Below are positions 1 to 64,000 of a stretch of 64,000 bases of DNA, piece by piece; position 1 is the first letter of the stretch; every line of letters begins with the position of its first letter. The position numbers and the translations under genes are program-made. This DNA comes from Candidatus Latescibacterota bacterium (GTDB lineage Bacteria; Latescibacterota; UBA2968; SICM01): assembly GCA_965217865.1 (NCBI GenBank), contig CBDCJO010000002.1, positions 4,960,001 through 5,024,000 on the forward strand, given 5' to 3'. The notes under the pieces were generated by a model, which had not been told where the DNA came from, made no database searches, and saw only the letters and a list, made by a program, of their open reading frames with translations.

Positions 1-461
1 CCGAAATTGTCGTTGAACTGTCAGCGAAAGGTGGGAATGAACCTCACTTTCACACTTCGTTCTCGGAGTCGTTTACTCCGATAGAAGGTCAACTTGGAGT
101 TCTGGTCGGTGGCAGGCGCAGCATTTTGAGACCAGGCGACACTGCGACCGTTCCGCCCGGAGTGGTGCATTGCTTCTTCAATCCATCCGATGATGTCGTG
201 AAGTTCAAAGGGGAGGCGCGACCGGGGCATCAAGGACTTGAGCGGTTCGCGCAGATAGCGTACGGGTTGGCTCGGGACGGCCACGTAAACAAAAAGGGTT
301 ATCCGAACAAGCTGTCCCACGTAGCGTTGCTGATGGAGATGGGTGATGTGCGTATATCGGGGTTGCCGTTCAAATTGCTGGCTCCGCTATTCCGTTGGGT
401 TGCACGCCGCGCGCGGGCTCGTGGGGTCGAAGATGCGTTGGTAGATCGATATTGTACTTGA
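1..461 (+). CDS. Cupin domain protein (5' truncated by window edge)
   Basis: Frame open from base 3 (EPHFHTSFSESF...LRPGDTATVPPGVVHCFFN); cupin motifs; followed by attC. Confidence 0.8.
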   Translation, partial: EIVVELSAKGGNEPHFHTSFSESFTPIEGQLGVLVGGRRSILRPGDTATVPPGVVHCFFNPSDDVVKFKGEARPGHQGLERFAQIAYGLARDGHVNKKGYPNKLSHVALLMEMGDVRISGLPFKLLAPLFRWVARRARARGVEDALVDRYCT

Positions 462-467
462 CTTGAC

Positions 468-603
468 AGCTAACCAGCGCATGCAGCCGACCCGAAACGC
501 TGTGTCGTGGATTCAGTGTTTGGGTGTTCCGCAGAAGTTTTAGTTTGTAAATTAGAGTCAGCCTCTCCGCAATTTCGGGCGGCTGATCCGCAGTCCGTTA
601 TAC
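468..603 (+). other. attC site
   Basis: R'' AGCTAAC; arms CAGCCGACCCGAAA / TTTCGGGCGGCTG with extrahelical base; R' GTTATAC; directly after a stop codon. Confidence 0.85.
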
Positions 604-747
604 ATATAGGAAAAGTGAACTCAAAATCATGAACGAAGGTCAGACACTCGCACACTATACGATTATCCGACCACTTGGCAAAGGCGGTACGGGTGAGCTC
701 TATCTTGCGCATGCACGCAGAATGGGAAAGAAAGGCGTCGTGATCCG

Positions 748-2367
748 ATGAAACTGCGACTGTCGCAAGCACACCTCGCCGCGGTGAATCGACGCCGACG
801 GGTGATTGTCAATTTCGACACCGGTTTCGGAGCTCCCTCTGTGGTCAGTCCGTTGGCTGGCATGGATATAGAACGCCTGGTGAAGCAATACTTCAGCATG
901 ATCGATGAACAGGGCGTGGAGATGGACAGCATCTGGTGGTGTTGGCTCGACGGAAATTACGCCAATTATCCAAGTCAGATTCTACCGATTTGGGAGCTGC
1001 CCGGATTCAAGGCATGGTGGGATGCTGGAATCGACCCGGTCCGGGTCTTTGCTGAAGAGACCAGCAAGCGAGGCAAGGAGGTGTTCTTTTCCTACCGGCT
1101 AAACGGAACCGACATGACCAGCATAGAGCCATTGAGCAAGCCGTTGTTGAAAGAAGCCCACCCCGAGTGGCTCCTCCATACGTGGGAGGCTTATGGAAAC
1201 CCAGGTTACTGGAACTTCGCGGTGCAGGGCGTGCGCGACTACAAGGTGAGCATTTTGCGTGAAGTCGCGGAAAACTACGACTACGACGGTATCGAGATCG
1301 ACTTTGCCAGAGTGCCCGTGACACTTCCGCCAGGACATCAATGGGAAAACTGCGAGTATTTGACCGGATTCATGCGTGCGGTGCGGGCGATGACGCTGGA
1401 AATTGAAGAGAACCGGGCCCGACCGTTTCTGATCGCGGCCCGGGTACCGGAAACCCTCGAGGGGTGCCACTTTGATGGGATGGATGTCGAAACCTGGGCC
1501 CGTGAGCAACTGGTAGACCTCTTCGTATTGGGGAATCGGTCCTTTGACGTAGACACCGCCGCTTTTCGTCGAATCACAGCGGGGACTGAGATTAAGCTCT
1601 ATCCGTGCATCGATGACCATCACGCCACGGACGGGTATTTGCACCCGCCCATCGAGGTTTTCCGCGGTGTATTTGCGAACTGGTGGCACCAGGGGGCAGA
1701 CGGCATCCAGACGTTCAACTTCACCAACGAGACCCCAGCCGACCCCGACCTCGTATGGGCGACTCACCGTCAGGCATATCGGGAAATGGCCAGCCCGGAG
1801 GGACTCAAACACAAGGACAAGACCTTTGTCCTCCAGCGCCGTGGTGGTGGCCATGGTCCAACCGTTGTGCCGAATCCGGAGGACTGGACCACACCCAGAT
1901 GGATGTACTACCTCACCAACATGTTGGCTCCGCTGCCGGCCAAGCTAGCCAACGATGGCAAAGGGGACACCCTGTTGAAGGTCCACGTCGCCGACGATCT
2001 GGCGAGCGAAGCCAAGGGCGTTGAGCGAATCACCGTTCGCCTTCTGCTGTCCGATTCAGCAGCGGAAGGTCTCCCGGCGAATGAGCGGCTTCAGACCGTC
2101 ACGGTGGCGACCCAAGCGCATACCCTGCAAAACATCCCGCCGGCAAAAGGCATTGCAGATCAAATCGAGTTAAGACTCAACAATGCGCGCCTCGGTCGCC
2201 CGGTCGTGGACGAGGGGTGGCTGGTCTTCACAGCGCAACCCAATCAATTTGCTGTGGGCAACAATCTGGTCGGGTTGCGCGTCACTGAGCGTTCGTTGGA
2301 CGCCCGAGACGAGATCTTGATTGAAAAGCTCGAAGTCCATGTGAAGTACCGGTTTGACGGTCAGTAG
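748..2367 (+). CDS. Glycosyl hydrolase-like TIM-barrel protein (GHL10-like)
   Basis: 539 aa; HPEW, WNFAVQGVR, YDYDGIEIDF and GADGIQTFNF motifs. Confidence 0.65.
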   Translation: MKLRLSQAHLAAVNRRRRVIVNFDTGFGAPSVVSPLAGMDIERLVKQYFSMIDEQGVEMDSIWWCWLDGNYANYPSQILPIWELPGFKAWWDAGIDPVRVFAEETSKRGKEVFFSYRLNGTDMTSIEPLSKPLLKEAHPEWLLHTWEAYGNPGYWNFAVQGVRDYKVSILREVAENYDYDGIEIDFARVPVTLPPGHQWENCEYLTGFMRAVRAMTLEIEENRARPFLIAARVPETLEGCHFDGMDVETWAREQLVDLFVLGNRSFDVDTAAFRRITAGTEIKLYPCIDDHHATDGYLHPPIEVFRGVFANWWHQGADGIQTFNFTNETPADPDLVWATHRQAYREMASPEGLKHKDKTFVLQRRGGGHGPTVVPNPEDWTTPRWMYYLTNMLAPLPAKLANDGKGDTLLKVHVADDLASEAKGVERITVRLLLSDSAAEGLPANERLQTVTVATQAHTLQNIPPAKGIADQIELRLNNARLGRPVVDEGWLVFTAQPNQFAVGNNLVGLRVTERSLDARDEILIEKLEVHVKYRFDGQ

Positions 2368-2398
2368 CGAACAAGCCGGAACGTTGGTTTAGGAACTA

Positions 2399-2453
2399 TT
2401 TCAACACAATGCATCGGATCGCTTCGCGCCTGATGATTGTGAAGCCGTTGTGT
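2399..2453 (+). other. Short attC site
   Basis: TTTCAAC...CATCGG-loop-CCTGATG...GTTGTGT. Confidence 0.65.
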
Positions 2454-2501
2454 TTTTTTGAAGTGCAGTAAAAGTTAAATTTCAACAAAGGAGAAACGCA
2501 A

Positions 2502-2825
2502 ATGCCTCAATACGTTATTGTTTATCTAGGCGGCGATCAGCCATCTAGCCCAGAGGAAGGTAAGCAACATTTTTCGAAATATATGGATTGGTTATCTTCA
2601 TTGGGCGACTCAGCTGTTAGTCCTGCTAATCCGCTTAAGAATACGAGCACAGTAAACTTTGATGGTACTGTTACCACTGGAGGCACAACGACAATGTCTG
2701 GTTACACTATAATTGAAGCGGATTCTATGGAGGCGGCACTGTCGATTGCTAAGGCTTGCCCTTTTCTTGATATTGGCGGTTCACTTGAGGTGTCAGAGTT
2801 AGTAGAGATGCCAAGCCAAAAATAA
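2502..2825 (+). CDS. YCII-related protein (intact cassette)
   Basis: SGYTIIEADSMEAALSIAKACPFL motif; AAGGAG RBS; flanking cores GTTGTGTTT / AAACATAAC are near-complementary. Confidence 0.8.
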   Translation: MPQYVIVYLGGDQPSSPEEGKQHFSKYMDWLSSLGDSAVSPANPLKNTSTVNFDGTVTTGGTTTMSGYTIIEADSMEAALSIAKACPFLDIGGSLEVSELVEMPSQK

Positions 2826-2912
2826 ACATAACAATCGCATTCACTCGGACCGCAAAAAGCGCCGCTCGTGCCTCGCTGTGCTTTTGGCATCCGGTGATGC
2901 GAAGCGTTATGC
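2826..2912 (+). other. attC site
   Basis: ACATAAC..CGCATTCACTCGGA...TCCGGTGATGCG..GTTATGC. Confidence 0.9.
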
Positions 2913-3095
2913 GGCTTTAACGCAGTTGGATCATCCTCCATCACGTGTTCTTGAAGGACGAATACGTCCAGGATCTGATTCACCGAATTGGTCTACCAAA
3001 CGACGACAATCATGTAATCGCCCCCACGGCTCTCAGGAAGTCCAAAGTCGCGTTTGCGTTCAAAGTCGTCAAACTCAACCGATTGAAACCGCCAT

Positions 3096-3884
3096 ATGAA
3101 TCTTCAGGACCTACGCCGGCAATATCAGGAAGACGGCTACGTCATTACACCCGCTCCGGTGGTGTCTCCGGATCTGCTGCAACGCGCAAACGAGCATATG
3201 GACGCGATCATCGCCGGCGACTACGAAACCGGTGTCGAGCCGAGGACAAATGCTGTCGATCTTTCGGACCCGACCAAGCTGATCAAGATCGATCGCCCCG
3301 AGACGGTTGACCGGACGATTGCCGAACTGGTCAGCCTGCGGGCAATCGGCAAGTTGATCGCCGACATCCTGGACGCCGAGATGGTGCAATGCTGGGCCGT
3401 GCAGCTCCTGAAGAAACCGCCGGGTGGCACGACAGCCGGGAACGTCGGTTGGCATCAGGATTTTCAATACTGGCAGGACTGGTGGACGCCGGACAGCGAG
3501 ATCTTTACGGCCTGGATCGCGACAACCGACGTCGACGAATCAATGGGGCCGATGATTTTCCTGCGCGGTTCGCACCGCTGGGGTTTCCTGAATGAAGGCA
3601 ACTTCTTTTCGACGGACATCGAGACCCAGCTCGAGAATCTGGAGCAAGGCCGGGATCAGGAGGCGAAACAGGTATCCGCGGTGATGCCCGCCGGCGCTTT
3701 CAGCATGCACCACCGCCACACCTATCATGGCAGCGGCCCGAATCAATCCGAACGCCCGCGGCGGAGCTTCGCGGTGCACCTGCGGACGGAGAAGTCAGTG
3801 CCGCAACCCGGCTGTGATCATGAATATGTGGCGCACCTGGACGATGAGGTGGTCTGTCCGCTGCTGTACCGGCGGAGTGGGTGA
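3096..3884 (+). CDS. Phytanoyl-CoA dioxygenase (PhyH) family protein
   Basis: WHQD, GSHRWG, HGSGPNQSERPRR motifs. Confidence 0.9.
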   Translation: MNLQDLRRQYQEDGYVITPAPVVSPDLLQRANEHMDAIIAGDYETGVEPRTNAVDLSDPTKLIKIDRPETVDRTIAELVSLRAIGKLIADILDAEMVQCWAVQLLKKPPGGTTAGNVGWHQDFQYWQDWWTPDSEIFTAWIATTDVDESMGPMIFLRGSHRWGFLNEGNFFSTDIETQLENLEQGRDQEAKQVSAVMPAGAFSMHHRHTYHGSGPNQSERPRRSFAVHLRTEKSVPQPGCDHEYVAHLDDEVVCPLLYRRSG

Positions 3885-4028
3885 AATAGAAAATACAGAT
3901 GCCCTGCTGACTTGCCACCACGGGAGTGAACCGTGTGAGCTTCCGCTATATGTGATATACAGGCGGCGAATACGGAGCAGCCAGCGAAGAAAGCTAACGA
4001 ACAACTCAGCGAGAGGGACGCTACAGTG

Positions 4029-4583
4029 ATGGAACGAGACACCGAACAGAAGATCACTCACCACCTTGAAATGTCGAGCCGCAATGATCTTCGACCGTCT
4101 GAGCGTACAACAGCCGAATTCGAAGTCAAACGTGTCGAGATAGCATGTCCCGAATTCAATTGGTTCCTGCACCAGGCCGTGGGGCCCGAATTCCGATGGG
4201 GAGGCCGTGACGATTGGGGCCGTCAAGAGTGGACTGAGTACGTGGATCGGCCGGAGCTGGAGACGTGGGTCGCTTACGTGGCGGGAACTCCGGCCGGCTA
4301 CTATGAACTCCAAAAAGAAGACGACAGCAGCGTGCAGATCAAGTGCTTTGGTTTGCGCAAACAGTTCTTCGGCCAGGGACTGGGCGGTTCCCTGTTGATC
4401 AAGGCGGCTGGGCGGTGTTGGGAGATGGGCGCCAACCGCGTTTGGCTGACGACGTGCAACCACGATCATCCGCACGCCCTGCAGAACTACCTTGCCCGCG
4501 GGTTCAAGCTTGTCAAAGAAACGACCAGTCCACCCAACCAACCGCGCGAATCGGCGCTTTTCGCGCCACCCAGGAAGCCGTGA
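4029..4583 (+). CDS. GNAT N-acetyltransferase
   Basis: FFGQGLGGSLL acetyl-CoA motif; HPHALQNYLARGF. Confidence 0.85.
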   Translation: MERDTEQKITHHLEMSSRNDLRPSERTTAEFEVKRVEIACPEFNWFLHQAVGPEFRWGGRDDWGRQEWTEYVDRPELETWVAYVAGTPAGYYELQKEDDSSVQIKCFGLRKQFFGQGLGGSLLIKAAGRCWEMGANRVWLTTCNHDHPHALQNYLARGFKLVKETTSPPNQPRESALFAPPRKP

Positions 4584-4611
4584 TATGATGTGTGACCCTC
4601 GACCACATGGC

Positions 4612-5202
4612 ATGATGTCGTTTTCGTCCTTACTGGTTGAGGTTCGGGCTTGCACCATATGCGAGGCTCACTTGCCGCTCGGTCCCCGTCCTGTCCTTCA
4701 GTTGCACTCGAAGGCAAGGGTTCTGATTGCGGCGCAAGCACCGGGTAGAAAGGTTCACGACTCAGGCGTGCCGTTCGATGACGCCAGCGGAAATCGCTTG
4801 CGCGAGTGGCTGGATGTGACCCGCGAAGTGTTCTACGACCCGGAGCAGATCGCGATTCTTCCGATGGGCTTCTGCTTTCCCGGTTCAGGAAGGCAGGGAG
4901 ACCTTCCGCCACGACCCGAGTGTGCGCCTGCTTGGCGCAAACAGCTTCTTGGGCAGCTTCGCCACTTGGAGGTCACCTTGGTGCTCGGGCAGTACGCGCA
5001 GGCGTACCACTTTGGTGAAGCGAGTTCGTCCCTAACCGAACGGGTGAAGTCGTGGCGTACCTATTGGCCACACAGGGTTCCGCTTCCACACCCCAGCCCG
5101 AGAAACAACCTTTGGCTGCGCAGGAATCCGTGGTTCGAGGTCGAACTCCTCCCGTCGCTTCGAAAACGTGTGTCAGAGGTTCTTACACGTAAGCATGCTT
5201 AA
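4612..5202 (+). CDS. Uracil-DNA glycosylase family protein
   Basis: [28 protein letters not shown]; start moved to ATG 4612. Confidence 0.9.
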
Positions 5203-5231
5203 CAACAGCATACAACCTTGGAGAATTATTT

Positions 5232-6239
5232 ATGAAAGCAATTGTACACACAAAATATGGACCACCGGATGTTCTTCAGCTCAAAGAAGTAGAAAAACCG
5301 ACTCCCAAGGACAATGAAATACTGGTAAAAATATATGCGGCAACAGTAACATCAGGGGACTGGAGAATGCGAAAGGCTGACCCATTTGCTATAAGATTTT
5401 TCAATGGTCTCAGAACACCCCAAAAAACTATACTAGGGCATGAGCTAGCCGGGGAAATTGAATCAGTGGGCAAAGCTGTAAGACTATTTAGGAAAGATGA
5501 CCAAGTTTTTGGAACTACCACCGGGTTGAGTTTTGGTTCTTATGCCGAGTACATATATCTGCCTGAAGAACATTTATCCACAGATAAACTGCTTGAAAAT
5601 AACATGGTGGCAATAAAACCGACCAATATGACCTATGAGGAAGCCGCCGCCGTTCCTATTGGGGGAAATACAGCATTGCATTTTCTTAGAAAAGGAAATA
5701 TCCAGAGGGGACAAAAAGTTCTTATCTATGGAGCTTCTGGAAGTATAGGTACTTCTGCGGTACAGCTTGCCAAGTACTTTGGGGCAGAAGTTACCGGGGT
5801 ATGCAGTACCACGAATTTAGAATTGGTGAAATCTCTGGGAGCCGATAAAGTAATTGATTACACCAAAGAGGATTTTAGCAAAAGCGCTGAAACGTATGAC
5901 ATTATTTTTGACACGGTTGGCAAGAGTTCGTTTTCAGGTTGTAAAAGATCGCTAAAGAAAAAAGGTTTCTATCCTAGAGCTGTCCACATGTCGCTGTCAC
6001 CGATTGTTCGAGGGATATGGACTTCAATGACAAGCAGCAAGAAAGTAATAGGTGGGATAGCAACCGAGCGTAAAGAAGATTTAATTTTCCTAAAAGAGCT
6101 TATTGAGGCGGGGAAGATTAAATCAGTCATTGATAGACGCTATCCGTTGGAGCAAGTTGCCGAGGCGCATAGCTATGTTGAAAAAGGGCACAAAAAAGGA
6201 AATGTAGTCATAACTGTGGAACATAATAACAAAACCTAA
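5232..6239 (+). CDS. NAD(P)-dependent alcohol dehydrogenase / quinone oxidoreductase (MDR)
   Basis: [29 protein letters not shown]; AT-richer than neighbours. Confidence 0.9.
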
Positions 6240-6305
6240 CATAGCGCTGCACCCGACCGCTATTCCGCGGCGCTTCATAGCGGCAGGTGAGCTTGGCCGT
6301 TGGCC
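6234..6305 (+). other. attC site
   Basis: ACCTAAC (contains the stop codon)..GCTGCACC...GGTGAGC..GTTGGCC. Confidence 0.9.
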
Positions 6306-6406
6306 TGTCCAATCTTGAAGTCGCCAATCCCACGGAGGCGCTGACACGCGGCGAAGCCTGTCACGGCAGCTTAAGCATCAAAGTATTCTATGATCGAAGG
6401 AACCCC

Positions 6407-8002
6407 ATGTACGTTCATCCAAGATCCGTGGCACACAAAGTGTTTACCGTCTGGCGAAGTCCCGGCCGATTTACCAAAAACCCGGACATCATCCGACTGA
6501 AATCCGGCCGTCTCCTCCTCGTCTACTCCGACACCGAAGCACACTGGGGAGAAACAACGCAGATTCTCACGATCCTGTACAGTGAGGACGACGGGCGAAC
6601 GTGGGACAGATTGAGCGAAGTGGCAACCGCTGACCTAAGCAAAGGTGAGGAACGCCTGGTCACTCCACGGATCAGCCTGCTCAGCAACGACCGGATTGCC
6701 GTCATCTGCGACCACGACGATTTCAGCCACTTTCACGAAGATCAACCGCCCGGCAATTGGATCTGGTGGAGCATCGATGAGGGCAAAACCTGGGACGGCC
6801 CGTACAAACCAAACATCATGGGCTTTGAACCCGACCGGATGATGGAACTGCCAGACGGACGCCTCGCAGTGTGCTCGCATATTATGTTGCGCGAAAGCCA
6901 GGAAATCGCCGAAATCATGACCCTCTCAACAGACAGCGGCAAAACCTGGGGCAATCGGACCATCGTTGCACACGATGGTTATCACCGGTTTTGTGAAGGA
7001 GCCCTCGTGGTCCTTAACGGCGGAAAAGAACTGGCCTGCGTTATGCGCGAAAATCACTCGGGCGGCATTCCCAGCTTTGCCACCTTTTCTCAGGACAACG
7101 GTCAAACCTGGAGAGATCCGCAAATGTGTCCTTTTGCGCTACACCGTCCCTACGTAAAGCAACTCGGCGACGGCCGGTGTATGGTCACCGGGCGCCAAGT
7201 AAACGGCGGCCTGGGGAGTTACGCCTGGATCGGAGACTTGAAAAAAGAGGCGGGAACCTACGCAATCGGGGGTCCCCGCAGAAAATACAGCGCAACATTA
7301 AGAAACGGAGCACTCACCGTTGAAAACAGACCCGAGCACGAATGCCGCTACAGCCTGCTGCCACCCCAGGATCGATTCAGCACAGTTGACTTCGAAGCTG
7401 AAATGAAGGTGGAAGGCCCTCCAGGAGAACCGGCCGCATTTATGTCCTGCGGAAGCATTGGGGCCCTTCTCCACATCGGTTCCGATTTCATGGCCCTTGG
7501 CGAAGGGCAGCGCACTGACTTCCACAGAAGAGTCGATTTTTCTCGCCTGAGAAGCGTTGCCATCCGGCACAAAGGCGGATTGATGCGGGTGCAAGTAGAC
7601 GGCGAGGACTTGATCTATCTCAATGTCTTTCGTGGAGAAACCGAAATCTCAGATCCCCGGACCGCTCGGCCGGATATGCGCACCATGTTCGGCCAGTGGG
7701 GCAACACAGGTACGAGTACCTGGACTACCGTTTCCTTCTCGTCCCAAAACAAAACGCTTGAAGACTGGTCCTGGAACTGGTCTGCTGCATCCGGCGATTA
7801 CCCCGACCAGTATCAACGCAACCGCATGGTACAGATCCACGCCAATCACCCCGATCAGAAACCCAACCCGGATCACGGTTATTCCTCCTGGCTCACACTG
7901 CCTGACGGTCGAATTATTCTGGTCGATTACACCAATTGTGGAGACGCACCCGGGAAAAGCCATATCGTTGGGGTTCACCTCACCTGCGAAGATATTGCGT
8001 AA
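6407..8002 (+). CDS. Sialidase-like BNR/Asp-box protein
   Basis: Four SxDxGxTW Asp boxes; start set at ATG 6407, downstream of attC. Confidence 0.8.
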   Translation: MYVHPRSVAHKVFTVWRSPGRFTKNPDIIRLKSGRLLLVYSDTEAHWGETTQILTILYSEDDGRTWDRLSEVATADLSKGEERLVTPRISLLSNDRIAVICDHDDFSHFHEDQPPGNWIWWSIDEGKTWDGPYKPNIMGFEPDRMMELPDGRLAVCSHIMLRESQEIAEIMTLSTDSGKTWGNRTIVAHDGYHRFCEGALVVLNGGKELACVMRENHSGGIPSFATFSQDNGQTWRDPQMCPFALHRPYVKQLGDGRCMVTGRQVNGGLGSYAWIGDLKKEAGTYAIGGPRRKYSATLRNGALTVENRPEHECRYSLLPPQDRFSTVDFEAEMKVEGPPGEPAAFMSCGSIGALLHIGSDFMALGEGQRTDFHRRVDFSRLRSVAIRHKGGLMRVQVDGEDLIYLNVFRGETEISDPRTARPDMRTMFGQWGNTGTSTWTTVSFSSQNKTLEDWSWNWSAASGDYPDQYQRNRMVQIHANHPDQKPNPDHGYSSWLTLPDGRIILVDYTNCGDAPGKSHIVGVHLTCEDIA

Positions 8003-8404
8003 AAGGAGGAGGCCAACCAGGAGGAACAGCGGGTGGCTTCGTATTCAACGCCGAACCAAGGCTGGGAAGAGCCACCGGTCCTCAGCCACGCCAGCCAAGA
8101 AGATGGATCGAAACGATTCCTTCGCCGGCATGCAGTGCCCGGCCTGTCAGGCGGGGGTCTATAGACCGTTTGTGCTGGAGGTGCACTGAAAGGGAAATCT
8201 AGCCCTGGATTCAGCACGTCAATCCCGTTTGGAAGGGACCGATGGAACGTATGGAGGCTGCCGTTGCCGCTTGGCGTGGGCAGATGTGTCAAGAAGCCCT
8301 CATACAGGACGATCCCGAAGCCATGGAGAGATTCATAGTCGAGGGCATTGGTCCATCGACAGAGGATGGAGACTCGTCGAACAAAAGAGCAGATTGGCAT
8401 GTCC

Positions 8405-8460
8405 ATCTAACAAGAGCATGCACCAGACACCTTCGGTGCACTTGATGCGAGTCGTTGTGC
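8405..8460 (+). other. attC site
   Basis: ATCTAAC..GCATGCA..CACCTTCGGTG..TGATGC..GTTGTGC. Confidence 0.8.
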
Positions 8461-9275
8461 AACAAATTCCTGTAATTACTCTTGATATAGCTAACCGAAT
8501 TGAACGTAGTGTTGCAGAATTCTACGGTGGTGATTTTTACAACCGATGCAAAAATATTGAAGTGGAGAATTTTGGTAATTCTATAGCTGTCAAAATTCCG
8601 TCAAAGCCTTGGCGAAGCGGTATTTTTTGTTTCTCAGATCAGGATGTAAAATACTTAAAGGATATTGTTGAATTTTTTCGAGTAGATTACCCAAATTTCA
8701 ATTTCTATCTGTCACCCATGGGGTATACTAAAACTGTCGGTCAACTATTGATTGAGGCGGGACTTATCCCGACTTCAAACTCCCAAACCATATTCTATGG
8801 CGTACCATCTGATACGTTAGATACTTTAAATCAAGACGTGATCGTGGAACCTGCGTCTTTGAAAACAATTGACAGCTATATAGAAACTCAAATTACTGGA
8901 TTCGAATATCGCTCTGATTGGCGTGATGCCATTAAGGCTGAAATCACAGAATGGTTTAGTGCTGATGGTTTTAATCCTTATTTAGTACTCTATAGGGGTG
9001 AGCCCGCTGGTTCGGCATATCTTATGGCTCGTGGAGGAATCGGATATTTTGCAGATGACGCAGTTGTACCAAAGTTTCGTGGGAAGGGATTACATTTAGC
9101 TTTACTCAATTACCGGTTAAGTGCTGCCAACAATCTGGACTCCGAATTGGTAATTAGCGGAGCTGACTTTGGATCTACAAGTTTTCGGAATCATCTTCGC
9201 GTTGGATTTAGGCAAGCATACATTGAGACAACCTGGCAAAAAGTAACCAATGAAAGAATGAAAACCAGTCGCTGA
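8457..9275 (+). CDS. GNAT N-acetyltransferase
   Basis: VVPKFRGKGLHLALL motif; probable GTG start within the attC R' core. Confidence 0.7.
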   Translation: MQQIPVITLDIANRIERSVAEFYGGDFYNRCKNIEVENFGNSIAVKIPSKPWRSGIFCFSDQDVKYLKDIVEFFRVDYPNFNFYLSPMGYTKTVGQLLIEAGLIPTSNSQTIFYGVPSDTLDTLNQDVIVEPASLKTIDSYIETQITGFEYRSDWRDAIKAEITEWFSADGFNPYLVLYRGEPAGSAYLMARGGIGYFADDAVVPKFRGKGLHLALLNYRLSAANNLDSELVISGADFGSTSFRNHLRVGFRQAYIETTWQKVTNERMKTSR

Positions 9276-9353
9276 ACAGGATGTGAACCTCATTCGGCTG
9301 AATTTGAGGAGACCTGGTTCTCGTCGTGTTCGCGCTAACAAAAACTCGGACCT

Positions 9354-9663
9354 ATGTCACGAAAACAACTTCCTAAGCATCTAATTCACACCTTCATTGA
9401 CCTCGCTCACTTGGATGATAAATTGCCCGAGCTAAAGCGGATGGCGAAGGAACATCCCACAATGTTGTGCAGCCTGGGGTGAAACGGGTACGAGTCGTTT
9501 GGGAGCAAACGAATACGAGAAGGCGGTGCTCAAGATTATTAAGCGTCTGTTCAAGGCAGGGGTCGATCCGAAGAAAACGTGTAAAGCTGGAAAGACAGCT
9601 CTGGACATCTGCGTTGAAAACGGTTTTGAAAAACGAGCTGACCTGATCCGGAGTTTAAGCTGA
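9354..9663 (+). pseudogene. Ankyrin-repeat gene remnant
   Basis: Two frames: MSRKQLPKH... and ...LFKAGVDPKKTCKAGKTALDIC...*. Confidence 0.55.
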
Positions 9664-9928
9664 TGGGAAATTACAGTCATTTTTTAGAGAAATTGTGCCG
9701 CCTGTTCGTGACGTCTAGTCTGAGATAGACGTGTTGAACGCCTAACCAGACAGCTTACCCGCAAGGTATGCTTCATGAAATGGCCAGCATGAACGAAAGC
9801 CGACTCACGGATCTTGTCGCGTATTACGCCGCTCGGGCAAGTGAGTACGACAAGGTCTATTTGAAGCCTGGGCGGCAGCACCTAGTAGAGCGTGAATAAA
9901 GCCTTTAAGACCACACCCCAGAGGAGGA

Positions 9929-10312
9929 GTGAAACCTATAAGCAATGCACCGACCGAGGTGAACGAATATGACGCGATTGCCAAGACCGTCCAGCACTAT
10001 ATCGATGGAGCCAAGTCTGGCAGAGGCGCCGACATGAAGCCCGCCTTTCACAAGGACGCGACGATCTTCGGCTATGTCGGTACCGACCTGTTCGCCGGCC
10101 CCATCCATCAACTCTTTGACTGGAATGATCAGAACGGTCCGGCGACAGGGCTCCAAGCACGGATCGTCAGCATCGATATCATCGAAACGATCGCTACTGT
10201 GCGGCTGGAACTCGACAACTGGACCGGCAACCGGTTTACCGACCTGTTCACCATGCTAAAAGTCGACGGGGAGTGGAAGATCATGAATAAGGTCTTCCAT
10301 ACGCACCCCTAA
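9929..10312 (+). CDS. NTF2-like / putative lumazine-binding protein
   Basis: HYIDGA, AFHKDA, FTDLFTMLKVDGEWKIMNKVF. Confidence 0.85.
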   Translation: MKPISNAPTEVNEYDAIAKTVQHYIDGAKSGRGADMKPAFHKDATIFGYVGTDLFAGPIHQLFDWNDQNGPATGLQARIVSIDIIETIATVRLELDNWTGNRFTDLFTMLKVDGEWKIMNKVFHTHP

Positions 10313-10439
10313 GGGATCAGCGAGCGAAGCGGTCTGGAAAGCGGACGGACTGCCTCAAAACAGCTTTATGAAACTGCTTTCGACCAATGATGGGTACGAG
10401 TAGTGGATCCGGCGGGAAGCAGCATTTCGGGATCACTAT

Positions 10440-10669
10440 TATGATATTTCCTGCCTGTCTTGACTCAGAGATATTCGTTTGCCTGTGATCGCTATATGGC
10501 GTTATATTGCAGGTTGTAAATGAGACAAATCAAATGCAGATCAAAGGCCGGCAGATCGGACGTGGAAAACATGTATCGTAGTTTTAGGGGATGATATGCA
10601 GACCCAGATATCACATCAAGATCAAGGAGATTACACAGTAGGAAAAGGTTTATAAACAAGCGGTTGGGT
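10440..10669 (+). promoter_or_regulatory. Repeated promoter/attI-like unit, copy 1
   Basis: Homologous to 20522-20747; TTGCCT..TATATT; ends TAAACAAGCG-GTTGGGT. Confidence 0.5.
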
Positions 10670-10786
10670 AATTAATTGCCCAATTGAGAATCATGATATG
10701 GACCGATCTGGCAGCGTTTGCAGTTGCTATACAGGTCTGTATTGTTAATAGTTGGCCATTGAGCTACAAGGTATGGTACTTCAGGC

Positions 10787-11893
10787 ATGAATGGGTCGAT
10801 TTCGCCGCCTTCCAATCCTTCGATCGTGAACCTCAAGAAACAGGCCAAGAGGCTGCAGAGGCTGTGGAAAAAGCGGGATGCTGACACCGCGGCACGCATC
10901 CGCGTATCCCTTTTGAAGCATACGGATGCATCCGACGAACAGATCTGGGGGGCAAAGGCGCTCTTGACTGACTGCCAACTAGTAATTGCCCGTGAGGCTG
11001 GCTTTGAATCTTGGAAGACACTGAAGGCAGCAGTCGAATTGGGCTCTGTGGTGATAGAAGATCCCAATTTTGTGGACTTGTTTATGGATCGCGATGTTGA
11101 TGGCGCCAAGGCTCTGTTGCACCGACATTCAGAACTTGCGCAGCACAGTGACTATAAAATTCATCCATTGCTCCGAGAGTGTCTCCAACTTAACCGAGGG
11201 AGTTGTTACCGATACGAACATCAGATCATTGCTGACTTGTTGATTCCAGAACAGGTCCGTGCATTTCGAGACGCCGTCCTTCGTGATAGGGTCGAAGATG
11301 TTCGAGAACAACTTCGATTGGACCCGGATTTAGTAAACGCCGAATTTACTACCAATCACGGATTGACTCGGGCCATCGCTCAGTTTCATTCCCAAGAGAT
11401 GGGGCAACTTCTCCTGGATGCCGGTGCAGAGGTGAATTACCTGACAAAACACTTGTACCATGGCAACGTGGAAGGTGTCCGATTACTCCTCGAAAATGGC
11501 GCTGATCCAAATCAAGAGGGTGGGATCAAGTATATGCCGAGCCATGCTATGCCGGTCCTTGTACCACTCCTCCTAGATTACGGATGGGACATAAATGAAG
11601 GCAACGGTCAACGAACGCTAATGCACCACGACGCCAACCATGGACATGGAGAAAAGGTCCGAGTTCTCTTGGACAATGGAGCTGATCCCAATGTCACCGA
11701 CGGGAGACGTCGCACCGTCCTGCATTTATTCGCCGCTAAGGGTATTGGTGCCAGCGCGATTGGCGCACTAGTAAAGGCCGGTGCCGACATCAGTGCGCGT
11801 GATAATGAAGGCAACACGCCACTTGGCTTGGCGCGGATGGGCAAACGTCAAACGGCCGCACGGGTGCTCATTGAGCTAGGGGCAGAGGAATGA
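10787..11893 (+). CDS. Ankyrin-repeat protein with N-terminal LKKQAK..IAREAGFESW domain
   Basis: Repeated LLxxGAD / GxTPL motifs. Confidence 0.85.
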   Translation: MNGSISPPSNPSIVNLKKQAKRLQRLWKKRDADTAARIRVSLLKHTDASDEQIWGAKALLTDCQLVIAREAGFESWKTLKAAVELGSVVIEDPNFVDLFMDRDVDGAKALLHRHSELAQHSDYKIHPLLRECLQLNRGSCYRYEHQIIADLLIPEQVRAFRDAVLRDRVEDVREQLRLDPDLVNAEFTTNHGLTRAIAQFHSQEMGQLLLDAGAEVNYLTKHLYHGNVEGVRLLLENGADPNQEGGIKYMPSHAMPVLVPLLLDYGWDINEGNGQRTLMHHDANHGHGEKVRVLLDNGADPNVTDGRRRTVLHLFAAKGIGASAIGALVKAGADISARDNEGNTPLGLARMGKRQTAARVLIELGAEE

Positions 11894-12086
11894 AGAGATC
11901 GCGCCTGTCTTCTCCGGTATCAATGCTCCACTCAAGCGGCAACTTGGCCAGGCATCCGGAACACATCTATGCTTTGGATTCACGGCAGTTTGAGTAGCTC
12001 ATTCGGACTGGCAATAAAAGTATCACAATAATATCCAAGAGAATTGGATAAGAGGGCTTGGATATTATGGAGGAGGAAAAATAAAC

Positions 12087-12401
12087 ATGGGCAAGAATAC
12101 TATCGATATCCGAACTTTTGGGGATTGGACACTCTTGACGGATGAGGAGATCCAGACAACCCTTAGTAAAATTGACACGAAGGACCTCGCAATTGCCTTG
12201 AAAGGGATAGGAGAAGACATTCGGGAGGTCGAGAAAAGGACCATGTCAAACATCTCGGAGCGCGTACAGGGATTTGTCCGAAATGTTTGGGCAGAATCTT
12301 CGATTTCCCCGGAAGATATTGAAGCTTCACAAAAGAAAATCCTGCAAATCATTCATGGTCTGCAAAACATAGGGAAGATTAGTCCATCATCAGAAAATTG
12401 A
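12087..12401 (+). CDS. Stand-alone FliG C-terminal-like domain protein
   Basis: TFGD..LTDEEIQ..L..IDTKDLAIALKG...NISER...IEASQKKI. Confidence 0.7.
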   Translation: MGKNTIDIRTFGDWTLLTDEEIQTTLSKIDTKDLAIALKGIGEDIREVEKRTMSNISERVQGFVRNVWAESSISPEDIEASQKKILQIIHGLQNIGKISPSSEN

Positions 12402-12453
12402 CCCTGGACCGCAGACTTGATCGGCGCTCTCTCCTGTAAGGGAGGACAGTAAG

Positions 12454-12870
12454 TTGAAACACTTTATGGGTCTATTTGGACTTTCCGTTGTCGTGACAAC
12501 GCTGGTTGGTTGCGCAAGCACGGGCAGATTTAACTCCACAAACCTGACAAACGTTGAATTGTCTCAGAGCAATTTTCGTGTTATCGCCACAAATGTGTAT
12601 GGTGAGGCAGATTACCTGTTTGGATTTAGCTTTGCTCAGGGAGGGGAGATGCAAACTATAGCACTTATACCCCTTGGGGGCGACCGCCTGCGTTACAAAG
12701 TAGCGTTGGAAAACTTGTGGCGCAACTTCGAGCAGACACACGGGAGCACCAAGGGGCGGAGTCTTGCGTTGGTAAACGTTCGCTTCGACGCTGACGCACT
12801 GAACGTGCTTGTTTTTTACACAAGACCCAAAATTTCTGTTCGGGCAGATGTCATTGAGTTTGTTGAGTAA
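12454..12870 (+). CDS. Putative lipoprotein
   Basis: LVGC lipobox; TNVELSQSNF; GGAGG RBS. Confidence 0.65.
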   Translation: MKHFMGLFGLSVVVTTLVGCASTGRFNSTNLTNVELSQSNFRVIATNVYGEADYLFGFSFAQGGEMQTIALIPLGGDRLRYKVALENLWRNFEQTHGSTKGRSLALVNVRFDADALNVLVFYTRPKISVRADVIEFVE

Positions 12871-12903
12871 TCAGTGGCTGAGGTCGGGAATGTGCCGAAT
12901 CTT

Positions 12904-13008
12904 GCCTAACCCGACGTTGCAGTTGACGGCGGGATCTATGGTTTTAATAATGTTTTGGGCTTGGCGGACCTTCAGCATGAGGCGGTGGCAACGGAAATTA
13001 GCTGGTAG
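12904..13008 (+). other. Degenerate attC site
   Basis: GCCTAAC..CGTTGCAG...GGCAACG; R' degraded. Confidence 0.5.
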
Positions 13009-13196
13009 TAGAAAAAAAATAATAACGCCGTCAGAATCGATATCTGGCGGCGTTTTCAGTTCATAAACCAGTGCTGTCAAATAGGGTAGACCCTTTTTTG
13101 TAGCGATGTTCGTCTCGCTGGCTCACGATCAAAATGACAGCCACCGATACGTTTGGAGGCTTTCTTTTGTAAGGAACTTCCGGGACTTGACATGAG

Positions 13197-13730
13197 TAAC
13201 GACTTAAGTAATTGCGTATATATTCCAGAGAGTTTTGCTTCCTGCTCCTTTCTTGTAGCCAATGCCTGGACGATCTCTGTGCGTCCGGTATTTGATCGAC
13301 GCTTCACGCTGCCACTGCCTTTTGCCGTCTAACGATTTCACGGTTTTTCTTTCCCCCGACCTCTGACTTTTCACGACCGGGCGTTCGGAGACGAAAACCC
13401 AGTTGCCGAAGCATCCGCTGGCACTGTCGGACACCCAGGTCCACATCCCACTGCTGCAGGATATATGCCGCCAGCGTCTTGCCATCCCAGACTTTACGGT
13501 TCAAGCCGAAGTCCCTGGGAGTCTTCCTCAAAGCAGCATGGATCTGCGCAATCGCTCAGCCGACGTGGACTGCCGGAGCGCTTCCCCCCCAAGTCATAGC
13601 GGGACTCCGGAGACCGGCGGATCTCATCCCGCAACGCGAGAACGACACTCTCTACATCGGCTATCGTGCGCTTTTCCATATGTATCAAGATAACGGATCC
13701 TGCAAGTATGCGCAATTAAATATGACGTAT
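13197..13730 (-). mobile_element. Internally deleted IS630-family element
   Basis: Imperfect terminal IRs (CGACTTAAGTAATTGCGTATA / TATGCGCAATTAAATATGACG); broken HTH homologous to 55352-55783; DDE domain absent. Confidence 0.7.
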
Positions 13731-13996
13731 CGTATAGAATGGAAAAACTTTCCGGAGCGAATTCGAAGGACTCGCGTGGTCAGTAAGCGCCACATCGGAC
13801 AGATCCAATGTCCTTTAAGACACCTTTATGGGATCACCAAAGGATTTTTCAAATTAAATATTTTTGCTTCTTTAAGAAGACATTTACGAAATAGTATGAA
13901 ATACCTATCTTTAGAGAGGTATAGGACGCAAATCCAAAAACATCTATAGGTGGGATGAGTTTCCGCTTTCCTGCGGAAATGCAGTAGTTACCCGAA

Positions 13997-14569
13997 ATGG
14001 ATGATTTTATGGCGACGAAAGTGCTGTCCATCGCAATACCGGAATACAACGTTAAGAAAAAGCCCGACTATATGGCTATTGGCCCCAAAGTCGATGAACT
14101 CATTGGTGAGAACTTGGAGGATGGCAAGTACGTCGTAAGGGCCCTATCTCTGGCGGAGCATCCCGGCAAGACCTTGGATGAGCTTGCCGCAATCATCCTC
14201 AGGTTAGGTACCGACAAGTACGACCCGAACCGAAAAGAATCGGGCTGGAAGGCTTTCGCGAGGTATGACCACGATTTCCAAGCCGGAACCTTTGAGATCT
14301 TAGGTGGCAAAGTTCATGAGACGGAGGAGGACGAATTTCCGTCTATGTTCGGCGACATTGTCTATCACTTTTATGAGCACGTACCGATCGACCGCAACGT
14401 TGTCCTGCGCGTCGATATCCTGATGATTTACTATTCGAGCAAGGTACAGCTTGCCGAATGGGTGGATAAGTCTAAACCCGAGGTTATTCCCTATGACAAA
14501 TACCTGTACAAATTCAAAGATCCCCCACGGAAACATGATGCCTTGGCGTCGATTGTGAAGATCTTGTAG
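13997..14569 (+). CDS. Hypothetical protein bounded by an 18 bp direct repeat
   Basis: 190 aa ORF; homologous to 15520-16081. Confidence 0.75.
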   Translation: MDDFMATKVLSIAIPEYNVKKKPDYMAIGPKVDELIGENLEDGKYVVRALSLAEHPGKTLDELAAIILRLGTDKYDPNRKESGWKAFARYDHDFQAGTFEILGGKVHETEEDEFPSMFGDIVYHFYEHVPIDRNVVLRVDILMIYYSSKVQLAEWVDKSKPEVIPYDKYLYKFKDPPRKHDALASIVKIL

Positions 14570-14634
14570 TTACCCGAAATGGAATAAAGACATTTGAAGA
14601 GAACCCACGGTCGTCTCGACAGAAGATATTTCGC

Positions 14635-15390
14635 ATGGAATCGCGCATCGACGCAGACTATTTAGACGCCGAAAGATACGATCAGTATTACGGACCGTAC
14701 GCTGAACCTCATGATTGGCTGATCGAGCGACTGCGAGAACGAAATTCTGTCATGGAACTAGCTTGTGGCACGGGCCGAGTTGCGATTCCCCTGGCTCAGC
14801 ATGGGTTATCTGTGACCGGCATAGACTATTCAAAACCCATGTTGGATCACGCCCGCAAGAAAGCGCGAGAAGCCCATGTGGAGATCGAGTTGGCGCTATG
14901 CGATTTTCGCGATTTCGACCTTGGGCGGAAGTTCGGATCCATTCTCCTGCTTTCCAATGCGCTCTGGCACGTCCATGAGCGCTCTGACTTCGAAGCGTTG
15001 CTGCAATGCGTTCAGCTTCATTTGGAGCCAGATGGCCTCTTTGTGCTCGATGTTTTTGTACCCGGTTTGGACGTACTCAATCGCGATCCGCAGCAACGGT
15101 ATCCCTTTAGTACGTACACGGACCGGGAAACGGGTGAGCAGGTTGAGGTGACTCAGACATATGTCTATGAACCGGACACTCAGATATCCAGAGTCGTGCA
15201 ATACAAAGGTATGACAGACGAAATAGTCGGCGGCCTCAATCTTCGCATGTATTTCCCGCAGGAATTAGACACGCTTTTGGCATACAACGGTATGACCATT
15301 GACGAGAAATTTGGGGATTGGGATCGAGTGTCCTTCGATTCGAGTTCAAAACACCAACTATACCTTTGCTCACCTTGTGGCTCTGGCTGA
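14635..15390 (+). CDS. Class I SAM-dependent methyltransferase
   Basis: ELACGTGR, GIDYSKPML. Confidence 0.9.
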   Translation: MESRIDADYLDAERYDQYYGPYAEPHDWLIERLRERNSVMELACGTGRVAIPLAQHGLSVTGIDYSKPMLDHARKKAREAHVEIELALCDFRDFDLGRKFGSILLLSNALWHVHERSDFEALLQCVQLHLEPDGLFVLDVFVPGLDVLNRDPQQRYPFSTYTDRETGEQVEVTQTYVYEPDTQISRVVQYKGMTDEIVGGLNLRMYFPQELDTLLAYNGMTIDEKFGDWDRVSFDSSSKHQLYLCSPCGSG

Positions 15391-15519
15391 TAGTGGTTTT
15401 CTCAACATTGGGGTGTTTTGAGATCCACATCGGGTATGGGCGAAATCGTTATACGACAACCGTGGGCAGCACAGAAAACTGGCTAGCCGGTACCTCACAT
15501 CTCCCCTAGGAGAATTCTC

Positions 15520-16081
15520 TTGGGCACTGCCATTCCAGTTTTCTCCATCTCGATGCCCGAGTACTCCATCGATTCACGACCCGATTACTCGGCCGTCGGG
15601 GCGCGACTAGACCGTTTCATCGAGGAGCACCTACCGGGACGCCGGATGGCGCTGCGTGGCATTTACCTCGGCGATCATCCGGACCGACCGCGCAGACCTC
15701 GTAGCCACGATCCGCGAATTAGGCACGGATCGGTACGACGCGAACCGCGAGAGCGTGCACCACGCCTTCTACGAGCAGCTTGGGGTCGAGGTGCACGCGG
15801 TGGCGTGCGAAGTGACCGATAAACTGCGTGGCTTGGGCGACGAAGATTACGTTGCGGCTCCGTCGTTCTCGGGAGAGTTCATCGCGGATTTCTATGAGAG
15901 TGCCCGCGCCGAGAGGGGCTACCCGCTTCGGCTGGACATCCTGATCGCCTACGATCTCGACCAGCTCAATCCGGTGCCGGAGGACGCATCGCAGAGTTTT
16001 GCGTTCAAGAACCCCGACCGAAAACCGGAGGCACTTCTGGCCGTTGTCAACGTTCTGGGCGCTGACGAGGTTTTCCCCTAT
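15520..16081 (+). pseudogene. Frameshifted paralog of 13997-14569; stop codon hit by IS
   Basis: PEY..PDY / LGTDRYD / LRLDILIAY / FKNPDRK span two frames with a shift near 15690. Confidence 0.7.
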
Positions 16082-17607
16082 CAGCCTGTTGAAAAAGTGC
16101 GTTTATGCCAAGATGACTGTTGTCTTTCCTTGTGGTTTGGTCCTATGATATATCAGGTTCAAACTGAGAAGGGAGGACGAGCAAATGGCAATGGGAAAAC
16201 GAGGACGACAGAGACAGGAAAACCTGTTCATCGCATCGAACACTTTGGTGAAATCTCCGGGTCATCCGTTCTACGAGAAGCTGAATCAGGTATTGGGGGC
16301 GAACGGCTTCGACGAGTTCGTCGAGGGGCTTTGCCAGCGGTATTACGCTCCTCATATGGGTCGCAAGGGCATTCCGCCCGGGGTTTATTTTCGGATGCTT
16401 TTGATTGGGTATTTCGAGGGACTTGATTCGGAACGTGGGATCGAATGGCGTGTATCTGACTCGCTGACGTTGCGCCGGTTTTTGGGGTATGCCCTTGACG
16501 AACAGACCCCGGATCATTCCAGCCTGTCTCGCATCCGGCATCGGCTTCCCTTGGAAGTTCACGAAGCGGTTTTCAAGTGGATCCTGAGGGTCTTGTGCAA
16601 AGCGGGTCTGGTGAAGGGGAAGACGTTGGGCGTGGATGCTACGACACTGGAGGCCAACGCCGCGATGCGCAGCATTGTACGCCGTGACACGGGTGAAGGC
16701 TACCAGGCATTCCTTGAGAATCTGGCCAAGGCCTCGGGCATTGAAACGCCTACCCGCGAGGACTTGTCCAAGATCGATAAGAAGCGACCGAAGAAGGGAT
16801 CGAACCAGGACTGGGAGCACCCGCACGACCCGGATGCCAAGATCGCTAAGATGAAGGACGGTCGCACGCACATGGCGCACAAGGTGGAGCACGCGGTGGA
16901 TCTGGACACCAATGCCATTGTGGCAGTGGCGTTGTCGGGAGCAGATGAAGGAGATACCGGGTCGTTGCCCTGGACGCTGCTCGAGGCGCCGCTCAATCTC
17001 AAGCAGGTCGCGAAGGACGAAAAAGCTGCCAAACGTTTGCACAGACAGCGTATACGGGAGGTGGTTGCGGACAAAGGATATCATAGCAACGATGTATTGA
17101 CCAGTCTGAAGCAAGGCGGCATCCGGAGTTACATTTCAGAACCGGATCGGGGACGCCGCAAGTGGAACGGCCGACGAGATGAGCAGGCCGCGGTATATGC
17201 GAATCGACGCCGGATCAAGGGAGATCGCGGCAAGGCCTTGCGCCGAAGTCGTGCAGAACGGGTGGAAAGAACCATCGCTCACACATATGATACCGGTGGC
17301 ATGCGCAGGTTGCACTTGAGAGACCGCGGCAATATCCTCAAGCGTTTGCTGATCCACATCGGGGGCTGTAACCTGGCTCTGCTCATGCGCAAAGTGATGG
17401 GCGTAGGTACTCCGAAGGCCCTCCAGGACCTGGCCAAGGCCTTGCAGCGTCTACTGCTCGTCCTACAATCACGTTTGCTGCCCTCGGTCACCTTTTTAAC
17501 CTCTTATCAGCGTCTCCTGCTCAATCTCCTTACCTTGATTTATCTGACCCGCACTCCAGGCGTCTTTTCCGTTTATGTGCGTTGAAAGGTAGTTCTTCAA
17601 CGGGCTG
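16082..17607 (+). mobile_element. IS5/IS1182-like element
   Basis: IRs CAGCCTGTTGAAAAA / TTCTTCAACGGGCTG; flanks CTAT / CTAG. Confidence 0.9.
16185..17585 (+). CDS. DDE transposase (IS5/IS1182-like)
   Basis: PDHSSLSR, VDAT, ADKGY, RVE motifs. Confidence 0.9.
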   Translation: MAMGKRGRQRQENLFIASNTLVKSPGHPFYEKLNQVLGANGFDEFVEGLCQRYYAPHMGRKGIPPGVYFRMLLIGYFEGLDSERGIEWRVSDSLTLRRFLGYALDEQTPDHSSLSRIRHRLPLEVHEAVFKWILRVLCKAGLVKGKTLGVDATTLEANAAMRSIVRRDTGEGYQAFLENLAKASGIETPTREDLSKIDKKRPKKGSNQDWEHPHDPDAKIAKMKDGRTHMAHKVEHAVDLDTNAIVAVALSGADEGDTGSLPWTLLEAPLNLKQVAKDEKAAKRLHRQRIREVVADKGYHSNDVLTSLKQGGIRSYISEPDRGRRKWNGRRDEQAAVYANRRRIKGDRGKALRRSRAERVERTIAHTYDTGGMRRLHLRDRGNILKRLLIHIGGCNLALLMRKVMGVGTPKALQDLAKALQRLLLVLQSRLLPSVTFLTSYQRLLLNLLTLIYLTRTPGVFSVYVR

Positions 17608-17666
17608 CTAGCCGGTACCTGGCGCCCAGTGTACGGGAAATGGTGAACCGATCGAACACGGTCATC

Positions 17667-17750
17667 GTATAACAGGTCCACTGGCGGCTCCGGCCCCTGG
17701 AGGGGCCTCCGCGCAATTCGGCTGACGCCGAGTTCGCCAGTGGCCGAGAC
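17667..17750 (+). other. attC site interrupted by IS110 (R' GTTATGC at 19666-19672)
   Basis: GTATAAC..CCACTGGCG...CGCCAGTGG; TCGTATAAC is complementary to upstream core GTTATACGA at 15448. Confidence 0.85.
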
Positions 17751-19665
17751 TACATGCGGAAAGTCAAGAGCAAAGTTGACGATTTCGAGGTTGGATGAGA
17801 TTTTTTATGCCGGTTTTCTCAGCGTCAAGGGGTGTAAAGTGGACATTCTTACTATGTTCGGAGCGCAGTTCGCCCTTATGGTGCAGGACCGGTCTTTGAA
17901 GAGGGGCGAAGCTCCCGTGTGGGGGGTGGTGTCTTCCGATACCAACTTACATCCGCGGCCGGCACTCTTGTTTGTGTGAGTAGGTGTGCCGGTCTTCGCG
18001 CATTTTCTAATCCGATCCAGGAAGACGGGGAGGCCTGCGGATCTGTTAGCCGAAGCGACTCCTATCGGAGCCCTCCTCTCAAGCCAGTTCTGCAGGCCGC
18101 CCCTGGCCGCCTTGGAAGGCGGCAGCTTGTGTAACCGGTCCGGCAGGAGACTGCACCGGATGTGAATCGAGCAGCGATGTCAAAGAGCGAGTGTGACCGC
18201 GGCAGCGGTCAGGCGGCGGCGCGAGCGCGCCGTCGGGGATGCTGCTTTTTCTTGTAGCGCTTCATGTAGCGCCTCTCGAGCGTTTTGAGGGATGCCGCGG
18301 GGTGGTCTCTCTCCTCGTAGAGACGATTTTCTCTGAGCAGGGCTACGATGAGCCGTAGGAGCTGGGACGAGGCGGCCACGATATTCTTGCGGTAGCACTT
18401 CTTCCTGAGCTCGCGTTCGAGGAAGCGGCGGCGGACCTGGGGCACGACCCGGGCGGTCTGTTCGGTCATCTGGGTAGATGATTCGCCGCAGCCGGGGATT
18501 GCCGATCTTGCTCATCCGCCTTTTGCCTTTGTACTTTCCGGAGTCGGCGATGCGCACGTTCGTGCCGGCGAGCTTCTCGATCTGTTTGAAGTGGGTGAAG
18601 CGGGTGGCCCCTCGCGTCTCCGCGGTAAATTGGGCAGCCAGGTTTTTGTTGATGTTGGGGATCGAGTCGACGATTTGGAAAGTCGGATCCTGCTGAGTGC
18701 GGGCGATCATCGCCTGCTCCACAGCTTTGAGTTGCGTCTCGGTCCGCCGGAGCGCCTCGATCCAGCCATTCAGGATGATGCGGAGGACATCTTCCTGGCC
18801 CTCGACCGGGATCCCGATGGAGGTCCGGGCCTCCTCCTTCAGCTTCTGCAGCGTCGCCACCCCGTAACTGCCTCTTGAGATCCGATGGATCTGGCGGCCC
18901 TCCTCTTCGATGTCAATTTCCTCGAAGTGGCGGGGCAAGAAATATCGCTCCAACAGGTAGCGGGAGGTCTTCGTACGAATGTTGACCGCGTGGAGGAACT
19001 CCGGGAAGACGCGTTCCATCAGAGACCGGGTGCGGAGCAGGGACTTTGTGAGGTCCTTCCGGAGCTTGTCGTAGGCGATTGAGAGCTGGTGCGCGGCCTC
19101 CATGTGAGGCTCGAACGTCCTGAAGAGATCATAGCTTCCCTTCTGTGCGCTGTCGGCCACCAGAAAGGCATCCCTGGGATCCGACTTGGAGAAATCGCGG
19201 TGCATCATCGGTCTTGCGTGATACGTCGTGAGGGGGCTCACCAGCAGCACGCGATACCCCTTCCCCTGGAGGTAGTGGGCCAGGGTAACCCACAGATTGC
19301 AGGACGTCTCGATGGCCACCACCATCCGATCCGGCCCGCAATCTTTGATGCGTCGCTCCAGATGCTGCCAGAGGGTATGGTCATATCCCGCTCGCGTCAC
19401 GGGGAATGAGAAGGCCCCGCCTTGCTGAAGTCCGGAGGGATCGAGCACCGACCCGCTGTGTTTTTCCTTGCCCGGATCGATCCCGAGGACGAAATTCTGG
19501 GAGATGGCCTGTCGTTTAAGGTGGAAGATTTTCGACTTCATCGTATACCTCCAGCGTTGAGGGTTGAGTTTGCTTGCGCTTGCCGAATCTTAAGACACCT
19601 TGCCTTGCAAGGGAAGATTCAGCCCCTCAACGCTGTTTTTTCCTCCTTTACTCAATATAGAAATC
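17751..19665 (-). mobile_element. IS110-family element, copy 1
   Basis: Appears identical to 43228-45141 except one extra G near 18473; ends defined by where the two copies diverge. Confidence 0.92.
18209..19541 (-). pseudogene. IS110 transposase/recombinase, frameshifted near C-terminus
   Basis: GIDPGK, IETS, KSDPRDA, DSGK; CTGGGTAG versus CTGGTAG in copy 2. Confidence 0.85.
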
Positions 19666-19769
19666 GTTATGCACAATGCCGTTTTGGGGGCTTGGATAAT
19701 CGCACAAGGGGTGCAATTGTAGGACTTACTAACTAGGTACCACAGGTTAACTTTTGCGGAGGTAGCGTC

Positions 19770-20252
19770 GTGGACGAGAAAATCAATCTGGCGGACATTG
19801 GGGAGGAAAACCGCATTTCGCCGAAGTGTAAGTATGAGCTGTTTCGAAAACATATTTCGCTAGCACTTGGGGGCAAAAAAGATGTGGGTACTTGGGGTGG
19901 AGGCCATCCGTTTGACATAGAGCACGTGCGATTGCCGCCGGGGAAGCTTAATTATCCTTTTCACCAGCACAAGGTTCAGTGGGAGCTTTTCATTGTAGTA
20001 GGGGGCAAGGGAGTAGTCCGGCGAGACGACCGGGAGTTTGAAATTCGAGAGGGGGACTGTTTCATCCAGCCACTTGGGACAGCGCACCAAATCAGGAATG
20101 CGAGCCAGGCAGAAGATCTTATTTACTTCGTTATTGCTGACCACCCCCAGGCCGAAGTTGTGTATTATCCGGATTCCGAGAAGTGGTTGTTCCGACCACC
20201 GCGGACGATTGTTGAGGTCACGGATGTGGACTACTACAAGGGAGAGGAATAG
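19770..20252 (+). CDS. Cupin domain protein
   Basis: PFHQHKVQWE, AHQIRN, YYPDSEK. Confidence 0.85.
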   Translation: MDEKINLADIGEENRISPKCKYELFRKHISLALGGKKDVGTWGGGHPFDIEHVRLPPGKLNYPFHQHKVQWELFIVVGGKGVVRRDDREFEIREGDCFIQPLGTAHQIRNASQAEDLIYFVIADHPQAEVVYYPDSEKWLFRPPRTIVEVTDVDYYKGEE

Positions 20253-20286
20253 AACTTACGCTGATTCCTCCTTCCTCCTTCGCTCC

Positions 20287-20413
20287 GTCGGAGCTCCGGA
20301 GGACAGGTCGGAGCTCCGGAGGACAGGTCGGAGCTTCGGAAGGACAGGTCGGAGCTTCGGAAGGACAGGTCGGAGCTTCGGAAGGACAGGCCGCAGCTTC
20401 GGAGGACAGGCCG
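20287..20413 (+). repeat. Six tandem 20-21 bp REP-like units
   Basis: GTCGGAGCT(C/T)CGGA(A)GGACAG; followed by core GTTAGCG at 20439. Confidence 0.9.
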
Positions 20414-20521
20414 GCAGTTCGCGCACGGCGCGGACTACGTTAGCGCCATATTGTTTTTTGTGTGATGAGAAAAGCATAAGGGAGCAAAAACAATCCCAGC
20501 CTCACCCCAATTTACATACAC

Positions 20522-20747
20522 TATGATATTTCCTGCCTGTCTGGACCGAAAGAATTCATTTAACTGTGATCGCTATACGGAGTTATATTGTAGGTTGTAA
20601 TGAGACACACCTCATGCAGATCAACGCCCGGCAGATCGGCTGTGGAAAATCTGATCGTAGTTTTTAGGGGATGATATGCAGACCCAGATATCACTCCAAG
20701 ATCAAGGAGATTACACAAAGTAAAGGGTGTTAAACAAGCGTTTGGGC
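20522..20747 (+). promoter_or_regulatory. Repeated promoter/attI-like unit, copy 2
   Basis: Homologous to 10440-10669; ends TAAACAAGCG-TTTGGGC. Confidence 0.5.
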
Positions 20748-20750
20748 TCA

Positions 20751-20845
20751 CTCTAACCAACCCCTCAAGCAGACGGATCGTCTGTCACAGGCCAAGCTTC
20801 CGCAAGGCCAGCCTCAGACGCCCGCAGCTTAGGTCCGTGTTAGAC
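20751..20845 (+). other. attC site with no preceding ORF
   Basis: CTCTAAC..AAGCAGACGG...CCGCAGCTT..GTTAGAC. Confidence 0.75.
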
Positions 20846-20989
20846 GCACGAACTGACGAAGATGAAGGATCACGAAGAATTCCTGTTGAGGCTCTACGAA
20901 GAGCAGGGGTTCCTAAAGAAACAAGGAACGCACCGCCGATTTAAGCTTCAAAACATTTGAATATCCGCATAAAAGGAGTCGGAGAATCG

Positions 20990-21748
20990 ATGGCGCGCAT
21001 TCCCCTGGCCTTACAGATGTACACGGTTCGAGATTTGATGAAAGAGGACCTTGAAGGAACGTTTCGAACCGTTGCGGGGATCGGATACGCCGGGGTGGAG
21101 CTTGCAGGAGTTGCCGATCGACCTGCAAAGGAACTGAAGAAATTTCTGGATGAACTGGGTTTGAAGGTCGCGGGCTGCCACGTGGGTTTAGACCGGCTCG
21201 AGTCGGATTTGGATCAAGCGATTGACGAGTGTCTTGCTCTCGGCAGCCCTTACCTGGTGTGTCCCGCTCTCCCCGAGGACCGGCGGAACGATGAAGCAGA
21301 CTACCGGGAGATAGGCGAGGTGTTTTCGAAGATCGGAGAGGCATGCCGTCGGGAAGGAATCGTGTTTTGTTACCATAACCACAGCTTCGAATTCAAGAAA
21401 TTCAATGGGGTAAACGCCCTGGATGTCCTTTACGATTCATCCGATCCGGAACTGGTACAAGCAGAGCTGGATACCTACTGGGTGCAACACGGGGGTGAGG
21501 ATCCGGCTTCATACCTCAGGAAATACGCGGACCGTTGCCCGCTGGTTCACCTCAAGGATATGGAGGCAGGAGAGGAGATGTTCTTCGCCGAGGTGGGGGA
21601 GGGAATTATGGATTTCGATGCGATCTTCGACGCATCCGAAGGGGGCGGGGTGGCCTGGTATGTCGTTGAGCAGGACATCTGCCGTCGTCCTCCGATCGAG
21701 AGCGTCCGGTTGAGTTTCGAGAACTTAAAACGAATGGGAAAGGCCTGA
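20990..21748 (+). CDS. Sugar phosphate isomerase/epimerase (xylose isomerase-like TIM barrel)
   Basis: LQMYTVR, YHNHSFEF, ELDTYW, VHLKD, VEQD. Confidence 0.9.
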   Translation: MARIPLALQMYTVRDLMKEDLEGTFRTVAGIGYAGVELAGVADRPAKELKKFLDELGLKVAGCHVGLDRLESDLDQAIDECLALGSPYLVCPALPEDRRNDEADYREIGEVFSKIGEACRREGIVFCYHNHSFEFKKFNGVNALDVLYDSSDPELVQAELDTYWVQHGGEDPASYLRKYADRCPLVHLKDMEAGEEMFFAEVGEGIMDFDAIFDASEGGGVAWYVVEQDICRRPPIESVRLSFENLKRMGKA

Positions 21749-21784
21749 AACCGGAGCCTTAACCTTTCTGAAGGAGTCATTGTG

Positions 21785-22551
21785 ATGGCCGGCCGGCCTT
21801 ATCTGCTTGCTGAGACGACCTGGAAAACCGTCAAGGAGACCGAATACGAAGTAGCCGTGTTACCCTAGGGAGCCACCGAAGCGCACAATTATCACCTTCC
21901 CTACGCTACGGATATCATCGAATCCGATCACATCGGGGCTGAATCCGCACGAATCGCCTGGGAACGAGGGGCTAAGGTGGTCGTCCTGCCCACGGTGCCG
22001 TTTGGAGTCAACACCGGACAGCTGGACGTGAAACTTGACATCAACATGAACCCGAGCACCCAACTGGCCTTGTTGAACGATGTGGCGGAGGTCCTGTCAC
22101 GCCACGGGATTCCGAAACTCGTCATCCTGAACGGTCACGGCGGAAACGACTTCAAGCAGATGATTCGAGAGCTTGCACCTCTAGGCATCGATTGTTCATC
22201 TGTTCGCTCGACTGGTACCGGTGCATCGATTTGGAGGGGATTTTCGATGACCCGGGCGATCATGCCGGGGAGATGGAAACCAGTCTGATGCAACTCATCG
22301 CTCCGGATCTGGTCTTGCCTCTGACCGAAGCCGGAAGCGGTGCGGCGCGAAAGTTCCGGGTTGCGGGACTTCGAGAGGGGCTGGCGTGGTCCCAGCGCGA
22401 GTGGACGAAGGTCACTGCAGATACGGGGGTGGGGAATCCCTCCGCTTCGACCCCAGGAAAGGGGCGGCGATTCTTCGAGACCGTCACGCAGAAGGTCGGG
22501 GAATTCCTCGTGGACTTGGGTGAAGCGGACGTGAACGATATGTATGAGTAG
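21785..22551 (+). pseudogene. Creatininase family gene (in-frame TAG plus frameshift)
   Basis: LP*GATEAHNYHLP (TAG 21866), NGHGGN, DHAGEMETS in a second frame after about 22180. Confidence 0.85.
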
Positions 22552-22561
22552 TGGGGGAGAT

Positions 22562-23431
22562 ATGAAAAACGCATTCTTCAAAGGGCACGGCCTGGGAAAC
22601 GATTATATCGTCGTGGACCCGAGGGATCTGGATGTCCGCCTCACCCCTAAGAACGTGAGGGCGATATGCGACCGGAACTGGGGTATCGGGGGGGACGGGA
22701 TCCTCGCGCGTGTGGAATCCCGTAAAGCCGACTTCGGGCTGCGGATCTACAACCCGGACGGTAGCGAGGCGGAAAAATCGGGGAACGGACTTCGCATTTT
22801 CGCACGCTATCTCCACGCCTGCCGGATCACCCGTCGAAAGACGTTTTCCGTCGAGACGAAGGGAGGTCTGGTCAGGGTGACCCTGCATCTGGACCGGTTC
22901 GGAGACGCGAGCGCTGCGACGGTCGAAATGGGCAAGGCAACGTTTCGCCCCGAAGCGCTCCCGTGCACGCTGGAAGTGGATGAAGTCGTGTCAAGGCCGA
23001 TCAGCATCGAAGGCAGGAAACTCTTGATCACAGGGGTGAGCGTCGGCAACCCACACTGCGTGATCTTCAAACCCAAGGGTGCGAAGTGGACCCGGGAGGC
23101 CTTGCTCGGACTTGGACCCAAACTCGAAAACCACCCGATTTTTCCAAATCGCATCAACGTACAGCTTGCCGTTCCCACGGGTCCGCGGGGGTTGTTCATT
23201 CTGATCTGGGAGCGAGGGGCCGGTGAAACCCAGGCATCGGGCTCATCATCCTGTGCGGCCGCAAGTGCCGGGGTCCGTCTCGGGTTGGTTTCGAGCCCTG
23301 TCCAGGTCAAGTCACAAGGAGGCTCGCTTCGGATCGAAGTGGACCCGGATTATAATCTTACCATGAAAGGGGCTGTAGCGGAGGTGGGGCGAGGGGTTTT
23401 CAGCCCATCCTTCCTGCGAAGCCTGCGCTGA
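22562..23431 (+). CDS. dapF: Diaminopimelate epimerase
   Basis: KGHGLGNDY, GIGGDG, NPDGSEAEKSGNG, VGNPH, WERGAGETQASGSS; Ser at both positions that are catalytic Cys in canonical DapF. Confidence 0.85.
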   Translation: MKNAFFKGHGLGNDYIVVDPRDLDVRLTPKNVRAICDRNWGIGGDGILARVESRKADFGLRIYNPDGSEAEKSGNGLRIFARYLHACRITRRKTFSVETKGGLVRVTLHLDRFGDASAATVEMGKATFRPEALPCTLEVDEVVSRPISIEGRKLLITGVSVGNPHCVIFKPKGAKWTREALLGLGPKLENHPIFPNRINVQLAVPTGPRGLFILIWERGAGETQASGSSSCAAASAGVRLGLVSSPVQVKSQGGSLRIEVDPDYNLTMKGAVAEVGRGVFSPSFLRSLR

Positions 23432-23461
23432 TTCAGCCGTTATTGAACGGGGTTAAAATCG

Positions 23462-24718
23462 ATGAACTACAAAACCGATGTATTGGTGATCGGTGCCGGG
23501 GCCATCGGAATCTGTTCAGCCTACTATATTCGAGATCGGGGCCTTAACGTTACGGTGTTGGAAAAAGGCGAGGTTTGCTCGGGGAGTTCCTACGGAAACG
23601 CGGGACTGATTGTACCCAGCCACTGTGTTCCCCTGGCAGCCCCCGGGGTCATTTTCAAGTCCCTGAAATGGATGTTCAACCCGGAGAGCCCCTTTTATAT
23701 CAAACCCCGTTTTAACCTGGAATTCCTCTCGTGGCTTTGGCGATTTCGTGGGGCGTGCAACAAGAGACAGATGCAAAGGGCGATGCCGACCCTTCGGGAT
23801 CTAAGCCTGGCCAGCCTCGACCTGTTCGAAGAGCTTGCGGCCGTTGAAGATCTGTCGTTCGACTATGAAAAAAAAGGGATGTTGCGGGTGTACAAGGCCG
23901 AGAAAGGCCTGGATGAAGGTGCAAAGGAAGCCCGTCTTCTTCAGGAGATCGGGATTGAAGTCAGTGTGTTGAACGCCTCTGAAGTACGAGAGATCGAACC
24001 GCATTTTCATCCAGAAGTCATCGGCGGGGTATTTTTTCCCCAGGACGCCCACCTGGTTCCTGCGAGGTTCGTTCGGGGATTGGCCCAGCACCTAGAGAGG
24101 ATGGGCGGGGAAATCCATACTTCAACCGAAGTGCTTGGGTTCGAGACAACCGGTCGAAGGATCTCCACGGTGAAAACGACGAGAGGGAACTTTTCCGCAC
24201 GTCAGATCGTTCTTGCGGGAGGTGCCTGGTCTCCGGGAATCACGAATAGGTTGGGGCTCAATCTGCCCATCCAGGCGGGTAAGGGCTACAGCATCACGTT
24301 TAAACGACCGCCGAATTGTCCTTCTGTGCCGATCACGCTTGCGGATGCCAAGGTGGGGATTACCCCGATGGGCGATACGCTGCGATTGGCCGGGACGCTG
24401 GAACTGGCAGGCCTGGATCTCTCGATCAATATCCGCCGCGTCGGTGCGATCCTGAAGACCGTCCCGACCTATCTCCCGAAGATCGACCCGGAGGGTCTTG
24501 AGCTGATCGAAATCTGGCGCGGTTTGAGACCCTGCACGCCGGACGGGCTTCCATTCCTGGGTCGTCCCAAGGCTTTCGAAAACCTCGTGGTGGCGGCGGG
24601 ACACGCTATGATCGGGGTTTCCCTGAGTCCGGTGACCGGCAAGCTGGTGTCGGAACTCGTCGATGAAAAGGAACCTTCGATCGATCTGAATACACTCAGC
24701 GTGGACCGTTTCGATTGA
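23462..24718 (+). CDS. FAD-dependent D-amino acid dehydrogenase (DadA-like)
   Basis: GAGAIG, SYGNAG, GKGYS, GLRPCTPDGLP, GHAMIG. Confidence 0.9.
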   Translation: MNYKTDVLVIGAGAIGICSAYYIRDRGLNVTVLEKGEVCSGSSYGNAGLIVPSHCVPLAAPGVIFKSLKWMFNPESPFYIKPRFNLEFLSWLWRFRGACNKRQMQRAMPTLRDLSLASLDLFEELAAVEDLSFDYEKKGMLRVYKAEKGLDEGAKEARLLQEIGIEVSVLNASEVREIEPHFHPEVIGGVFFPQDAHLVPARFVRGLAQHLERMGGEIHTSTEVLGFETTGRRISTVKTTRGNFSARQIVLAGGAWSPGITNRLGLNLPIQAGKGYSITFKRPPNCPSVPITLADAKVGITPMGDTLRLAGTLELAGLDLSINIRRVGAILKTVPTYLPKIDPEGLELIEIWRGLRPCTPDGLPFLGRPKAFENLVVAAGHAMIGVSLSPVTGKLVSELVDEKEPSIDLNTLSVDRFD

Positions 24719-24865
24719 GAAGACCGTGGATCGGAAAACCCGTGGATCGTGGATCGTGATTCGGGGATCGGAAAAGCCGGGGTCCGTGGATCGTGACTCG
24801 GAAAATCCCGAATCCTATCGATTAAAATCCTTGACCGTTCAAAAAATTATTCGCATCGATTCTTA

Positions 24866-25065
24866 ACGAATCACGAATCACGAATCACGAATCACGAATC
24901 ACGAATCACGAATCACGAATCACGAATCACGAATCACGAATCACGAATCACGAATCACGAATCACGAATCACGAATCACGAATCACGAATCACGAATCAC
25001 GAATCACGAATCACGAATCACGAATCACGAATCACGAATCACGAATCACGAATCACGAATCACGA
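24866..25065 (+). repeat. Perfect heptamer microsatellite (ACGAATC)28
   Basis: Direct reading; ends about 20 bp before the TamB-like ATG. Confidence 0.97.
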
Positions 25066-25086
25066 CTTTGAGGCTTTGATATCTCA

Positions 25087-28000
25087 ATGGCATTTAGCTT
25101 AAATCGTTTCCTCCTGCTCACATTGTTAGCAGGGGCAGTCCTGTTTCCGAGTCGTGTCGATCCTATTGAGTTTAAACCCCGCATCGAGGGTTTGCTGTCA
25201 GAGGCTTTGGGGGCCAGGATTGAGATCAGGGAGCTCCACTGGGTTTCTTTATCCGAGGTATCCGCTGAGGGAATTGTTGCAAAAAAAGAGGGGGTGGTGG
25301 TCGCACGGGCTGAGCGTCTTCGAATCGTGGGCGCCCCATCGGCTCTCCTGAAGATGAGAGTGGTCCTGGATACGCTCGAGGTTCTCCCTCCATCCGCGTA
25401 AACCGGGATGATGCCGGGAGGTGGGAACTTCCGGTCCTGAACCTCCGTGAGGATGCCTCTTCCGGTGGTAAACCCGCTGGACTTTTCGTTGAGATCCGAC
25501 ACGGGATGTTGCGGGACGCCTCGCTCGAACCGGGTGGGGAAGAGACTTCTGCGAGTCTCAAGGGAATGGATCTGGACTTTTCCCTTCTGCGTACTGGGGA
25601 CGGACTTTCGTTCCGCTTCCGGGATCTGAATTTCGAGGTTGACGCCCCGAATCTTTTTTTCCGGAATGGTAGAGGTACCGCGCTTTTCCGCCCAGACCAG
25701 ATCGACCTGGCAGGGATACAGATTGAAACGGAGTTGTCTTCCCTTCGTGTAGATGGATACGTGCGGGATCTATCGGATCCCAAAATCGATCTGTCCCTGA
25801 ACGCCGAGCCTCTCGCGTCGGAAGAGTTGAAGTCCCTTCTTCCGAATTTGCCCTTCGTGGGACCCCTGGGGTTGACGGCCTTTTTGACCGGAAGTGCGGA
25901 TAGCCTCGCCGTGTCTGGGGCGTTGAATACGGTGGGTGGGGTCCTGGAGGGAAGCGTCATCCTGAATCCGCGGGTGTCTCCCGTGACCTACGACGCGATC
26001 GCCTTAAAGGCCAACGGGATAGATTTGAGAGGCCTGACCGGGCGCGTAAGGGACACGGACCTCAACTTCATCTTACACGGATCCGGGGCCGGACTCGGGT
26101 CGGATAACGCCACATTAGAGGGGTCCTTCGCGTTGGATCCCTCTTTGTTCAGGGGCAGGTCTATAAGCTCTCCCCGCGTGCAGGTTCGGTTGAAAGAGGG
26201 TCACCTCCGGGCAGAGGGGACAATCCGGATCGGAAGGGGGGCCTTTCAAGGGAAGGCGGAATTGACCATCAGTGAGGACCGATATCGGATCCACGGAGAG
26301 GTGTCGAACCTGGACCTGGCAACCCTCACCGGAAATGGAGATCTAAAGAGCCGTCTGGTTGGACGGATCGAAATCAATGGTTCCGGAATGGACCTTGATG
26401 GAATGGACATGAAAGGCAGGGGGGTTTTCAAGAAATCAGAAATCCGGGGTTACACGTTTGGCGCGGTCGAGACCGGACTGCGGTTTGAAAGAAGAATTCT
26501 GACTCTGGATCGATTTGTCCTCAATGCTCCGGAAGGAAAAGCCCAGGGCACGTTTCGCGTGGCATTTCCCGCGGATCGTCCCTGGTCTTACGGGGGGGAG
26601 ATCGACGTGTCTTCCCTGGACCTGGGTATCGTGACGGGAGACTCCACCTATCAGAGCGATCTCAATCTGGCAGTGGCAGTCGCCGGAGAGGAGATGGGGG
26701 AATTGAGCTTTCGGGTAGAGGGAGGCGAATCCACATTGATCGGGATCCCGATCGAAGATCTCCTTGCCGGGGGAAGCCTTCAGGGGGGCGTGTGGACCGT
26801 CAAGCGCTTGGATCTGAACAGCGAGGATATGGCTTTCCAGGCCGTCGGAAAGGTGGGCCCCTCTGATTCTATCGACATGCAGGCCAACGTTCGGGGAAAG
26901 GCCTCCGCCTCATTCAAGGGAATGGATTTGGCCTTTCAAGGCGATGCTTCGAGCGTGATACAGGGTCGCCTTGGCAACTTGAAGGTGGTGGTTTCGGGGC
27001 GGTCGGACAGCTTTCAAGTCGGAGAGACCCGTTTCAAAGACGCTTTGATCGACCTGGATGTGAACGGTGTTGACGTCCGACGAGACCTTGCGGGAATTGG
27101 TTCGACCGTTCTGGGTGACCTCACCTTGAGCGTGGGGGAGTTCGGTATCAAATCATTTAGAATCAATGATGTGATCGCAGGATTTCTATTAAGTCCGGGG
27201 GTCGCGGACTTTGGGTTGAATATTTCCCCGGCAGAGGATGTACGAATCGAGGCTGCGGGGCTGATCAGGTTTGGAAGGGAGGGGCTGGTTGCCCGATTGG
27301 ATACCCTTTTCGCCGAACTGGAGAAGGCTCATTTAAAAAATGAGGGTCAGAGTCATCTTCATTATGCCTATGGCGGAGGCTTTCGCCTCGACAGCCTCCG
27401 GGTGGTCCAGGAAACCGGGGCCCTGACCGTGAACGGGGAAGTGGATGAAGGTGGATCCATTCAAGCGGACATCCGGCTGGACGGGATAGATCTAAACGTG
27501 TGGGAGAATCTCCTTGGCCGAAAGGATGGAATTTCGGGAATCCTGAACCTGAGAGCTTCCGCTTCCGGGGAACTGGGAGATCCTGTATTGACAGGTCAGA
27601 TCGCGATTTCGGACGGCCGGGTCTCTGACTTCGCATACCATCGGCTAGGGGGGGAATTCGGATATCGTTGGGGGCGGGGAACCGTGGACTTCCGTTTGAA
27701 CCAGGATATCCAGCCCTCCGAAGGCCCCCAACTGGGACCAAGGGAGTTGATTCTTCAGGGGGAGTTTCCATTTCCGGCAAAGCCGAAAGGGACACTCGAT
27801 CTCCAAGTCCGTTCGGAGGATCTGGATCTCTCGTTCCTGCAGACGGCCTTCCCTGATTTCAAGGAGGTCAGCGGAAAGCTGCAGGGTGATCTCGGGGTGA
27901 AGGGGACGGTCCAGGATCCGATCTTCACCGGATTCGTGGAAATTCCCGGGGGTCGCCTGAAGGTCCAATCTCTTGGATTGAGCCTGGAGGATGTTCGGCT

Positions 28001-29114
28001 GCGCGTAGATGGCACGCCCGAAGGAATTTCATTGACGAACCTGAACCTCAAAACAAAGGGGGGGGCGCTGGACGCGGGAGGTCGTATCGATCTGGAGGGT
28101 CTTCGGATGAATACGTTCGATGTGACGATTAACGTCCAGGATTTCGACCTCTTGGATCGAAAAGACGCCCAACTCACGATCAAAGGAGAGATGCGTTTAG
28201 CCGGGGAGCGGGGGAAACCGGAATTGAAGGGGGACCTGGTCGTCCAACGGGCCCTGATTTCCCTCGGCCCCGATCAAGGGGGGACGTCCTCTTTCTGGGA
28301 TTCCGATCTCATCCGAGAGTTGGAGTGTCACGGACGGTTGAGCATCCCCCGCAACGCCTGGATTAGAGCCGACAACTTCAGTGCGGAGGTCCACGGAGAT
28401 ATCGAAGTGCGGAAGTCGGGGCCGGGGTTTGTCCTGTATGGTGGGGTGGAGACCATTCGAGGAGAGTACGTGTTTCAAAATGCAGCATTTTCGATAGAGC
28501 GAGGCGAGGTACGATTTCAAGGGACACCCGATAACGACCCCAACCTTTACATCCTGGGAACGCGTCGAATTCCGAGGGTGTTGCCGGATGCCAATGGAAA
28601 CGCCACACGGGGTCTTCAGATCAACGTGGTAGTCGGGGGTACAATCCAAAACCCTCAAGTCTCCCTTGAGAGCGATGCACCCACCCCGCTGGATCAGGCC
28701 GATCTCCTTTCTTATCTGTTGTTCGGCCTGCCGGCCAACCAGTCACTCCTCGGATCAGTTGGCGGCGGGGGCGGGGCTGAAAATGTCCAGGCTCAAGCCC
28801 AGATTCTCGCGATGGGGATCGCGGCCAATCGATTGAAGCGGACAGTAGGCCGGGAACTCGGGCTGGACGTACTTGAAGTAGAACTTGGGGGGGGTAAAGA
28901 GACGTTGACTCGGCTCGCGGTCGGGAAATACGTTTCGCCCGATCTGCTGCTCACGTTCAGCCAGGACTATATCCCGGAAGATGGCCAAGGCCTTGAGAGG
29001 ATGGGGAGAAAGGTGTCGGTGGAGTACGAGTTGGGCAGGCACTTTGGACTGAGCGGAAGCGTGGACGACCGGAGGAGGACCGAGTTGGATCTGATCTGGA
29101 AGATGGAATGGTGA
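25087..29114 (+). CDS. TamB/AsmA-like translocation and assembly protein (frameshift near 25388)
   Basis: N-terminal anchor ORF 25087-25401 plus 25506-29114; C-terminal GTIQNPQV.L.S, LLSYLLFG, VGKYVSPDL. Confidence 0.8.
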
Positions 29115-29129
29115 GTAAGGCCCTTCCGC

Positions 29130-29410
29130 CCATCCCCACCGGAATACAGAATACAGAATACAGAAGACAGGAGTAAAGAAACTGTCAAACGTGAGACGTG
29201 AAATCGTGAGACGGGAAAAGCAGTTGCAGGGAGGGGCGAAGTCAGCGGTAGGGTAAAGAAAATGCAAAGTGCAAAAACTCAAAAATAGAAAGTGCAAGAG
29301 TCAGGGGCTAGTGGGAATTGAAGATTGAATATCGAAGAGATCCATTTAGCCAAAAGCAAGTCCTGAGGTTTTCAAATATTCAATTCTCCGATATTCAATA
29401 TTCAATGAAG
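29130..29410. repeat. Mosaic of short-period repeats
   Basis: AATACAG x3, GTGAGAC, AAAGTGC, TTGAAGA and TCAATAT units. Confidence 0.75.
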
Positions 29411-29461
29411 GTTGTTGGGTCGGAGGTTGGGGCAGTCCCTTGATCCCTGGGCCCTGAGCCC

Positions 29462-30745
29462 CTATTTAACCTTTACGACCACCATTGTCATGTCGTCGGC
29501 CTGGTGGGTGCCACGGATGAAAGTCCGGATGGCGTCCCGGATATGGTTAAGGATATCTTCAGCGGAGGCATCCCTGTTGCTGCGTAAGACCCGGCGAAGG
29601 CGTTCTTCTCCGAAGAGATTCCCCTCCCGGTCCGTGGCTTCGGTGATGCCGTCCGTGAAAAGGAATAGGACATCGGAGGGTTCGAGCTTTACCTGCCCCT
29701 CCCGGTAAACCTGATCCCGAAACAATCCCAGGGGAGGACCTCCATCGTCAAGGAACATCTCAAGGCCGTAGCGTAACAACAACGGGGGGTTATGGCCGGC
29801 GTTGGTGTAAGTTATGACGCGTTCTCGAACGTTAAGAGATGCGTAAAAGAGTGTGACGAATTCGTGAGGTCGGGTGTCACGGCAGAGCCCCCGGTTGACC
29901 CTGGCCACGATGTCCCGAATAAAGACCGACCCCTCGATTTCCGCCCTCAGGGCCGCACGTGCTGCGGACATCAGAATCGCCGACGGGATGCCCTTTCCGA
30001 CAACGTCTGCGATTACGAAGCCCAGATGTTCTGACGGAAGTTCGATAAAGTCGTAAAAATCACCCCCTACCTCGAATGACGGGATGTTGAGCGCTGCGAA
30101 CTCGAAACCATCGGGCTGAGGACTCTGAGACGGTATCAGGTTCCGTAAGATGTCTCCTGCGATGTCGAGCTCGTGTTCGATCCGGTGTGCATCTACCAGC
30201 TCCCGGTGGAGTTCGGCAATTTCGATCGCAACAGCGGATTGATTGGCCATAGCCTGAAACAGGACGACTTCCTCCTGGTCGAAGACACGGGGCTGGATGG
30301 TGTAGGCGGTGATGGCCCCGAATGCCTTTCCCGCCCGCATCAATCCCACGCACAGCATGGAAGCGATCCCCTCTTTGATTGCCGCGGCCGGATACTGGAT
30401 GCGGGTATCGCTTTTTACATCATAGACCTGCGTTACCGTTCCGCGTTCGAACACGTTTCGAAACACACCTTTCCAGACGACCACCGGACCTTTGTTAACA
30501 TAGCTTGGACTCAATCCTGAGACGGCCCGGAGGACCATCTCACCGGTTTTATCGTCCAGCATCCGGATCGTACATGCCTTAACGCCCAGAACAGAAGTGG
30601 CGATGGAGGTAATTCGTTGTAGAAGGCCTTCCAGCTCGAATCCGGATGTCAGTGCGAGGCTGATTTCATAAAGGGACGAGATGTCTCGGAGATGCCCTCG
30701 CGAAGACGGATCATCAGCCGCATCTTGGGCAATGTCGTCAGGCAT
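29462..30745 (-). CDS. GAF + SpoIIE/PP2C phosphatase (RsbU-like)
   Basis: VGGDFYD, DVVGKG, NAGHNPP, FTDGITE, DDMT. Confidence 0.92.
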   Translation of the reverse strand: MPDDIAQDAADDPSSRGHLRDISSLYEISLALTSGFELEGLLQRITSIATSVLGVKACTIRMLDDKTGEMVLRAVSGLSPSYVNKGPVVVWKGVFRNVFERGTVTQVYDVKSDTRIQYPAAAIKEGIASMLCVGLMRAGKAFGAITAYTIQPRVFDQEEVVLFQAMANQSAVAIEIAELHRELVDAHRIEHELDIAGDILRNLIPSQSPQPDGFEFAALNIPSFEVGGDFYDFIELPSEHLGFVIADVVGKGIPSAILMSAARAALRAEIEGSVFIRDIVARVNRGLCRDTRPHEFVTLFYASLNVRERVITYTNAGHNPPLLLRYGLEMFLDDGGPPLGLFRDQVYREGQVKLEPSDVLFLFTDGITEATDREGNLFGEERLRRVLRSNRDASAEDILNHIRDAIRTFIRGTHQADDMTMVVVKVK

Positions 30746-30860
30746 AACTATTGACTCAGCTGTTTTCGAACGAACGGGTTCCGCTGATTTTTAAGTTTCA
30801 CTCGACAAAGGATTCAACTTTACCCAATTCTCATTTACTTGTCAATTTCTTTCGGACCTT

Positions 30861-31985
30861 ATGCGAATCGGAATCGACGGACGGGAATTGATTCGAGGGC
30901 AGGTGACCGGAATCGCCCGCTTCCTCAGGAATTTTTTGGAAGGGGTATCGATTCTAAAACCTCCCCACGAGATCATTCTCTTCGGAAATCAAAGGACAGA
31001 CCCCACGGGCGTTCCGGACCAGGCAACTTTAAGAGTGATCCCGGAGCGCGTGACCACGTGGTGGGATCATATCTCCTTGTCCCAAGCCATTGAGCGACAC
31101 GGCATCGATGTCTTTTTTTCGCCGTTTGACAAAGGCCCGCTCAGGGGCGGATGCCCGCTGGTGATTTCGGTCCACGATCTCTTCTTTCTGACCCTGTCGG
31201 AAAAAAGCGGGATCAAACGTGCGGTGTATGATCGCTATTATTTCCTTCTCCGTCGCAGAATTTTTAACCGGGCGTCGGCCATCGTCACAGTTTCCGAGGT
31301 CTCCAAGGGAGACATTGTATCGTTGTTTAACATTCCGCCGGATCGGATCCACATTGTTCCTAACGCTGTGACGGGGTCTATCCAAATGGTGGACGATGCG
31401 TTTGAGATTGAACGGGTAAAAGCGAAGTACGGCGTATCGGGTGAATATCTGATGTTCGTCGGAAATTTCAAACCTCACAAAAATGTGAAGTCCCTTCTGG
31501 ATGCCTTTATCCACTTGCCAGAACAGATCCAGGGAAAGTATACCCTTCTGTTGTGCGGGTATTTGGACGCCTTTGGAGAACAGACCCGACGAGCGGCAGA
31601 TGCACGGAATCTCCAGGGCCGGGTGCATTTCACCGGGGCGGTTACGGATGAAGATCTTCCTGCTCTCTATTCCGGAGCCTCGGCATTTCTCTTCCCATCC
31701 CTGTACGAAGGTTTCGGCATTCCGCCTCTCGAGGCGATGGCCTGCGGGACCCCCGTGATCTGTTCAGATGCACCTCCTCTGCCGGATGTCGTGGGTGATG
31801 CCGCTCTGGTGGTGAATGCCCGGCATCCCGAGGCAATCGCAAAGGCCGTGGTGAGGGTTCTGACCGATCAAGCGTTCTCATCAGAGCTTAGAGATAAAGG
31901 TCTCAAACGGGCAGGCCACTTCTCGGTGGAACGCGTCACACGGATGGTGCTTGAAGTCCTTGAACACGTCAAAGTTTCCCGGTAA
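30861..31985 (+). CDS. Glycosyltransferase family 4
   Basis: [21 protein letters not shown]. Confidence 0.92.
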
Positions 31986-32009
31986 GGTCAAGCGGCGTCG
32001 GATTCCCTT

Positions 32010-33170
32010 ATGTTTGTAACCACCAAGGATCGGGCAGTACTGTTTGCGAACGATTTCCCGCCAGTGGGGAGCGGAATCGCAACCGCTTTCCTCAACTTCT
32101 GGATGAGGCTTCCTAAAGAACGGGTGGTTGTGATCGCCCCCCGTATGGTGGGGGCCCGGGAGGTGGACGCAGGACTTCCTTTTCCGGTCAAGCGGATCAC
32201 TCTCCCGCGAGGGGAAGGAGCCCTGTCAAAAATTCTTAAGACGGGTCTAACGATCATCCACTCGCTCAGGATTGCGGGTTCCGCCAGGCCTTCCTGTCTA
32301 CACTGCGGTCAGGTTTTCTCCTCGGGGATTGCGGGTTGGATCTGCAAACGGATCTTCGGCATCCCTTACGTGATCTATGTGTATGGTTCGGAAACGGTAC
32401 GATTGGGCGGAGGGATTTTAAAAAGCTTGATGCGTGCGACCCTGGAGGGAAGCGAGAGGGTTGTCACCAATAGTAATGCGACCACGGATGAGTTCCGGGA
32501 TTTTGGAGTCCGGGGAGAAAGGCTCATACGGGTTTATCCCGGGGTCGATCCAACTCTTTTTCAACCCGGTCCGAAGAACCCTGAGTTCCTGAGTCGCTAT
32601 AGTCTTGAGGGCAGACGCGTCATCCTCACCGTGGCTAGGCTGGACCAGAGAAAGGGTCACGACATGGTCCTGCGGGCGTTGGGAAGGCTTCGGGACTCTC
32701 ATCCGGATCTCGTCTATCTGGTGACGGGGCGAGGTAGAGAAGAATCGAGACTCAAGGCCCTTGCGGAGGACTGCGGGGTCGCAAATCGGGTCCGTTTCAT
32801 CGGATTCGTGCCCGATGAGGACCTCCCGTCGATCTATAATCTCTGCGATGTCTTCGCCATGCCGAACCGCGTGACGGAGGGGACGGCGCTCAAAGGGGAT
32901 GTGGAGGGGTTCGGGATTACGTTTGTCGAAGCCGGGGCCTGCGCCAAGCCCGTGGTGGCGGGACGCTCTGGGGGCGCGATAGAGGCTGTCCTGGATGGCC
33001 AGACCGGGGTCCTGGTCGATCCCCATTCGGAAGAGGAGGTCACTGAAGCGATCCGGGGCTTGCTGGATAATCCCGATGAGGCCCGCCGCCTGGGGGAGGC
33101 AGGGCGCCTTCGGGCTGAAAGGGAATTTGACTGGAACCGATTGGCCAAGCAAATTGAGGAGATCTTATAG
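32010..33170 (+). CDS. Glycosyltransferase family 4 (PimB'-like)
   Basis: NDFPP, RKGHD, EGFGITFVEA. Confidence 0.92.
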   Translation: MFVTTKDRAVLFANDFPPVGSGIATAFLNFWMRLPKERVVVIAPRMVGAREVDAGLPFPVKRITLPRGEGALSKILKTGLTIIHSLRIAGSARPSCLHCGQVFSSGIAGWICKRIFGIPYVIYVYGSETVRLGGGILKSLMRATLEGSERVVTNSNATTDEFRDFGVRGERLIRVYPGVDPTLFQPGPKNPEFLSRYSLEGRRVILTVARLDQRKGHDMVLRALGRLRDSHPDLVYLVTGRGREESRLKALAEDCGVANRVRFIGFVPDEDLPSIYNLCDVFAMPNRVTEGTALKGDVEGFGITFVEAGACAKPVVAGRSGGAIEAVLDGQTGVLVDPHSEEEVTEAIRGLLDNPDEARRLGEAGRLRAEREFDWNRLAKQIEEIL

Positions 33171-33198
33171 TATCAAATCCGAATGTGAGGAGGGAATC

Positions 33199-34536
33199 TT
33201 GTCCAAAACCGTTAAGATTGCTGTCGTGGGAGGGGGAAGTTATGGGTGGACGCCCAATCTTATGTCGGACCTCGCTCGGTCGACTTACTTGTCGGGGTCG
33301 GAGCTCTGTCTGATCGATACGGATCCAGGTCGCCTGGAGGTCATGGACCCCCTGGGGGTTCGTTATTTCCGGGAGAAAAATTCGAAGTGCCGGATACAAA
33401 CGACGACGGATCTTTCGAAGGGCTTGGATGGAGCCGATTATGTGATGGTTTGTATCTCGACCGGCGGGCTGAAGTCCATGGCGGTGGATTTGGAAGTCCC
33501 GGAACGCTACGGGGTCTATCAACCTGTCGGGGATACGGTGGGGCCGGGGGGCCTTTCCCGCACCTTCAGAAATGTACCGGTCTTTCTGGATCTGGCTCGT
33601 CAAGTGGAGGATCGTTGTCGACCAGGGGCACTGATGATCAACGTGACGAACCCCCTGACCCCCCTCACCCGGGTGGTCGCCAGGGAGACGAGTGTTCCGG
33701 TGGTTGGGCTTTGCCACGGAGTGGGGGGGCAGGTGAATCACCTGTCCGGGCTGGTCGGTGCCGAGGGACCCGAGGATGTCGCCTATGTCACATCCGGGAT
33801 GGACCACTGTCCCTGGTTGCTCGAGTTCAAAGTTGGGGGTCGGGACGTGGGGGAGGTTCTGATTGAGATGGGAATCGACGAGTGGTTAGCGACTCCCCTG
33901 GATCAGGTTCAGGAGGACAGTCCCTTTGTGGAAGAGGTGAAAAACCGGGCGGGATTCAGGCTCTGGCGGGACCTGGGTTACTTGCCGGGGATCGGCGACC
34001 GTCACCTCACGGAGTTCTTCCCACATTTCCTGAAGGACAAGGAGACCATCTCCCGATATGGCGTGAAATTGACCACGATCACCACCCGGGTGGAGAATCT
34101 GAAAAGGGCCAGGGAACGGGCGGAGGGGATGGCCTCAGGGAAGGTACCGTTGAGATTCAACCCGCCCGCGGACAACGTCATCGGGATCGTCGAGGCGCTG
34201 GAGGGAGGCGACCGTCTGATGGAATCTGTCAACGCTCCGAATATCGGCCAGGTCTCCAACCTGCCGACCGGCTTCGTCGTGGAGACCAGGTGCGCTTACG
34301 ATGCGACAGGGATTCACCCCCTTGCTGCTGGTGCACTTCCTTCCGTCCTGCGCGCGATCGTGGAGCCCCACCTCCTTCGACAGGAACTGAGTATCGATGC
34401 TGCACTCGAGGGTGACCGCCGGAAGGCCCTTCAAGCCCTGATTGAAGACCCGCGGATAATGGACATAGACATTGCAAGGCCGATGTTGAATGAGATGCTG
34501 GAAGGAAACAGGGAACATTTGCCGAGGTTTTTCTAA
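33199..34536 (+). CDS. Glycoside hydrolase family 4 (alpha-galactosidase-like)
   Basis: GGGSYGW, GDTVGPGG, TNP, GLCH; TTG start after GAGGAGG. Confidence 0.9.
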   Translation: MSKTVKIAVVGGGSYGWTPNLMSDLARSTYLSGSELCLIDTDPGRLEVMDPLGVRYFREKNSKCRIQTTTDLSKGLDGADYVMVCISTGGLKSMAVDLEVPERYGVYQPVGDTVGPGGLSRTFRNVPVFLDLARQVEDRCRPGALMINVTNPLTPLTRVVARETSVPVVGLCHGVGGQVNHLSGLVGAEGPEDVAYVTSGMDHCPWLLEFKVGGRDVGEVLIEMGIDEWLATPLDQVQEDSPFVEEVKNRAGFRLWRDLGYLPGIGDRHLTEFFPHFLKDKETISRYGVKLTTITTRVENLKRARERAEGMASGKVPLRFNPPADNVIGIVEALEGGDRLMESVNAPNIGQVSNLPTGFVVETRCAYDATGIHPLAAGALPSVLRAIVEPHLLRQELSIDAALEGDRRKALQALIEDPRIMDIDIARPMLNEMLEGNREHLPRFF

Positions 34537-34538
34537 AA

Positions 34539-35300
34539 ATGTCAACATCTGAATCACTAAACGGGCGGGTCGCGATTGTGACAGGGGCCGGCCGTGGAAT
34601 GGGTCGCGCCGTGGCTATCGCAATCGGCAAAAGGGGGGGGAGCGTTGTCGTTAATGACTTAGACACGCCATCCGCCGAGGAGACCGCGGCGAAGCTCACG
34701 GGCAAGGGCTACGATGCGATCGCCGTCCAGGCCGACGTGGTCGACCCATCGGGCGTCCGGAGTATGGTCGATCGGACCGTTGAGCGGTTCGGCGCTGTGC
34801 ATATCCTGGTGAACAACGCGGGGATTCTCCGGCCGACTTCCGTCCCGGATATTTCCGTGGAGGAATGGGAGCTTGTGATCGGGGTCAATCTGAAAGGGAC
34901 CTTCCTCTGTTCCCAAGCCGTTCTTCCGTCGATGAAGGACGGGGGCTGGGGCCGTATTGTCAATTTTTCTTCCACGGCCGGAAAGAGCGTCAGCACCCTT
35001 GGTGGGGCCCACTATACCTCGGCCAAAGCGGGCATCCTGGGCTTCACCCGACACCTTGCAAAGGAGGTCGCAGGGGACGGGATTACGGTCAATGCGGTCT
35101 GTCCGGGATTGATCGACACGGAGATGGTCCGGTCAACGATCGACGAGGAAGGGATTCGGGGTTACACCGAAGGTTTCCCGATTTCACGTCTGGGTACACC
35201 CGAGGAGGTGGCGGACCTGGTGACGTTCCTGGTTTCGGATCGTGCGGCATATATCACCGGGGCCGCGATCGATATCAACGGGGGAGATTTGATGGTGTAA
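34539..35300 (+). CDS. SDR oxidoreductase (FabG-like)
   Basis: TGAGRGMG, NNAG, YTSAK. Confidence 0.92.
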   Translation: MSTSESLNGRVAIVTGAGRGMGRAVAIAIGKRGGSVVVNDLDTPSAEETAAKLTGKGYDAIAVQADVVDPSGVRSMVDRTVERFGAVHILVNNAGILRPTSVPDISVEEWELVIGVNLKGTFLCSQAVLPSMKDGGWGRIVNFSSTAGKSVSTLGGAHYTSAKAGILGFTRHLAKEVAGDGITVNAVCPGLIDTEMVRSTIDEEGIRGYTEGFPISRLGTPEEVADLVTFLVSDRAAYITGAAIDINGGDLMV

Positions 35301-35499
35301 AGGTCACCGAGCAGGATCGGGCCTTCGGAAAAGTTCAACTGAAGTTGATCGTGCAGGGGCGCACCGTTCGGTTCGGCTGCGAACCTTTTAGGATGATACC
35401 TATGACACCTACCGAAATTATATGATACGAAAGTCCGGCTTGCCTTCTAAGTGTCGGGTTTGGAGGTATTATATCCATCGGATAAAAAGGATTTGAGCG

Positions 35500-37433
35500 A
35501 TGAACCCTAACCCTCTTATCATAAGGTGATTGAGTAGATATTGGCACCAGCGTATATTAATAATATGCTGGTAATTAATCCACTTAAGTTAGCAAATGAC
35601 TGCAAGATAAGTAGGGCCTATTTTCGTGCAGCCCGTTGGGGTGGAAAAAGGCGATGTCCAAGCTGCGATTATCAGCGCAGGTTGCCCTTATTAAAAGACG
35701 ATCGGTTCAGGTGTTCACGGTGTGGATATCGGTTTAAAGATTTCACGGGCACTTATCTTGAAAGGCTTCGAATTTCATTTGACGAGCTTGCCCATTTACT
35801 TTATCTGTTTGTATTGGGAGTGCCCTCTTACCGATCCAGGCACTACCTGTCCGTATCGCTGAAAACGGCTCAGCGGATTTATACCACGTTTCGCCAGGCC
35901 ATCTACGATCATAGCTTTACGGACCAGGTGCTTTGGGGTGAGATCGAGTTGGACGAGGCGATGTATGGAGGTCATCATAAGGGTAAGCGTGGATGGGGAG
36001 CAGCCGGAAAACACTTGGTTTTCGGGCTTTATCAGAGGAACGGAAAAGTCCTCACCTTTCCCATTCCGGATCGAAGTCGAAACACCCTTACACCGCTTGT
36101 GACCTCACACACCAAAGCAGGCAGTCTATACTACACCGATGACTGGCACGCCTACACTTGGCTGTCAGTCAAAGGTGACCACGTGGTTGTTCGAAAAGAA
36201 GAAGGGGTGCCCAAAGGCAAAGGCCGACATCACATCAATGGCATCGAAGGCTTCTGGAGTTTTTCTAAAAATTGGCTATATCAATACAGAGGAATCCCTC
36301 GACATCATTTCCATTTATACCTGAAGGAAACAGAGTTCAGATTCAACCAGGAAGACGAGGATCTCTTCCCAATTATTGCTTCATATCTGGTGAATCTGGT
36401 ACCAATATCTTCCTAATTACCTATCATAAACACATACAGCGCCTTACGGGATGAAGTCGGAAAGGTTCTAAGTGCCGGTAAGGAAAGGGCCCGCCAGGCT
36501 GTGGAACGGGAAAAAGCTGGGACCTACTGGGAGGTTGGGGGCTTGATCCAGGGGCATTTGCTTGCAAATAAGGACCGGGCAGACTACGGAAAAAAGTTGG
36601 TTCCCCGGCTGGCAAATTCCGTGGGGATCAGCGAGAGGGTTTTGTATGAATCTCTCCAATTCTACCGCTCGTTTCCAATTCTGCGCGCGCGCGCAGAATT
36701 GACCTGGTCGCACTACCGAAAACTGATGAAAATCCCGTCGGATAACAAACGATATCTCTTTGCAAAAAAAGCAGATAGACAGGGTTGGAGCAGCCGGGAA
36801 CTGGCCGCGCAGATACAGGCCGGATCTCTCCCGGCGAAGAGCGTTCAGCAGCCCGAAAAGGGTCCGATCATCCGACTCCAAGCCAAGCGGGGACGGCTTT
36901 TCACCTACCGGCTGATCGAGGCTCCGAGCGGAAGGGGACTGCGGCTGGATCTGGGGTTCGGAATCCTTCTAAAAAGGTCACTAAATCGGCTTGGTAACCC
37001 CGAAGAAGGCTCGTTTGTGGAGGCGGTTCGGGGTCCGGATGACGGGGAACCGGTTTTCAGGCTTCGGACAATTCGCGACAGGCGGGCATTTTATACGTAC
37101 TTGGCGTACGTGGAGCGTGTAATCGACGGGGACACCATATGGCTGGACGTGGACTGCTGTTTCCAGGTGTGGAGCCGGCAGAAGGTGCGCCTGAGAGGGA
37201 TCGACACGCCGGAGCTTCGGACCAGGGAGGGCCAGGAGGCGAGGGCATTCGTGGCGTCAGCGCTTTCAGGGAATGGGTCTGTGGCGATCACGACGACGAA
37301 ACCGGACAAGTACGACCGGTATCTGGCCGACCTGTTTTATCTGCCCGGAAAAGGGAAGGCTGAAGATGCGGTGAGAAACGGCCGGTTTTTAAACGGGGGA
37401 GCTGTTAGGAAGGGATACGCAAAGAGGCATTGA
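35500..37433 (+). pseudogene. DUF1016 (YhcG) N-terminal + thermonuclease fusion, interrupted by IS1595
   Basis: Removing the IS restores MNPNPLIINTYSALRDEV... in frame with 36501; YWEVG, LTWSHY, WSSREL; VIDGDT, RLRGIDTPE, DKYDRYLA. Confidence 0.85.
35525..36421 (+). mobile_element. IS1595-family element with transposase (ORF 35541-36416)
   Basis: 26 bp imperfect IRs; 8 bp TSD TATCATAA at 35517 and 36422; Zn ribbon, ELDE, YTD, HINGIEGFWS, YLKE. Confidence 0.92.
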
Positions 37434-37532
37434 AGATTGAAGAAATCAATAAGGCCACAAGAGGGCCGCCTTTCCGATCCCCGAATCACGAATCACGATC
37501 CACGGCCTCACATATTTGATGCCAGATTGGGG

Positions 37533-37568
37533 TTGACTCGGCTTTGAATAGTTGATATATTCAACTAT
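37533..37568 (+). promoter_or_regulatory. Sigma70 promoter with overlapping operator
   Basis: TTGACT-17-TATATT; inverted repeat ATAGTTGA-5-TCAACTAT ending at the ATG. Confidence 0.7.
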
Positions 37569-37937
37569 ATGAATATTTCAACCGATTGGCTGGGCGAGAT
37601 TCGCCGATTGCCGTCCAGCAAACGGGCTGTGGTCCACGAACCGGAAACGCCGAGATATTCGCAGGCCCGAACCAAGCTTCGCTATCTGATTAACCAGGGG
37701 ATATACATCGGCTTCCAGAAAAGTCCTGAAAAGCACAGGGAAATCGAGATCGCTGTCTGGGCACCCCCTGATGCAGGAAAAAGATCCGGGCACTATGGTT
37801 GCTTTCGGGTATTCTTTAAGGGCGGTGAAGTCCTAAGCGCTGTCCTTTTTTGTTATTATGACGGAACTGAAGGGTCTCCGGGTTTCACATCCCGTGAGAA
37901 GGCGCAAGTTTTCGCCAGACAACAGGGTTTTATTTAA
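37569..37937 (+). CDS. Hypothetical protein, putative toxin
   Basis: 122 aa basic ORF directly upstream of an HTH gene. Confidence 0.55.
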   Translation: MNISTDWLGEIRRLPSSKRAVVHEPETPRYSQARTKLRYLINQGIYIGFQKSPEKHREIEIAVWAPPDAGKRSGHYGCFRVFFKGGEVLSAVLFCYYDGTEGSPGFTSREKAQVFARQQGFI

Positions 37938-37947
37938 GGAGAAAAGA

Positions 37948-38418
37948 ATGGCTAAACTGAGTGAGAGAAATTACAAATATCAGGCTGCTGGACGAACCTG
38001 GGTAGTGCCGAAGCTCAATCTCGCAAAGATGCCCGATGGTACAGTGGCAATACTGGAGAAAGAGATTGATAGGATACATCGGGCAATTGCGAATGAGATC
38101 TGCGGGTCGCCAGAGAATCTCTCAAAGGAGGAGCTTGAATTCCTATGTGATGTTGCTGAGACTCCCTTCTCGCAAGTTGCTGACTACCTTGGTGTGCACA
38201 AGAGTACGCTCACTAAGTGGCGCAGAAGTGAATTACCAAAGAACGCTTTGAATCTTCTTCTCAAGAAGTGGTTCTGGTTCAAGCTCTTTGGGTCATTCGT
38301 TGGCAATTATACAGTGAGGTACAGAGAGCTAGAAGATGAAAGAACATTCTTGGCTCACGCCAAAAGTGAGGCAATTGGGAAGAAACTCGCTGAGTCAATA
38401 AAAAAGATGACGGCTTAG
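37948..38418 (+). CDS. HTH protein, MqsA-like putative antitoxin
   Basis: AAGGAG RBS; LSKEELEFL...VADYLGVHKSTLTKW. Confidence 0.65.
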   Translation: MAKLSERNYKYQAAGRTWVVPKLNLAKMPDGTVAILEKEIDRIHRAIANEICGSPENLSKEELEFLCDVAETPFSQVADYLGVHKSTLTKWRRSELPKNALNLLLKKWFWFKLFGSFVGNYTVRYRELEDERTFLAHAKSEAIGKKLAESIKKMTA

Positions 38419-38607
38419 CCTTAATGCGGCATTAATCGCGTCCCCGTAACGAAGAGAATCTCGCCGGGGTTGGTGTTTGAAGCATTCAGGGCTTATTCCA
38501 TGAGTCCACATTCTGTGGCCTGATGGAAGCCAGCTTCAGTCTGGCTTGGTGCCCCAGAAGCGAGGGGCTTCAGCCCCACGCGACGGTTGCCGAATGCCGA
38601 ATTAAGG
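38419..38607. mobile_element. MITE
   Basis: TIRs CCTTAATGCGGCATT / AATGCCGAATTAAGG (14/15); TTAG duplicated on both sides. Confidence 0.75.
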
Positions 38608-38647
38608 TTAGTTATGCATAGAAAGGTTTAACGTCAATATACCTTTA

Positions 38648-39300
38648 AGCGTCTTAAATAATTGCGCATAATTTCTGGAGAGTTTCGTTTCAACGAGCCT
38701 GCTCCTTTCCTGTAGTCAATGGCTGAACGATCTCTGTGCGTAATATTTTGATCGACGCTTCACGCTGCCGCTGCCACTTTTTTTGTGCCACTTCCGTCTC
38801 ACGGTTTTCCTGCCACTGCCACTGCTTTTCCCCTGACTTCCGACCTCTGGCCCCTGACGTTGCTCTTCCTGCCCCTGCCACTGCTCTCCCTGGCCCCTGA
38901 CTTCAGGTTTTGACTTTACCTGACCTCCGACCTCTGGCCACTGCCCTTGCCTTTCCTGCTACTTCCACCTGCCACTGCTCTCCCTGACCCCTGACCTTTT
39001 ATACGCAAATATTTATGATGTAAACGACACCCCATGCTTGTACGTGGACTGCGGTTTCCAGGTGTGGAGCCGGCAGAAGGTTGCCTTTTTGAACCCCGAA
39101 TCACGATCCACGAACCCCGGGTTCTCCGATCCCTGACCTCCGACCTCTGACCCCTGCCTTTCCTGCCACTGCCACTGCTACTGCCTTTGCTTTCCCCGTT
39201 TCACCTCTCACGGTTTTCCTGCTACTGCCACTGCAACTGCTTTTCCCCTGACCTCTGACTTCCAGTTTTGACTTTCCCCGACCTCTGACCCCCGACCCCT
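38648..39300 (-). repeat. IS630 right end, short-repeat mosaic and thermonuclease gene fragment
   Basis: 38650-38780 matches 13200-13320; CTGCCA / GACCTCT units; 39043-39081 matches 37148-37186. Confidence 0.7.
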
Positions 39301-39302
39301 GC

Positions 39303-39479
39303 TTATCGGTGCATACCTTGCGGCATTCCTTCGCTACTCATTTGCTTGAACGGGGAACGGATTTGCGTTATATTCAAGAATTATTAGGACATAAGAGTTC
39401 TAAGACCACCGAAATCTACACCAGGGTCACAACCCGAGATATCGGTAAGATTCAGAGTCCTCTGGATAGTTTAATGTAA
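39303..39479 (+). pseudogene. Tyrosine recombinase C-terminal remnant (probable integron integrase)
   Basis: [40 protein letters not shown]...IQSPLD. Confidence 0.9.
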
Positions 39480-39589
39480 CCGTCAAAGGTGAGTTCATCC
39501 TAAAAACGATTTCTCCTATAGCAAGGCATTCACGAACATATACCGGTATCTTCTTCGTGGGGAGGTATCTGCGAAGGGCGGGGAATATC

Positions 39590-39638
39590 CCGAAATTAAG
39601 AAATCTACGTAGGAGTTCGGGAATACCGTAAGTTAGGT
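39590..39638 (+). other. attI-like site
   Basis: Core GTTAGGT at 39632 without an attC hairpin; GTTAGGTGCC is the exact complement of GGCACCTAAC at 40481. Confidence 0.65.
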
Positions 39639-40470
39639 GCCATGGTTGACATCAGCAAACTTCCTGAAGAGCAACATGAATGCTAAGTCGACTTGCGCTC
39701 TCTGCCTCACTCGGACGGAATTAGTCAACAGCCATCTGATCCCTGCGGCACTATACCGCCAGATTCGCGAGCCCCAGCAACTGAATCCCAACCCTGTCTT
39801 GATTTCTAAATCTGGAGCACGGCTCACAAGTGATCAGGTCAAAGCGCGTCTTCTTTGCAGTGATTGCGAAAATCTACTTTCCAGAGAAGGTGAGGACTAT
39901 GTTCTTCCGAGATGTGCAAGGAAAGACGGAGGGTTCAAATTACGGGACGACATACTCAAGGGCACTTTGATTGAACAGTCTCCGAGATACAAGGGCTACG
40001 AAATTGGCTCTACATTAAGGCAAGGGATCACCAAACTCCTCCACTTTGGCTCCGGTGTGTTTTGGAAGAGTTCCGTGGGCAAGTGGAAAGACCGGGGAAG
40101 GATGGTGAAATCCATCGATCTTGGGCCATATGAGGAAGAGTTCCGTCGGTATCTTCATGGGCAAGCACCTTTCCCTCTCCAAAGTCGTATGATGCTTCAG
40201 GTATCCGACAGCCCCAATCCTGACCTTGTAATTACTTTCCCTCATCGGACGAAACTGCGAGGAATGTTTAGGTACAAATTTCAGATACCAGGCCTGCAAT
40301 TCGTTCTTTTCGTTGGTGGCAAAATCCCTCACGAAAAGTTCACGCTTGCTTCGAGCACTTGCCAATCAGTGTTTCTTTGCGATTTGCACGACGATGGAGC
40401 GTTTCGTGGCATGCTTGATTTGGTGAGACAGGCTGGGAAACTGAAACCAGCAAGGCGAAAGAGGAAATAA
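39637..40470 (+). CDS. Hypothetical cassette protein, HNH-like N-terminus
   Basis: CALC..SHLIP...LLCSDCE. Confidence 0.65.
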   Translation: MPWLTSANFLKSNMNAKSTCALCLTRTELVNSHLIPAALYRQIREPQQLNPNPVLISKSGARLTSDQVKARLLCSDCENLLSREGEDYVLPRCARKDGGFKLRDDILKGTLIEQSPRYKGYEIGSTLRQGITKLLHFGSGVFWKSSVGKWKDRGRMVKSIDLGPYEEEFRRYLHGQAPFPLQSRMMLQVSDSPNPDLVITFPHRTKLRGMFRYKFQIPGLQFVLFVGGKIPHEKFTLASSTCQSVFLCDLHDDGAFRGMLDLVRQAGKLKPARRKRK

Positions 40471-40483
40471 GGTCATCCACGGC

Positions 40484-40534
40484 ACCTAACAAGGCACTCC
40501 CAAGCTTCGCTGACGCTCCGCAGAAACCTGCCTT
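40484..40534 (+). other. attC site split by IS3 (remainder 42069-42100)
   Basis: ACCTAAC..GGCACTCCC | GGGAGTGCC..GTTACAC. Confidence 0.85.
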
Positions 40535-42068
40535 TGTATCTTTTGTCTGAGATCGCCCGAAAAAACGGGGGCAAGGTCGAAGCAAGATCCTGGTTGCCTG
40601 TAGGGTTGAGAAGGGATACATATTTTGGGATATCCCTGACCTCACAGGAGGAGTAAAGATGGAGCAACTGTCCTCAAACAGTGACCCGGTCAAGAAGCGC
40701 AGGAGCTTGTCCCCGGAACAGAAGTATGAGATTTTCCTTGAAGCCAGCCGGGGAGATGTTCCCATTGCACAGGTGCTGCGGAAATGGGGCATTCATTCCT
40801 CGGATCTAAAGCGTATTCGTGAGTCGGTCAAGTCCGGGGCCCTCAAGGAGTTCAAGGGTCGCCGGAGCCGCAAGCCGATGGTATCGGCTGAGGAGGTGGA
40901 GCAGCTGCGCAAAGAGCGGGCACGCCTGGAGCAAACGATCATTGAGCAATCTGTGGAACTTTCCCTGCTAAAAAAAAGTGTGAATGGGATCTGACAGGCC
41001 CGATCAAGGGCCACCGGGTGCAAGCTGAGGTCAAACGCGAGATCCTCTTAATGGTCCATCGGGCCAAGGAGAAAGGGGTGAAACTCACCCGTTCTTGCGA
41101 GATCCTACAGCTTCCCCTCCAGCGGTATTGTGCCTGGAGCCGGCGAGATCGAGAAGAGAAGCTGGATGGGGTGTCGGACCCGCTTTTGGATGGGAAGCCC
41201 GGGCCCGCCCCTGATGAGGCCCTACACGGATTGCTGAGGGAGGAGAAAGAGCAAATCTCGGCCCTCTTAAGGGATGAGACCTATGCCGATCTGCCTCCCC
41301 ATCAGCTGGCGGTGGTAGCCTCAGAGAAGGGGGTAGTGCAGGCCTCGGCCTCCACACGCAGGAAACAGGTGAGGACGCCGGTCAAGCAGAGCAAGCCCCA
41401 GGTCAAACCTGAAGGTCCTAATCAGGTCTGGAGCTGGGACCTGACCTACATCCCATTTTTCGGTTTGTTCCTGTATTTTACCGCCATTCTCGACGTGTAT
41501 TCCAGGAAGATCGTAGGATGGAAGCTCTCCTTCAACGCGACCGTGGAGCAGGTCAAACAGGCTTGGGATCAAGCCCTTGCCAACGAAGGACTGCTGGACC
41601 TGGACACTGGGCCCATAAGCTTGACAGCCCTCTCAGATCACGGATCTCAGATGAAGGCCAAATCGATGGCCCAATTCTTCAAGGACCTGGGCATCTCGCA
41701 GCTGTTTGCCCGATATCAAACACCCACGGACAACGCCTGGATCGAAGCCTTTTTCCGGACATTCAAATACGACTGGCTGCGCTTCCAGGACATCTTCACA
41801 TTCCATCAACTGGAAGGCCTGATTGATTCCTTCATTCACAGCTACAACGCCGAACGCTATCACGGGGCAATACAGTATGTCACGCCTCTTCAGAGGCATA
41901 AAGGCCAGCATCAAAAGATTCTTCACCACCGACAAGGTCGAAAGGAGGAGGCTCGGCAGCGCCGCATAGAAATCAATCGGCAAAGAACATCCCAGACCAT
42001 CCACAAGGCTGCCTGAATCTTGCTTGGACCTTTATCTACTTTTCTCTTGTTATCTCAGAATAGATACA
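40535..42068 (+). mobile_element. IS3-family element (orfA 40659-40994, orfB to 42016)
   Basis: TG..CA ends with IRs; A8G slippery site at 40970; WSWD, SDHGSQ, DNAWIE. Confidence 0.9.
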
Positions 42069-42159
42069 GTTGGCAGGTCGGGAGTGCCGGGAACGTTACA
42101 CGCCAGCGGCACAAGCTCTTGAAAGAACCACCACGCAGACATTCAGGGATATAAAATCT

Positions 42160-42528
42160 ATGACACTAATACTGGGCGTCTGTGGGAAAGACTTTCTAGT
42201 GGTCGGAGCGGATTCCCGACGTGTTGAGGAATCCAGTGATGGAATGGAGATCAAGGATGGTGTACAGAAGCTCTTCCACCTGAAGGACCTCCTATACTTC
42301 TCCTTCTCTGGCCAAAGGCTGATTCCTGCCGCAATTCTTAAGAGCTATCAAGAAAACCGAATTCGGAAACCCAAGACATTCTCAGATTTCATTGAAGCCT
42401 TCAGTAGCCTGGCCCGCCACATCAGGGAACACACACCTCATCCGGTAAAGGCCAACCAGTTCGCCGTATATGGATTTGACCAGGAGAGAAGGACATTCCG
42501 GATGGTGATCTTTCATGAAAGTATTTGA
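42160..42528 (+). pseudogene. Proteasome-type Ntn hydrolase-like cassette gene, probably truncated
   Basis: MTLILG...VVGADSR...VQKLF. Confidence 0.55.
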
Positions 42529-42531
42529 ACT

Positions 42532-42746
42532 TGGATACCCCTTCCTTTGGAAGGGGAGGAAAAGTTTAGCTTGCTGAGGGTAAGCTAAAAGGCTGTTTTG
42601 TCCGTACCGTAGTCGAAAAGGTAACTTCTAAAGTGATCAGAGGATATATTCGGTTTCATCTTCAAGAGCAGAAAGGGCCCCTACAGTTGGATCTGTTTGG
42701 GGAGGGGAGTGGTTAATGCCCCGCCCTTTGGGCGGGGTGATTTACT
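42532..42746 (+). mobile_element. IS200/IS605 right-end remnant
   Basis: TnpA-like tail GCFVRTV..VIRGYI; hairpin CCCCGCCCTTTGGGCGGGG then TGATTTACT. Confidence 0.55.
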
Positions 42747-42797
42747 CTGGTAATGACTATCAGCCTTTGGAGCCCCACACGTCATTTTTCGCGCTAG

Positions 42798-42983
42798 CAG
42801 CCTGTTGAAAAAGTGCGTTTATGCCAAGATGACTGTTGTCTTTCCTTGTGGTTTGGTCCTATGATATATCAGGTTCAAACTGAGAAGGGAGGACGAGCAA
42901 ATGGCAATGGGAAAACGAGGACGACAGAGACAGGAAAACCTGTTCATCGCATCGAACACTTTGGTGAAATTTCCGGGTCATCC
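42798..42983 (+). mobile_element. Truncated left end of the IS5/IS1182-like element
   Basis: Near-identical to 16082-16267; preceded by CTAG. Confidence 0.9.
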
Positions 42984-43152
42984 CTTTGCGAAGCCTTAAG
43001 GGCCAGAAGAAGATCTTTATCTTGAGATCACCATCCGAGGTCAGAACATTCTTAGGCACAATGAAACACAAGGCAGTCAAACAACTATGAAGAATCATAA
43101 AGGGAAATTCTGGCCCTTTTGCTCTTTTGACTTTTCCAAAATTGGAACAGGC

Positions 43153-43227
43153 TCTTAACACGCCGCTTGCGGCTCGTGCCTGCGGCCCTCGACCAAACCC
43201 ACTTCGTGGGTTCGCAAGCGGCTAAAC
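43153..43227 (+). other. attC site interrupted by IS110 (R' GTTAAAT at 45142-45148)
   Basis: TCTTAAC..CCGCTTGCG...CGCAAGCGG. Confidence 0.85.
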
Positions 43228-43685
43228 TACATGCGGAAAGTCAAGAGCAAAGTTGACGATTTCGAGGTTGGATGAGATTTTTTATGCCGGTTTTCTCAGC
43301 GTCAAGGGGTGTAAAGTGGACATTCTTACTATGTTCGGAGCGCAGTTCGCCCTTATGGTGCAGGACCGGTCTTTGAAGAGGGGCGAAGCTCCCGTGTGGG
43401 GGGTGGTGTCTTCCGATACCAACTTACATCCGCGGCCGGCACTCTTGTTTGTGTGAGTAGGTGTGCCGGTCTTCGCGCATTTTCTAATCCGATCCAGGAA
43501 GACGGGGAGGCCTGCGGATCTGTTAGCCGAAGCGACTCCTATCGGAGCCCTCCTCTCAAGCCAGTTCTGCAGGCCGCCCCTGGCCGCCTTGGAAGGCGGC
43601 AGCTTGTGTAACCGGTCCGGCAGGAGACTGCACCGGATGTGAATCGAGCAGCGATGTCAAAGAGCGAGTGTGACCGCGGCAGCGG
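43228..43685 (-). ncRNA. Candidate bridge/seek RNA region (also 17751-18208)
   Basis: 458 bp non-coding end downstream of tnp with hairpins (CCGGCAC..GTGCCGG, GCCGCCTT..AAGGCGGC, TTCGCCC..GGGCGAA); assigned by analogy to IS1111. Confidence 0.55.
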
Positions 43686-45017
43686 TCAGGCGGCGGCGCG
43701 AGCGCGCCGTCGGGGATGCTGCTTTTTCTTGTAGCGCTTCATGTAGCGCCTCTCGAGCGTTTTGAGGGATGCCGCGGGGTGGTCTCTCTCCTCGTAGAGA
43801 CGATTTTCTCTGAGCAGGGCTACGATGAGCCGTAGGAGCTGGGACGAGGCGGCCACGATATTCTTGCGGTAGCACTTCTTCCTGAGCTCGCGTTCGAGGA
43901 AGCGGCGGCGGACCTGGGGCACGACCCGGGCGGTCTGTTCGGTCATCTGGTAGATGATTCGCCGCAGCCGGGGATTGCCGATCTTGCTCATCCGCCTTTT
44001 GCCTTTGTACTTTCCGGAGTCGGCGATGCGCACGTTCGTGCCGGCGAGCTTCTCGATCTGTTTGAAGTGGGTGAAGCGGGTGGCCCCTCGCGTCTCCGCG
44101 GTAAATTGGGCAGCCAGGTTTTTGTTGATGTTGGGGATCGAGTCGACGATTTGGAAAGTCGGATCCTGCTGAGTGCGGGCGATCATCGCCTGCTCCACAG
44201 CTTTGAGTTGCGTCTCGGTCCGCCGGAGCGCCTCGATCCAGCCATTCAGGATGATGCGGAGGACATCTTCCTGGCCCTCGACCGGGATCCCGATGGAGGT
44301 CCGGGCCTCCTCCTTCAGCTTCTGCAGCGTCGCCACCCCGTAACTGCCTCTTGAGATCCGATGGATCTGGCGGCCCTCCTCTTCGATGTCAATTTCCTCG
44401 AAGTGGCGGGGCAAGAAATATCGCTCCAACAGGTAGCGGGAGGTCTTCGTACGAATGTTGACCGCGTGGAGGAACTCCGGGAAGACGCGTTCCATCAGAG
44501 ACCGGGTGCGGAGCAGGGACTTTGTGAGGTCCTTCCGGAGCTTGTCGTAGGCGATTGAGAGCTGGTGCGCGGCCTCCATGTGAGGCTCGAACGTCCTGAA
44601 GAGATCATAGCTTCCCTTCTGTGCGCTGTCGGCCACCAGAAAGGCATCCCTGGGATCCGACTTGGAGAAATCGCGGTGCATCATCGGTCTTGCGTGATAC
44701 GTCGTGAGGGGGCTCACCAGCAGCACGCGATACCCCTTCCCCTGGAGGTAGTGGGCCAGGGTAACCCACAGATTGCAGGACGTCTCGATGGCCACCACCA
44801 TCCGATCCGGCCCGCAATCTTTGATGCGTCGCTCCAGATGCTGCCAGAGGGTATGGTCATATCCCGCTCGCGTCACGGGGAATGAGAAGGCCCCGCCTTG
44901 CTGAAGTCCGGAGGGATCGAGCACCGACCCGCTGTGTTTTTCCTTGCCCGGATCGATCCCGAGGACGAAATTCTGGGAGATGGCCTGTCGTTTAAGGTGG
45001 AAGATTTTCGACTTCAT
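43686..45017 (-). CDS. IS110 family transposase/recombinase
   Basis: DEDD domain (GID, IET, KSDPRDA) and C-terminal SG motif; GGAGG RBS. Confidence 0.93.
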   Translation of the reverse strand: MKSKIFHLKRQAISQNFVLGIDPGKEKHSGSVLDPSGLQQGGAFSFPVTRAGYDHTLWQHLERRIKDCGPDRMVVAIETSCNLWVTLAHYLQGKGYRVLLVSPLTTYHARPMMHRDFSKSDPRDAFLVADSAQKGSYDLFRTFEPHMEAAHQLSIAYDKLRKDLTKSLLRTRSLMERVFPEFLHAVNIRTKTSRYLLERYFLPRHFEEIDIEEEGRQIHRISRGSYGVATLQKLKEEARTSIGIPVEGQEDVLRIILNGWIEALRRTETQLKAVEQAMIARTQQDPTFQIVDSIPNINKNLAAQFTAETRGATRFTHFKQIEKLAGTNVRIADSGKYKGKRRMSKIGNPRLRRIIYQMTEQTARVVPQVRRRFLERELRKKCYRKNIVAASSQLLRLIVALLRENRLYEERDHPAASLKTLERRYMKRYKKKQHPRRRARAAA

Positions 45018-45229
45018 CGTATACCTCCAGCGTTGAGGGTTGAGTTTGCTTGCGCTTGCCGAATCTTAAGACACCTTGCCTTGCAAGGGAAGATTCAGCC
45101 CCTCAACGCTGTTTTTTCCTCCTTTACTCAATATAGAAATCGTTAAATGCAAGCAGCGCAAAGACAAACCCCATAAACCATACACTCTTGCTCTTGACTG
45201 AGCAATCCTGCAAATCGTCGGAGGCAAGT

Positions 45230-45682
45230 ATGCAACATGTGAAGTTTACTTCAGATTATAAGATACCGATGCTGGGATTAGGGACGTGGGGCTTGCGTGG
45301 GCATGCTTGCAAGCAGGCGGTGAAAGAGGCATTGAGTCTTGAGTATACCCACATCGATACGGCGTGGATGTATGAGAACCAGGGAGCGATCGGAGAGGCG
45401 CTGAAGGAGTCTGGGACTGACCGAGGTAGGCTTTTTATCACATCTAAGGTGTGGTGCACCGACCTGCACTATGACGGGGTGTTGGCGCAGTGCGAGGAGA
45501 CGCTACGGGATCTACAGACAGCGTATGTGGATCTGTTTCTGATTCACTCGCCCAGCGAGACGGTGCCGATGGCAGAGACGTTCAAGGCACTGAAGCGACT
45601 CTTCGAGGAGAGGAAGGTTCGGAGCGTTGGGGTGAGCAATTTTACGGTGGTTCATCTGGAAGAGGCACATCCGGGTTCGTGA
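45230..45682 (+). pseudogene. Aldo/keto reductase, C-terminally truncated
   Basis: GLGTW, IDTAWMY, TSK, DLFLIH, GVSNF then early stop. Confidence 0.8.
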
Positions 45683-45702
45683 GCCACTGAACGATTTATG
45701 AA

Positions 45703-46479
45703 ATGGGAAAAGAAAGGAAATGTATGAGGTCGATACGCTGTAAAACGCTACTAATAGGACTACTATTGTGGATGGTGTTGTTCGACGAAAGAGGATATGC
45801 TCAGGATCAATTGGTCATTTCAAGTGGAATAGCTGCTGATAATGATAACATATTTCTTTTAACTGAACCAATCATCAGAGAGGCGTATACACGGTTAGGA
45901 ATCACCATTGAGATAAAGCAATATCCTTGGCTACGATCCCTTAATGCTGCTAATGATGGCATCGTTGATGGCGAACTCTACCGAGTCGCCGAAATCCAGG
46001 AGGAGTATCCTAATCTCCTGATGGTGAAGGTGCCCATTGTTTATGTAGACTTTGTTGTGTTCACTAAGGATCTTCATTTTCAGGTGAAAGGTTGGGACAG
46101 TTTACGCCCCTACCACCTCGGTTTTCTTCGAGGAGTCAAGAAAATCGAATACCACACTCAGGGGATGCAGGTTCATATGTCGAACACGCAGGAAGCAACC
46201 TTCAAAAACTTACAGATTGGACGGTCCGATCTTGTTATTGATGAACGGTTTTCCGGATTGCAAATCCTCAATACGCTGGGATTCAAGGACATTCAGGTGC
46301 TTTCTCCTCCGCTTGAACGATTTCCTAGCTATCATTTTCTGCATACTCGTCACGCAGACCTGGTACCCCAAGTGGAAAGGATATTAAAGCAACTGGAACA
46401 GGAAGGATTTATGGAAGCGGTGTACAAGCAGGTGAGCCAAGAACTGTTCAGTCCGAAAGAGGAGTCATTGCCTGAATAG
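45703..46479 (+). CDS. Solute-binding protein family 3
   Basis: Signal peptide; PWLRSL..ANDG.VDGE; GRSD. Confidence 0.8.
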   Translation: MGKERKCMRSIRCKTLLIGLLLWMVLFDERGYAQDQLVISSGIAADNDNIFLLTEPIIREAYTRLGITIEIKQYPWLRSLNAANDGIVDGELYRVAEIQEEYPNLLMVKVPIVYVDFVVFTKDLHFQVKGWDSLRPYHLGFLRGVKKIEYHTQGMQVHMSNTQEATFKNLQIGRSDLVIDERFSGLQILNTLGFKDIQVLSPPLERFPSYHFLHTRHADLVPQVERILKQLEQEGFMEAVYKQVSQELFSPKEESLPE

Positions 46480-46581
46480 AAAGGGATTGCTTAACCGCCA
46501 AATGCACCGTATTTGGGGGACGCGCAGCAATTTTAGCTCTGTACGTTTGGTCACGTTTCTTGTTGCTTCAAGCTTGGGGGC

Positions 46582-47900
46582 TGTATCTATTCTGAGATAA
46601 CAAGAGAAAAGCAGATAAAGGTCCAAGCAAGATTCAGGCAGCCTTGTGGATGGTCTGGGATGTTCTTTGCCGATTGATTTCTATGCGGCGCTGCCGAGCC
46701 TCCTCCTTTCGACCTTGTCGGTGGTGAAGAATCTTTTGATGCTGGCCTTTATGCCTCTGAAGAGGCGTGACATACTGTATTGCCCCGTGATAGCGTTCGG
46801 CGTTGTAGCTGTGAATGAAGGAATCAATCAGGCCTTCCAGTTGATGGAATGTGAAGATGTCCTGGAAGCGCAGCCAGTCGTATTTGAATGTCCGGAAAAA
46901 GGCTTCGATCCAGGCGTTGTCCGTGGGTGTTTGATATCGGGCAAACAGCTGCGAGATGCCCAGGTCCTTGAAGAATTGGGCCATCGATTTGGCCTTCATC
47001 TGAGATCCGTGATCTGAGAGGGCTGTCAAGCTTATGGGCCCAGTGTCCAGGTCCAGCAGTCCTTCGTTGGCAAGGGCTTGATCCCAGGCCTGTTTGACCT
47101 GCTCCACGGTCGCGTTGAAGGAGAGCTTCCATCCTACGATCTTCCTGGAATACACGTCGAGAATGGCGGTAAAATACAGGAACAAACCGAAAAATGGGAT
47201 GTAGGTCAGGTCCCAGCTCCAGACCTGATTAGGACCTTCAGGTTTGACCTGGGGCTTGCTCTGCTTGACCGGCGTCCTCACCTGTTTCCTGCGTGTGGAG
47301 GCCGAGGCCTGCACTACCCCCTTCTCTGAGGCTACCACCGCCAGCTGATGGGGAGGCAGATCGGCATAGGTCTCATCCGTGTGGGGCCTCATCAGGGGCG
47401 GGCCCGGGCTTCCCATCCAAAAGCGGGTCCGACACCCCATCCAGCTTCTCTTCTCGATCTCGCCGGCTCCAGGCACAATACCGCTGGAGGGGAAGCTGTA
47501 GGATCTCGCAAGAACGGGTGAGTTTCACCCCTTTCTCCTTGGCCCGATGGACCATTAAGAGGATCTCGCGTTTGACCTCAGCTTGCACCCGGTGGCCCTT
47601 GATCGGGCCTGTCAGATCCCATTCACACTTTTTTTTAGCAGGGAAAGTTCCACAGATTGCTCAATGATCGTTTGCTCCAGGCGTGCCCGCTCTTTGCGCA
47701 GCTGCTCCACCTCCTCAGCCGATACCATCGGCTTGCGGCTCCGGCGACCCTTGAACTCCTTGAGGGCCGTTGCTCCATCTTTACTCCTCCTGTGAGGTCA
47801 GGGATATCCCAAAATATGTATCCCTTCTCAACCCTACAGGCAACCAGGATCTTGCTTCGACCTTGCCCCCGTTTTTTCGGGCGATCTCAGACAAAAGATA
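46582..47900 (-). mobile_element. IS3-family element, copy 2 with internal deletions
   Basis: Inverted copy of 40535-42068; deletions in orfA and at the start of orfB; follows attC left half GCTTAAC at 46489. Confidence 0.9.
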
Positions 47901-48569
47901 GGACCCCCAGTGCCAGATTCCCGCTGTGGCTGCTGGTTGTCGGAATAATTGCTTATACGACCCTGTTGAGCACACTCTCAGCCGTCGGATCCGCGTTGTT
48001 GTTTCGGTATGCTGCGCGGCAGCGACCTCCGGCGGTAGTACGGTCGGAGGGTTGACCCGCGCGCCGGCGATCTAATCAGAGATCGCGGACCTAGGCCGGT
48101 TCCCCGGGACGGAGAATGAAATTCCGGGTTTCGCCGCCTCCCACGCGTGAAGCGCCTTACTTGCCGTTAGTTTCGACTGAGTATCAAATATAGATCCCCG
48201 CTGGACAGGTTGTGTGGCGGGGATTCCCGTCAAAAGCAGCCTCCCAACCACCTCCAATGACATACACCTATTCTATTATTCTATTTCCCCTATCTGCGCT
48301 CAGATCAGCAAAGCCATGAATTACCGGTAGAAAAACACTCTTGGCCAGGCATCCACGTGACCTACAGAAGAACGCCATCACGACGCTTCGTTTCATCAAG
48401 AAGTACTTGACATCAGCCTGAGTCTTGATATTTTATTCGATGAGTTTGCTGGGGAAGCCGCCAGTCCGCGGAAAGGGTCTCAGGCCCACCCCACCTCCCG
48501 CTATGTCCGACATATACCTTCTTTCTGCCCGCCGTGCGGACACCGGGCGCTTTCAGAAAGAGGGTTCCC

Positions 48570-50057
48570 ATGTCTAAGCTTCCCGCAAGTCCCAACCTAG
48601 TTTACCTCCGCAAGCAGGCGCGCAATTTCCTCAAAGCACTCCAGGAGGGTGATCCTGAAGCGCGCTCTCGTGTTATCGAGGGACACCCGCGCCTATCTTC
48701 CAACTCTTCAGACCCGGAGGTAGAGGAACTCGGGCTTGTCGACGTGCAGCTCGTCATCGCACGCGAGTACGGGTTCGACTCCTGGGCGAAGATGAAAGCC
48801 CACATTCTCAACGTTTCTGACGAGCTGATTAGCCGATTTCGTGAAGCGTTGATCCAGTACGATGTTGAGGCAACACGCCGATGTCTAGATGAATGTCCAG
48901 ACTTGGTCAACCTGCGTTTGCCAGATGGAGATGACCCTCTCGCGCCCATCACATCGGAGTCTGGATTCCAGACGCCATTGCACATTGTTGCGTATCATCG
49001 CAACTGGATACCCGCACATCGTGATCCCCGGCCTCACATTGAATTGACCCGCTTACTCATCGAAAGGGGCGCCGACGTCAATGCCTCCGACAGCGAAGGT
49101 GAGGGCCCGCTGGTCCTTGCAACTCACGAGGGTTCGATTGAGTCTATGAAGCTCCTGCTGGAAGCCGGTGCCGATCCAAACATGGTGGGACATGGCGGTG
49201 GGAGCGCCTTAAGCTGCGCAGCCGTACACTGTGACTGGGATCGGTGTGATCTCCTAATGGCTGCCGGCGCCGAACCAGATCTTGGAACAGCAGCAATGAT
49301 GGGAGATTTCGATCGAGTTCAACATCTATTGTCAGCATCCGAGTACGCGAATGATACGCTGCTTCAAGCACTTGATGGCGCCCTACGTTTTGGCCATCAG
49401 GAGGTCGCGCGGATCTTGGTGAATCAGGGCATCCCACCCTCAAGCGCACATGCAGCAGCGTTGGGCATGGATGACCGTGTTAAGCAAATGGTTGCTAACA
49501 ATCCACAGCTTGTAACGAATCCGGACATTGGAGAGGACCCACTCGCGGCGGCGGCTCTGAACGGCCACACTAATCTGGTCCTATGGTTGTTGGACCACGG
49601 CGCTGATCCGAATCATCCCGATGATGATAATGCCGCTCCGCTGCATCAATGTGCCATGGGTGGGCATATCGCCGCGGCGGCGGTTCCTGGGCTCGTAAAC
49701 GCGGGCGCAATGCTTCAGGCCATCCATCGCGGTTTTTCGCCCCTTCGGCGGGCGTTATCTACCGGCAATCTCGCTGTGGCGTTGGCTCTGATTGACGCGG
49801 GAGCAGATGTCAATGAGGCTACAGACGAGGAACCGAATCGGCTATTTCAACTCGCCGACGCTGAACGAAGTGGACAACCTCTGGAACTCTACCCGACGGT
49901 TATCGAGGCATTGATTCAACGAGGTGCAGGAGTCAACGAGACTGATACGAGGGGCCGAACATCATTGGATGCAGCGATAGCGGCCATCAAACCACACTGT
50001 GCCGAAATTCTTCGTCGCCACGGTGGTATGACCTCGCAGGAACTTTCGACGGCGTAG
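48570..50057 (+). CDS. Ankyrin-repeat protein with N-terminal PNLVYLRKQA..IAREYGFDSW domain
   Basis: Multiple ankyrin motifs; ATG 48570; half attC GCATAAC at 50059. Confidence 0.88.
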   Translation: MSKLPASPNLVYLRKQARNFLKALQEGDPEARSRVIEGHPRLSSNSSDPEVEELGLVDVQLVIAREYGFDSWAKMKAHILNVSDELISRFREALIQYDVEATRRCLDECPDLVNLRLPDGDDPLAPITSESGFQTPLHIVAYHRNWIPAHRDPRPHIELTRLLIERGADVNASDSEGEGPLVLATHEGSIESMKLLLEAGADPNMVGHGGGSALSCAAVHCDWDRCDLLMAAGAEPDLGTAAMMGDFDRVQHLLSASEYANDTLLQALDGALRFGHQEVARILVNQGIPPSSAHAAALGMDDRVKQMVANNPQLVTNPDIGEDPLAAAALNGHTNLVLWLLDHGADPNHPDDDNAAPLHQCAMGGHIAAAAVPGLVNAGAMLQAIHRGFSPLRRALSTGNLAVALALIDAGADVNEATDEEPNRLFQLADAERSGQPLELYPTVIEALIQRGAGVNETDTRGRTSLDAAIAAIKPHCAEILRRHGGMTSQELSTA

Positions 50058-50228
50058 GCATAACAAGCGGATCGAGACGGACCGGTCAGGCTACCCTCCC
50101 ATAGATACGTTTTCTTGCGGGGATTTTCAACAATAGCTATCTTCTTTTAACAAGCAGAGAATCACGAAAAACAAAACGTGTGACGTCCGCTCTATTCTTC
50201 ATTTCGTGATGACAACAACCAACACAGC

Positions 50229-50342
50229 ATGTAACAAGACGGTTCCCGGCTCCGCTCCTTCGTCGCTCCGGCCCAACTTGGCCTCACCGCACCGAAGACC
50301 CAACCACCCAATGGCCAAGTTCGGGAACCGCGACCGTTAACT
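50229..50342 (+). other. attC site
   Basis: ATGTAAC..CGGTTCCCG...CGGGAACCG..GTTAACT; GTTAACTGC pairs with GCAGTTAAC at 51217. Confidence 0.85.
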
Positions 50343-50419
50343 GCCATACAGTTTTTTGACTTATGGTTTGAGTATAAGGGGCAAAAACTGATTTCGAAGC
50401 CTAAAAACACCTTGGCCCT

Positions 50420-51169
50420 GAATATGCGTCGCAATTTAAAGATCACAGCATTGTTGACGCTTATCACCACCGACCTCCCTATCCCCCAGAGGCTTTTGAA
50501 TTCCTTTCAGAACTCATTACAGACGAACCAAGAAGGACGCTTGATGTCGGATGTGGTACAGGAGATATTGCTCGAGGGCTGTTAAATTTTGTTGACAGGA
50601 TCGATGCGGTAGATTTTTCGGAGGGAATGATCGAAAAAGGCAAACGTTTACCCGATGGCGATAATTCCAAACTCAGGTGGATCTGTGGTCCAGTGGAAGA
50701 AGTGCCATATCAGTCCCCCTATGCCTTGATTACAGCAGGAGAAAGTCTTCACTGGATGTCTTGGGACATTGTTTTGCCACGATTCAAAAAAGCGCTCACT
50801 CCAAGAGGGTATGTGGCACTGATAACTCGCAGCAAGGGCATAAATAGTCAAGAAGAGATTGATATCATTAATCGGTTTTCCACGAATAAAGATTTTCAAC
50901 CATACGATATGATAGGTGAATTGGAGAAGCGTGGCTTGTTTCGGACACAGGGCAAGAAGCAGACAAAGCCTATTATATGGCGTCCTTCAATTGATAAATA
51001 TATCGAAATGAGGCACTCACAAAATGGCCTTTCCCGAGATCGGCTGGGAAAAGAGAATACTATTGCATTTGATGCCGAGTTGAGAGAATTATTGCTGAGA
51101 AATTACAATGATGAAAGATTAGAGTTGGAAATCCGCGGGAGCGTAACATGGGGAACCCCTACGCCATGA
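50420..51169 (+). pseudogene. SAM methyltransferase, 5' end damaged
   Basis: YHHRPPYP, LDVGCGTG upstream of and in frame with ORF 50627, without a clean start. Confidence 0.65.
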
Positions 51170-51401
51170 AATAACTGTCCGCCCCGTTTTGCCTTCCCCT
51201 GACAAAAACCTGTAAAGCAGTTAACACAACACTCCCGAGCTTCGGCCCGTTTCGGGCCTGGCCGTCCGACGGGGTCGGCTCAGGTCATGGGGTTGGAACG
51301 GCCGGGGATGGAATTGTGAAAAACTCGCCGAACCAGGTTTCGCATGGGACGTCGCTATCGGACCCCGGGTCAAGGCCATGGTCCGCCTCGCAGGTGAGGA
51401 G

Positions 51402-52553
51402 ATGAACAATCCGTACGAAAGCGTGAACTGGCAGAGTACGATCAGAGTCGGATCCGCAACCCATATACACCTAGACAACCAGAGCGACATGGATAACGGG
51501 TATCGTTTTGGCCTAAGGCATTTACCAATATCTAACTACTACCCGTCAGCGCCTTATGACGCGGACACCCGGCTCAGTGATTTCCGGTTGCGTCAATGGT
51601 GGGGAATCAAGCGCCACGGAGAGCTGTTGGATCCGCCCATCAATTGGAACGGCATCATCACCTGGCCGGATGAGTTCGAAGCGCCGTACAGATCGGAGTT
51701 TCCCTTTACCGAAACGGACCCTGTGTTCACGAAAATCCCTGAGGATGTGATCTTAAGCCACAATGCGGAGCATCATGGGTTCACCAATTCAGGAGCCCAC
51801 ATATGCAGTCCGGGCTCCTCCTTTGCCTCAGGAACCTTCGATGTACGGGGGCGGCGTTATCATCTGAAGGAACACGGCTTCCCCGTGGGCTTTGGAGGCA
51901 CGTGGCAGGAAGGTTTTGAAGGCATGCTCCAGGCCATCGACTATTCCGACGGGGGAGGAATCACGATCGCTCACCCGACCTGGTTTTCCCGGTTTTCGGA
52001 CGACCGCGTCTTGGAGATGCTGGATTTTGACGAGAGGGTTCTTGGAATCGAAATCTACAACGACTACTCAGCCACGAGAAACTGGTTCGAGAATCCTGAC
52101 TACAAAGCCCCATCCGAGTCAGAACCCGGCTTTTCTCTGAACCTCTGGGACCGGATTCTGTCCACGGGTCGAAGATGCTGGGGCTTTTGCGTGCCCGATC
52201 ACAGTGTCTGCAAAGTCGGAGACTGGCACGGGCGAAATATCCTCCTTGTCTCCGAATTCACGGAACACGACTGCCTGAAAGCCTATCGCCAAGGCCGGTT
52301 CTACGGGTGTTTGAAGGGCAGTAGTCTCACAATCACGGACTTCACGGCCACGGATTCCTCGATCTCCGTCACGGCCAGTTCCACAGCAACGATCAAGTTC
52401 ATAACCGATGCCGGCCTGGCAAAATCGATTACGGGAGACACCGCCGTTTACGAGTTGCCGCAAAAAATCGGCGCCCCTGATGTGAAATATGTACGCGTGG
52501 AACTCGAGGATGAATCCGGAGAACGCCTCTTCCTGCAACCAGTCTTGATGTAG
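51402..52553 (+). CDS. PHP-like metallohydrolase
   Basis: THIH, NAEHH, IAHP, IEIYND, PDH, GRFYG. Confidence 0.65.
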   Translation: MNNPYESVNWQSTIRVGSATHIHLDNQSDMDNGYRFGLRHLPISNYYPSAPYDADTRLSDFRLRQWWGIKRHGELLDPPINWNGIITWPDEFEAPYRSEFPFTETDPVFTKIPEDVILSHNAEHHGFTNSGAHICSPGSSFASGTFDVRGRRYHLKEHGFPVGFGGTWQEGFEGMLQAIDYSDGGGITIAHPTWFSRFSDDRVLEMLDFDERVLGIEIYNDYSATRNWFENPDYKAPSESEPGFSLNLWDRILSTGRRCWGFCVPDHSVCKVGDWHGRNILLVSEFTEHDCLKAYRQGRFYGCLKGSSLTITDFTATDSSISVTASSTATIKFITDAGLAKSITGDTAVYELPQKIGAPDVKYVRVELEDESGERLFLQPVLM

Positions 52554-53139
52554 CAGCCGAGCTTGAGGAGCTTATGACGAAGTCATTTGCAGCACTCGCG
52601 GAATCGTACAGGAAGGCTCTTGCGCCTTCGATCCAAAACACAAACCCGAAGACCAGTCGACACGTTCTACTCAGAAAGAATTCGACCACCCGAACACCCC
52701 TGAATGGGTAAAGACCAAGGCGTCGGGAATGGTATGTACTCTTCCGGTAGGCCCTGAATACTCAGGAGAGACAAAGGCTAACGAGGATAGAGGCGATCCT
52801 TGCGGGCGAAGGCAAGGTCGAGAACATCAGGCAGGACGCGTACCACGTTTTTGAGGCACAGAAGCAAGGCTCCTACTTCATCACTACAGACTAAAGGATT
52901 CTGACATTTGAACTCGTTTGGGCAACACGATGGGAGCTGAAGCAAACAGAGTGATCGCCCCAATCCTAGGTCTGCCCGAACTACCCGTTATTGACTTTCC
53001 ACGCGATGATGTTTCGGGATTACTTGCGTGAAAATCCTGATGAACAAAGAAAGTATGAGGGGCCCTATGACTCTGTGCGTTTTTCAAAGATCCAAAAGTA
53101 ATGTGTTGGCAATTCCAGTGAAGTGAAGAGGGGGTAAGT

Positions 53140-54429
53140 ATGGATGATAAGATGAATATTCCTGAACTACATGCTCAGGTTGCTCGCCTGGAGAAAGAGT
53201 TAAGAGAAGCTCGCGACCTGTTGGCGCAGGCAACGCACGATTCTGAATCGGTGACTGCTGAATTGAAACTTACGCGAGCTTATGCACTCAGTGCTGCAAA
53301 AGATTCGATTGAGGAAGTGATTGAAGGTTGTGCGGGTTCGCTGAGTCGTTATGGGTTCTGTGTGATTGACGATGTGATCCCGCCTGATGAGGTGGGTAAA
53401 ATTCGTGAAGAAGCGGTCGCCGCTTCAGCAACGGTTGCTCAAAATATAAAAGCGATACAAGACTTGCTTGGCGACCGGGAATTGTCTCCTGAGGAAGTTT
53501 TACGTGAGGCGAAGGCAAAAGGTGTGGAAATGAGGCCTGTGCGCAGAGCAAGGCACCCACCCAAACCGCCGAACGATATTATATGGCTGCCGAAGTATGC
53601 ACAGCATTTGGCCAATCCTGTTGTGACCGCAGTGGCGCGTCATGTGCTCGACGATCACTTGCGTATTGCACAGTTGCATTCGCGGATGATTGTGGCGGAC
53701 AAACCCGATGGTACGTTGGGTGGATATGGCTCTCCCAAAACACGAGGGAATCCTGAGACGCGTGAATGGCATACAGATTGGCCTCACGATTTGTCTGCTT
53801 ATGGAAGAGATAATCCATTTCGAAATGCGGGCTGTATTCGCCAGCCTTTTCCAAACATTGCGATGTGTCTGGTTATGATCTGGTATTTGACGGATGTAGA
53901 TGAAACTTCTGGCGGGACGTGGGCAGTGCCTGGGTCGCATAGGGACAAACGCAATCCGCGTGGACCTGCTGATTGTATTTCGGTTACAGCGCCTATTCCT
54001 GGCGATATGCAGGTGAGTGCAAAGGCAGGGTCTGTTTTTATTCAGGATTCACGAAATTGGCACGGGTCTGCGATGCATAATCCCAGTGGGCGAGATCGGG
54101 TTGCGATCGTTAATCGATGGGCCCCATGGTGGTTGGCGGTCGATGATTATGCACCGGGCAATGTGTATAGCACCAATATGGTATGTCGTCCACTCGCGCA
54201 TGATGAGTATCTTGCGTTGCCTAAAGATCTACAACCGCTGATGCGCCATCTTTGCCCAGATGAACACGATACATTGCAGGAGCCGGTACTTGAACGTGCC
54301 AAAGAGTCTGGTTTGCGCGCTCAGTCATGTTTTCAGCAACTGGAAGAAGACCCAGATTCATTGGCAGATGCAAACGCTCACATTCGTGTGCCGGTGGATC
54401 GGTTATGCGATTCTACCCAAAACCTCTAA
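53140..54429 (+). CDS. PhyH-family dioxygenase
   Basis: WHTD, VPGSH, DSRNWHG. Confidence 0.85.
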   Translation: MDDKMNIPELHAQVARLEKELREARDLLAQATHDSESVTAELKLTRAYALSAAKDSIEEVIEGCAGSLSRYGFCVIDDVIPPDEVGKIREEAVAASATVAQNIKAIQDLLGDRELSPEEVLREAKAKGVEMRPVRRARHPPKPPNDIIWLPKYAQHLANPVVTAVARHVLDDHLRIAQLHSRMIVADKPDGTLGGYGSPKTRGNPETREWHTDWPHDLSAYGRDNPFRNAGCIRQPFPNIAMCLVMIWYLTDVDETSGGTWAVPGSHRDKRNPRGPADCISVTAPIPGDMQVSAKAGSVFIQDSRNWHGSAMHNPSGRDRVAIVNRWAPWWLAVDDYAPGNVYSTNMVCRPLAHDEYLALPKDLQPLMRHLCPDEHDTLQEPVLERAKESGLRAQSCFQQLEEDPDSLADANAHIRVPVDRLCDSTQNL

Positions 54430-54650
54430 CGAGGGAAGAAGCACGAAACTTCATTCGAGTGGTGTTAAGTCAATATAGGAAATGGGATTTTGGCTGGTGG
54501 GCCTCACATTACAGGAAGTGGACGGAGAAGAAGAGCTAGAGTTGGGCTACATGGTAAGGAGAGAATACTGGTGAGAGGGAATAGCGACGGAAGCAGCGAG
54601 GGCTTGTAGTGAGTATGCTTTTGATACGCTGGGATACAACCGAATCATAG
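54430..54650 (+). pseudogene. RimJ/RimL GNAT fragment
   Basis: ELGYMVRREYW*EGIATEAARAC. Confidence 0.55.
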
Positions 54651-54761
54651 GGCGGCCCTCCCTGGACGCCCAAACACATGGAACAACACTGAGATACTGG
54701 TGAGGGATCCGCTGCTGCCGAGCCCGCGGCTGAGCGGGATGTTATTCCGCCTAACGATTGG

Positions 54762-55280
54762 ATGGAGGCAACGATGCTTCAGAGACTCGTCGCACGTGAC
54801 GGCGAAGAGTTTGCGGTTCGCTCTACTGGGGGCAATTGGCTGCTTGCTTGGCATTCGCCGATTACGGTTCCCCCGGGTAAAGCCCATGGAGCGAACGGCT
54901 TCTGCGTGACCGCCGACGATGGCGTCGTGCTGATCAGCAACGATGGTGAGCGATGGGGCTGGCCAGGGGGTCGTCCCGAGGGTGACGAGTCTTGGGAGCA
55001 AACCTTCCGTCGTGAGATCTTGGAGGAGACGTGCGCCGTGGTGGGTGACGCCCGGCTCCTGGGTTTTTGTCGGTCCGTGTGCCTTACCGGCCCAGAGGAA
55101 GGTCTCGTACTGGTCCGGTCTGTGTGGCGGGCGGAAGTGGAGTTGATGCCGTGGGAGCCCCGTTTCGAGATTAGACATCGTCGGGTCATCCCGGCGAGTG
55201 AGCTACCGTCGCACTTTTGGATGGAAGAGGGATTTGAGCCCATTTATCATCGGGCGCTAGCTGAGGCAGGGTTGATGTAG
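54762..55280 (+). CDS. NUDIX hydrolase
   Basis: PGGRPEGDESWEQTFRREILEET Nudix box. Confidence 0.88.
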   Translation: MEATMLQRLVARDGEEFAVRSTGGNWLLAWHSPITVPPGKAHGANGFCVTADDGVVLISNDGERWGWPGGRPEGDESWEQTFRREILEETCAVVGDARLLGFCRSVCLTGPEEGLVLVRSVWRAEVELMPWEPRFEIRHRRVIPASELPSHFWMEEGFEPIYHRALAEAGLM

Positions 55281-55301
55281 GGATGCGCTGGCAATTTCTC
55301 T

Positions 55302-55783
55302 ATACGTCATAAATAATTGCGCATATTTGTAAGATTCGTTATCTTAATACTATGAAAAAGCTCACATTATCCGAAGCCGAGCGTGTCGTCCTCGTGCTAC
55401 AGGATGAGATCCGGCGATCTACGGAGTCCCGCTATGGCCATCGCCTGCACGGCATCTTGCTGATTGCCCAGGGAAACAGTGGTCGGGAGGTCGCCCGACT
55501 GCTTGGAGTCGCTCCTCGAACCGTAGCCTACTGGGTGCGAAGGTACAAACAGGGGGGGCTGGCCGAGCTCGTGGGGAGGGAGCGCTCCGGGCGTCCGCGG
55601 CGGCTGAGCGAAGAACAAGATGCGCAGATCGATGTGGCTCTGGGGAAGAGACCGAGGGACTTTGGCTTGGCCGGTAATGTCTGGACCGGCAAGACACTGG
55701 TGGCATTTATTAGGGAGCAGTGGGGTGTGATGCTGGGAGTACGGCAGTGTCAGAGGATGTTTCGGGAAAAGCAAAAACAGTAG
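55302..55783 (+). mobile_element. IS630 left end with HTH-only ORF (55352-55783)
   Basis: End ACGTCATAAATAATTGCGCATA; HTH, GRPRRL, WTGKTL; runs into repeat mosaic. Confidence 0.75.
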
Positions 55784-56139
55784 CAGTGGCAAGAAAGGCA
55801 AGGGCAGGGGTCAGAGGTCGGAGGCCAGAGGTCGGGGAAAGAAAGACCTTCCACCCATCCAGACCGGAATACAGAATACAGGAGTTAAAAAGACCGCCAA
55901 ACGTGAGTCGGGAAGAGCAGTAGCAGCAGACAAAGGCTGATGAAAAAAAAGCGAATACGGGGGTCAGAGTCAGGGGAAGTCGAAACCGCGAGCATCCGGG
56001 GGCAGATTTCCCAGTTCGAAGGGATCGGCTCCCAACTCATAAAACGAACCTATTACTAAATAGAAGCATATGGCGAGGGCAAGATTCTGTCAAATCAGCT
56101 TAGCATAAATATTTACAGTGTCTTAGATGGTAAAATCGC

Positions 56140-56570
56140 ACAGGTTCTGGCTGCAGGTAAGGAAAGGGCCAGGGAGGCGGTGGAACAGGAAAAGGCAAGG
56201 ACGTGACCAATTCTGCGCGCGCGCAGAATTGGAAGGGGCCAGAGGCCAGAGGCTAGGGGTCGGAAAAAGCAAGGGGTCAAGTAGAGGACTTTGTATGAAT
56301 CTCTTCGGTTCCACCGGTTCTTTACAATTTTGAACGCGCGTTCAAAATTGACCTGGAGGAGTTACCGAAGCAGGTGAAAAATCCAAAGGAAACTGACCTG
56401 TATCTCTTTGACCAGAAATCAGATAGGCAAGGTTGAAACAACCTGGAACTGGCTGGAAGTCAGGGGTCAGTTGTCGGGAAAAGGAAGGGGTTAGCGAGAG
56501 GATTTTGTATTAATCTCTTCGGTTTCATCGGACATTTCCAATTCTGCACGCGCGTGCAGAATTAACCTGG
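56140..56570 (+). pseudogene. Three silent partial copies of the DUF1016N coding segment
   Basis: Align to 36464-36760; each holds a palindrome variant. Confidence 0.75.
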
Positions 56571-57045
56571 GCGGGAAAAGGAGTAGCAGAAAGGTCGTCA
56601 AACGTGAGAGGTGAGATGTGAAACGGGAAAAGCGGAACGAGAAAAGCAGTGTCAGTGGCAGGAAAAGCAAAGGCAGGAGTCAGAGGAAATGGGAGATCGA
56701 TAAAAGGCATTGCAGATTGAATATACGACCGGGTTTCATCGTCCTCGACTGGTAGAATACCCGGGCTTATTTGAAAGACGGTAAAGCATCCATTTTATTA
56801 CTTAACGGATCTTAACAAGACTTTACAGAAGAATTCTAATCAAATCCTGAAAAAATAATCAAGGGGATATCACCCGGGACTTTGTAATCATCTGGCCCGG
56901 CATTATCCCCTTTTGGTCATGCAGGCAAAAACGGACAATCCTCAAGGCGGGGAGGCGTCAGGTCTTTTTAGTTTGACAATGCTTTTACTCGTGGATACCT
57001 TGTTCAAGGGATGGATTTTAAGACACCGCTTGGAGGAAAGCACCA

Positions 57046-58392
57046 ATGCCAGCGACGACCGAATCACTCGAGCAGAAGCTGAAGTCCTGGAAGAATCCGG
57101 TCGAGATGATGCGGAACGCACAGACCGGGCCCTACATTTTTCCGATCTCTCCGGAGTTCAGCAACTGGCGTGACGAGCAGGAGGCATGGTTCAAGACGGC
57201 CGTCCTTTTCGATCTCTCAAAACACATGACGGACATATATTTGGAGGGACGAGATCTGATTCGCCTGCTGGAAAGCCTCGCGGTCAATAGTTTCAAGAAC
57301 TTTGGGCCGAACAAAGCAAAGCAGATCGTCTGCTGCAACGAAGAAGGCTTTGTGATCGGGGACGCGATTCTGTTTTGCCTTGCCGAGAACAAAGTCAACA
57401 TCAGCGGTCGACCGTCCGTGCCTAACTGGGTCGCCTACCACGCTGAGACCGGTGACTATGGCGTCAGTGTATCACGCGACAATCGGTCCGTTCAAAACGA
57501 AGCAGAACGCAGAACCTATCGCTATCAGGTTCAAGGTCCGAACGCCGGTGCGATCCTGGAAGCTGCTACGGGCCGTCCTCTGCCTCCCATCAAATTCTTC
57601 AACATCGGCGAGGTCACCATCGCCGGAAAGACCGTGAACGCACTGAATCATGGTATGGCTCGGACTCAAGGACTGGAGTTGTGGGGGCCTTCTGAAGATG
57701 GTGAGATCATACGTTCCGCACTCATGGAAGCCGGCGAGGCCCACGGTTTGAAGGAAGTCGGCGCTCGCGCATACTCCACGGTTTCACCGGAGTCAGGCTG
57801 GATTCCCTCACCCATGCCGGCGATTTACACAGATTCGATGAAAGCCTACCGAGAATGGCTGCCTGCAGACGGTTTCGAAGCGAACGCCTCTCTTGGCGGA
57901 AGCTTTTATTCCGATGATATCGAGGACTACTACCAAACCCCTTGGGACCTGGGTTATGGTATGCACGTAAAGTTCGACCACGATTTCATCGGTCGAGAAG
58001 CGCTTGAGAAGATGGCCGATCAGCCCCACCGCCAGAAGGTCTGGCTGGTGTGGAACGACGATGATGTGGTTCGCATTCTCGCCAGCATGTTCGGTTCAGG
58101 TGACCGCTACAAGCACTTGGAAGCTCCCGGGTCACATTACTCCGCGTTACCGTTCGACAAGGTTCTGCTGAACGGAAAACTTGTCGGGCTCTCTACGTAC
58201 AGTTGTTATACGTCCAATGTTCGCGCCTGGTTTTCGCTTGCAATGGTTGATGAGGATCAGGCAGTCGACGGGGCAGAGGTCACGCTCGTCTGGGGCGAGG
58301 AGGGGGGCGGTTCCTCCAAACCTGTTGTGGAACGTCACGTGCAGACCGAGGTCCGGGCAGTCATTCACACGTCGCGTCCGACTGTCCAGTAA
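57046..58392 (+). CDS. THF-dependent aminomethyltransferase-family O-demethylase (LigM/DesA-like)
   Basis: EFSNWRDEQ, ESGWIPSPMPAIY, GGSF, VKFDHDFIGR, VERH. Confidence 0.88.
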   Translation: MPATTESLEQKLKSWKNPVEMMRNAQTGPYIFPISPEFSNWRDEQEAWFKTAVLFDLSKHMTDIYLEGRDLIRLLESLAVNSFKNFGPNKAKQIVCCNEEGFVIGDAILFCLAENKVNISGRPSVPNWVAYHAETGDYGVSVSRDNRSVQNEAERRTYRYQVQGPNAGAILEAATGRPLPPIKFFNIGEVTIAGKTVNALNHGMARTQGLELWGPSEDGEIIRSALMEAGEAHGLKEVGARAYSTVSPESGWIPSPMPAIYTDSMKAYREWLPADGFEANASLGGSFYSDDIEDYYQTPWDLGYGMHVKFDHDFIGREALEKMADQPHRQKVWLVWNDDDVVRILASMFGSGDRYKHLEAPGSHYSALPFDKVLLNGKLVGLSTYSCYTSNVRAWFSLAMVDEDQAVDGAEVTLVWGEEGGGSSKPVVERHVQTEVRAVIHTSRPTVQ

Positions 58393-58464
58393 CGAACGAT
58401 TCGACTGGGCGTTCTGGCGTTAAGTTGATTTCCCTCCGAGGAAGAGCAGAAAGATGGTGTTCCC

Positions 58465-58540
58465 TGCATGATCTACGAAATCGAGAAATGGGTTAAAGAG
58501 AAGCTCTTCGATTGCCAGTTTTGCTGACAATGCGGGGGTT
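58465..58540 (+). pseudogene. MTHFR C-terminal Zn-finger-like remnant
   Basis: EKWVKEKLFDCQFC*QC. Confidence 0.4.
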
Positions 58541-58865
58541 CAGTTTTAATCGTGGATTCCTCCTGGCTTTTTCGGCTTAACACCCAAAATACCCCTCCGT
58601 AAATTGTCCCCGTTGTCCAATCGAAGTCTAAGTTTCGTGTCGGGAAGGCCCCGATGGACGCCGAAGTGAATAGCAAACAAGGGTAACGGTCAAGCCGCAT
58701 CCAAATAGGTGCGGCTTTTGTGTGTGGACTAAAATGCCTGCTCCAAGTATTCAAGTCTGGTAGGCGTTCCGATCTTGCGCGAATAGAAGCCAGGACAATC
58801 ACGGGTGCCCTCGTGTGGGGTGGAGGTAACGTGATCAGGAATCACCCATAAGGAAGGCGGAGGAA

Positions 58866-60134
58866 ATGGATCCCCTGTTTGCTGAACGTGTTGCGGCGAC
58901 CGTTCCAAAAGAAACCCTGTTCCTGCATGTTTATTTCCCGGGAGACCACGGGGGCATGCTGGAGCTTCCCGACAAACAGATGTTTATGGTTTACTCCACC
59001 GGCTATTCCCGCTCAGCGTCACTGCGGGGATCCCTGTCAACCGACGGTGGAGAGACATGGGAAGAATCCCGGTCGCTTCTGGATGTTGATGGACAGGAGA
59101 TATCCGGGACCTCCCCGACGTTGATACGTCTGAAGTCGGAACGAATAGGGCTTTTCTACTCCACAACCGGATGGGACGGGTCGGGACCGGACGTCCTGTC
59201 AGGGGCTGAACTCAGAAAGCGCGACAGCGCCGGAGCATGGTTTGTGAGCTCCGAGGATGAAGGACAGACCTGGTCAAAGCCCACAAGAGTCTCCGAGCCG
59301 GGTGTCGATGCGATTCCTATGCACGATTCGGCCATCGTCACGAGCCGGGGACGCATCGTCGCCCCCGTGTATCATTATGTGGGCCAGCGGAACATGATCC
59401 CCGAAGACCCGGGCAAATCGGTGGCATTGGCGGGAGACAGGTGGGTCCGTATCGGAGGTCACGATTTTGAGAACTGCATGGATTTCAGCTGGGTGTACTT
59501 CTCTGACGACGAAGGCAAAAGTTGGGAACGAAACCAGGACGGCACCATGATCGGGACCCTGGATTACAGCGCAGGGGGCCACTACTCTTGCGAGGAATCC
59601 GCTGTCGCCGAGGTCAGCCCGGATCACCTCTTACTGATCCACCGCACCCCCATGGGACGTCTTTATCAATCGTGGTCCAGCTACGACGGGACCACCTGGT
59701 CCTTGCCGGAGCCAACCTCCCTGGCCGCGTCACGAGCCCCCGCGAATCTGAAAAGGATCCCGGGAACGGATGATCTCCTGATCATCTGGAGCCAGGCGTC
59801 CGCCGAAGAGATCAGCATGGGTCACCATCGCCATCGGTTGAGCGCCGCAGTAAGTCACGATGGTGGCGTCACGTGGCAGCACCACAGAAACGTGAGGGCC
59901 CCCGAAAGCGACACGACGACGCGAGTGGACGTGCCGCCGATCCAATACTACCGTAGCTTAAGACACGCAAGCAGACGACGTACGGATGGGCGGCAGCCCT
60001 ACTCGAGCTATCCTGCAACGGCCTTCTGGGAGGATCGTGTCATCATCACCTTCTACTCACCCGGGCCCGATTCCCCAGAGGGAAAAAGGGGCGTGTGCAT
60101 GGGTCTTCCCTTGTCGTGGTTTTACAGTCCTTAG
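58866..60134 (+). CDS. Sialidase-like BNR protein
   Basis: Five Asp boxes; YSSYP. Confidence 0.85.
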   Translation: MDPLFAERVAATVPKETLFLHVYFPGDHGGMLELPDKQMFMVYSTGYSRSASLRGSLSTDGGETWEESRSLLDVDGQEISGTSPTLIRLKSERIGLFYSTTGWDGSGPDVLSGAELRKRDSAGAWFVSSEDEGQTWSKPTRVSEPGVDAIPMHDSAIVTSRGRIVAPVYHYVGQRNMIPEDPGKSVALAGDRWVRIGGHDFENCMDFSWVYFSDDEGKSWERNQDGTMIGTLDYSAGGHYSCEESAVAEVSPDHLLLIHRTPMGRLYQSWSSYDGTTWSLPEPTSLAASRAPANLKRIPGTDDLLIIWSQASAEEISMGHHRHRLSAAVSHDGGVTWQHHRNVRAPESDTTTRVDVPPIQYYRSLRHASRRRTDGRQPYSSYPATAFWEDRVIITFYSPGPDSPEGKRGVCMGLPLSWFYSP

Positions 60135-60231
60135 GCCGATGAAATCCCTGTATGCCAACCTTATTCATAGTGTTGTAAAAACAAACGGTCTTGCTCCCTT
60201 ATAGAAAACACCCTAATCGTGGTCAAGTCTG

Positions 60232-63200
60232 ATGTTCAGGAAGTCAAAAACCGCCCTTTCAATTCTCCTCTTCTGTGTCCTCATTCTCCCCACCCTCACA
60301 TCCGCGGACACGGCGTCCGAACTGGCTGATATCCAGACGGTCGCGGACTGGATCATCGGTCTGCAATACGTAGATACAAACCTCCCAAGCTACGGCGCGA
60401 TAAAGATCTCGAATAACATAGGGCTCTACAGCCCCCCGCCTCCCCCTCAGGATGCGTACTTCCGTGTAAACCCATACTTTTCGAATCTGGGGGTAGCCGG
60501 ACTGCTTCGATCGCCCGTTTCAGGCAAGCTGGAGGTGGCCGAACGATGGATCGACTGGTATCTGAGTCACCAGAACACCAGCGGGGCACCCCCTGGCGTG
60601 GCCTATGACCACTGGTATCTGTCGGATGGTACGGGAGAGACGACCTGTCCGCCGGGGATCGATTCCCTTCATTGCGACTATGCCGATGCGGACGACAGCT
60701 ATGCTGCAACACTTCTCGGTTTAGCCTGGATCTATTTCGAGGAGGGGGGGAGCTTGTCCTTTCTCAATGCCCCGGGCAACAAGGCGAAGTTCGAGACAAT
60801 CGCGGGGGCGGTCCTTGCGTTGAAGCAGTCGGACGGGCTGACGTGGAACCGGCCCACTTCCCCCAAAGCCAAATTTACCCTGGACAACTGCGAGGTCTAC
60901 TGGGGTCTCAAGGCCATGGGGAACCTGGAGTCTACGGTCTTCGGGGATGCGGTGGCAGCTCAGACCTACGACGATGCGGCTGAGGAGGTCCGAAACGCGA
61001 TCGAGAACGAGCTGTTCAATTCAGCGACACAGCTCTACCGGGTCGCAAAGTTCGAAAACGACGCCTACCAGGATGCTGTTCTCAACAATGCCTGGTACCC
61101 GGATACGGTCGCGCAGGTATGGCCTCTCCTGTTTGGTGTGATCGAAGCGGACTCTCCCAGGGCCCAGGCGCAGATGGCGGCCCTGAACGATACCTGGGAT
61201 GGGGACCCCCAAACAGACTGGACGGCCACCTTCGCGGATCCGAACGGTTTCCCGTTTACTTCAATCGGCTACGCCGCTCTGCTTGCGGGTGACGATTCCC
61301 GGGCGCAAGCCCATACGGCTCTCGTAAAGGCCCAGAAGTTCCCCAACTTTGATTCGTTTTTCTCCGTGGACGATGCTGGATGGCTCTTGAATACCCTCAC
61401 CCAGCCGTCCATCAGTCTTTCGTCGGATCCTGTGGCCATCGGGGACGTTGCGGTGGGGGCCTCCCGTACGGGATCGCTGACGGTCCAGAACACGGGTACG
61501 GACACTCTGAAGGTCACGCAGATTCAATCCTCCGATCCCGCGTTTACGTTCTCCCCGGCGGCGTTGACTCTGCTCGCAGGTCAGAGTGGGACCCTGACCG
61601 TGACGTTCACGTCCACGGCTGCGGAAGAGAAATCAGCTACCCTGTCCCTGCCGCACAATGGAACCGGGAGCCCGTCCACGATCACGATCACCGGAACGGG
61701 AATCGATTCGCCTCCGGGTGCGCCCGCGGGATTGACCGCAGTGGCGGGGAACAACCAGATGACTCTCAATTGGACCGGGAACGCGGAGAGCGATCTCTCC
61801 CACTATGTGGTTTATCGAAGCCAGACGAGCGACTTCACGCCGGCCGGTGTGGATTCGATCGGCCGGGTCGAATCCCCGGCGACGGCTTACACCAGTACCG
61901 GCTTGAGTGCAGGGACTTACTACTTCAAGATTTCGGCTGTGGACAATGCGGGGAACAAAAGCCTGGAATCCGCCCAGGCTTCCATAACCCTCGCTCCGGG
62001 CTACAGTCCGTCCCTCTCCACCGTGTCGTTCGGGGATGTCCAGGTCGGGACTTCCGGCACCCAAACCTTTACCGTCTCGAATACAGGGAGCTCGGACCTC
62101 ATCGTCGAGGAGATCACGATATCCGGGACCGATGCCTCTGAATTCACCGCGAGTCCGACGGGCTTCACGATCGACGCAGGCGGGTCCCCACAGAGTGTAA
62201 CCGTGACGTTCGCCCCGGCTTCGGAGGGATCGAAGGCTGCCGCCCTATCGATTGTTCACAACGCCACCGGGAGCCCGTCCGCCGTGTCGTTGACGGGAAA
62301 CGGGACCGCAGAACCGCCTCCTCCCGCCCCGCTGATCAGCCTGTCGGCTGTATCGCTTACGATGGACGATACACAAGTGGGTTCCAGCTCCGAGAGGACG
62401 TTCACGGTTGGAAACTCCGGGAGTGCGGACCTTTCGATCACGAGCATAGCCCTGAGCGGAGCGGACGGAACGCAGTTCACCGTATCGCCGACTACAGCGA
62501 CGATCTCGCCGGGGGGGCCTCCGCAAACGATTACCGTGACGTTTGCACCCACCTCAACAGGGGCCAGGACGGCCTCATTGACGATAAACCACGACGCTGC
62601 GGGCAGTCCCTCTTCGGTCGGGCTGATCGGGAACGGGACAACGATCCCCGTGCCGGTCCTCTCACTTGGGGTCCCCTTTATTGGATTCGAGGAAGTGGAG
62701 GTCGGCGCGTCAAGCCAGAAGGAGCTTACGATCCGGAACACCGGCACTGCGGACCTTTCGATCACTGATATAAATCTTACGGGAACGGATGCAGACCAGT
62801 TCGGGTTTCAGCCGGAGACACTCGTCATAGGATCCGGTACGGCACAATCCGTTCTGGTCGTCTTTGAGCCCACATCTTCGGGAGGAAAGTCAGCCGCTTT
62901 GTCATTCACACACAATGCGGAGGGGAGCCCTATATCCGTGCAGATAACGGGAACGGCTGTGGAGCCCGCTATCCCCGAGGCCATGCCCGACGTCGACGCA
63001 CCTTCCGTATTTTTCGTCGGCAGTGCAGCCGTTGGCCAACGGATATCCGCGGTGATGAAGGTGTTCAACAGGGGAGATGAAAGTCTGACCATCAACGACA
63101 TCGTCCTCACGGATCCTGAGTTTCAGTTCTCATCTCCTTCATTTCCATTCGTCATTCCGGTTGAGGGATCGGAGGATCTGAGGATCACCTTCATCCCGAC

Positions 63201-64000
63201 GTCTCTCGGAGTCGAGGAGGCTATGCTGACGATCCGATCGGACGACCCTGATGAAGAAAACCTGGAGGTCACCCTTACCGGAACCGGGGCGGGGATCGCC
63301 GTGGAGATTTCGATCGAGGACATCGATTTCGGCCAGGTTGCCGTCGGTCTGTCCTCGACGGAGACTTTTATTCTGACCAACACGGGAACCACGAACTTTG
63401 TCGTCAACGATGTTTCCATCACCGGAGGAATCGGTCAGTTCGAGGTCAGTTCCTCGAAAGCATTCACGGTGAACGCCGCGGGCGGAACTCAAACCGTCGA
63501 ATTAACCTACAGCCCGGTCGAGTCCGGGCTGACAGGGGCAACCCTCGGCGTGGTGTTCCAGGACACGACCTTCGACGTCGGGCTTTCCGGAACGGGAATT
63601 GGGCCGTCTATCCGTGTCGTACCGGCGACTCCCGACAGCCTCGTGTTCGGGTCGGTGATTGTGGGGGAAACGCGAACGCTGGATGTCGTTATTATCAACG
63701 ATGGGAATGTTTTATTGCATGTAGTAGGGATTTCGGCATCGGACCCGGCATACACCGTGTCCGCGGACATCCTGTCCCTGGATCCCGGGGAGATCGACAC
63801 GATCGAGGTGACTTTCAGTCCGGAGGAAGTGGGATTTGTCTCTCCTGCGCACGTGACGATCTCAAGCAACGTTTTCGCCCGGCCCACGATCAACGTAATA
63901 ACATCTGGAAGAGGCGTAGTTGAAGAACCTAAAATTTCCGTCCAGATCGATACCGTCAATTTTGAACAGGTTAGTATCGGAGAGGAAAGATCCCTTGGCC
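60232..64000 (+). CDS. Large secreted protein: alpha/alpha-barrel-like domain, Fn3, repeated ASH/choice-of-anchor-D Ig domains (3' truncated)
   Basis: Signal peptide MFRKSKTALSILLFC...TSA; repeated NTG..L.I and VTFAP motifs; absent from ORF track because no stop in window. Confidence 0.8.
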   Translation, partial: MFRKSKTALSILLFCVLILPTLTSADTASELADIQTVADWIIGLQYVDTNLPSYGAIKISNNIGLYSPPPPPQDAYFRVNPYFSNLGVAGLLRSPVSGKLEVAERWIDWYLSHQNTSGAPPGVAYDHWYLSDGTGETTCPPGIDSLHCDYADADDSYAATLLGLAWIYFEEGGSLSFLNAPGNKAKFETIAGAVLALKQSDGLTWNRPTSPKAKFTLDNCEVYWGLKAMGNLESTVFGDAVAAQTYDDAAEEVRNAIENELFNSATQLYRVAKFENDAYQDAVLNNAWYPDTVAQVWPLLFGVIEADSPRAQAQMAALNDTWDGDPQTDWTATFADPNGFPFTSIGYAALLAGDDSRAQAHTALVKAQKFPNFDSFFSVDDAGWLLNTLTQPSISLSSDPVAIGDVAVGASRTGSLTVQNTGTDTLKVTQIQSSDPAFTFSPAALTLLAGQSGTLTVTFTSTAAEEKSATLSLPHNGTGSPSTITITGTGIDSPPGAPAGLTAVAGNNQMTLNWTGNAESDLSHYVVYRSQTSDFTPAGVDSIGRVESPATAYTSTGLSAGTYYFKISAVDNAGNKSLESAQASITLAPGYSPSLSTVSFGDVQVGTSGTQTFTVSNTGSSDLIVEEITISGTDASEFTASPTGFTIDAGGSPQSVTVTFAPASEGSKAAALSIVHNATGSPSAVSLTGNGTAEPPPPAPLISLSAVSLTMDDTQVGSSSERTFTVGNSGSADLSITSIALSGADGTQFTVSPTTATISPGGPPQTITVTFAPTSTGARTASLTINHDAAGSPSSVGLIGNGTTIPVPVLSLGVPFIGFEEVEVGASSQKELTIRNTGTADLSITDINLTGTDADQFGFQPETLVIGSGTAQSVLVVFEPTSSGGKSAALSFTHNAEGSPISVQITGTAVEPAIPEAMPDVDAPSVFFVGSAAVGQRISAVMKVFNRGDESLTINDIVLTDPEFQFSSPSFPFVIPVEGSEDLRITFIPTSLGVEEAMLTIRSDDPDEENLEVTLTGTGAGIAVEISIEDIDFGQVAVGLSSTETFILTNTGTTNFVVNDVSITGGIGQFEVSSSKAFTVNAAGGTQTVELTYSPVESGLTGATLGVVFQDTTFDVGLSGTGIGPSIRVVPATPDSLVFGSVIVGETRTLDVVIINDGNVLLHVVGISASDPAYTVSADILSLDPGEIDTIEVTFSPEEVGFVSPAHVTISSNVFARPTINVITSGRGVVEEPKISVQIDTVNFEQVSIGEERSLG

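Follow-up and report, generated by a model that had tools for sequence, protein, structure and literature searches.

An insertion sequence (IS) of the IS110 family, present twice in a 64,000-nt stretch of a Candidatus Latescibacterota genome (hereafter the window), probably picks its landing site through a predicted bridge/seek RNA encoded downstream of its transposase, in which a loop sequence, CUAAC, matches the R' box of integron attC sites. In the literature that we searched, the only branch of the family connected with attC targeting was the IS1111-attC group; the element described here has the same attC habit in an unrelated branch, uses the other end of attC and carries guides that are legible from sequence. 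It would form, next to the IS1111-attC group, a second lineage of insertion sequences that seek attC.

The intact copy (copy A; 43228–45141, minus strand, 1,914 bp) has an uninterrupted transposase gene, and its ends are defined by seven differently flanked full-length copies in the genome. Copy B (17751–19665, minus strand, 1,915 bp) carries an extra G that frameshifts the transposase. Across 1,919 aligned bases (43226–45143 against 17749–19667), the two copies show no mismatch and one gap, namely this extra G, which follows the position matching 43948 and recurs in the copy at C2:3464212; one frameshift common to two copies suggests that defective copies moved in trans. The sequence common to copies A and B runs from AC|TACATGCGG to GAAATC|GTTA. 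Genome-wide there are 17 matches to the element, seven of full length and ten fragments, and the copies are 99.3–100% identical. In the notation above, AC stands before all 11 left ends that are preserved, GTTA after 11 of the 12 right ends, and flank and element end overlap by a single base, C on the plus strand. These flanks indicate site-specific insertion without a multi-base target duplication, a trait of the IS110 family. A comparison of the first with the last 60 bases found no subterminal inverted repeat, the best inverted match being 6 bp and not subterminal at both ends. A reading made earlier from the sequence alone had described IS110 copies at the same base of two attC sites, directly before the GTT of R', with a single shared C at the junctions and no obvious subterminal repeats, and our analysis bears out each of these points. 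The element has 125 bp of non-coding sequence upstream of the transposase gene and 458 bp downstream of it (43228–43685). Contig depth over the IS is about seven times that of the flank (60.9 versus 8.5 and 159.6 versus 20.6 in two runs whose library type is not recorded). A reported joint from 43214 to 45136, with eight other letters in between, looks like the flank of another copy; circle junctions cannot be seen in contigs.

We took as attC sites imperfect palindromes of variable length and sequence that end in R'' (RYYYAAC) and R' (GTTRRRY) boxes. In silico excision of each copy in the window rebuilds such a site, as had been claimed. The first, attC A, has its R''-L''-L' part at 43153–43227 (plus strand, ending in GGCTAAAC) and its R' box GTTAAAT at 45142–45148 (plus strand); the rebuilt site, TCTTAAC...GTTAAAT, is 82 nt long and folds at −24.8 kcal/mol. 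The corresponding parts of attC B lie at 17667–17750 (plus strand, ending in GCCGAGAC) and 19666–19672 (R' box GTTATGC, plus strand), giving GTATAAC...GTTATGC with 91 nt and −25.2 kcal/mol. Both are imperfect palindromes with paired R boxes, and in both the insertion point lies directly before the GTT of R'. Cassette ORFs begin on the plus strand soon after R' (a cupin ORF at 19770–20252 and an ORF from 45188) and the transposase is on the minus strand; the insertions are therefore antiparallel to the cassettes, in agreement with the earlier description.

Five of the seven full-length copies sit in attC sites, with rebuilt lengths of 71–127 nt and paired R boxes, as judged by our own heuristic and not by the IntegronFinder model. 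A strict attC filter gave too few sites in the window, and relaxed versions were used for the later counts. The genome holds 865 ACGTTA sites, 22 of them coinciding with the R' boundary in an attC-like hairpin; since four of the seven full copies fall among these 22, the attC placement is not due to chance, and the attC of the fifth attC-borne copy lies narrowly below the hairpin filter. Only 208 of the 865 sites are located outside ORFs of 120 aa or more, and the attC bias is larger than the combination of ACGTTA and intergenic position would predict. The remaining two full copies are genic: the first interrupts a Na:Ala symporter gene, the second a methyltransferase-domain ORF close to its 3' end, and both sites read AC|GTTA without an attC-like hairpin. 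Because these two copies lie inside genes, a folded attC is not required for insertion, and the exclusive attC habit on which the sequence-only reading had staked its claim does not hold. The invariant target is AC|GTTA, or TAAC|GT in transposase orientation. The attC sites of this genome typically read TAAC-AC...AC-GTTA, so TAAC|GT occurs only at the R' end and on the bottom strand, which accounts for the use of one end and one orientation of attC. Of two empty sites that had been put forward as further targets, that at 50229–50342 is indeed attC-like but has CC instead of AC before its GTTA, and at 40484 there is only the R''-side arm.

The transposase gene (43686–45017, minus strand) encodes 443 aa with an N-terminal DEDD (RuvC-like) domain (PF01548, 68.1 bits, residues 19–180) and a C-terminal Transposase_20 domain (PF02371, 59.1 bits, residues 289–371), and the protein matches NCBIfam NF033542, 'IS110 family RNA-guided transposase', at 157.9 bits (cut-off 140); it is a member of the IS110 family. 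Pairwise BLASTP against the ISUnCu1 transposase gives 25% identity over 88 of the 443 residues (E 0.002). A tblastn search of 72,556 plasmids returned at most 28% identity, with matches mostly to Gram-positive IS110-type elements (ISBth13, ISMav6, IS621) and no IS1111-type element among the matches listed. Similarity to the IS621 and ISCro4 recombinases is weak and lies chiefly in the C-terminal domain (E 2e-10 and 9e-11), and a phylum-wide search found the protein in one other of 167 genomes (51% identity, two stops).

The predicted bridge/seek RNA maps to 43400–43585 (minus strand), inside the 458-bp 3' non-coding region, and is suggested by its fold and by covariation. The region has a minimum free energy of −79.3 kcal/mol (z −3.84; none of 200 shuffles was as stable) and is identical in all seven copies, and its two-loop arrangement is common to 33 sequences, comprising the element and 32 relatives of 36–51% protein identity. 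The stems were named by hand and then counted, because RNAalifold on a plain MAFFT alignment recovered just six outer-stem pairs. Over the 23 named stem pairs, 81.1% of cells are paired as compared with 71.9% in shuffles, a value that 0 of 500 shuffles reach, and slid controls give 33–57%; two-sided changes occupy 91 cells versus 35 in shuffles (again 0 of 500). The G-U pairs agree with the transposase-sense strand. A scan of the element against Rfam found no family; the best match, sX12, scores 24.7 bits where the gathering score is 106. In RNA data, only low-depth contigs (2.9–5.1) from three metatranscriptome libraries of one study span 43286–43722, where the ORF is also covered and DNA carry-over is possible.

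Each internal loop appears to hold a pair of guides, all on the minus strand. The 3' side of loop 1, CGGCUAAC (43522–43529), is the predicted guide for the R' box, that is, the flank ending in TAAC in transposase orientation, and its 5' side, CAGAAC (43564–43569), assigned by eye, is a candidate for pairing with the other flank (GTTY...). In loop 2, the 5' side UAGAAAAUG (43478–43486) and the 3' side GGAUGUAAG (43423–43431) are the predicted guides for the left end (GATTT...) and the right end (...CATGTA), respectively. The match of CUAAC on the predicted 3' side of loop 1 to the TAAC of the R' box is clear. In the 33-sequence alignment, this side forms a CUAAC-N-GAU motif in which TAA and GA are invariant and C and U almost invariant. 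Of 26 elements, 20 have a flank ending in TAAC and 14 a flanking 5-mer identical to the loop 1 guide; a relative with the guide CUAAU (L049) lies beside the flank TTAAT. For the candidate 5' guide, again assigned by eye, G1 and T2 pair in all 11 listed flanks; in most relatives the 5' side of loop 1 instead matches a box 5–9 nt from the junction. The invariant target pairing is short, TAAC plus GT (about 4 + 2 bases). Loop 2 RNA covaries with the donor ends, as expected of a bridge/seek RNA: position 4 of the left end pairs with guide position 2 in 25 of 25 elements (T:A 18, G:C 4, A:U 3), and the guide 5-mer recurs as the final five bases of the right end in 20 of 21, with five different 5-mers, a figure that is not fully independent since the right ends of single-copy relatives were set by homology and promoter geometry with a short list of allowed endings. 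An extended scoring of the guides ranks the seven occupied sites 2, 39, 75, 119, 144, 304 and 592 among the 865 TAACGT sites; base pairing as read here is not a sufficient predictor of site use on its own.

The relatives extend this picture in part. Among the rebuilt targets of 14 relatives, a complementary GTT box lies no more than 160 nt away in seven, and three of these (L035, L036 and L061) fold at −0.20 kcal/mol per nt or better, so that attC targeting across the whole family can be called partly shown, as far as such rebuilt targets suggest. Another relative, L037, has as its targets a repeat in which a hairpin lies next to a CTAAC box and no second R box stands out. A strict attC scan found no site in 241 kb of the relatives' loci, at a threshold taken from a genome of 55% GC and probably too hard for AT-rich sequence. 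The hosts of the clade belong to environmental phyla, not to Pseudomonas or to the bearers of clinical class 1 integrons. We tentatively suggest, as a possibility that we hold to be rather less than even, that the element represents an ancient IS110-type clade apart from IS1111-attC, in which the CUAAC guide stayed fixed while the transposases, spread over at least nine phyla, drifted apart to about 40% identity, with a single-base core and with the attC hairpin or its single-stranded form acting as a structural gate that raises insertion efficiency. If so, integron sites would be a shared 'safe harbour', found by RNA-guided transposons at least twice and at opposite ends of attC.

A junction promoter can also be read from the ends. 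A predicted −35 half, TTGACT, lies at 43239–43244 (minus strand), and a predicted −10 half, TATATT, in the left end at 45130–45135 (minus strand); once the right end meets the left end, the junction reads TTGACT, 17 nt and TATATT, and relatives have the same geometry. We envision that the element would excise as a circle whose joined ends form this sigma-70 promoter, and that the predicted RNA would be bound by the DEDD/Ser recombinase. Loop 2 would then hold the circle junction and loop 1 the target, where CGGCUAAC on the 3' side of loop 1 would pair with the R' box and GAAC on the 5' side with the adjacent GTTY. Strand exchange would take place at the one base common to flank and element end, a G (plus-strand C) that lies one base to the 5' side of the IntI crossover G|TT.

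The IS1111-attC group (ISPa21, ISPst6, ISKpn4 and ISUnCu1) was reportedly described by Tetu and Holmes in 2008 and by Post and Hall in 2009, and that our element simply belongs to it has to be considered. Like these elements, ours has a DEDD-type IS110-family transposase and a predicted guide RNA downstream of tnp, and it enters attC at a specific site and in a specific orientation, antiparallel to the cassettes, thereby disrupting the attC. The long non-coding region downstream of tnp is another shared trait, as passages of PMC11187229 place the RNA of IS1111-type elements there, with the top-strand match 5' of the bottom-strand match, an order that the predicted guides of our element share, and report a seekRNA demonstrated for ISKpn4/ISPst6. 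The same passages give the IS1111 group subterminal inverted repeats of 11–13 bp with terminal extensions of 7 bp and 3 bp, however, and ISUnCu1 displays such repeats (GGACTCCCC/GGGGAGAGTCC) where our element has none. Excerpts of PMC3001079 unite the IS1111-attC transposases in one clade with ISPa21/ISPst6, whereas the protein studied here is barely alignable to that of ISUnCu1 and retrieved no listed IS1111-type plasmid match. The antisense orientation is likewise shared, but the position is not: the excerpts describe ISPa21/ISPst6 'near the 5'-end' of attC, and the one ISUnCu1 insertion that we inspected (NZ_CP016446) follows GTCTAAC-AATTC, in the R''-L'' spacer at the attC 5' end, while our element lies at the 3' end, directly before the GTT of R'. 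Membership in the described group is therefore highly improbable; the repeats, the insertion point and the pairwise ISUnCu1 comparison support a lineage distinct from the described IS1111-attC elements, as the sequence-only reading had suspected. We give as little credit to the idea that duplication, or the movement of cassettes with the IS on board, multiplied the copies instead of site-specific transposition. Integron cassettes do move as units, and the fragments at C2:3340277 and C1:640637 have an identical right flank; yet all seven full copies differ in both flanks right up to AC| and |GTTA while being nearly identical to one another, and two of them interrupt ordinary genes.

A weightier question is whether the folded attC hairpin, or attC in single-stranded form, is what the element recognises by its structure, with the short common sequence being incidental. 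The excess of attC among the insertions, given the 22 hairpin boundaries and the 208 positions outside longer ORFs, together with the poor ranks of the occupied sites under extended guide matching, would fit such recognition, and there is a precedent in ISPpu10, for which the abstract of a preprint (bioRxiv 10.64898/2026.03.19.712850) describes a 'dual-match' in which a REP-like stem-loop at the target is a second specificity layer. ISPpu10 is also IS110-type with structured repeats as natural targets, and may serve as a model for the attC excess here; it differs in that two of our seven copies lie outside any such structure. These two genic copies, both at AC|GTTA, speak against structure as the sole determinant, as do the conserved RNA loop that spells the R box, the second loop that covaries with the element ends, and the rule of one end and one orientation, which can be derived from sequence alone. 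We thus regard recognition by structure in place of sequence as unlikely. Given the over-representation of attC, base pairing may be supplemented by a structural preference. The earlier proposal that the element reads the R box or the folded attC accordingly stands for the R box, matched by the predicted guide CUAAC, and not for structure instead of sequence.

Recognition of the R' box by a predicted guide follows the bridge/seek-RNA logic already known for IS110/IS1111. IS621 uses a two-loop RNA logic (PMC11208160), and our element shares with IS621 and ISCro4 of the IS110 group (PMC11208160; PDB 8wt6, 9t56) two predicted internal loops for target and donor, a predicted top-strand-pairing and a predicted bottom-strand-pairing side in each loop, and a circle junction predicted to complete a promoter. 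It differs from both in that the RNA lies in the right end, whereas theirs lies in a long left end upstream of tnp (ours has 125 bp), and in guides that look shorter; relative to IS621, top- and bottom-strand guides come in the opposite order within a loop, and the shared core is one base instead of the CT dinucleotide. Group IIC-attC introns (PMC3001079) are also attC-specialised mobile elements antisense to the cassettes, but they are retroelements with another mechanism, described at the attC 5' end.

Very short guide matches combined with a strong site bias make this element a natural case for asking if the specificity of bridge recombinases is increased by DNA structure. In integrons, the insertions split R' from the rest of the attC, so IntI recombination at that site should be blocked and neighbouring cassettes should freeze. 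A search of the genome for an integron integrase gave no match at the TIGR02249 cut-off, the best being split (118 + 105 bits, C2:1657178–1657988); the window itself carries an integrase-like C-terminal fragment of 55 aa at 39306–39470.

The two IS110-family elements in the window, copy A (43228-45141, 1,914 bp) and copy B (17751-19665, 1,915 bp), both have their transposase on the minus strand and are nearly the same sequence: a pairwise alignment matches 43226-45143 to 17749-19667 over 1,919 aligned bases, with no mismatches and one gap. Their limits follow from this shared stretch, which spans AC|TACATGCGG at its start and GAAATC|GTTA at its finish. Copy A encodes a 443-aa transposase (43686-45017, minus strand) with the Pfam domain pair PF01548 and PF02371 of the family, scoring 157.9 bits against NCBIfam NF033542, "IS110 family RNA-guided transposase" (cut-off 140); in copy B the frame is broken by one extra G. 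The ORF leaves 125 bp of non-coding sequence before it and 458 bp after it. Between the first and last 60 bases of the element, no inverted repeat exceeds 6 bp, which bears out the sequence-only reading that subterminal inverted repeats are lacking.

The window corresponds to positions 4960001-5024000 of contig C2 in a 6.43-Mb, two-contig genome, which contains 17 matches to the element, seven full length and ten partial. The full-length copies are 99.3-100% identical in different flanks, and four of the seven keep the intact 443-aa ORF. Genome-wide, in window orientation, AC precedes all 11 preserved left ends and GTTA follows 11 of 12 preserved right ends; donor and target have a single base in common. 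Two runs of unrecorded library type have contigs in which the element is covered about seven times as deeply as its flanks (60.9 versus 8.5 and 159.6 versus 20.6). The frame-breaking extra G of copy B is also present in the copy at C2:3464212-3466126, which occupies an unrelated site; this hints that either a defective copy moved in trans or the GG run slipped twice. A further copy, C2:3759594-3761495, has an intact ORF and still shows the AC| and |GTTA flanks, and is missing the last 12 bases of its left end (the right end in window orientation); it should no longer be usable as a donor. One 353-bp right-end fragment (C2:2467856-2468208) stops exactly where a CRISPR array starts, with two 29-bp repeats and the spacer between them visible in its flank.

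In silico excision of each copy rebuilds an attC, as had been proposed from the sequence: attC B, the site split by copy B, reads GTATAAC...GTTATGC (91 nt, -25.2 kcal/mol), and attC A, split by copy A, reads TCTTAAC...GTTAAAT (82 nt, -24.8 kcal/mol), both imperfect palindromes whose end boxes pair. ORF calling places plus-strand ORFs soon after the R' boxes, a cupin ORF (19770-20252) at attC B and an ORF from 45188 at attC A; at another copy a DHFR-like ORF, read by eye, likewise starts after R'. The cassettes thus read along the plus strand, opposite to the transposase, which is the antiparallel arrangement described earlier. Altogether, attC-like sites hold five of the seven full-length copies; four pass a strict filter, and the fifth (C2:1987361-1989274) was recognized by folding as a 71-nt GCCTAAC...GTTAAGC site.

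The other two full copies are found within genes. A sodium:alanine symporter gene is split by one of them, and the part beyond the element matches PF01235 from profile position 8 (436 bits); the second lies in an ORF with methyltransferase domains, 24 codons short of its end. Since both in-gene sites are still AC|GTTA, a folded attC is unnecessary for insertion, and the two copies amount to what the sequence-only reading itself named as a refutation, copies outside attC. The bias towards attC is real. After removal of the copies, the genome has 865 ACGTTA sites; 22 of these are at the R' boundary of a hairpin that our filter passes as attC-like, and four of the 22 are occupied. A crude mask of ORFs of at least 120 aa leaves 208 of the 865 sites uncovered. 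All five intergenic full copies are in attC, as against roughly one in ten of the remaining non-genic sites, so the bias holds even supposing that in-gene insertions are mostly lost. Because AC is the commonest pair of bases both following R'' TAAC (17 of 55 strand-specific hits) and preceding R' GTTA (22 of 55) among the attC-like sites of this genome, TAAC|GT in transposase orientation is found only at the R' end of attC. Three unoccupied attC-like sites in the window have GC (2826-2912), GT (20751-20845) and CC (50229-50342) before GTTA.

Folding predicts a guide RNA with two stem-enclosed internal loops at 43400-43585 (minus strand; -79.3 kcal/mol, z -3.84, none of 200 shuffles equally stable), a stretch identical in all seven full copies. 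A search with a 37-protein alignment found 55 related loci in MAGs, from at least nine phyla by record titles, with best-segment identities of 35-53%; for 32 of them, sharing 36-51% identity, the RNA region was aligned with the window copy. Across three stems that we named ourselves, counted as four helices of 23 pairs, 81.1% of alignment cells are paired (71.9% in shuffles) and 91 cells are changed on both sides (35 in shuffles), neither value being reached in 500 shuffles. Sliding a stem partner by 1-3 columns lowers pairing to 33-57%, a fairer control since the shuffles ignore relatedness. Many G-U pairs agree with the transposase-sense strand. Contigs from RNA libraries cover 43286-43722 in three of four metatranscriptome libraries of one study (depth 2.9-5.1) and also cover the ORF, a weak hint of expression, with DNA carry-over as another possible source.

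Comparison with the element's termini suggests that loop 2 recognizes the ends of the element itself. The 5' side of this loop (UAGAAAAUG in this element) complements the start of the left end, and position 4 of that end covaries with the facing loop base in 25 of 25 elements (T:A 18, G:C 4, A:U 3). The 3' side (GGAUGUAAG) matches the terminal bases of the right end in the same sense. The final five bases of that end equal the loop 5-mer in 20 of 21 elements across five different 5-mers (AAGTA 12, AAGCA 5, ATGTA 1, ATATA 1, AAGAA 1), the lone exception being one base off; this count is not fully independent, because the right ends of single-copy relatives were placed using the -35 box and its spacing together with a small set of permitted endings. 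Joining right end to left end would create a promoter, TTGACT-17 nt-TATATT, with the geometry kept in relatives as read from their sequences, in agreement with the junction promoter described for ISEc11 (PMC11187229).

Loop 1, in turn, is predicted to read the target. On its 3' side (CGGCUAAC here), the TAA and GA of a CUAAC-N-GAU motif are invariant in the RNA alignment, with the motif's C and U almost so. Read in transposase orientation, 20 of 26 elements have a left flank that finishes with TAAC, and in 14 of 26 the last five flank bases equal the loop 5-mer; L049, a relative with loop CUAAU, has flank TTAAT, and L042, which keeps ...AAC in the loop, has a mismatched TTAAT flank. The 5' side of our element's loop, CAGAAC adjoining the outer stem, could pair with the GTTY that starts the other flank, an assignment made by eye: all 11 flanks agree at G1 and T2, and 9 of the 11 have C or T at position 4. 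In most relatives this side instead matches, again by eye, a box (GCTAAG/GCTAAAC) at a distance of 5-9 nt from the junction, with 10 bp matched in L051 and 7 bp in each of L038 and L074. When the 865 sites are scored for extended complementarity with the putative guides, those that are occupied rank 2, 39, 75, 119, 144, 304 and 592, an outcome above chance yet well short of the top.

In PMC11187229, IS1111-type guides are reported to carry the top-strand match first and the bottom-strand match second, in an RNA downstream of tnp, and both guide order and RNA position here are of this type; the same paper defines the IS1111 group by subterminal inverted repeats of 11-13 bp, which our element lacks. 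ISUnCu1, an IS1111-attC element inspected in plasmid NZ_CP016446 (named in PMC10232235), is antiparallel to the cassettes and has subterminal repeats GGACTCCCC/GGGGAGAGTCC. It lies after GTCTAAC-AATTC in the R''-L'' spacer, with L'', L' and R' GTTAGAT on the far side, and only 88 residues of its transposase can be aligned to ours (25% identity). Among 72,556 plasmids the best identity is 28%; the matches listed are mostly Gram-positive IS110-type elements (ISBth13, ISMav6, ISSep2, IS621) and include no IS1111-type element. Solved structures match weakly (ISCro4 9e-11, IS621 2e-10). Full-text searches of non-subscription papers showed attC targeting, among the papers listed, only for IS1111-type elements. 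We rate the element as a probably RNA-guided IS110-family member that has an IS1111-like RNA position, lacks subterminal repeats and targets attC at its R' end.

Some members of the clade, though perhaps not all, likely target attC as well. Among 14 relatives with both ends set, a complementary GTT box occurs within 160 nt in seven, three of which (L035, L036, L061) fold strongly attC-like; L037 is one of those found instead in repeats where a CTAAC box lies next to a hairpin. No integron integrase reaches the TIGR02249 cut-off in the genome, the best candidate lying in two frames (118 and 105 bits) at C2:1657178-1657988. About 3 kb from this split gene, at C2:1654148-1654277, lies an unoccupied attC-like site with AC|GTTA. 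In the window, 39306-39470 (plus strand) encodes a 55-aa tyrosine-recombinase C-terminus (TIGR02249 80 bits, XerD 75, XerC 73), in cassette direction, unlike a normal intI. With about 41 strict attC-like sites scattered over 6.4 Mb in small clusters, the genome looks like one of attC clusters and single sites without a working integrase.

An IS5/IS1182-like element (15480-17640; 466-aa ORF 16185-17585 with DUF772 and DDE_Tnp_1) ends just before attC B, and a truncated copy of its 5' part (42835-42983) lies just before attC A; this 5' piece also abuts an IS110 fragment at C2:1382588 and has a depth of 700-3000 in run contigs, versus 8-20 for its flanks. At 39632-40493, GTTAGGTGCC stands just before ORF 39637-40470 and its complement GGCACCTAAC just after, as expected for a single gene cassette beginning with a match to the R'' box of its own attC; a search for the 3' half of this attC found nothing. 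A contig of run X3 follows the left arm of attC A to 43222 and continues with AAACGTTATACGAC..., without the IS and with other sequence after R', and may represent the same attC beside another cassette in the community. A short tandem repeat (20256-20526) separates the cupin ORF from the attC-like site that follows; translated on the two strands, it gives repeated PKLRPVL or GRSFGRT.

Follow-up and report, generated by a model that had tools for sequence, protein, structure and literature searches.

The sequence analysed here, referred to as the window, is a stretch of 64,000 nt from Candidatus Latescibacterota bacterium (GCA_965217865.1, CBDCJO010000002.1:4,960,001-5,024,000). It carries two copies of an insertion sequence of about 1.9 kb on the minus strand, copy A at 17732-19669 and copy B at 43210-45145, which are 99.69% identical over an alignment of 1938 nt that includes some similar flanking sequence. 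The genome contains seven near-full copies plus fragments. All genome copies start with TAACGATTTCTAT and finish with CATGTAG, and their flanks vary. Judging from the identity among the seven near-full copies and from empty paralogous sites, copy B extends over 43227-45141 (minus strand), its outer bases being a shared core G at 45141, the first base of its own, an A, at 45140, and the last G of GTAG at 43227. The initial annotation had put the right end at 43228, one base short of this G.

Copy B contains a gene for an IS110-family DEDD recombinase of 443 aa (43686-45017, minus strand; PF01548, 9.6e-19; PF02371, 5.6e-16). The protein scores 157.9 bits against NF033542 ('IS110 family RNA-guided transposase'; cut-off 140) and shows the motif G326-T-N-V-R-I-A-D-S334-G335. 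In copy A, one additional C causes a +1 frameshift in tnp. The non-coding ends of the element measure about 125 nt on the left and about 460 nt on the right. The 458-bp stretch downstream of tnp (43228-43685) was noted at the outset as identical in both copies, and this is confirmed: it occurs exactly twice in the window (from 17751 and 43228) and six times in the genome, and no difference between copies A and B falls within it in the alignment. The 176-nt RNA core described below has eight exact occurrences in the genome.

Two inverted IS3-family copies with HTH_Tnp_1 and rve ORFs, 97-100% identical (40537-42069 and 46581-47900), flank the region that holds copy B. A 200-nt repeat of 97-98% identity (16071-16270 and 42787-42986) is found near both IS110 copies, at differing distances, and about 30 head-to-tail 7-nt units of ACGAATC, reported as a family of 14-nt spacing, occupy 24866-25075.

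Relatives of the element and conservation of the tail

Of the candidates scored in protein searches, 170 were relatives with E ≤ 1e-20. A locus search with the single protein as query returned no relatives; with an alignment of 40 relatives as query, 34 loci were obtained from genome contigs and 80 of 237 from metagenome contigs. The resulting set comprises 101 parsed loci with a usable gene, which are kin and not independent of each other, and their proteins are mostly 430-465 aa long. For the metagenomic relatives, ends were assigned from a motif, allowing up to two mismatches, and not from empty sites. On plasmids, even the best IS110-family relatives stay below 28% identity to the 443-aa protein.

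When the tail was used as nhmmer query, distant tails were found already with the tail alone. After two nhmmer rounds, a homologous tail was seen behind 95 of 98 related tnp genes with at least 150 nt of downstream sequence, spanning 38-90% protein identity, and the matches mostly extend to the end of the element. Even at 38-56% protein identity the whole tail is kept. The strongest sequence blocks correspond to positions of about 150-262 of the element's own tail and to its extreme end. The stretch of 180 nt that separates the RNA core from the element's terminus (43227-43406, minus strand) varies little in length among relatives (157-201 nt) and contains conserved islands; RNAalifold on MAFFT alignments predicted no common fold for this 3' part of the tail. 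A conserved ORF in the tail was considered and rejected, the longest ORFs (median 73 aa) of 84 relatives lying on either strand, 49 on the minus and 35 on the plus strand.

Sub-terminal inverted repeats are missing from the 57 distinct relatives compared. The longest exact repeat was 6.2 nt, against 5.9 nt in shuffled sequences, and these repeats have no position in common. A GAAATC near the right end, to which the initial annotation had assigned complementarity to the circle junction, is likewise unconserved.

A two-loop fold downstream of tnp

The predicted guide (bridge/seek) RNA core is located at 43407-43582 (minus strand), 104-279 nt past the tnp stop codon, and consists of two stem/internal-loop/hairpin modules. 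Its counterpart in copy A is at 17930-18105 (minus strand). Both score 90.5 bits with the covariance model R1 (see below), and a G+C-rich hairpin is found next to the core of copy B at 43583-43600.

Folded alone, the 458-nt strand reached −156.6 kcal/mol (z = −2.12), with 2 of 100 shuffles being equally good; as evidence, this single-sequence fold is weak. Single-sequence folds of 78 distinct relatives showed two recurring neighbouring modules, each with a large internal loop between its outer stem and its inner hairpin. The 29 base pairs of these modules were written by hand onto A3, a MAFFT alignment of 47 sequences that had not been fitted to structure. In A3, 89.7% of the cells pair, compared with 77.0% upon shuffling (0 of 500 as high), and 24 of the 29 pairs show changes on both sides; controls with slid partners gave 39-48%. 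Unaided, RNAalifold found 14 of the 29 pairs, and runs on MAFFT alignments recovered the fold in part.

The covariance model R1 (166 positions) was built from A3. It gave 93 matches in 369 kb, with E-values that are to be taken as rough; 91 of 97 loci had one match each, all of them 3' of tnp and on the tnp strand. Within the window, R1 matched at the two element copies and nowhere else. In A4, the R1-fitted alignment of 86 distinct rows, 93.1% of the cells pair versus 77.9% upon shuffling and 27 of the 29 pairs change on both sides, values that are biased towards structure by the fitting. With matches in these loci and in both window copies, and with compensatory changes in the stems, a fold conserved among homologs is present. 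The tail region matched no Rfam family, the best hit being sX12 (24.7 bits against a gathering score of 106; E = 0.43), and a scan of the flanks of 11 genome copies returned no Rfam match.

Loop 2 carries the letters of the element ends

Candidate guides were located by comparing every RNA column of A4 with the element ends and flanks, followed by position-by-position tests. On the 3' side of loop 2 (43419-43430, minus strand), the predicted left-donor guide reads AUGUA, one unmatched base, the core G and a U, the last being the same as the first flank base. The corresponding segment of the relatives reads AAGYA, one extra base, G and N. The AAGYA is equal to positions −6 to −2 of the right end in 66/66, 66/66, 66/66, 66/66 and 65/65 cases (0 of 2000 shuffles as high), and it tracks every variant that occurs there: position −3 can be T, C or A, position −5 can be T, and positions −6 and −4 vary in single cases. 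Right-end position −1 agrees with the G in 64 of 65. For N, agreement with the first base of the flank is seen in 47 of 63, where 18.9 are expected (0 of 2000 shuffles).

The 5' side of loop 2 (43478-43490, minus strand) is the predicted right-donor guide, which would pair with left-end positions 5-11 leaving one bulged A. Across the relatives, pairing with positions 5-9 is found in 54/67, 59/67, 67/68, 63/67 and 57/67; one A is then skipped (0/67), after which positions 10 and 11 are paired in 67/67 and 66/68. Covariation can be seen directly for column 189 and left-end position 8, which pair in 63 of 67 with none of 2000 shuffles as high.

Loop 1 and the insertion site

The 3' side of loop 1, GGCUAAC-A-GAU (43518-43528, minus strand), is the predicted left-target guide. 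Its layout resembles that of the left-donor guide: UAAC is followed by one unmatched base, the core G and AU, the latter being the element's first two bases. In the relatives, UAAC agrees in the same sense with junction positions 1-4 (65/69, 67/69, 69/70 and 69/70) and GAU with positions 5-7 (69/70, 70/70 and 64/70), while column 136 and left-end position 4 carry the same letter in 69 of 70 (0 of 2000 shuffles as high). Where lineages have TAAT, TAAA or TACA at the junction, their RNA carries the identical change.

The opposite, 5' side of loop 1 (43555-43568, minus strand) is hypervariable and forms the most variable part. It is the predicted right-target guide, on account of its complementarity to right flanks across relatives. 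An exact complement of at least 7 nt within the first 25 bases of the right flank is present in 12 of 66 relatives versus 2.3% of mismatched pairs, and one of at least 6 nt in 20 of 66 versus 7.3%; same-sense and left-flank comparisons, run as controls, were flat. Between two of the loci (L132 and L135), one loop 1 base and the flank base pairing with it change together. Covariation across relatives revealed no diagonal and hence no fixed register between loop 1 and the right flank. For this element itself, complementarity of loop 1 to its own 11 right flanks is at chance (best 8-nt window, mean 5.0 versus 5.08; P = 0.71). These 11 sites have in common a T at +1 and CCCGAA at +11 to +16, and the CCGAA motif is also frequent at empty hairpin sites elsewhere in the genome. 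A search for left-flank guides gave no signal at flank positions −1 and −2, nor for any loop 1 segment against the left flank.

Several short matches to the target and to the circle junction had led to the initial suggestion of guide loops, with the caveat that they might have arisen by chance. Three of these four coincide with guide segments found family-wide, GCTAAC in 43518-43528, GATGTAAG in 43419-43430 and TAGAAA in 43478-43490; GAAATC drops out. That the three exceed chance is shown by covariation between their positions and the ends of the element among the relatives. The initial bridge/seek RNA reading is supported by computation, the fold being conserved and the loops covarying with the donor ends and matching the left half of the target.

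A predicted promoter at the circle junction

The right end (43227-43244, minus strand) contains a −35-like TTGACT at 43239-43244, which is probably one half of a junction promoter. A −10-like TATATT is present in the left end (45130-45135, minus strand), 17 nt from TTGACT in a circle closed at the core G. Joining the ends of 54 distinct relatives in the same manner resulted in TTGAC[A/T] and TAnnnT with a spacer of 17 nt in 44 cases and of 18 nt in one, and nine had no match. Directly upstream of the RNA core, no sigma-70-like promoter was found, and a promoter-like site on the minus strand at 43305-43277 is downstream of it. The RNA would derive from read-through, either from tnp or from the junction promoter.

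Assemblies from four RNA-library runs contained seven short contigs of the element with a depth of 2.5-6. Three of these map to the tail (43286-43526, 43512-43722 and 43349-43547) and the other four to tnp. They come without strand or ends, and carry-over of DNA is possible. With tnp and tail represented alike, they are no evidence of a discrete RNA.

In one genome copy (L006, G000:C2:3759591-3761495), 12 nt of the left end are absent (GATTTCTATATT). Because the donor-guide site and the −10 box are gone with these 12 nt, this copy is probably immobile.

The core base and the attC-like target

Copy B is preceded on the left by TAAC (45142-45145, minus strand), the putatively target-derived left half of the insertion site, which has its same-sense match in loop 1. 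The right half (43153-43226, minus strand) is an imperfect hairpin ending in GTGTTAAGA. An empty paralogous copy of the right-half site exists elsewhere in the genome, 93% identical over 71 nt. Of seven element-free homologs of right flanks in the genome, four have TAACG immediately before the homology; among the others, one reads TACCG and one TAACAA. A degenerate copy of the element has TTCC in front of GATTTC. In the relatives, mismatches to the guides amount to 8 of 278 cells at the TAAC positions versus 0 of 329 at the right end.

These observations bear on what belongs to the element. TAAC is best understood as the target's left half, with a single G common to both junctions, because the empty paralogous sites mostly read TAACG before the right flank, because of the TTCC in the degenerate copy together with guide mismatches at TAAC but none at the right end, and because the ends joined at G give the 17-nt promoter spacer in relatives. 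The element proper is then best read as running from ATTTC... to ...CATGTA(G). A core of five bases, TAACG, was ruled out, since the right junction is without TAACG. One locus does not conform: for L005 (G000:C2:3464210) there are two empty paralogs (441695 and 704858) in which both flanks are homologous, and these have TCACC versus TAACG at the occupied site. This TCACC is outside what the one-base-core model explains.

The right flanks are imperfect hairpins which begin 4-6 nt past the junction and finish with GTGTTAAG or GTGTTATA, and in the relatives the flank plus TAAC frequently reads GCCTAAC. In integron attC sites, an imperfect palindrome spanning roughly 60-140 bp has the core RYYYAAC at one end and the core GTTRRRY at the other. 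The insertion sites agree with these letters, having RYYYAAC and GTTRRRY ends and an imperfect palindrome between them. The genome contains 55 loci that form a TAAC...GTTA palindrome around an inner dyad. Forty of them carry TAACG on a single strand, and in 37 of these 40 the spacer is longer on the side of TAACG. Such sites are clustered about 1 kb apart at several places. Two uninterrupted TAACG...GTTA palindromic sites of this attC-like type are located in the window (471-600 and 50232-50339, minus strand).

A split gene beside two such sites matches the integron integrase model TIGR02249 with 117.7 and 105.4 bits (cut-off 265). In the window, a 75-aa open frame matches the C-terminus of the same model over 56 residues (39306-39473, plus strand; 78.3 bits) and looks like a gene remnant. 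In two cases, homology between paralogous sites stops at the TAACG core, a pattern expected where a cassette ends. From the hairpin flanks, the clustering of sites, the integrase matches and the homology breaks, we call the target attC-like. Counts of the TAACG...TGTTA pattern in the genome against the reversed genome (108 vs 295 and 66 vs 258) are uninformative. ORFs next to the sites, 20 of them in the sense direction and 17 antisense, indicate no direction for the cassettes.

Discussion

We consider it likely, with a probability of roughly 0.85, that the conserved two-loop element at 43407-43582 (minus strand) is transcribed as a bridge/seek-type guide RNA, which would pair with the joined ends and with the insertion site and thereby direct the DEDD recombinase. 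According to the model derived from this, the element would excise as a circle whose ends are joined at one shared G. This would create the TTGACT-17-TATATT promoter, reading through tnp into the RNA, which would then be excised from the transcript and bound by the recombinase. Loop 2 would hold the circle junction and loop 1 the TAAC-G-T... site at one end of an attC-like hairpin, with strand exchange taking place at the G. The letters beyond the core may serve a handshake after the exchange: the AU past the core in the left-target guide corresponds to the donor's next bases, and the single base past the core in the left-donor guide to the next base of the target.

Could the tail act as DNA only, providing recombinase-binding sites, the −35 box and end sequences, with no RNA taking part in recognition? 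Part of the tail supports such a role, the last 18 nt with their conserved TTGAC and AAGYAG clearly acting as DNA, and the 157-201 nt between core and end hold conserved islands for which no common fold is predicted. In addition, no promoter of its own directly precedes the RNA core, and the RNA-library contigs carry neither strand nor ends. However, 24-27 of the 29 pairs hold through changes on both sides, which indicates a folded single strand and not a protein site on duplex DNA. Moreover, the loop letters copy or complement ends that are 150-1900 nt away and covary with them. Hence, we consider a role as DNA only to be very unlikely for the tail.

An accessory function has a precedent in ISPpu9 (PMC12288879), which belongs to the IS110 group, inserts at hairpins (REP) and has an sRNA gene downstream. 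Its sRNA, Ssr9, is described as dispensable, with end boxes of its own, and the ISPpu9 circles as making no junction promoter. By analogy, the tail might be a hitch-hiking or regulatory sRNA module that is dispensable for transposition, and the genome does contain two solo tail fragments (L009 and L011). But these begin at differing internal points and have neither an adjoining left-end motif nor end boxes, for which reason a hitch-hiking module of the ISPpu9 type does not fit the tail. Likewise, a dispensable module would hardly be expected in 95 of 98 relatives with donor and target letters in its loops, and we regard this explanation as most improbable. One of the solo fragments (L011, 355 nt, G000:C2:about 2467800) adjoins two copies of a 29-nt CRISPR-like repeat.

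Finally, a structured 3' UTR (terminator, stabiliser or control of tnp translation) or an unrelated known RNA family, suggested by the position of the tail immediately past the stop codon and by the G+C-rich hairpin at 43583-43600, is scarcely credible given that Rfam returned no family and the minus strand no terminator-like site, and it would leave the letters that covary with element ends and flanks unexplained.

The guide RNA reading has consequences beyond this locus. RNA-guided IS110/IS1111 recombinases are in development as programmable DNA-insertion tools, and to these the present family adds a distant clade, less than 28% identical to the plasmid-borne relatives, with about 90 natural sets of RNA, ends and target. 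The guide code read from covariation, with its one-base core, bulged guides and handshake letters, translates into concrete testable designs. The family would represent another lineage homing to attC-like sites and, for this genome, the model accounts for seven near-identical copies and their choice of sites.

The element is a new, deep-branching member of the RNA-guided IS110/IS1111 recombinases, the mechanism itself being known. A farther-reaching view, which we put forward tentatively and consider rather doubtful as a joint claim, is that it stands for a deep, undescribed clade of bridge recombinases in several uncultured phyla with a different geometry of DNA reading. Such a clade would be without sub-terminal repeats and without the proline of the G--P----SG motif. 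Its left guides would comprise 5 nt, a flipped-out nucleotide and then a single-base core, with the handshake letters built in, and its natural aim would be the crossover core of attC-like hairpins.

Comparison with known systems

In the placement of its RNA, the element resembles the IS1111 type. According to Siddiquee et al. (2024; PMC11187229), the seekRNAs of IS1111-type elements are encoded 3' of tnp, and within them the complement of the top strand precedes the same-sense segment. The elements concerned are ISEc11, ISPa11 and the attC-targeting ISKpn4, ISPst6 and ISPa25, the latter three aiming at one end of attC. ISPa21 and ISPst6 are described in PMC3001079 as inserting near the 5' end of attC in antisense orientation. 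The element reported here shares with the IS1111 seekRNAs an RNA in a long non-coding region 3' of tnp in which the top-strand complement comes first, the targeting of one end of hairpin sites (attC, REP) and a circle-junction promoter, the last being a prediction in our case. It differs from IS1111 elements in the size of its protein, with 443 aa against the 330-350 aa given for IS1111 transposases in PMC11187229. IS1111 elements also have sub-terminal inverted repeats of 7-17 bp, which this element, like its 57 distinct relatives, does not have. At the place where the present protein reads G326-T-N-V-R-I-A-D-S334-G335, PMC11187229 gives G--P----SG, a motif whose proline is absent here.

The lack of sub-terminal inverted repeats is a trait shared with the IS110 group. 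Unlike in this group, in which the long non-coding region is usually upstream of the gene, the long region is downstream here, although IS110-type exceptions with a downstream non-coding region do exist according to PMC11187229. ISPpu9 (PMC12288879) is similar in belonging to the IS110 group, lacking inverted repeats, inserting next to palindromic repeats at a constant position and having an RNA gene downstream of tnp. In contrast to ISPpu9, the downstream RNA of the present element carries guide letters and a junction promoter is predicted.

With IS621 (Durrant et al. 2024, PMC11208160; Hiraizumi et al. 2024, PMC11208158; PDB 8wt6), the similarity is in the logic of recognition. According to PMC11208160 and PMC11208158, the right guides of IS621 pair with the top strand, both segments reach the CT core, and the core-adjacent letters pair with the other partner after exchange. 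Here, too, there are two internal loops, for target and donor, each with a predicted same-sense segment for the left half and a predicted complement for the right half that both reach the core, and the core-adjacent letters match the other partner in the manner of a handshake. The IS621 RNA is in the left end, whereas it follows tnp here, and the left and right guides are on opposite sides of each loop compared with IS621. Instead of CT, the core as read from the junctions is a single shared G, and both left guides have one unmatched base before the core, in addition to the bulged A in the right-donor guide. Protein similarity to the IS621 recombinase is confined to the C-terminal domain (2.2e-10).
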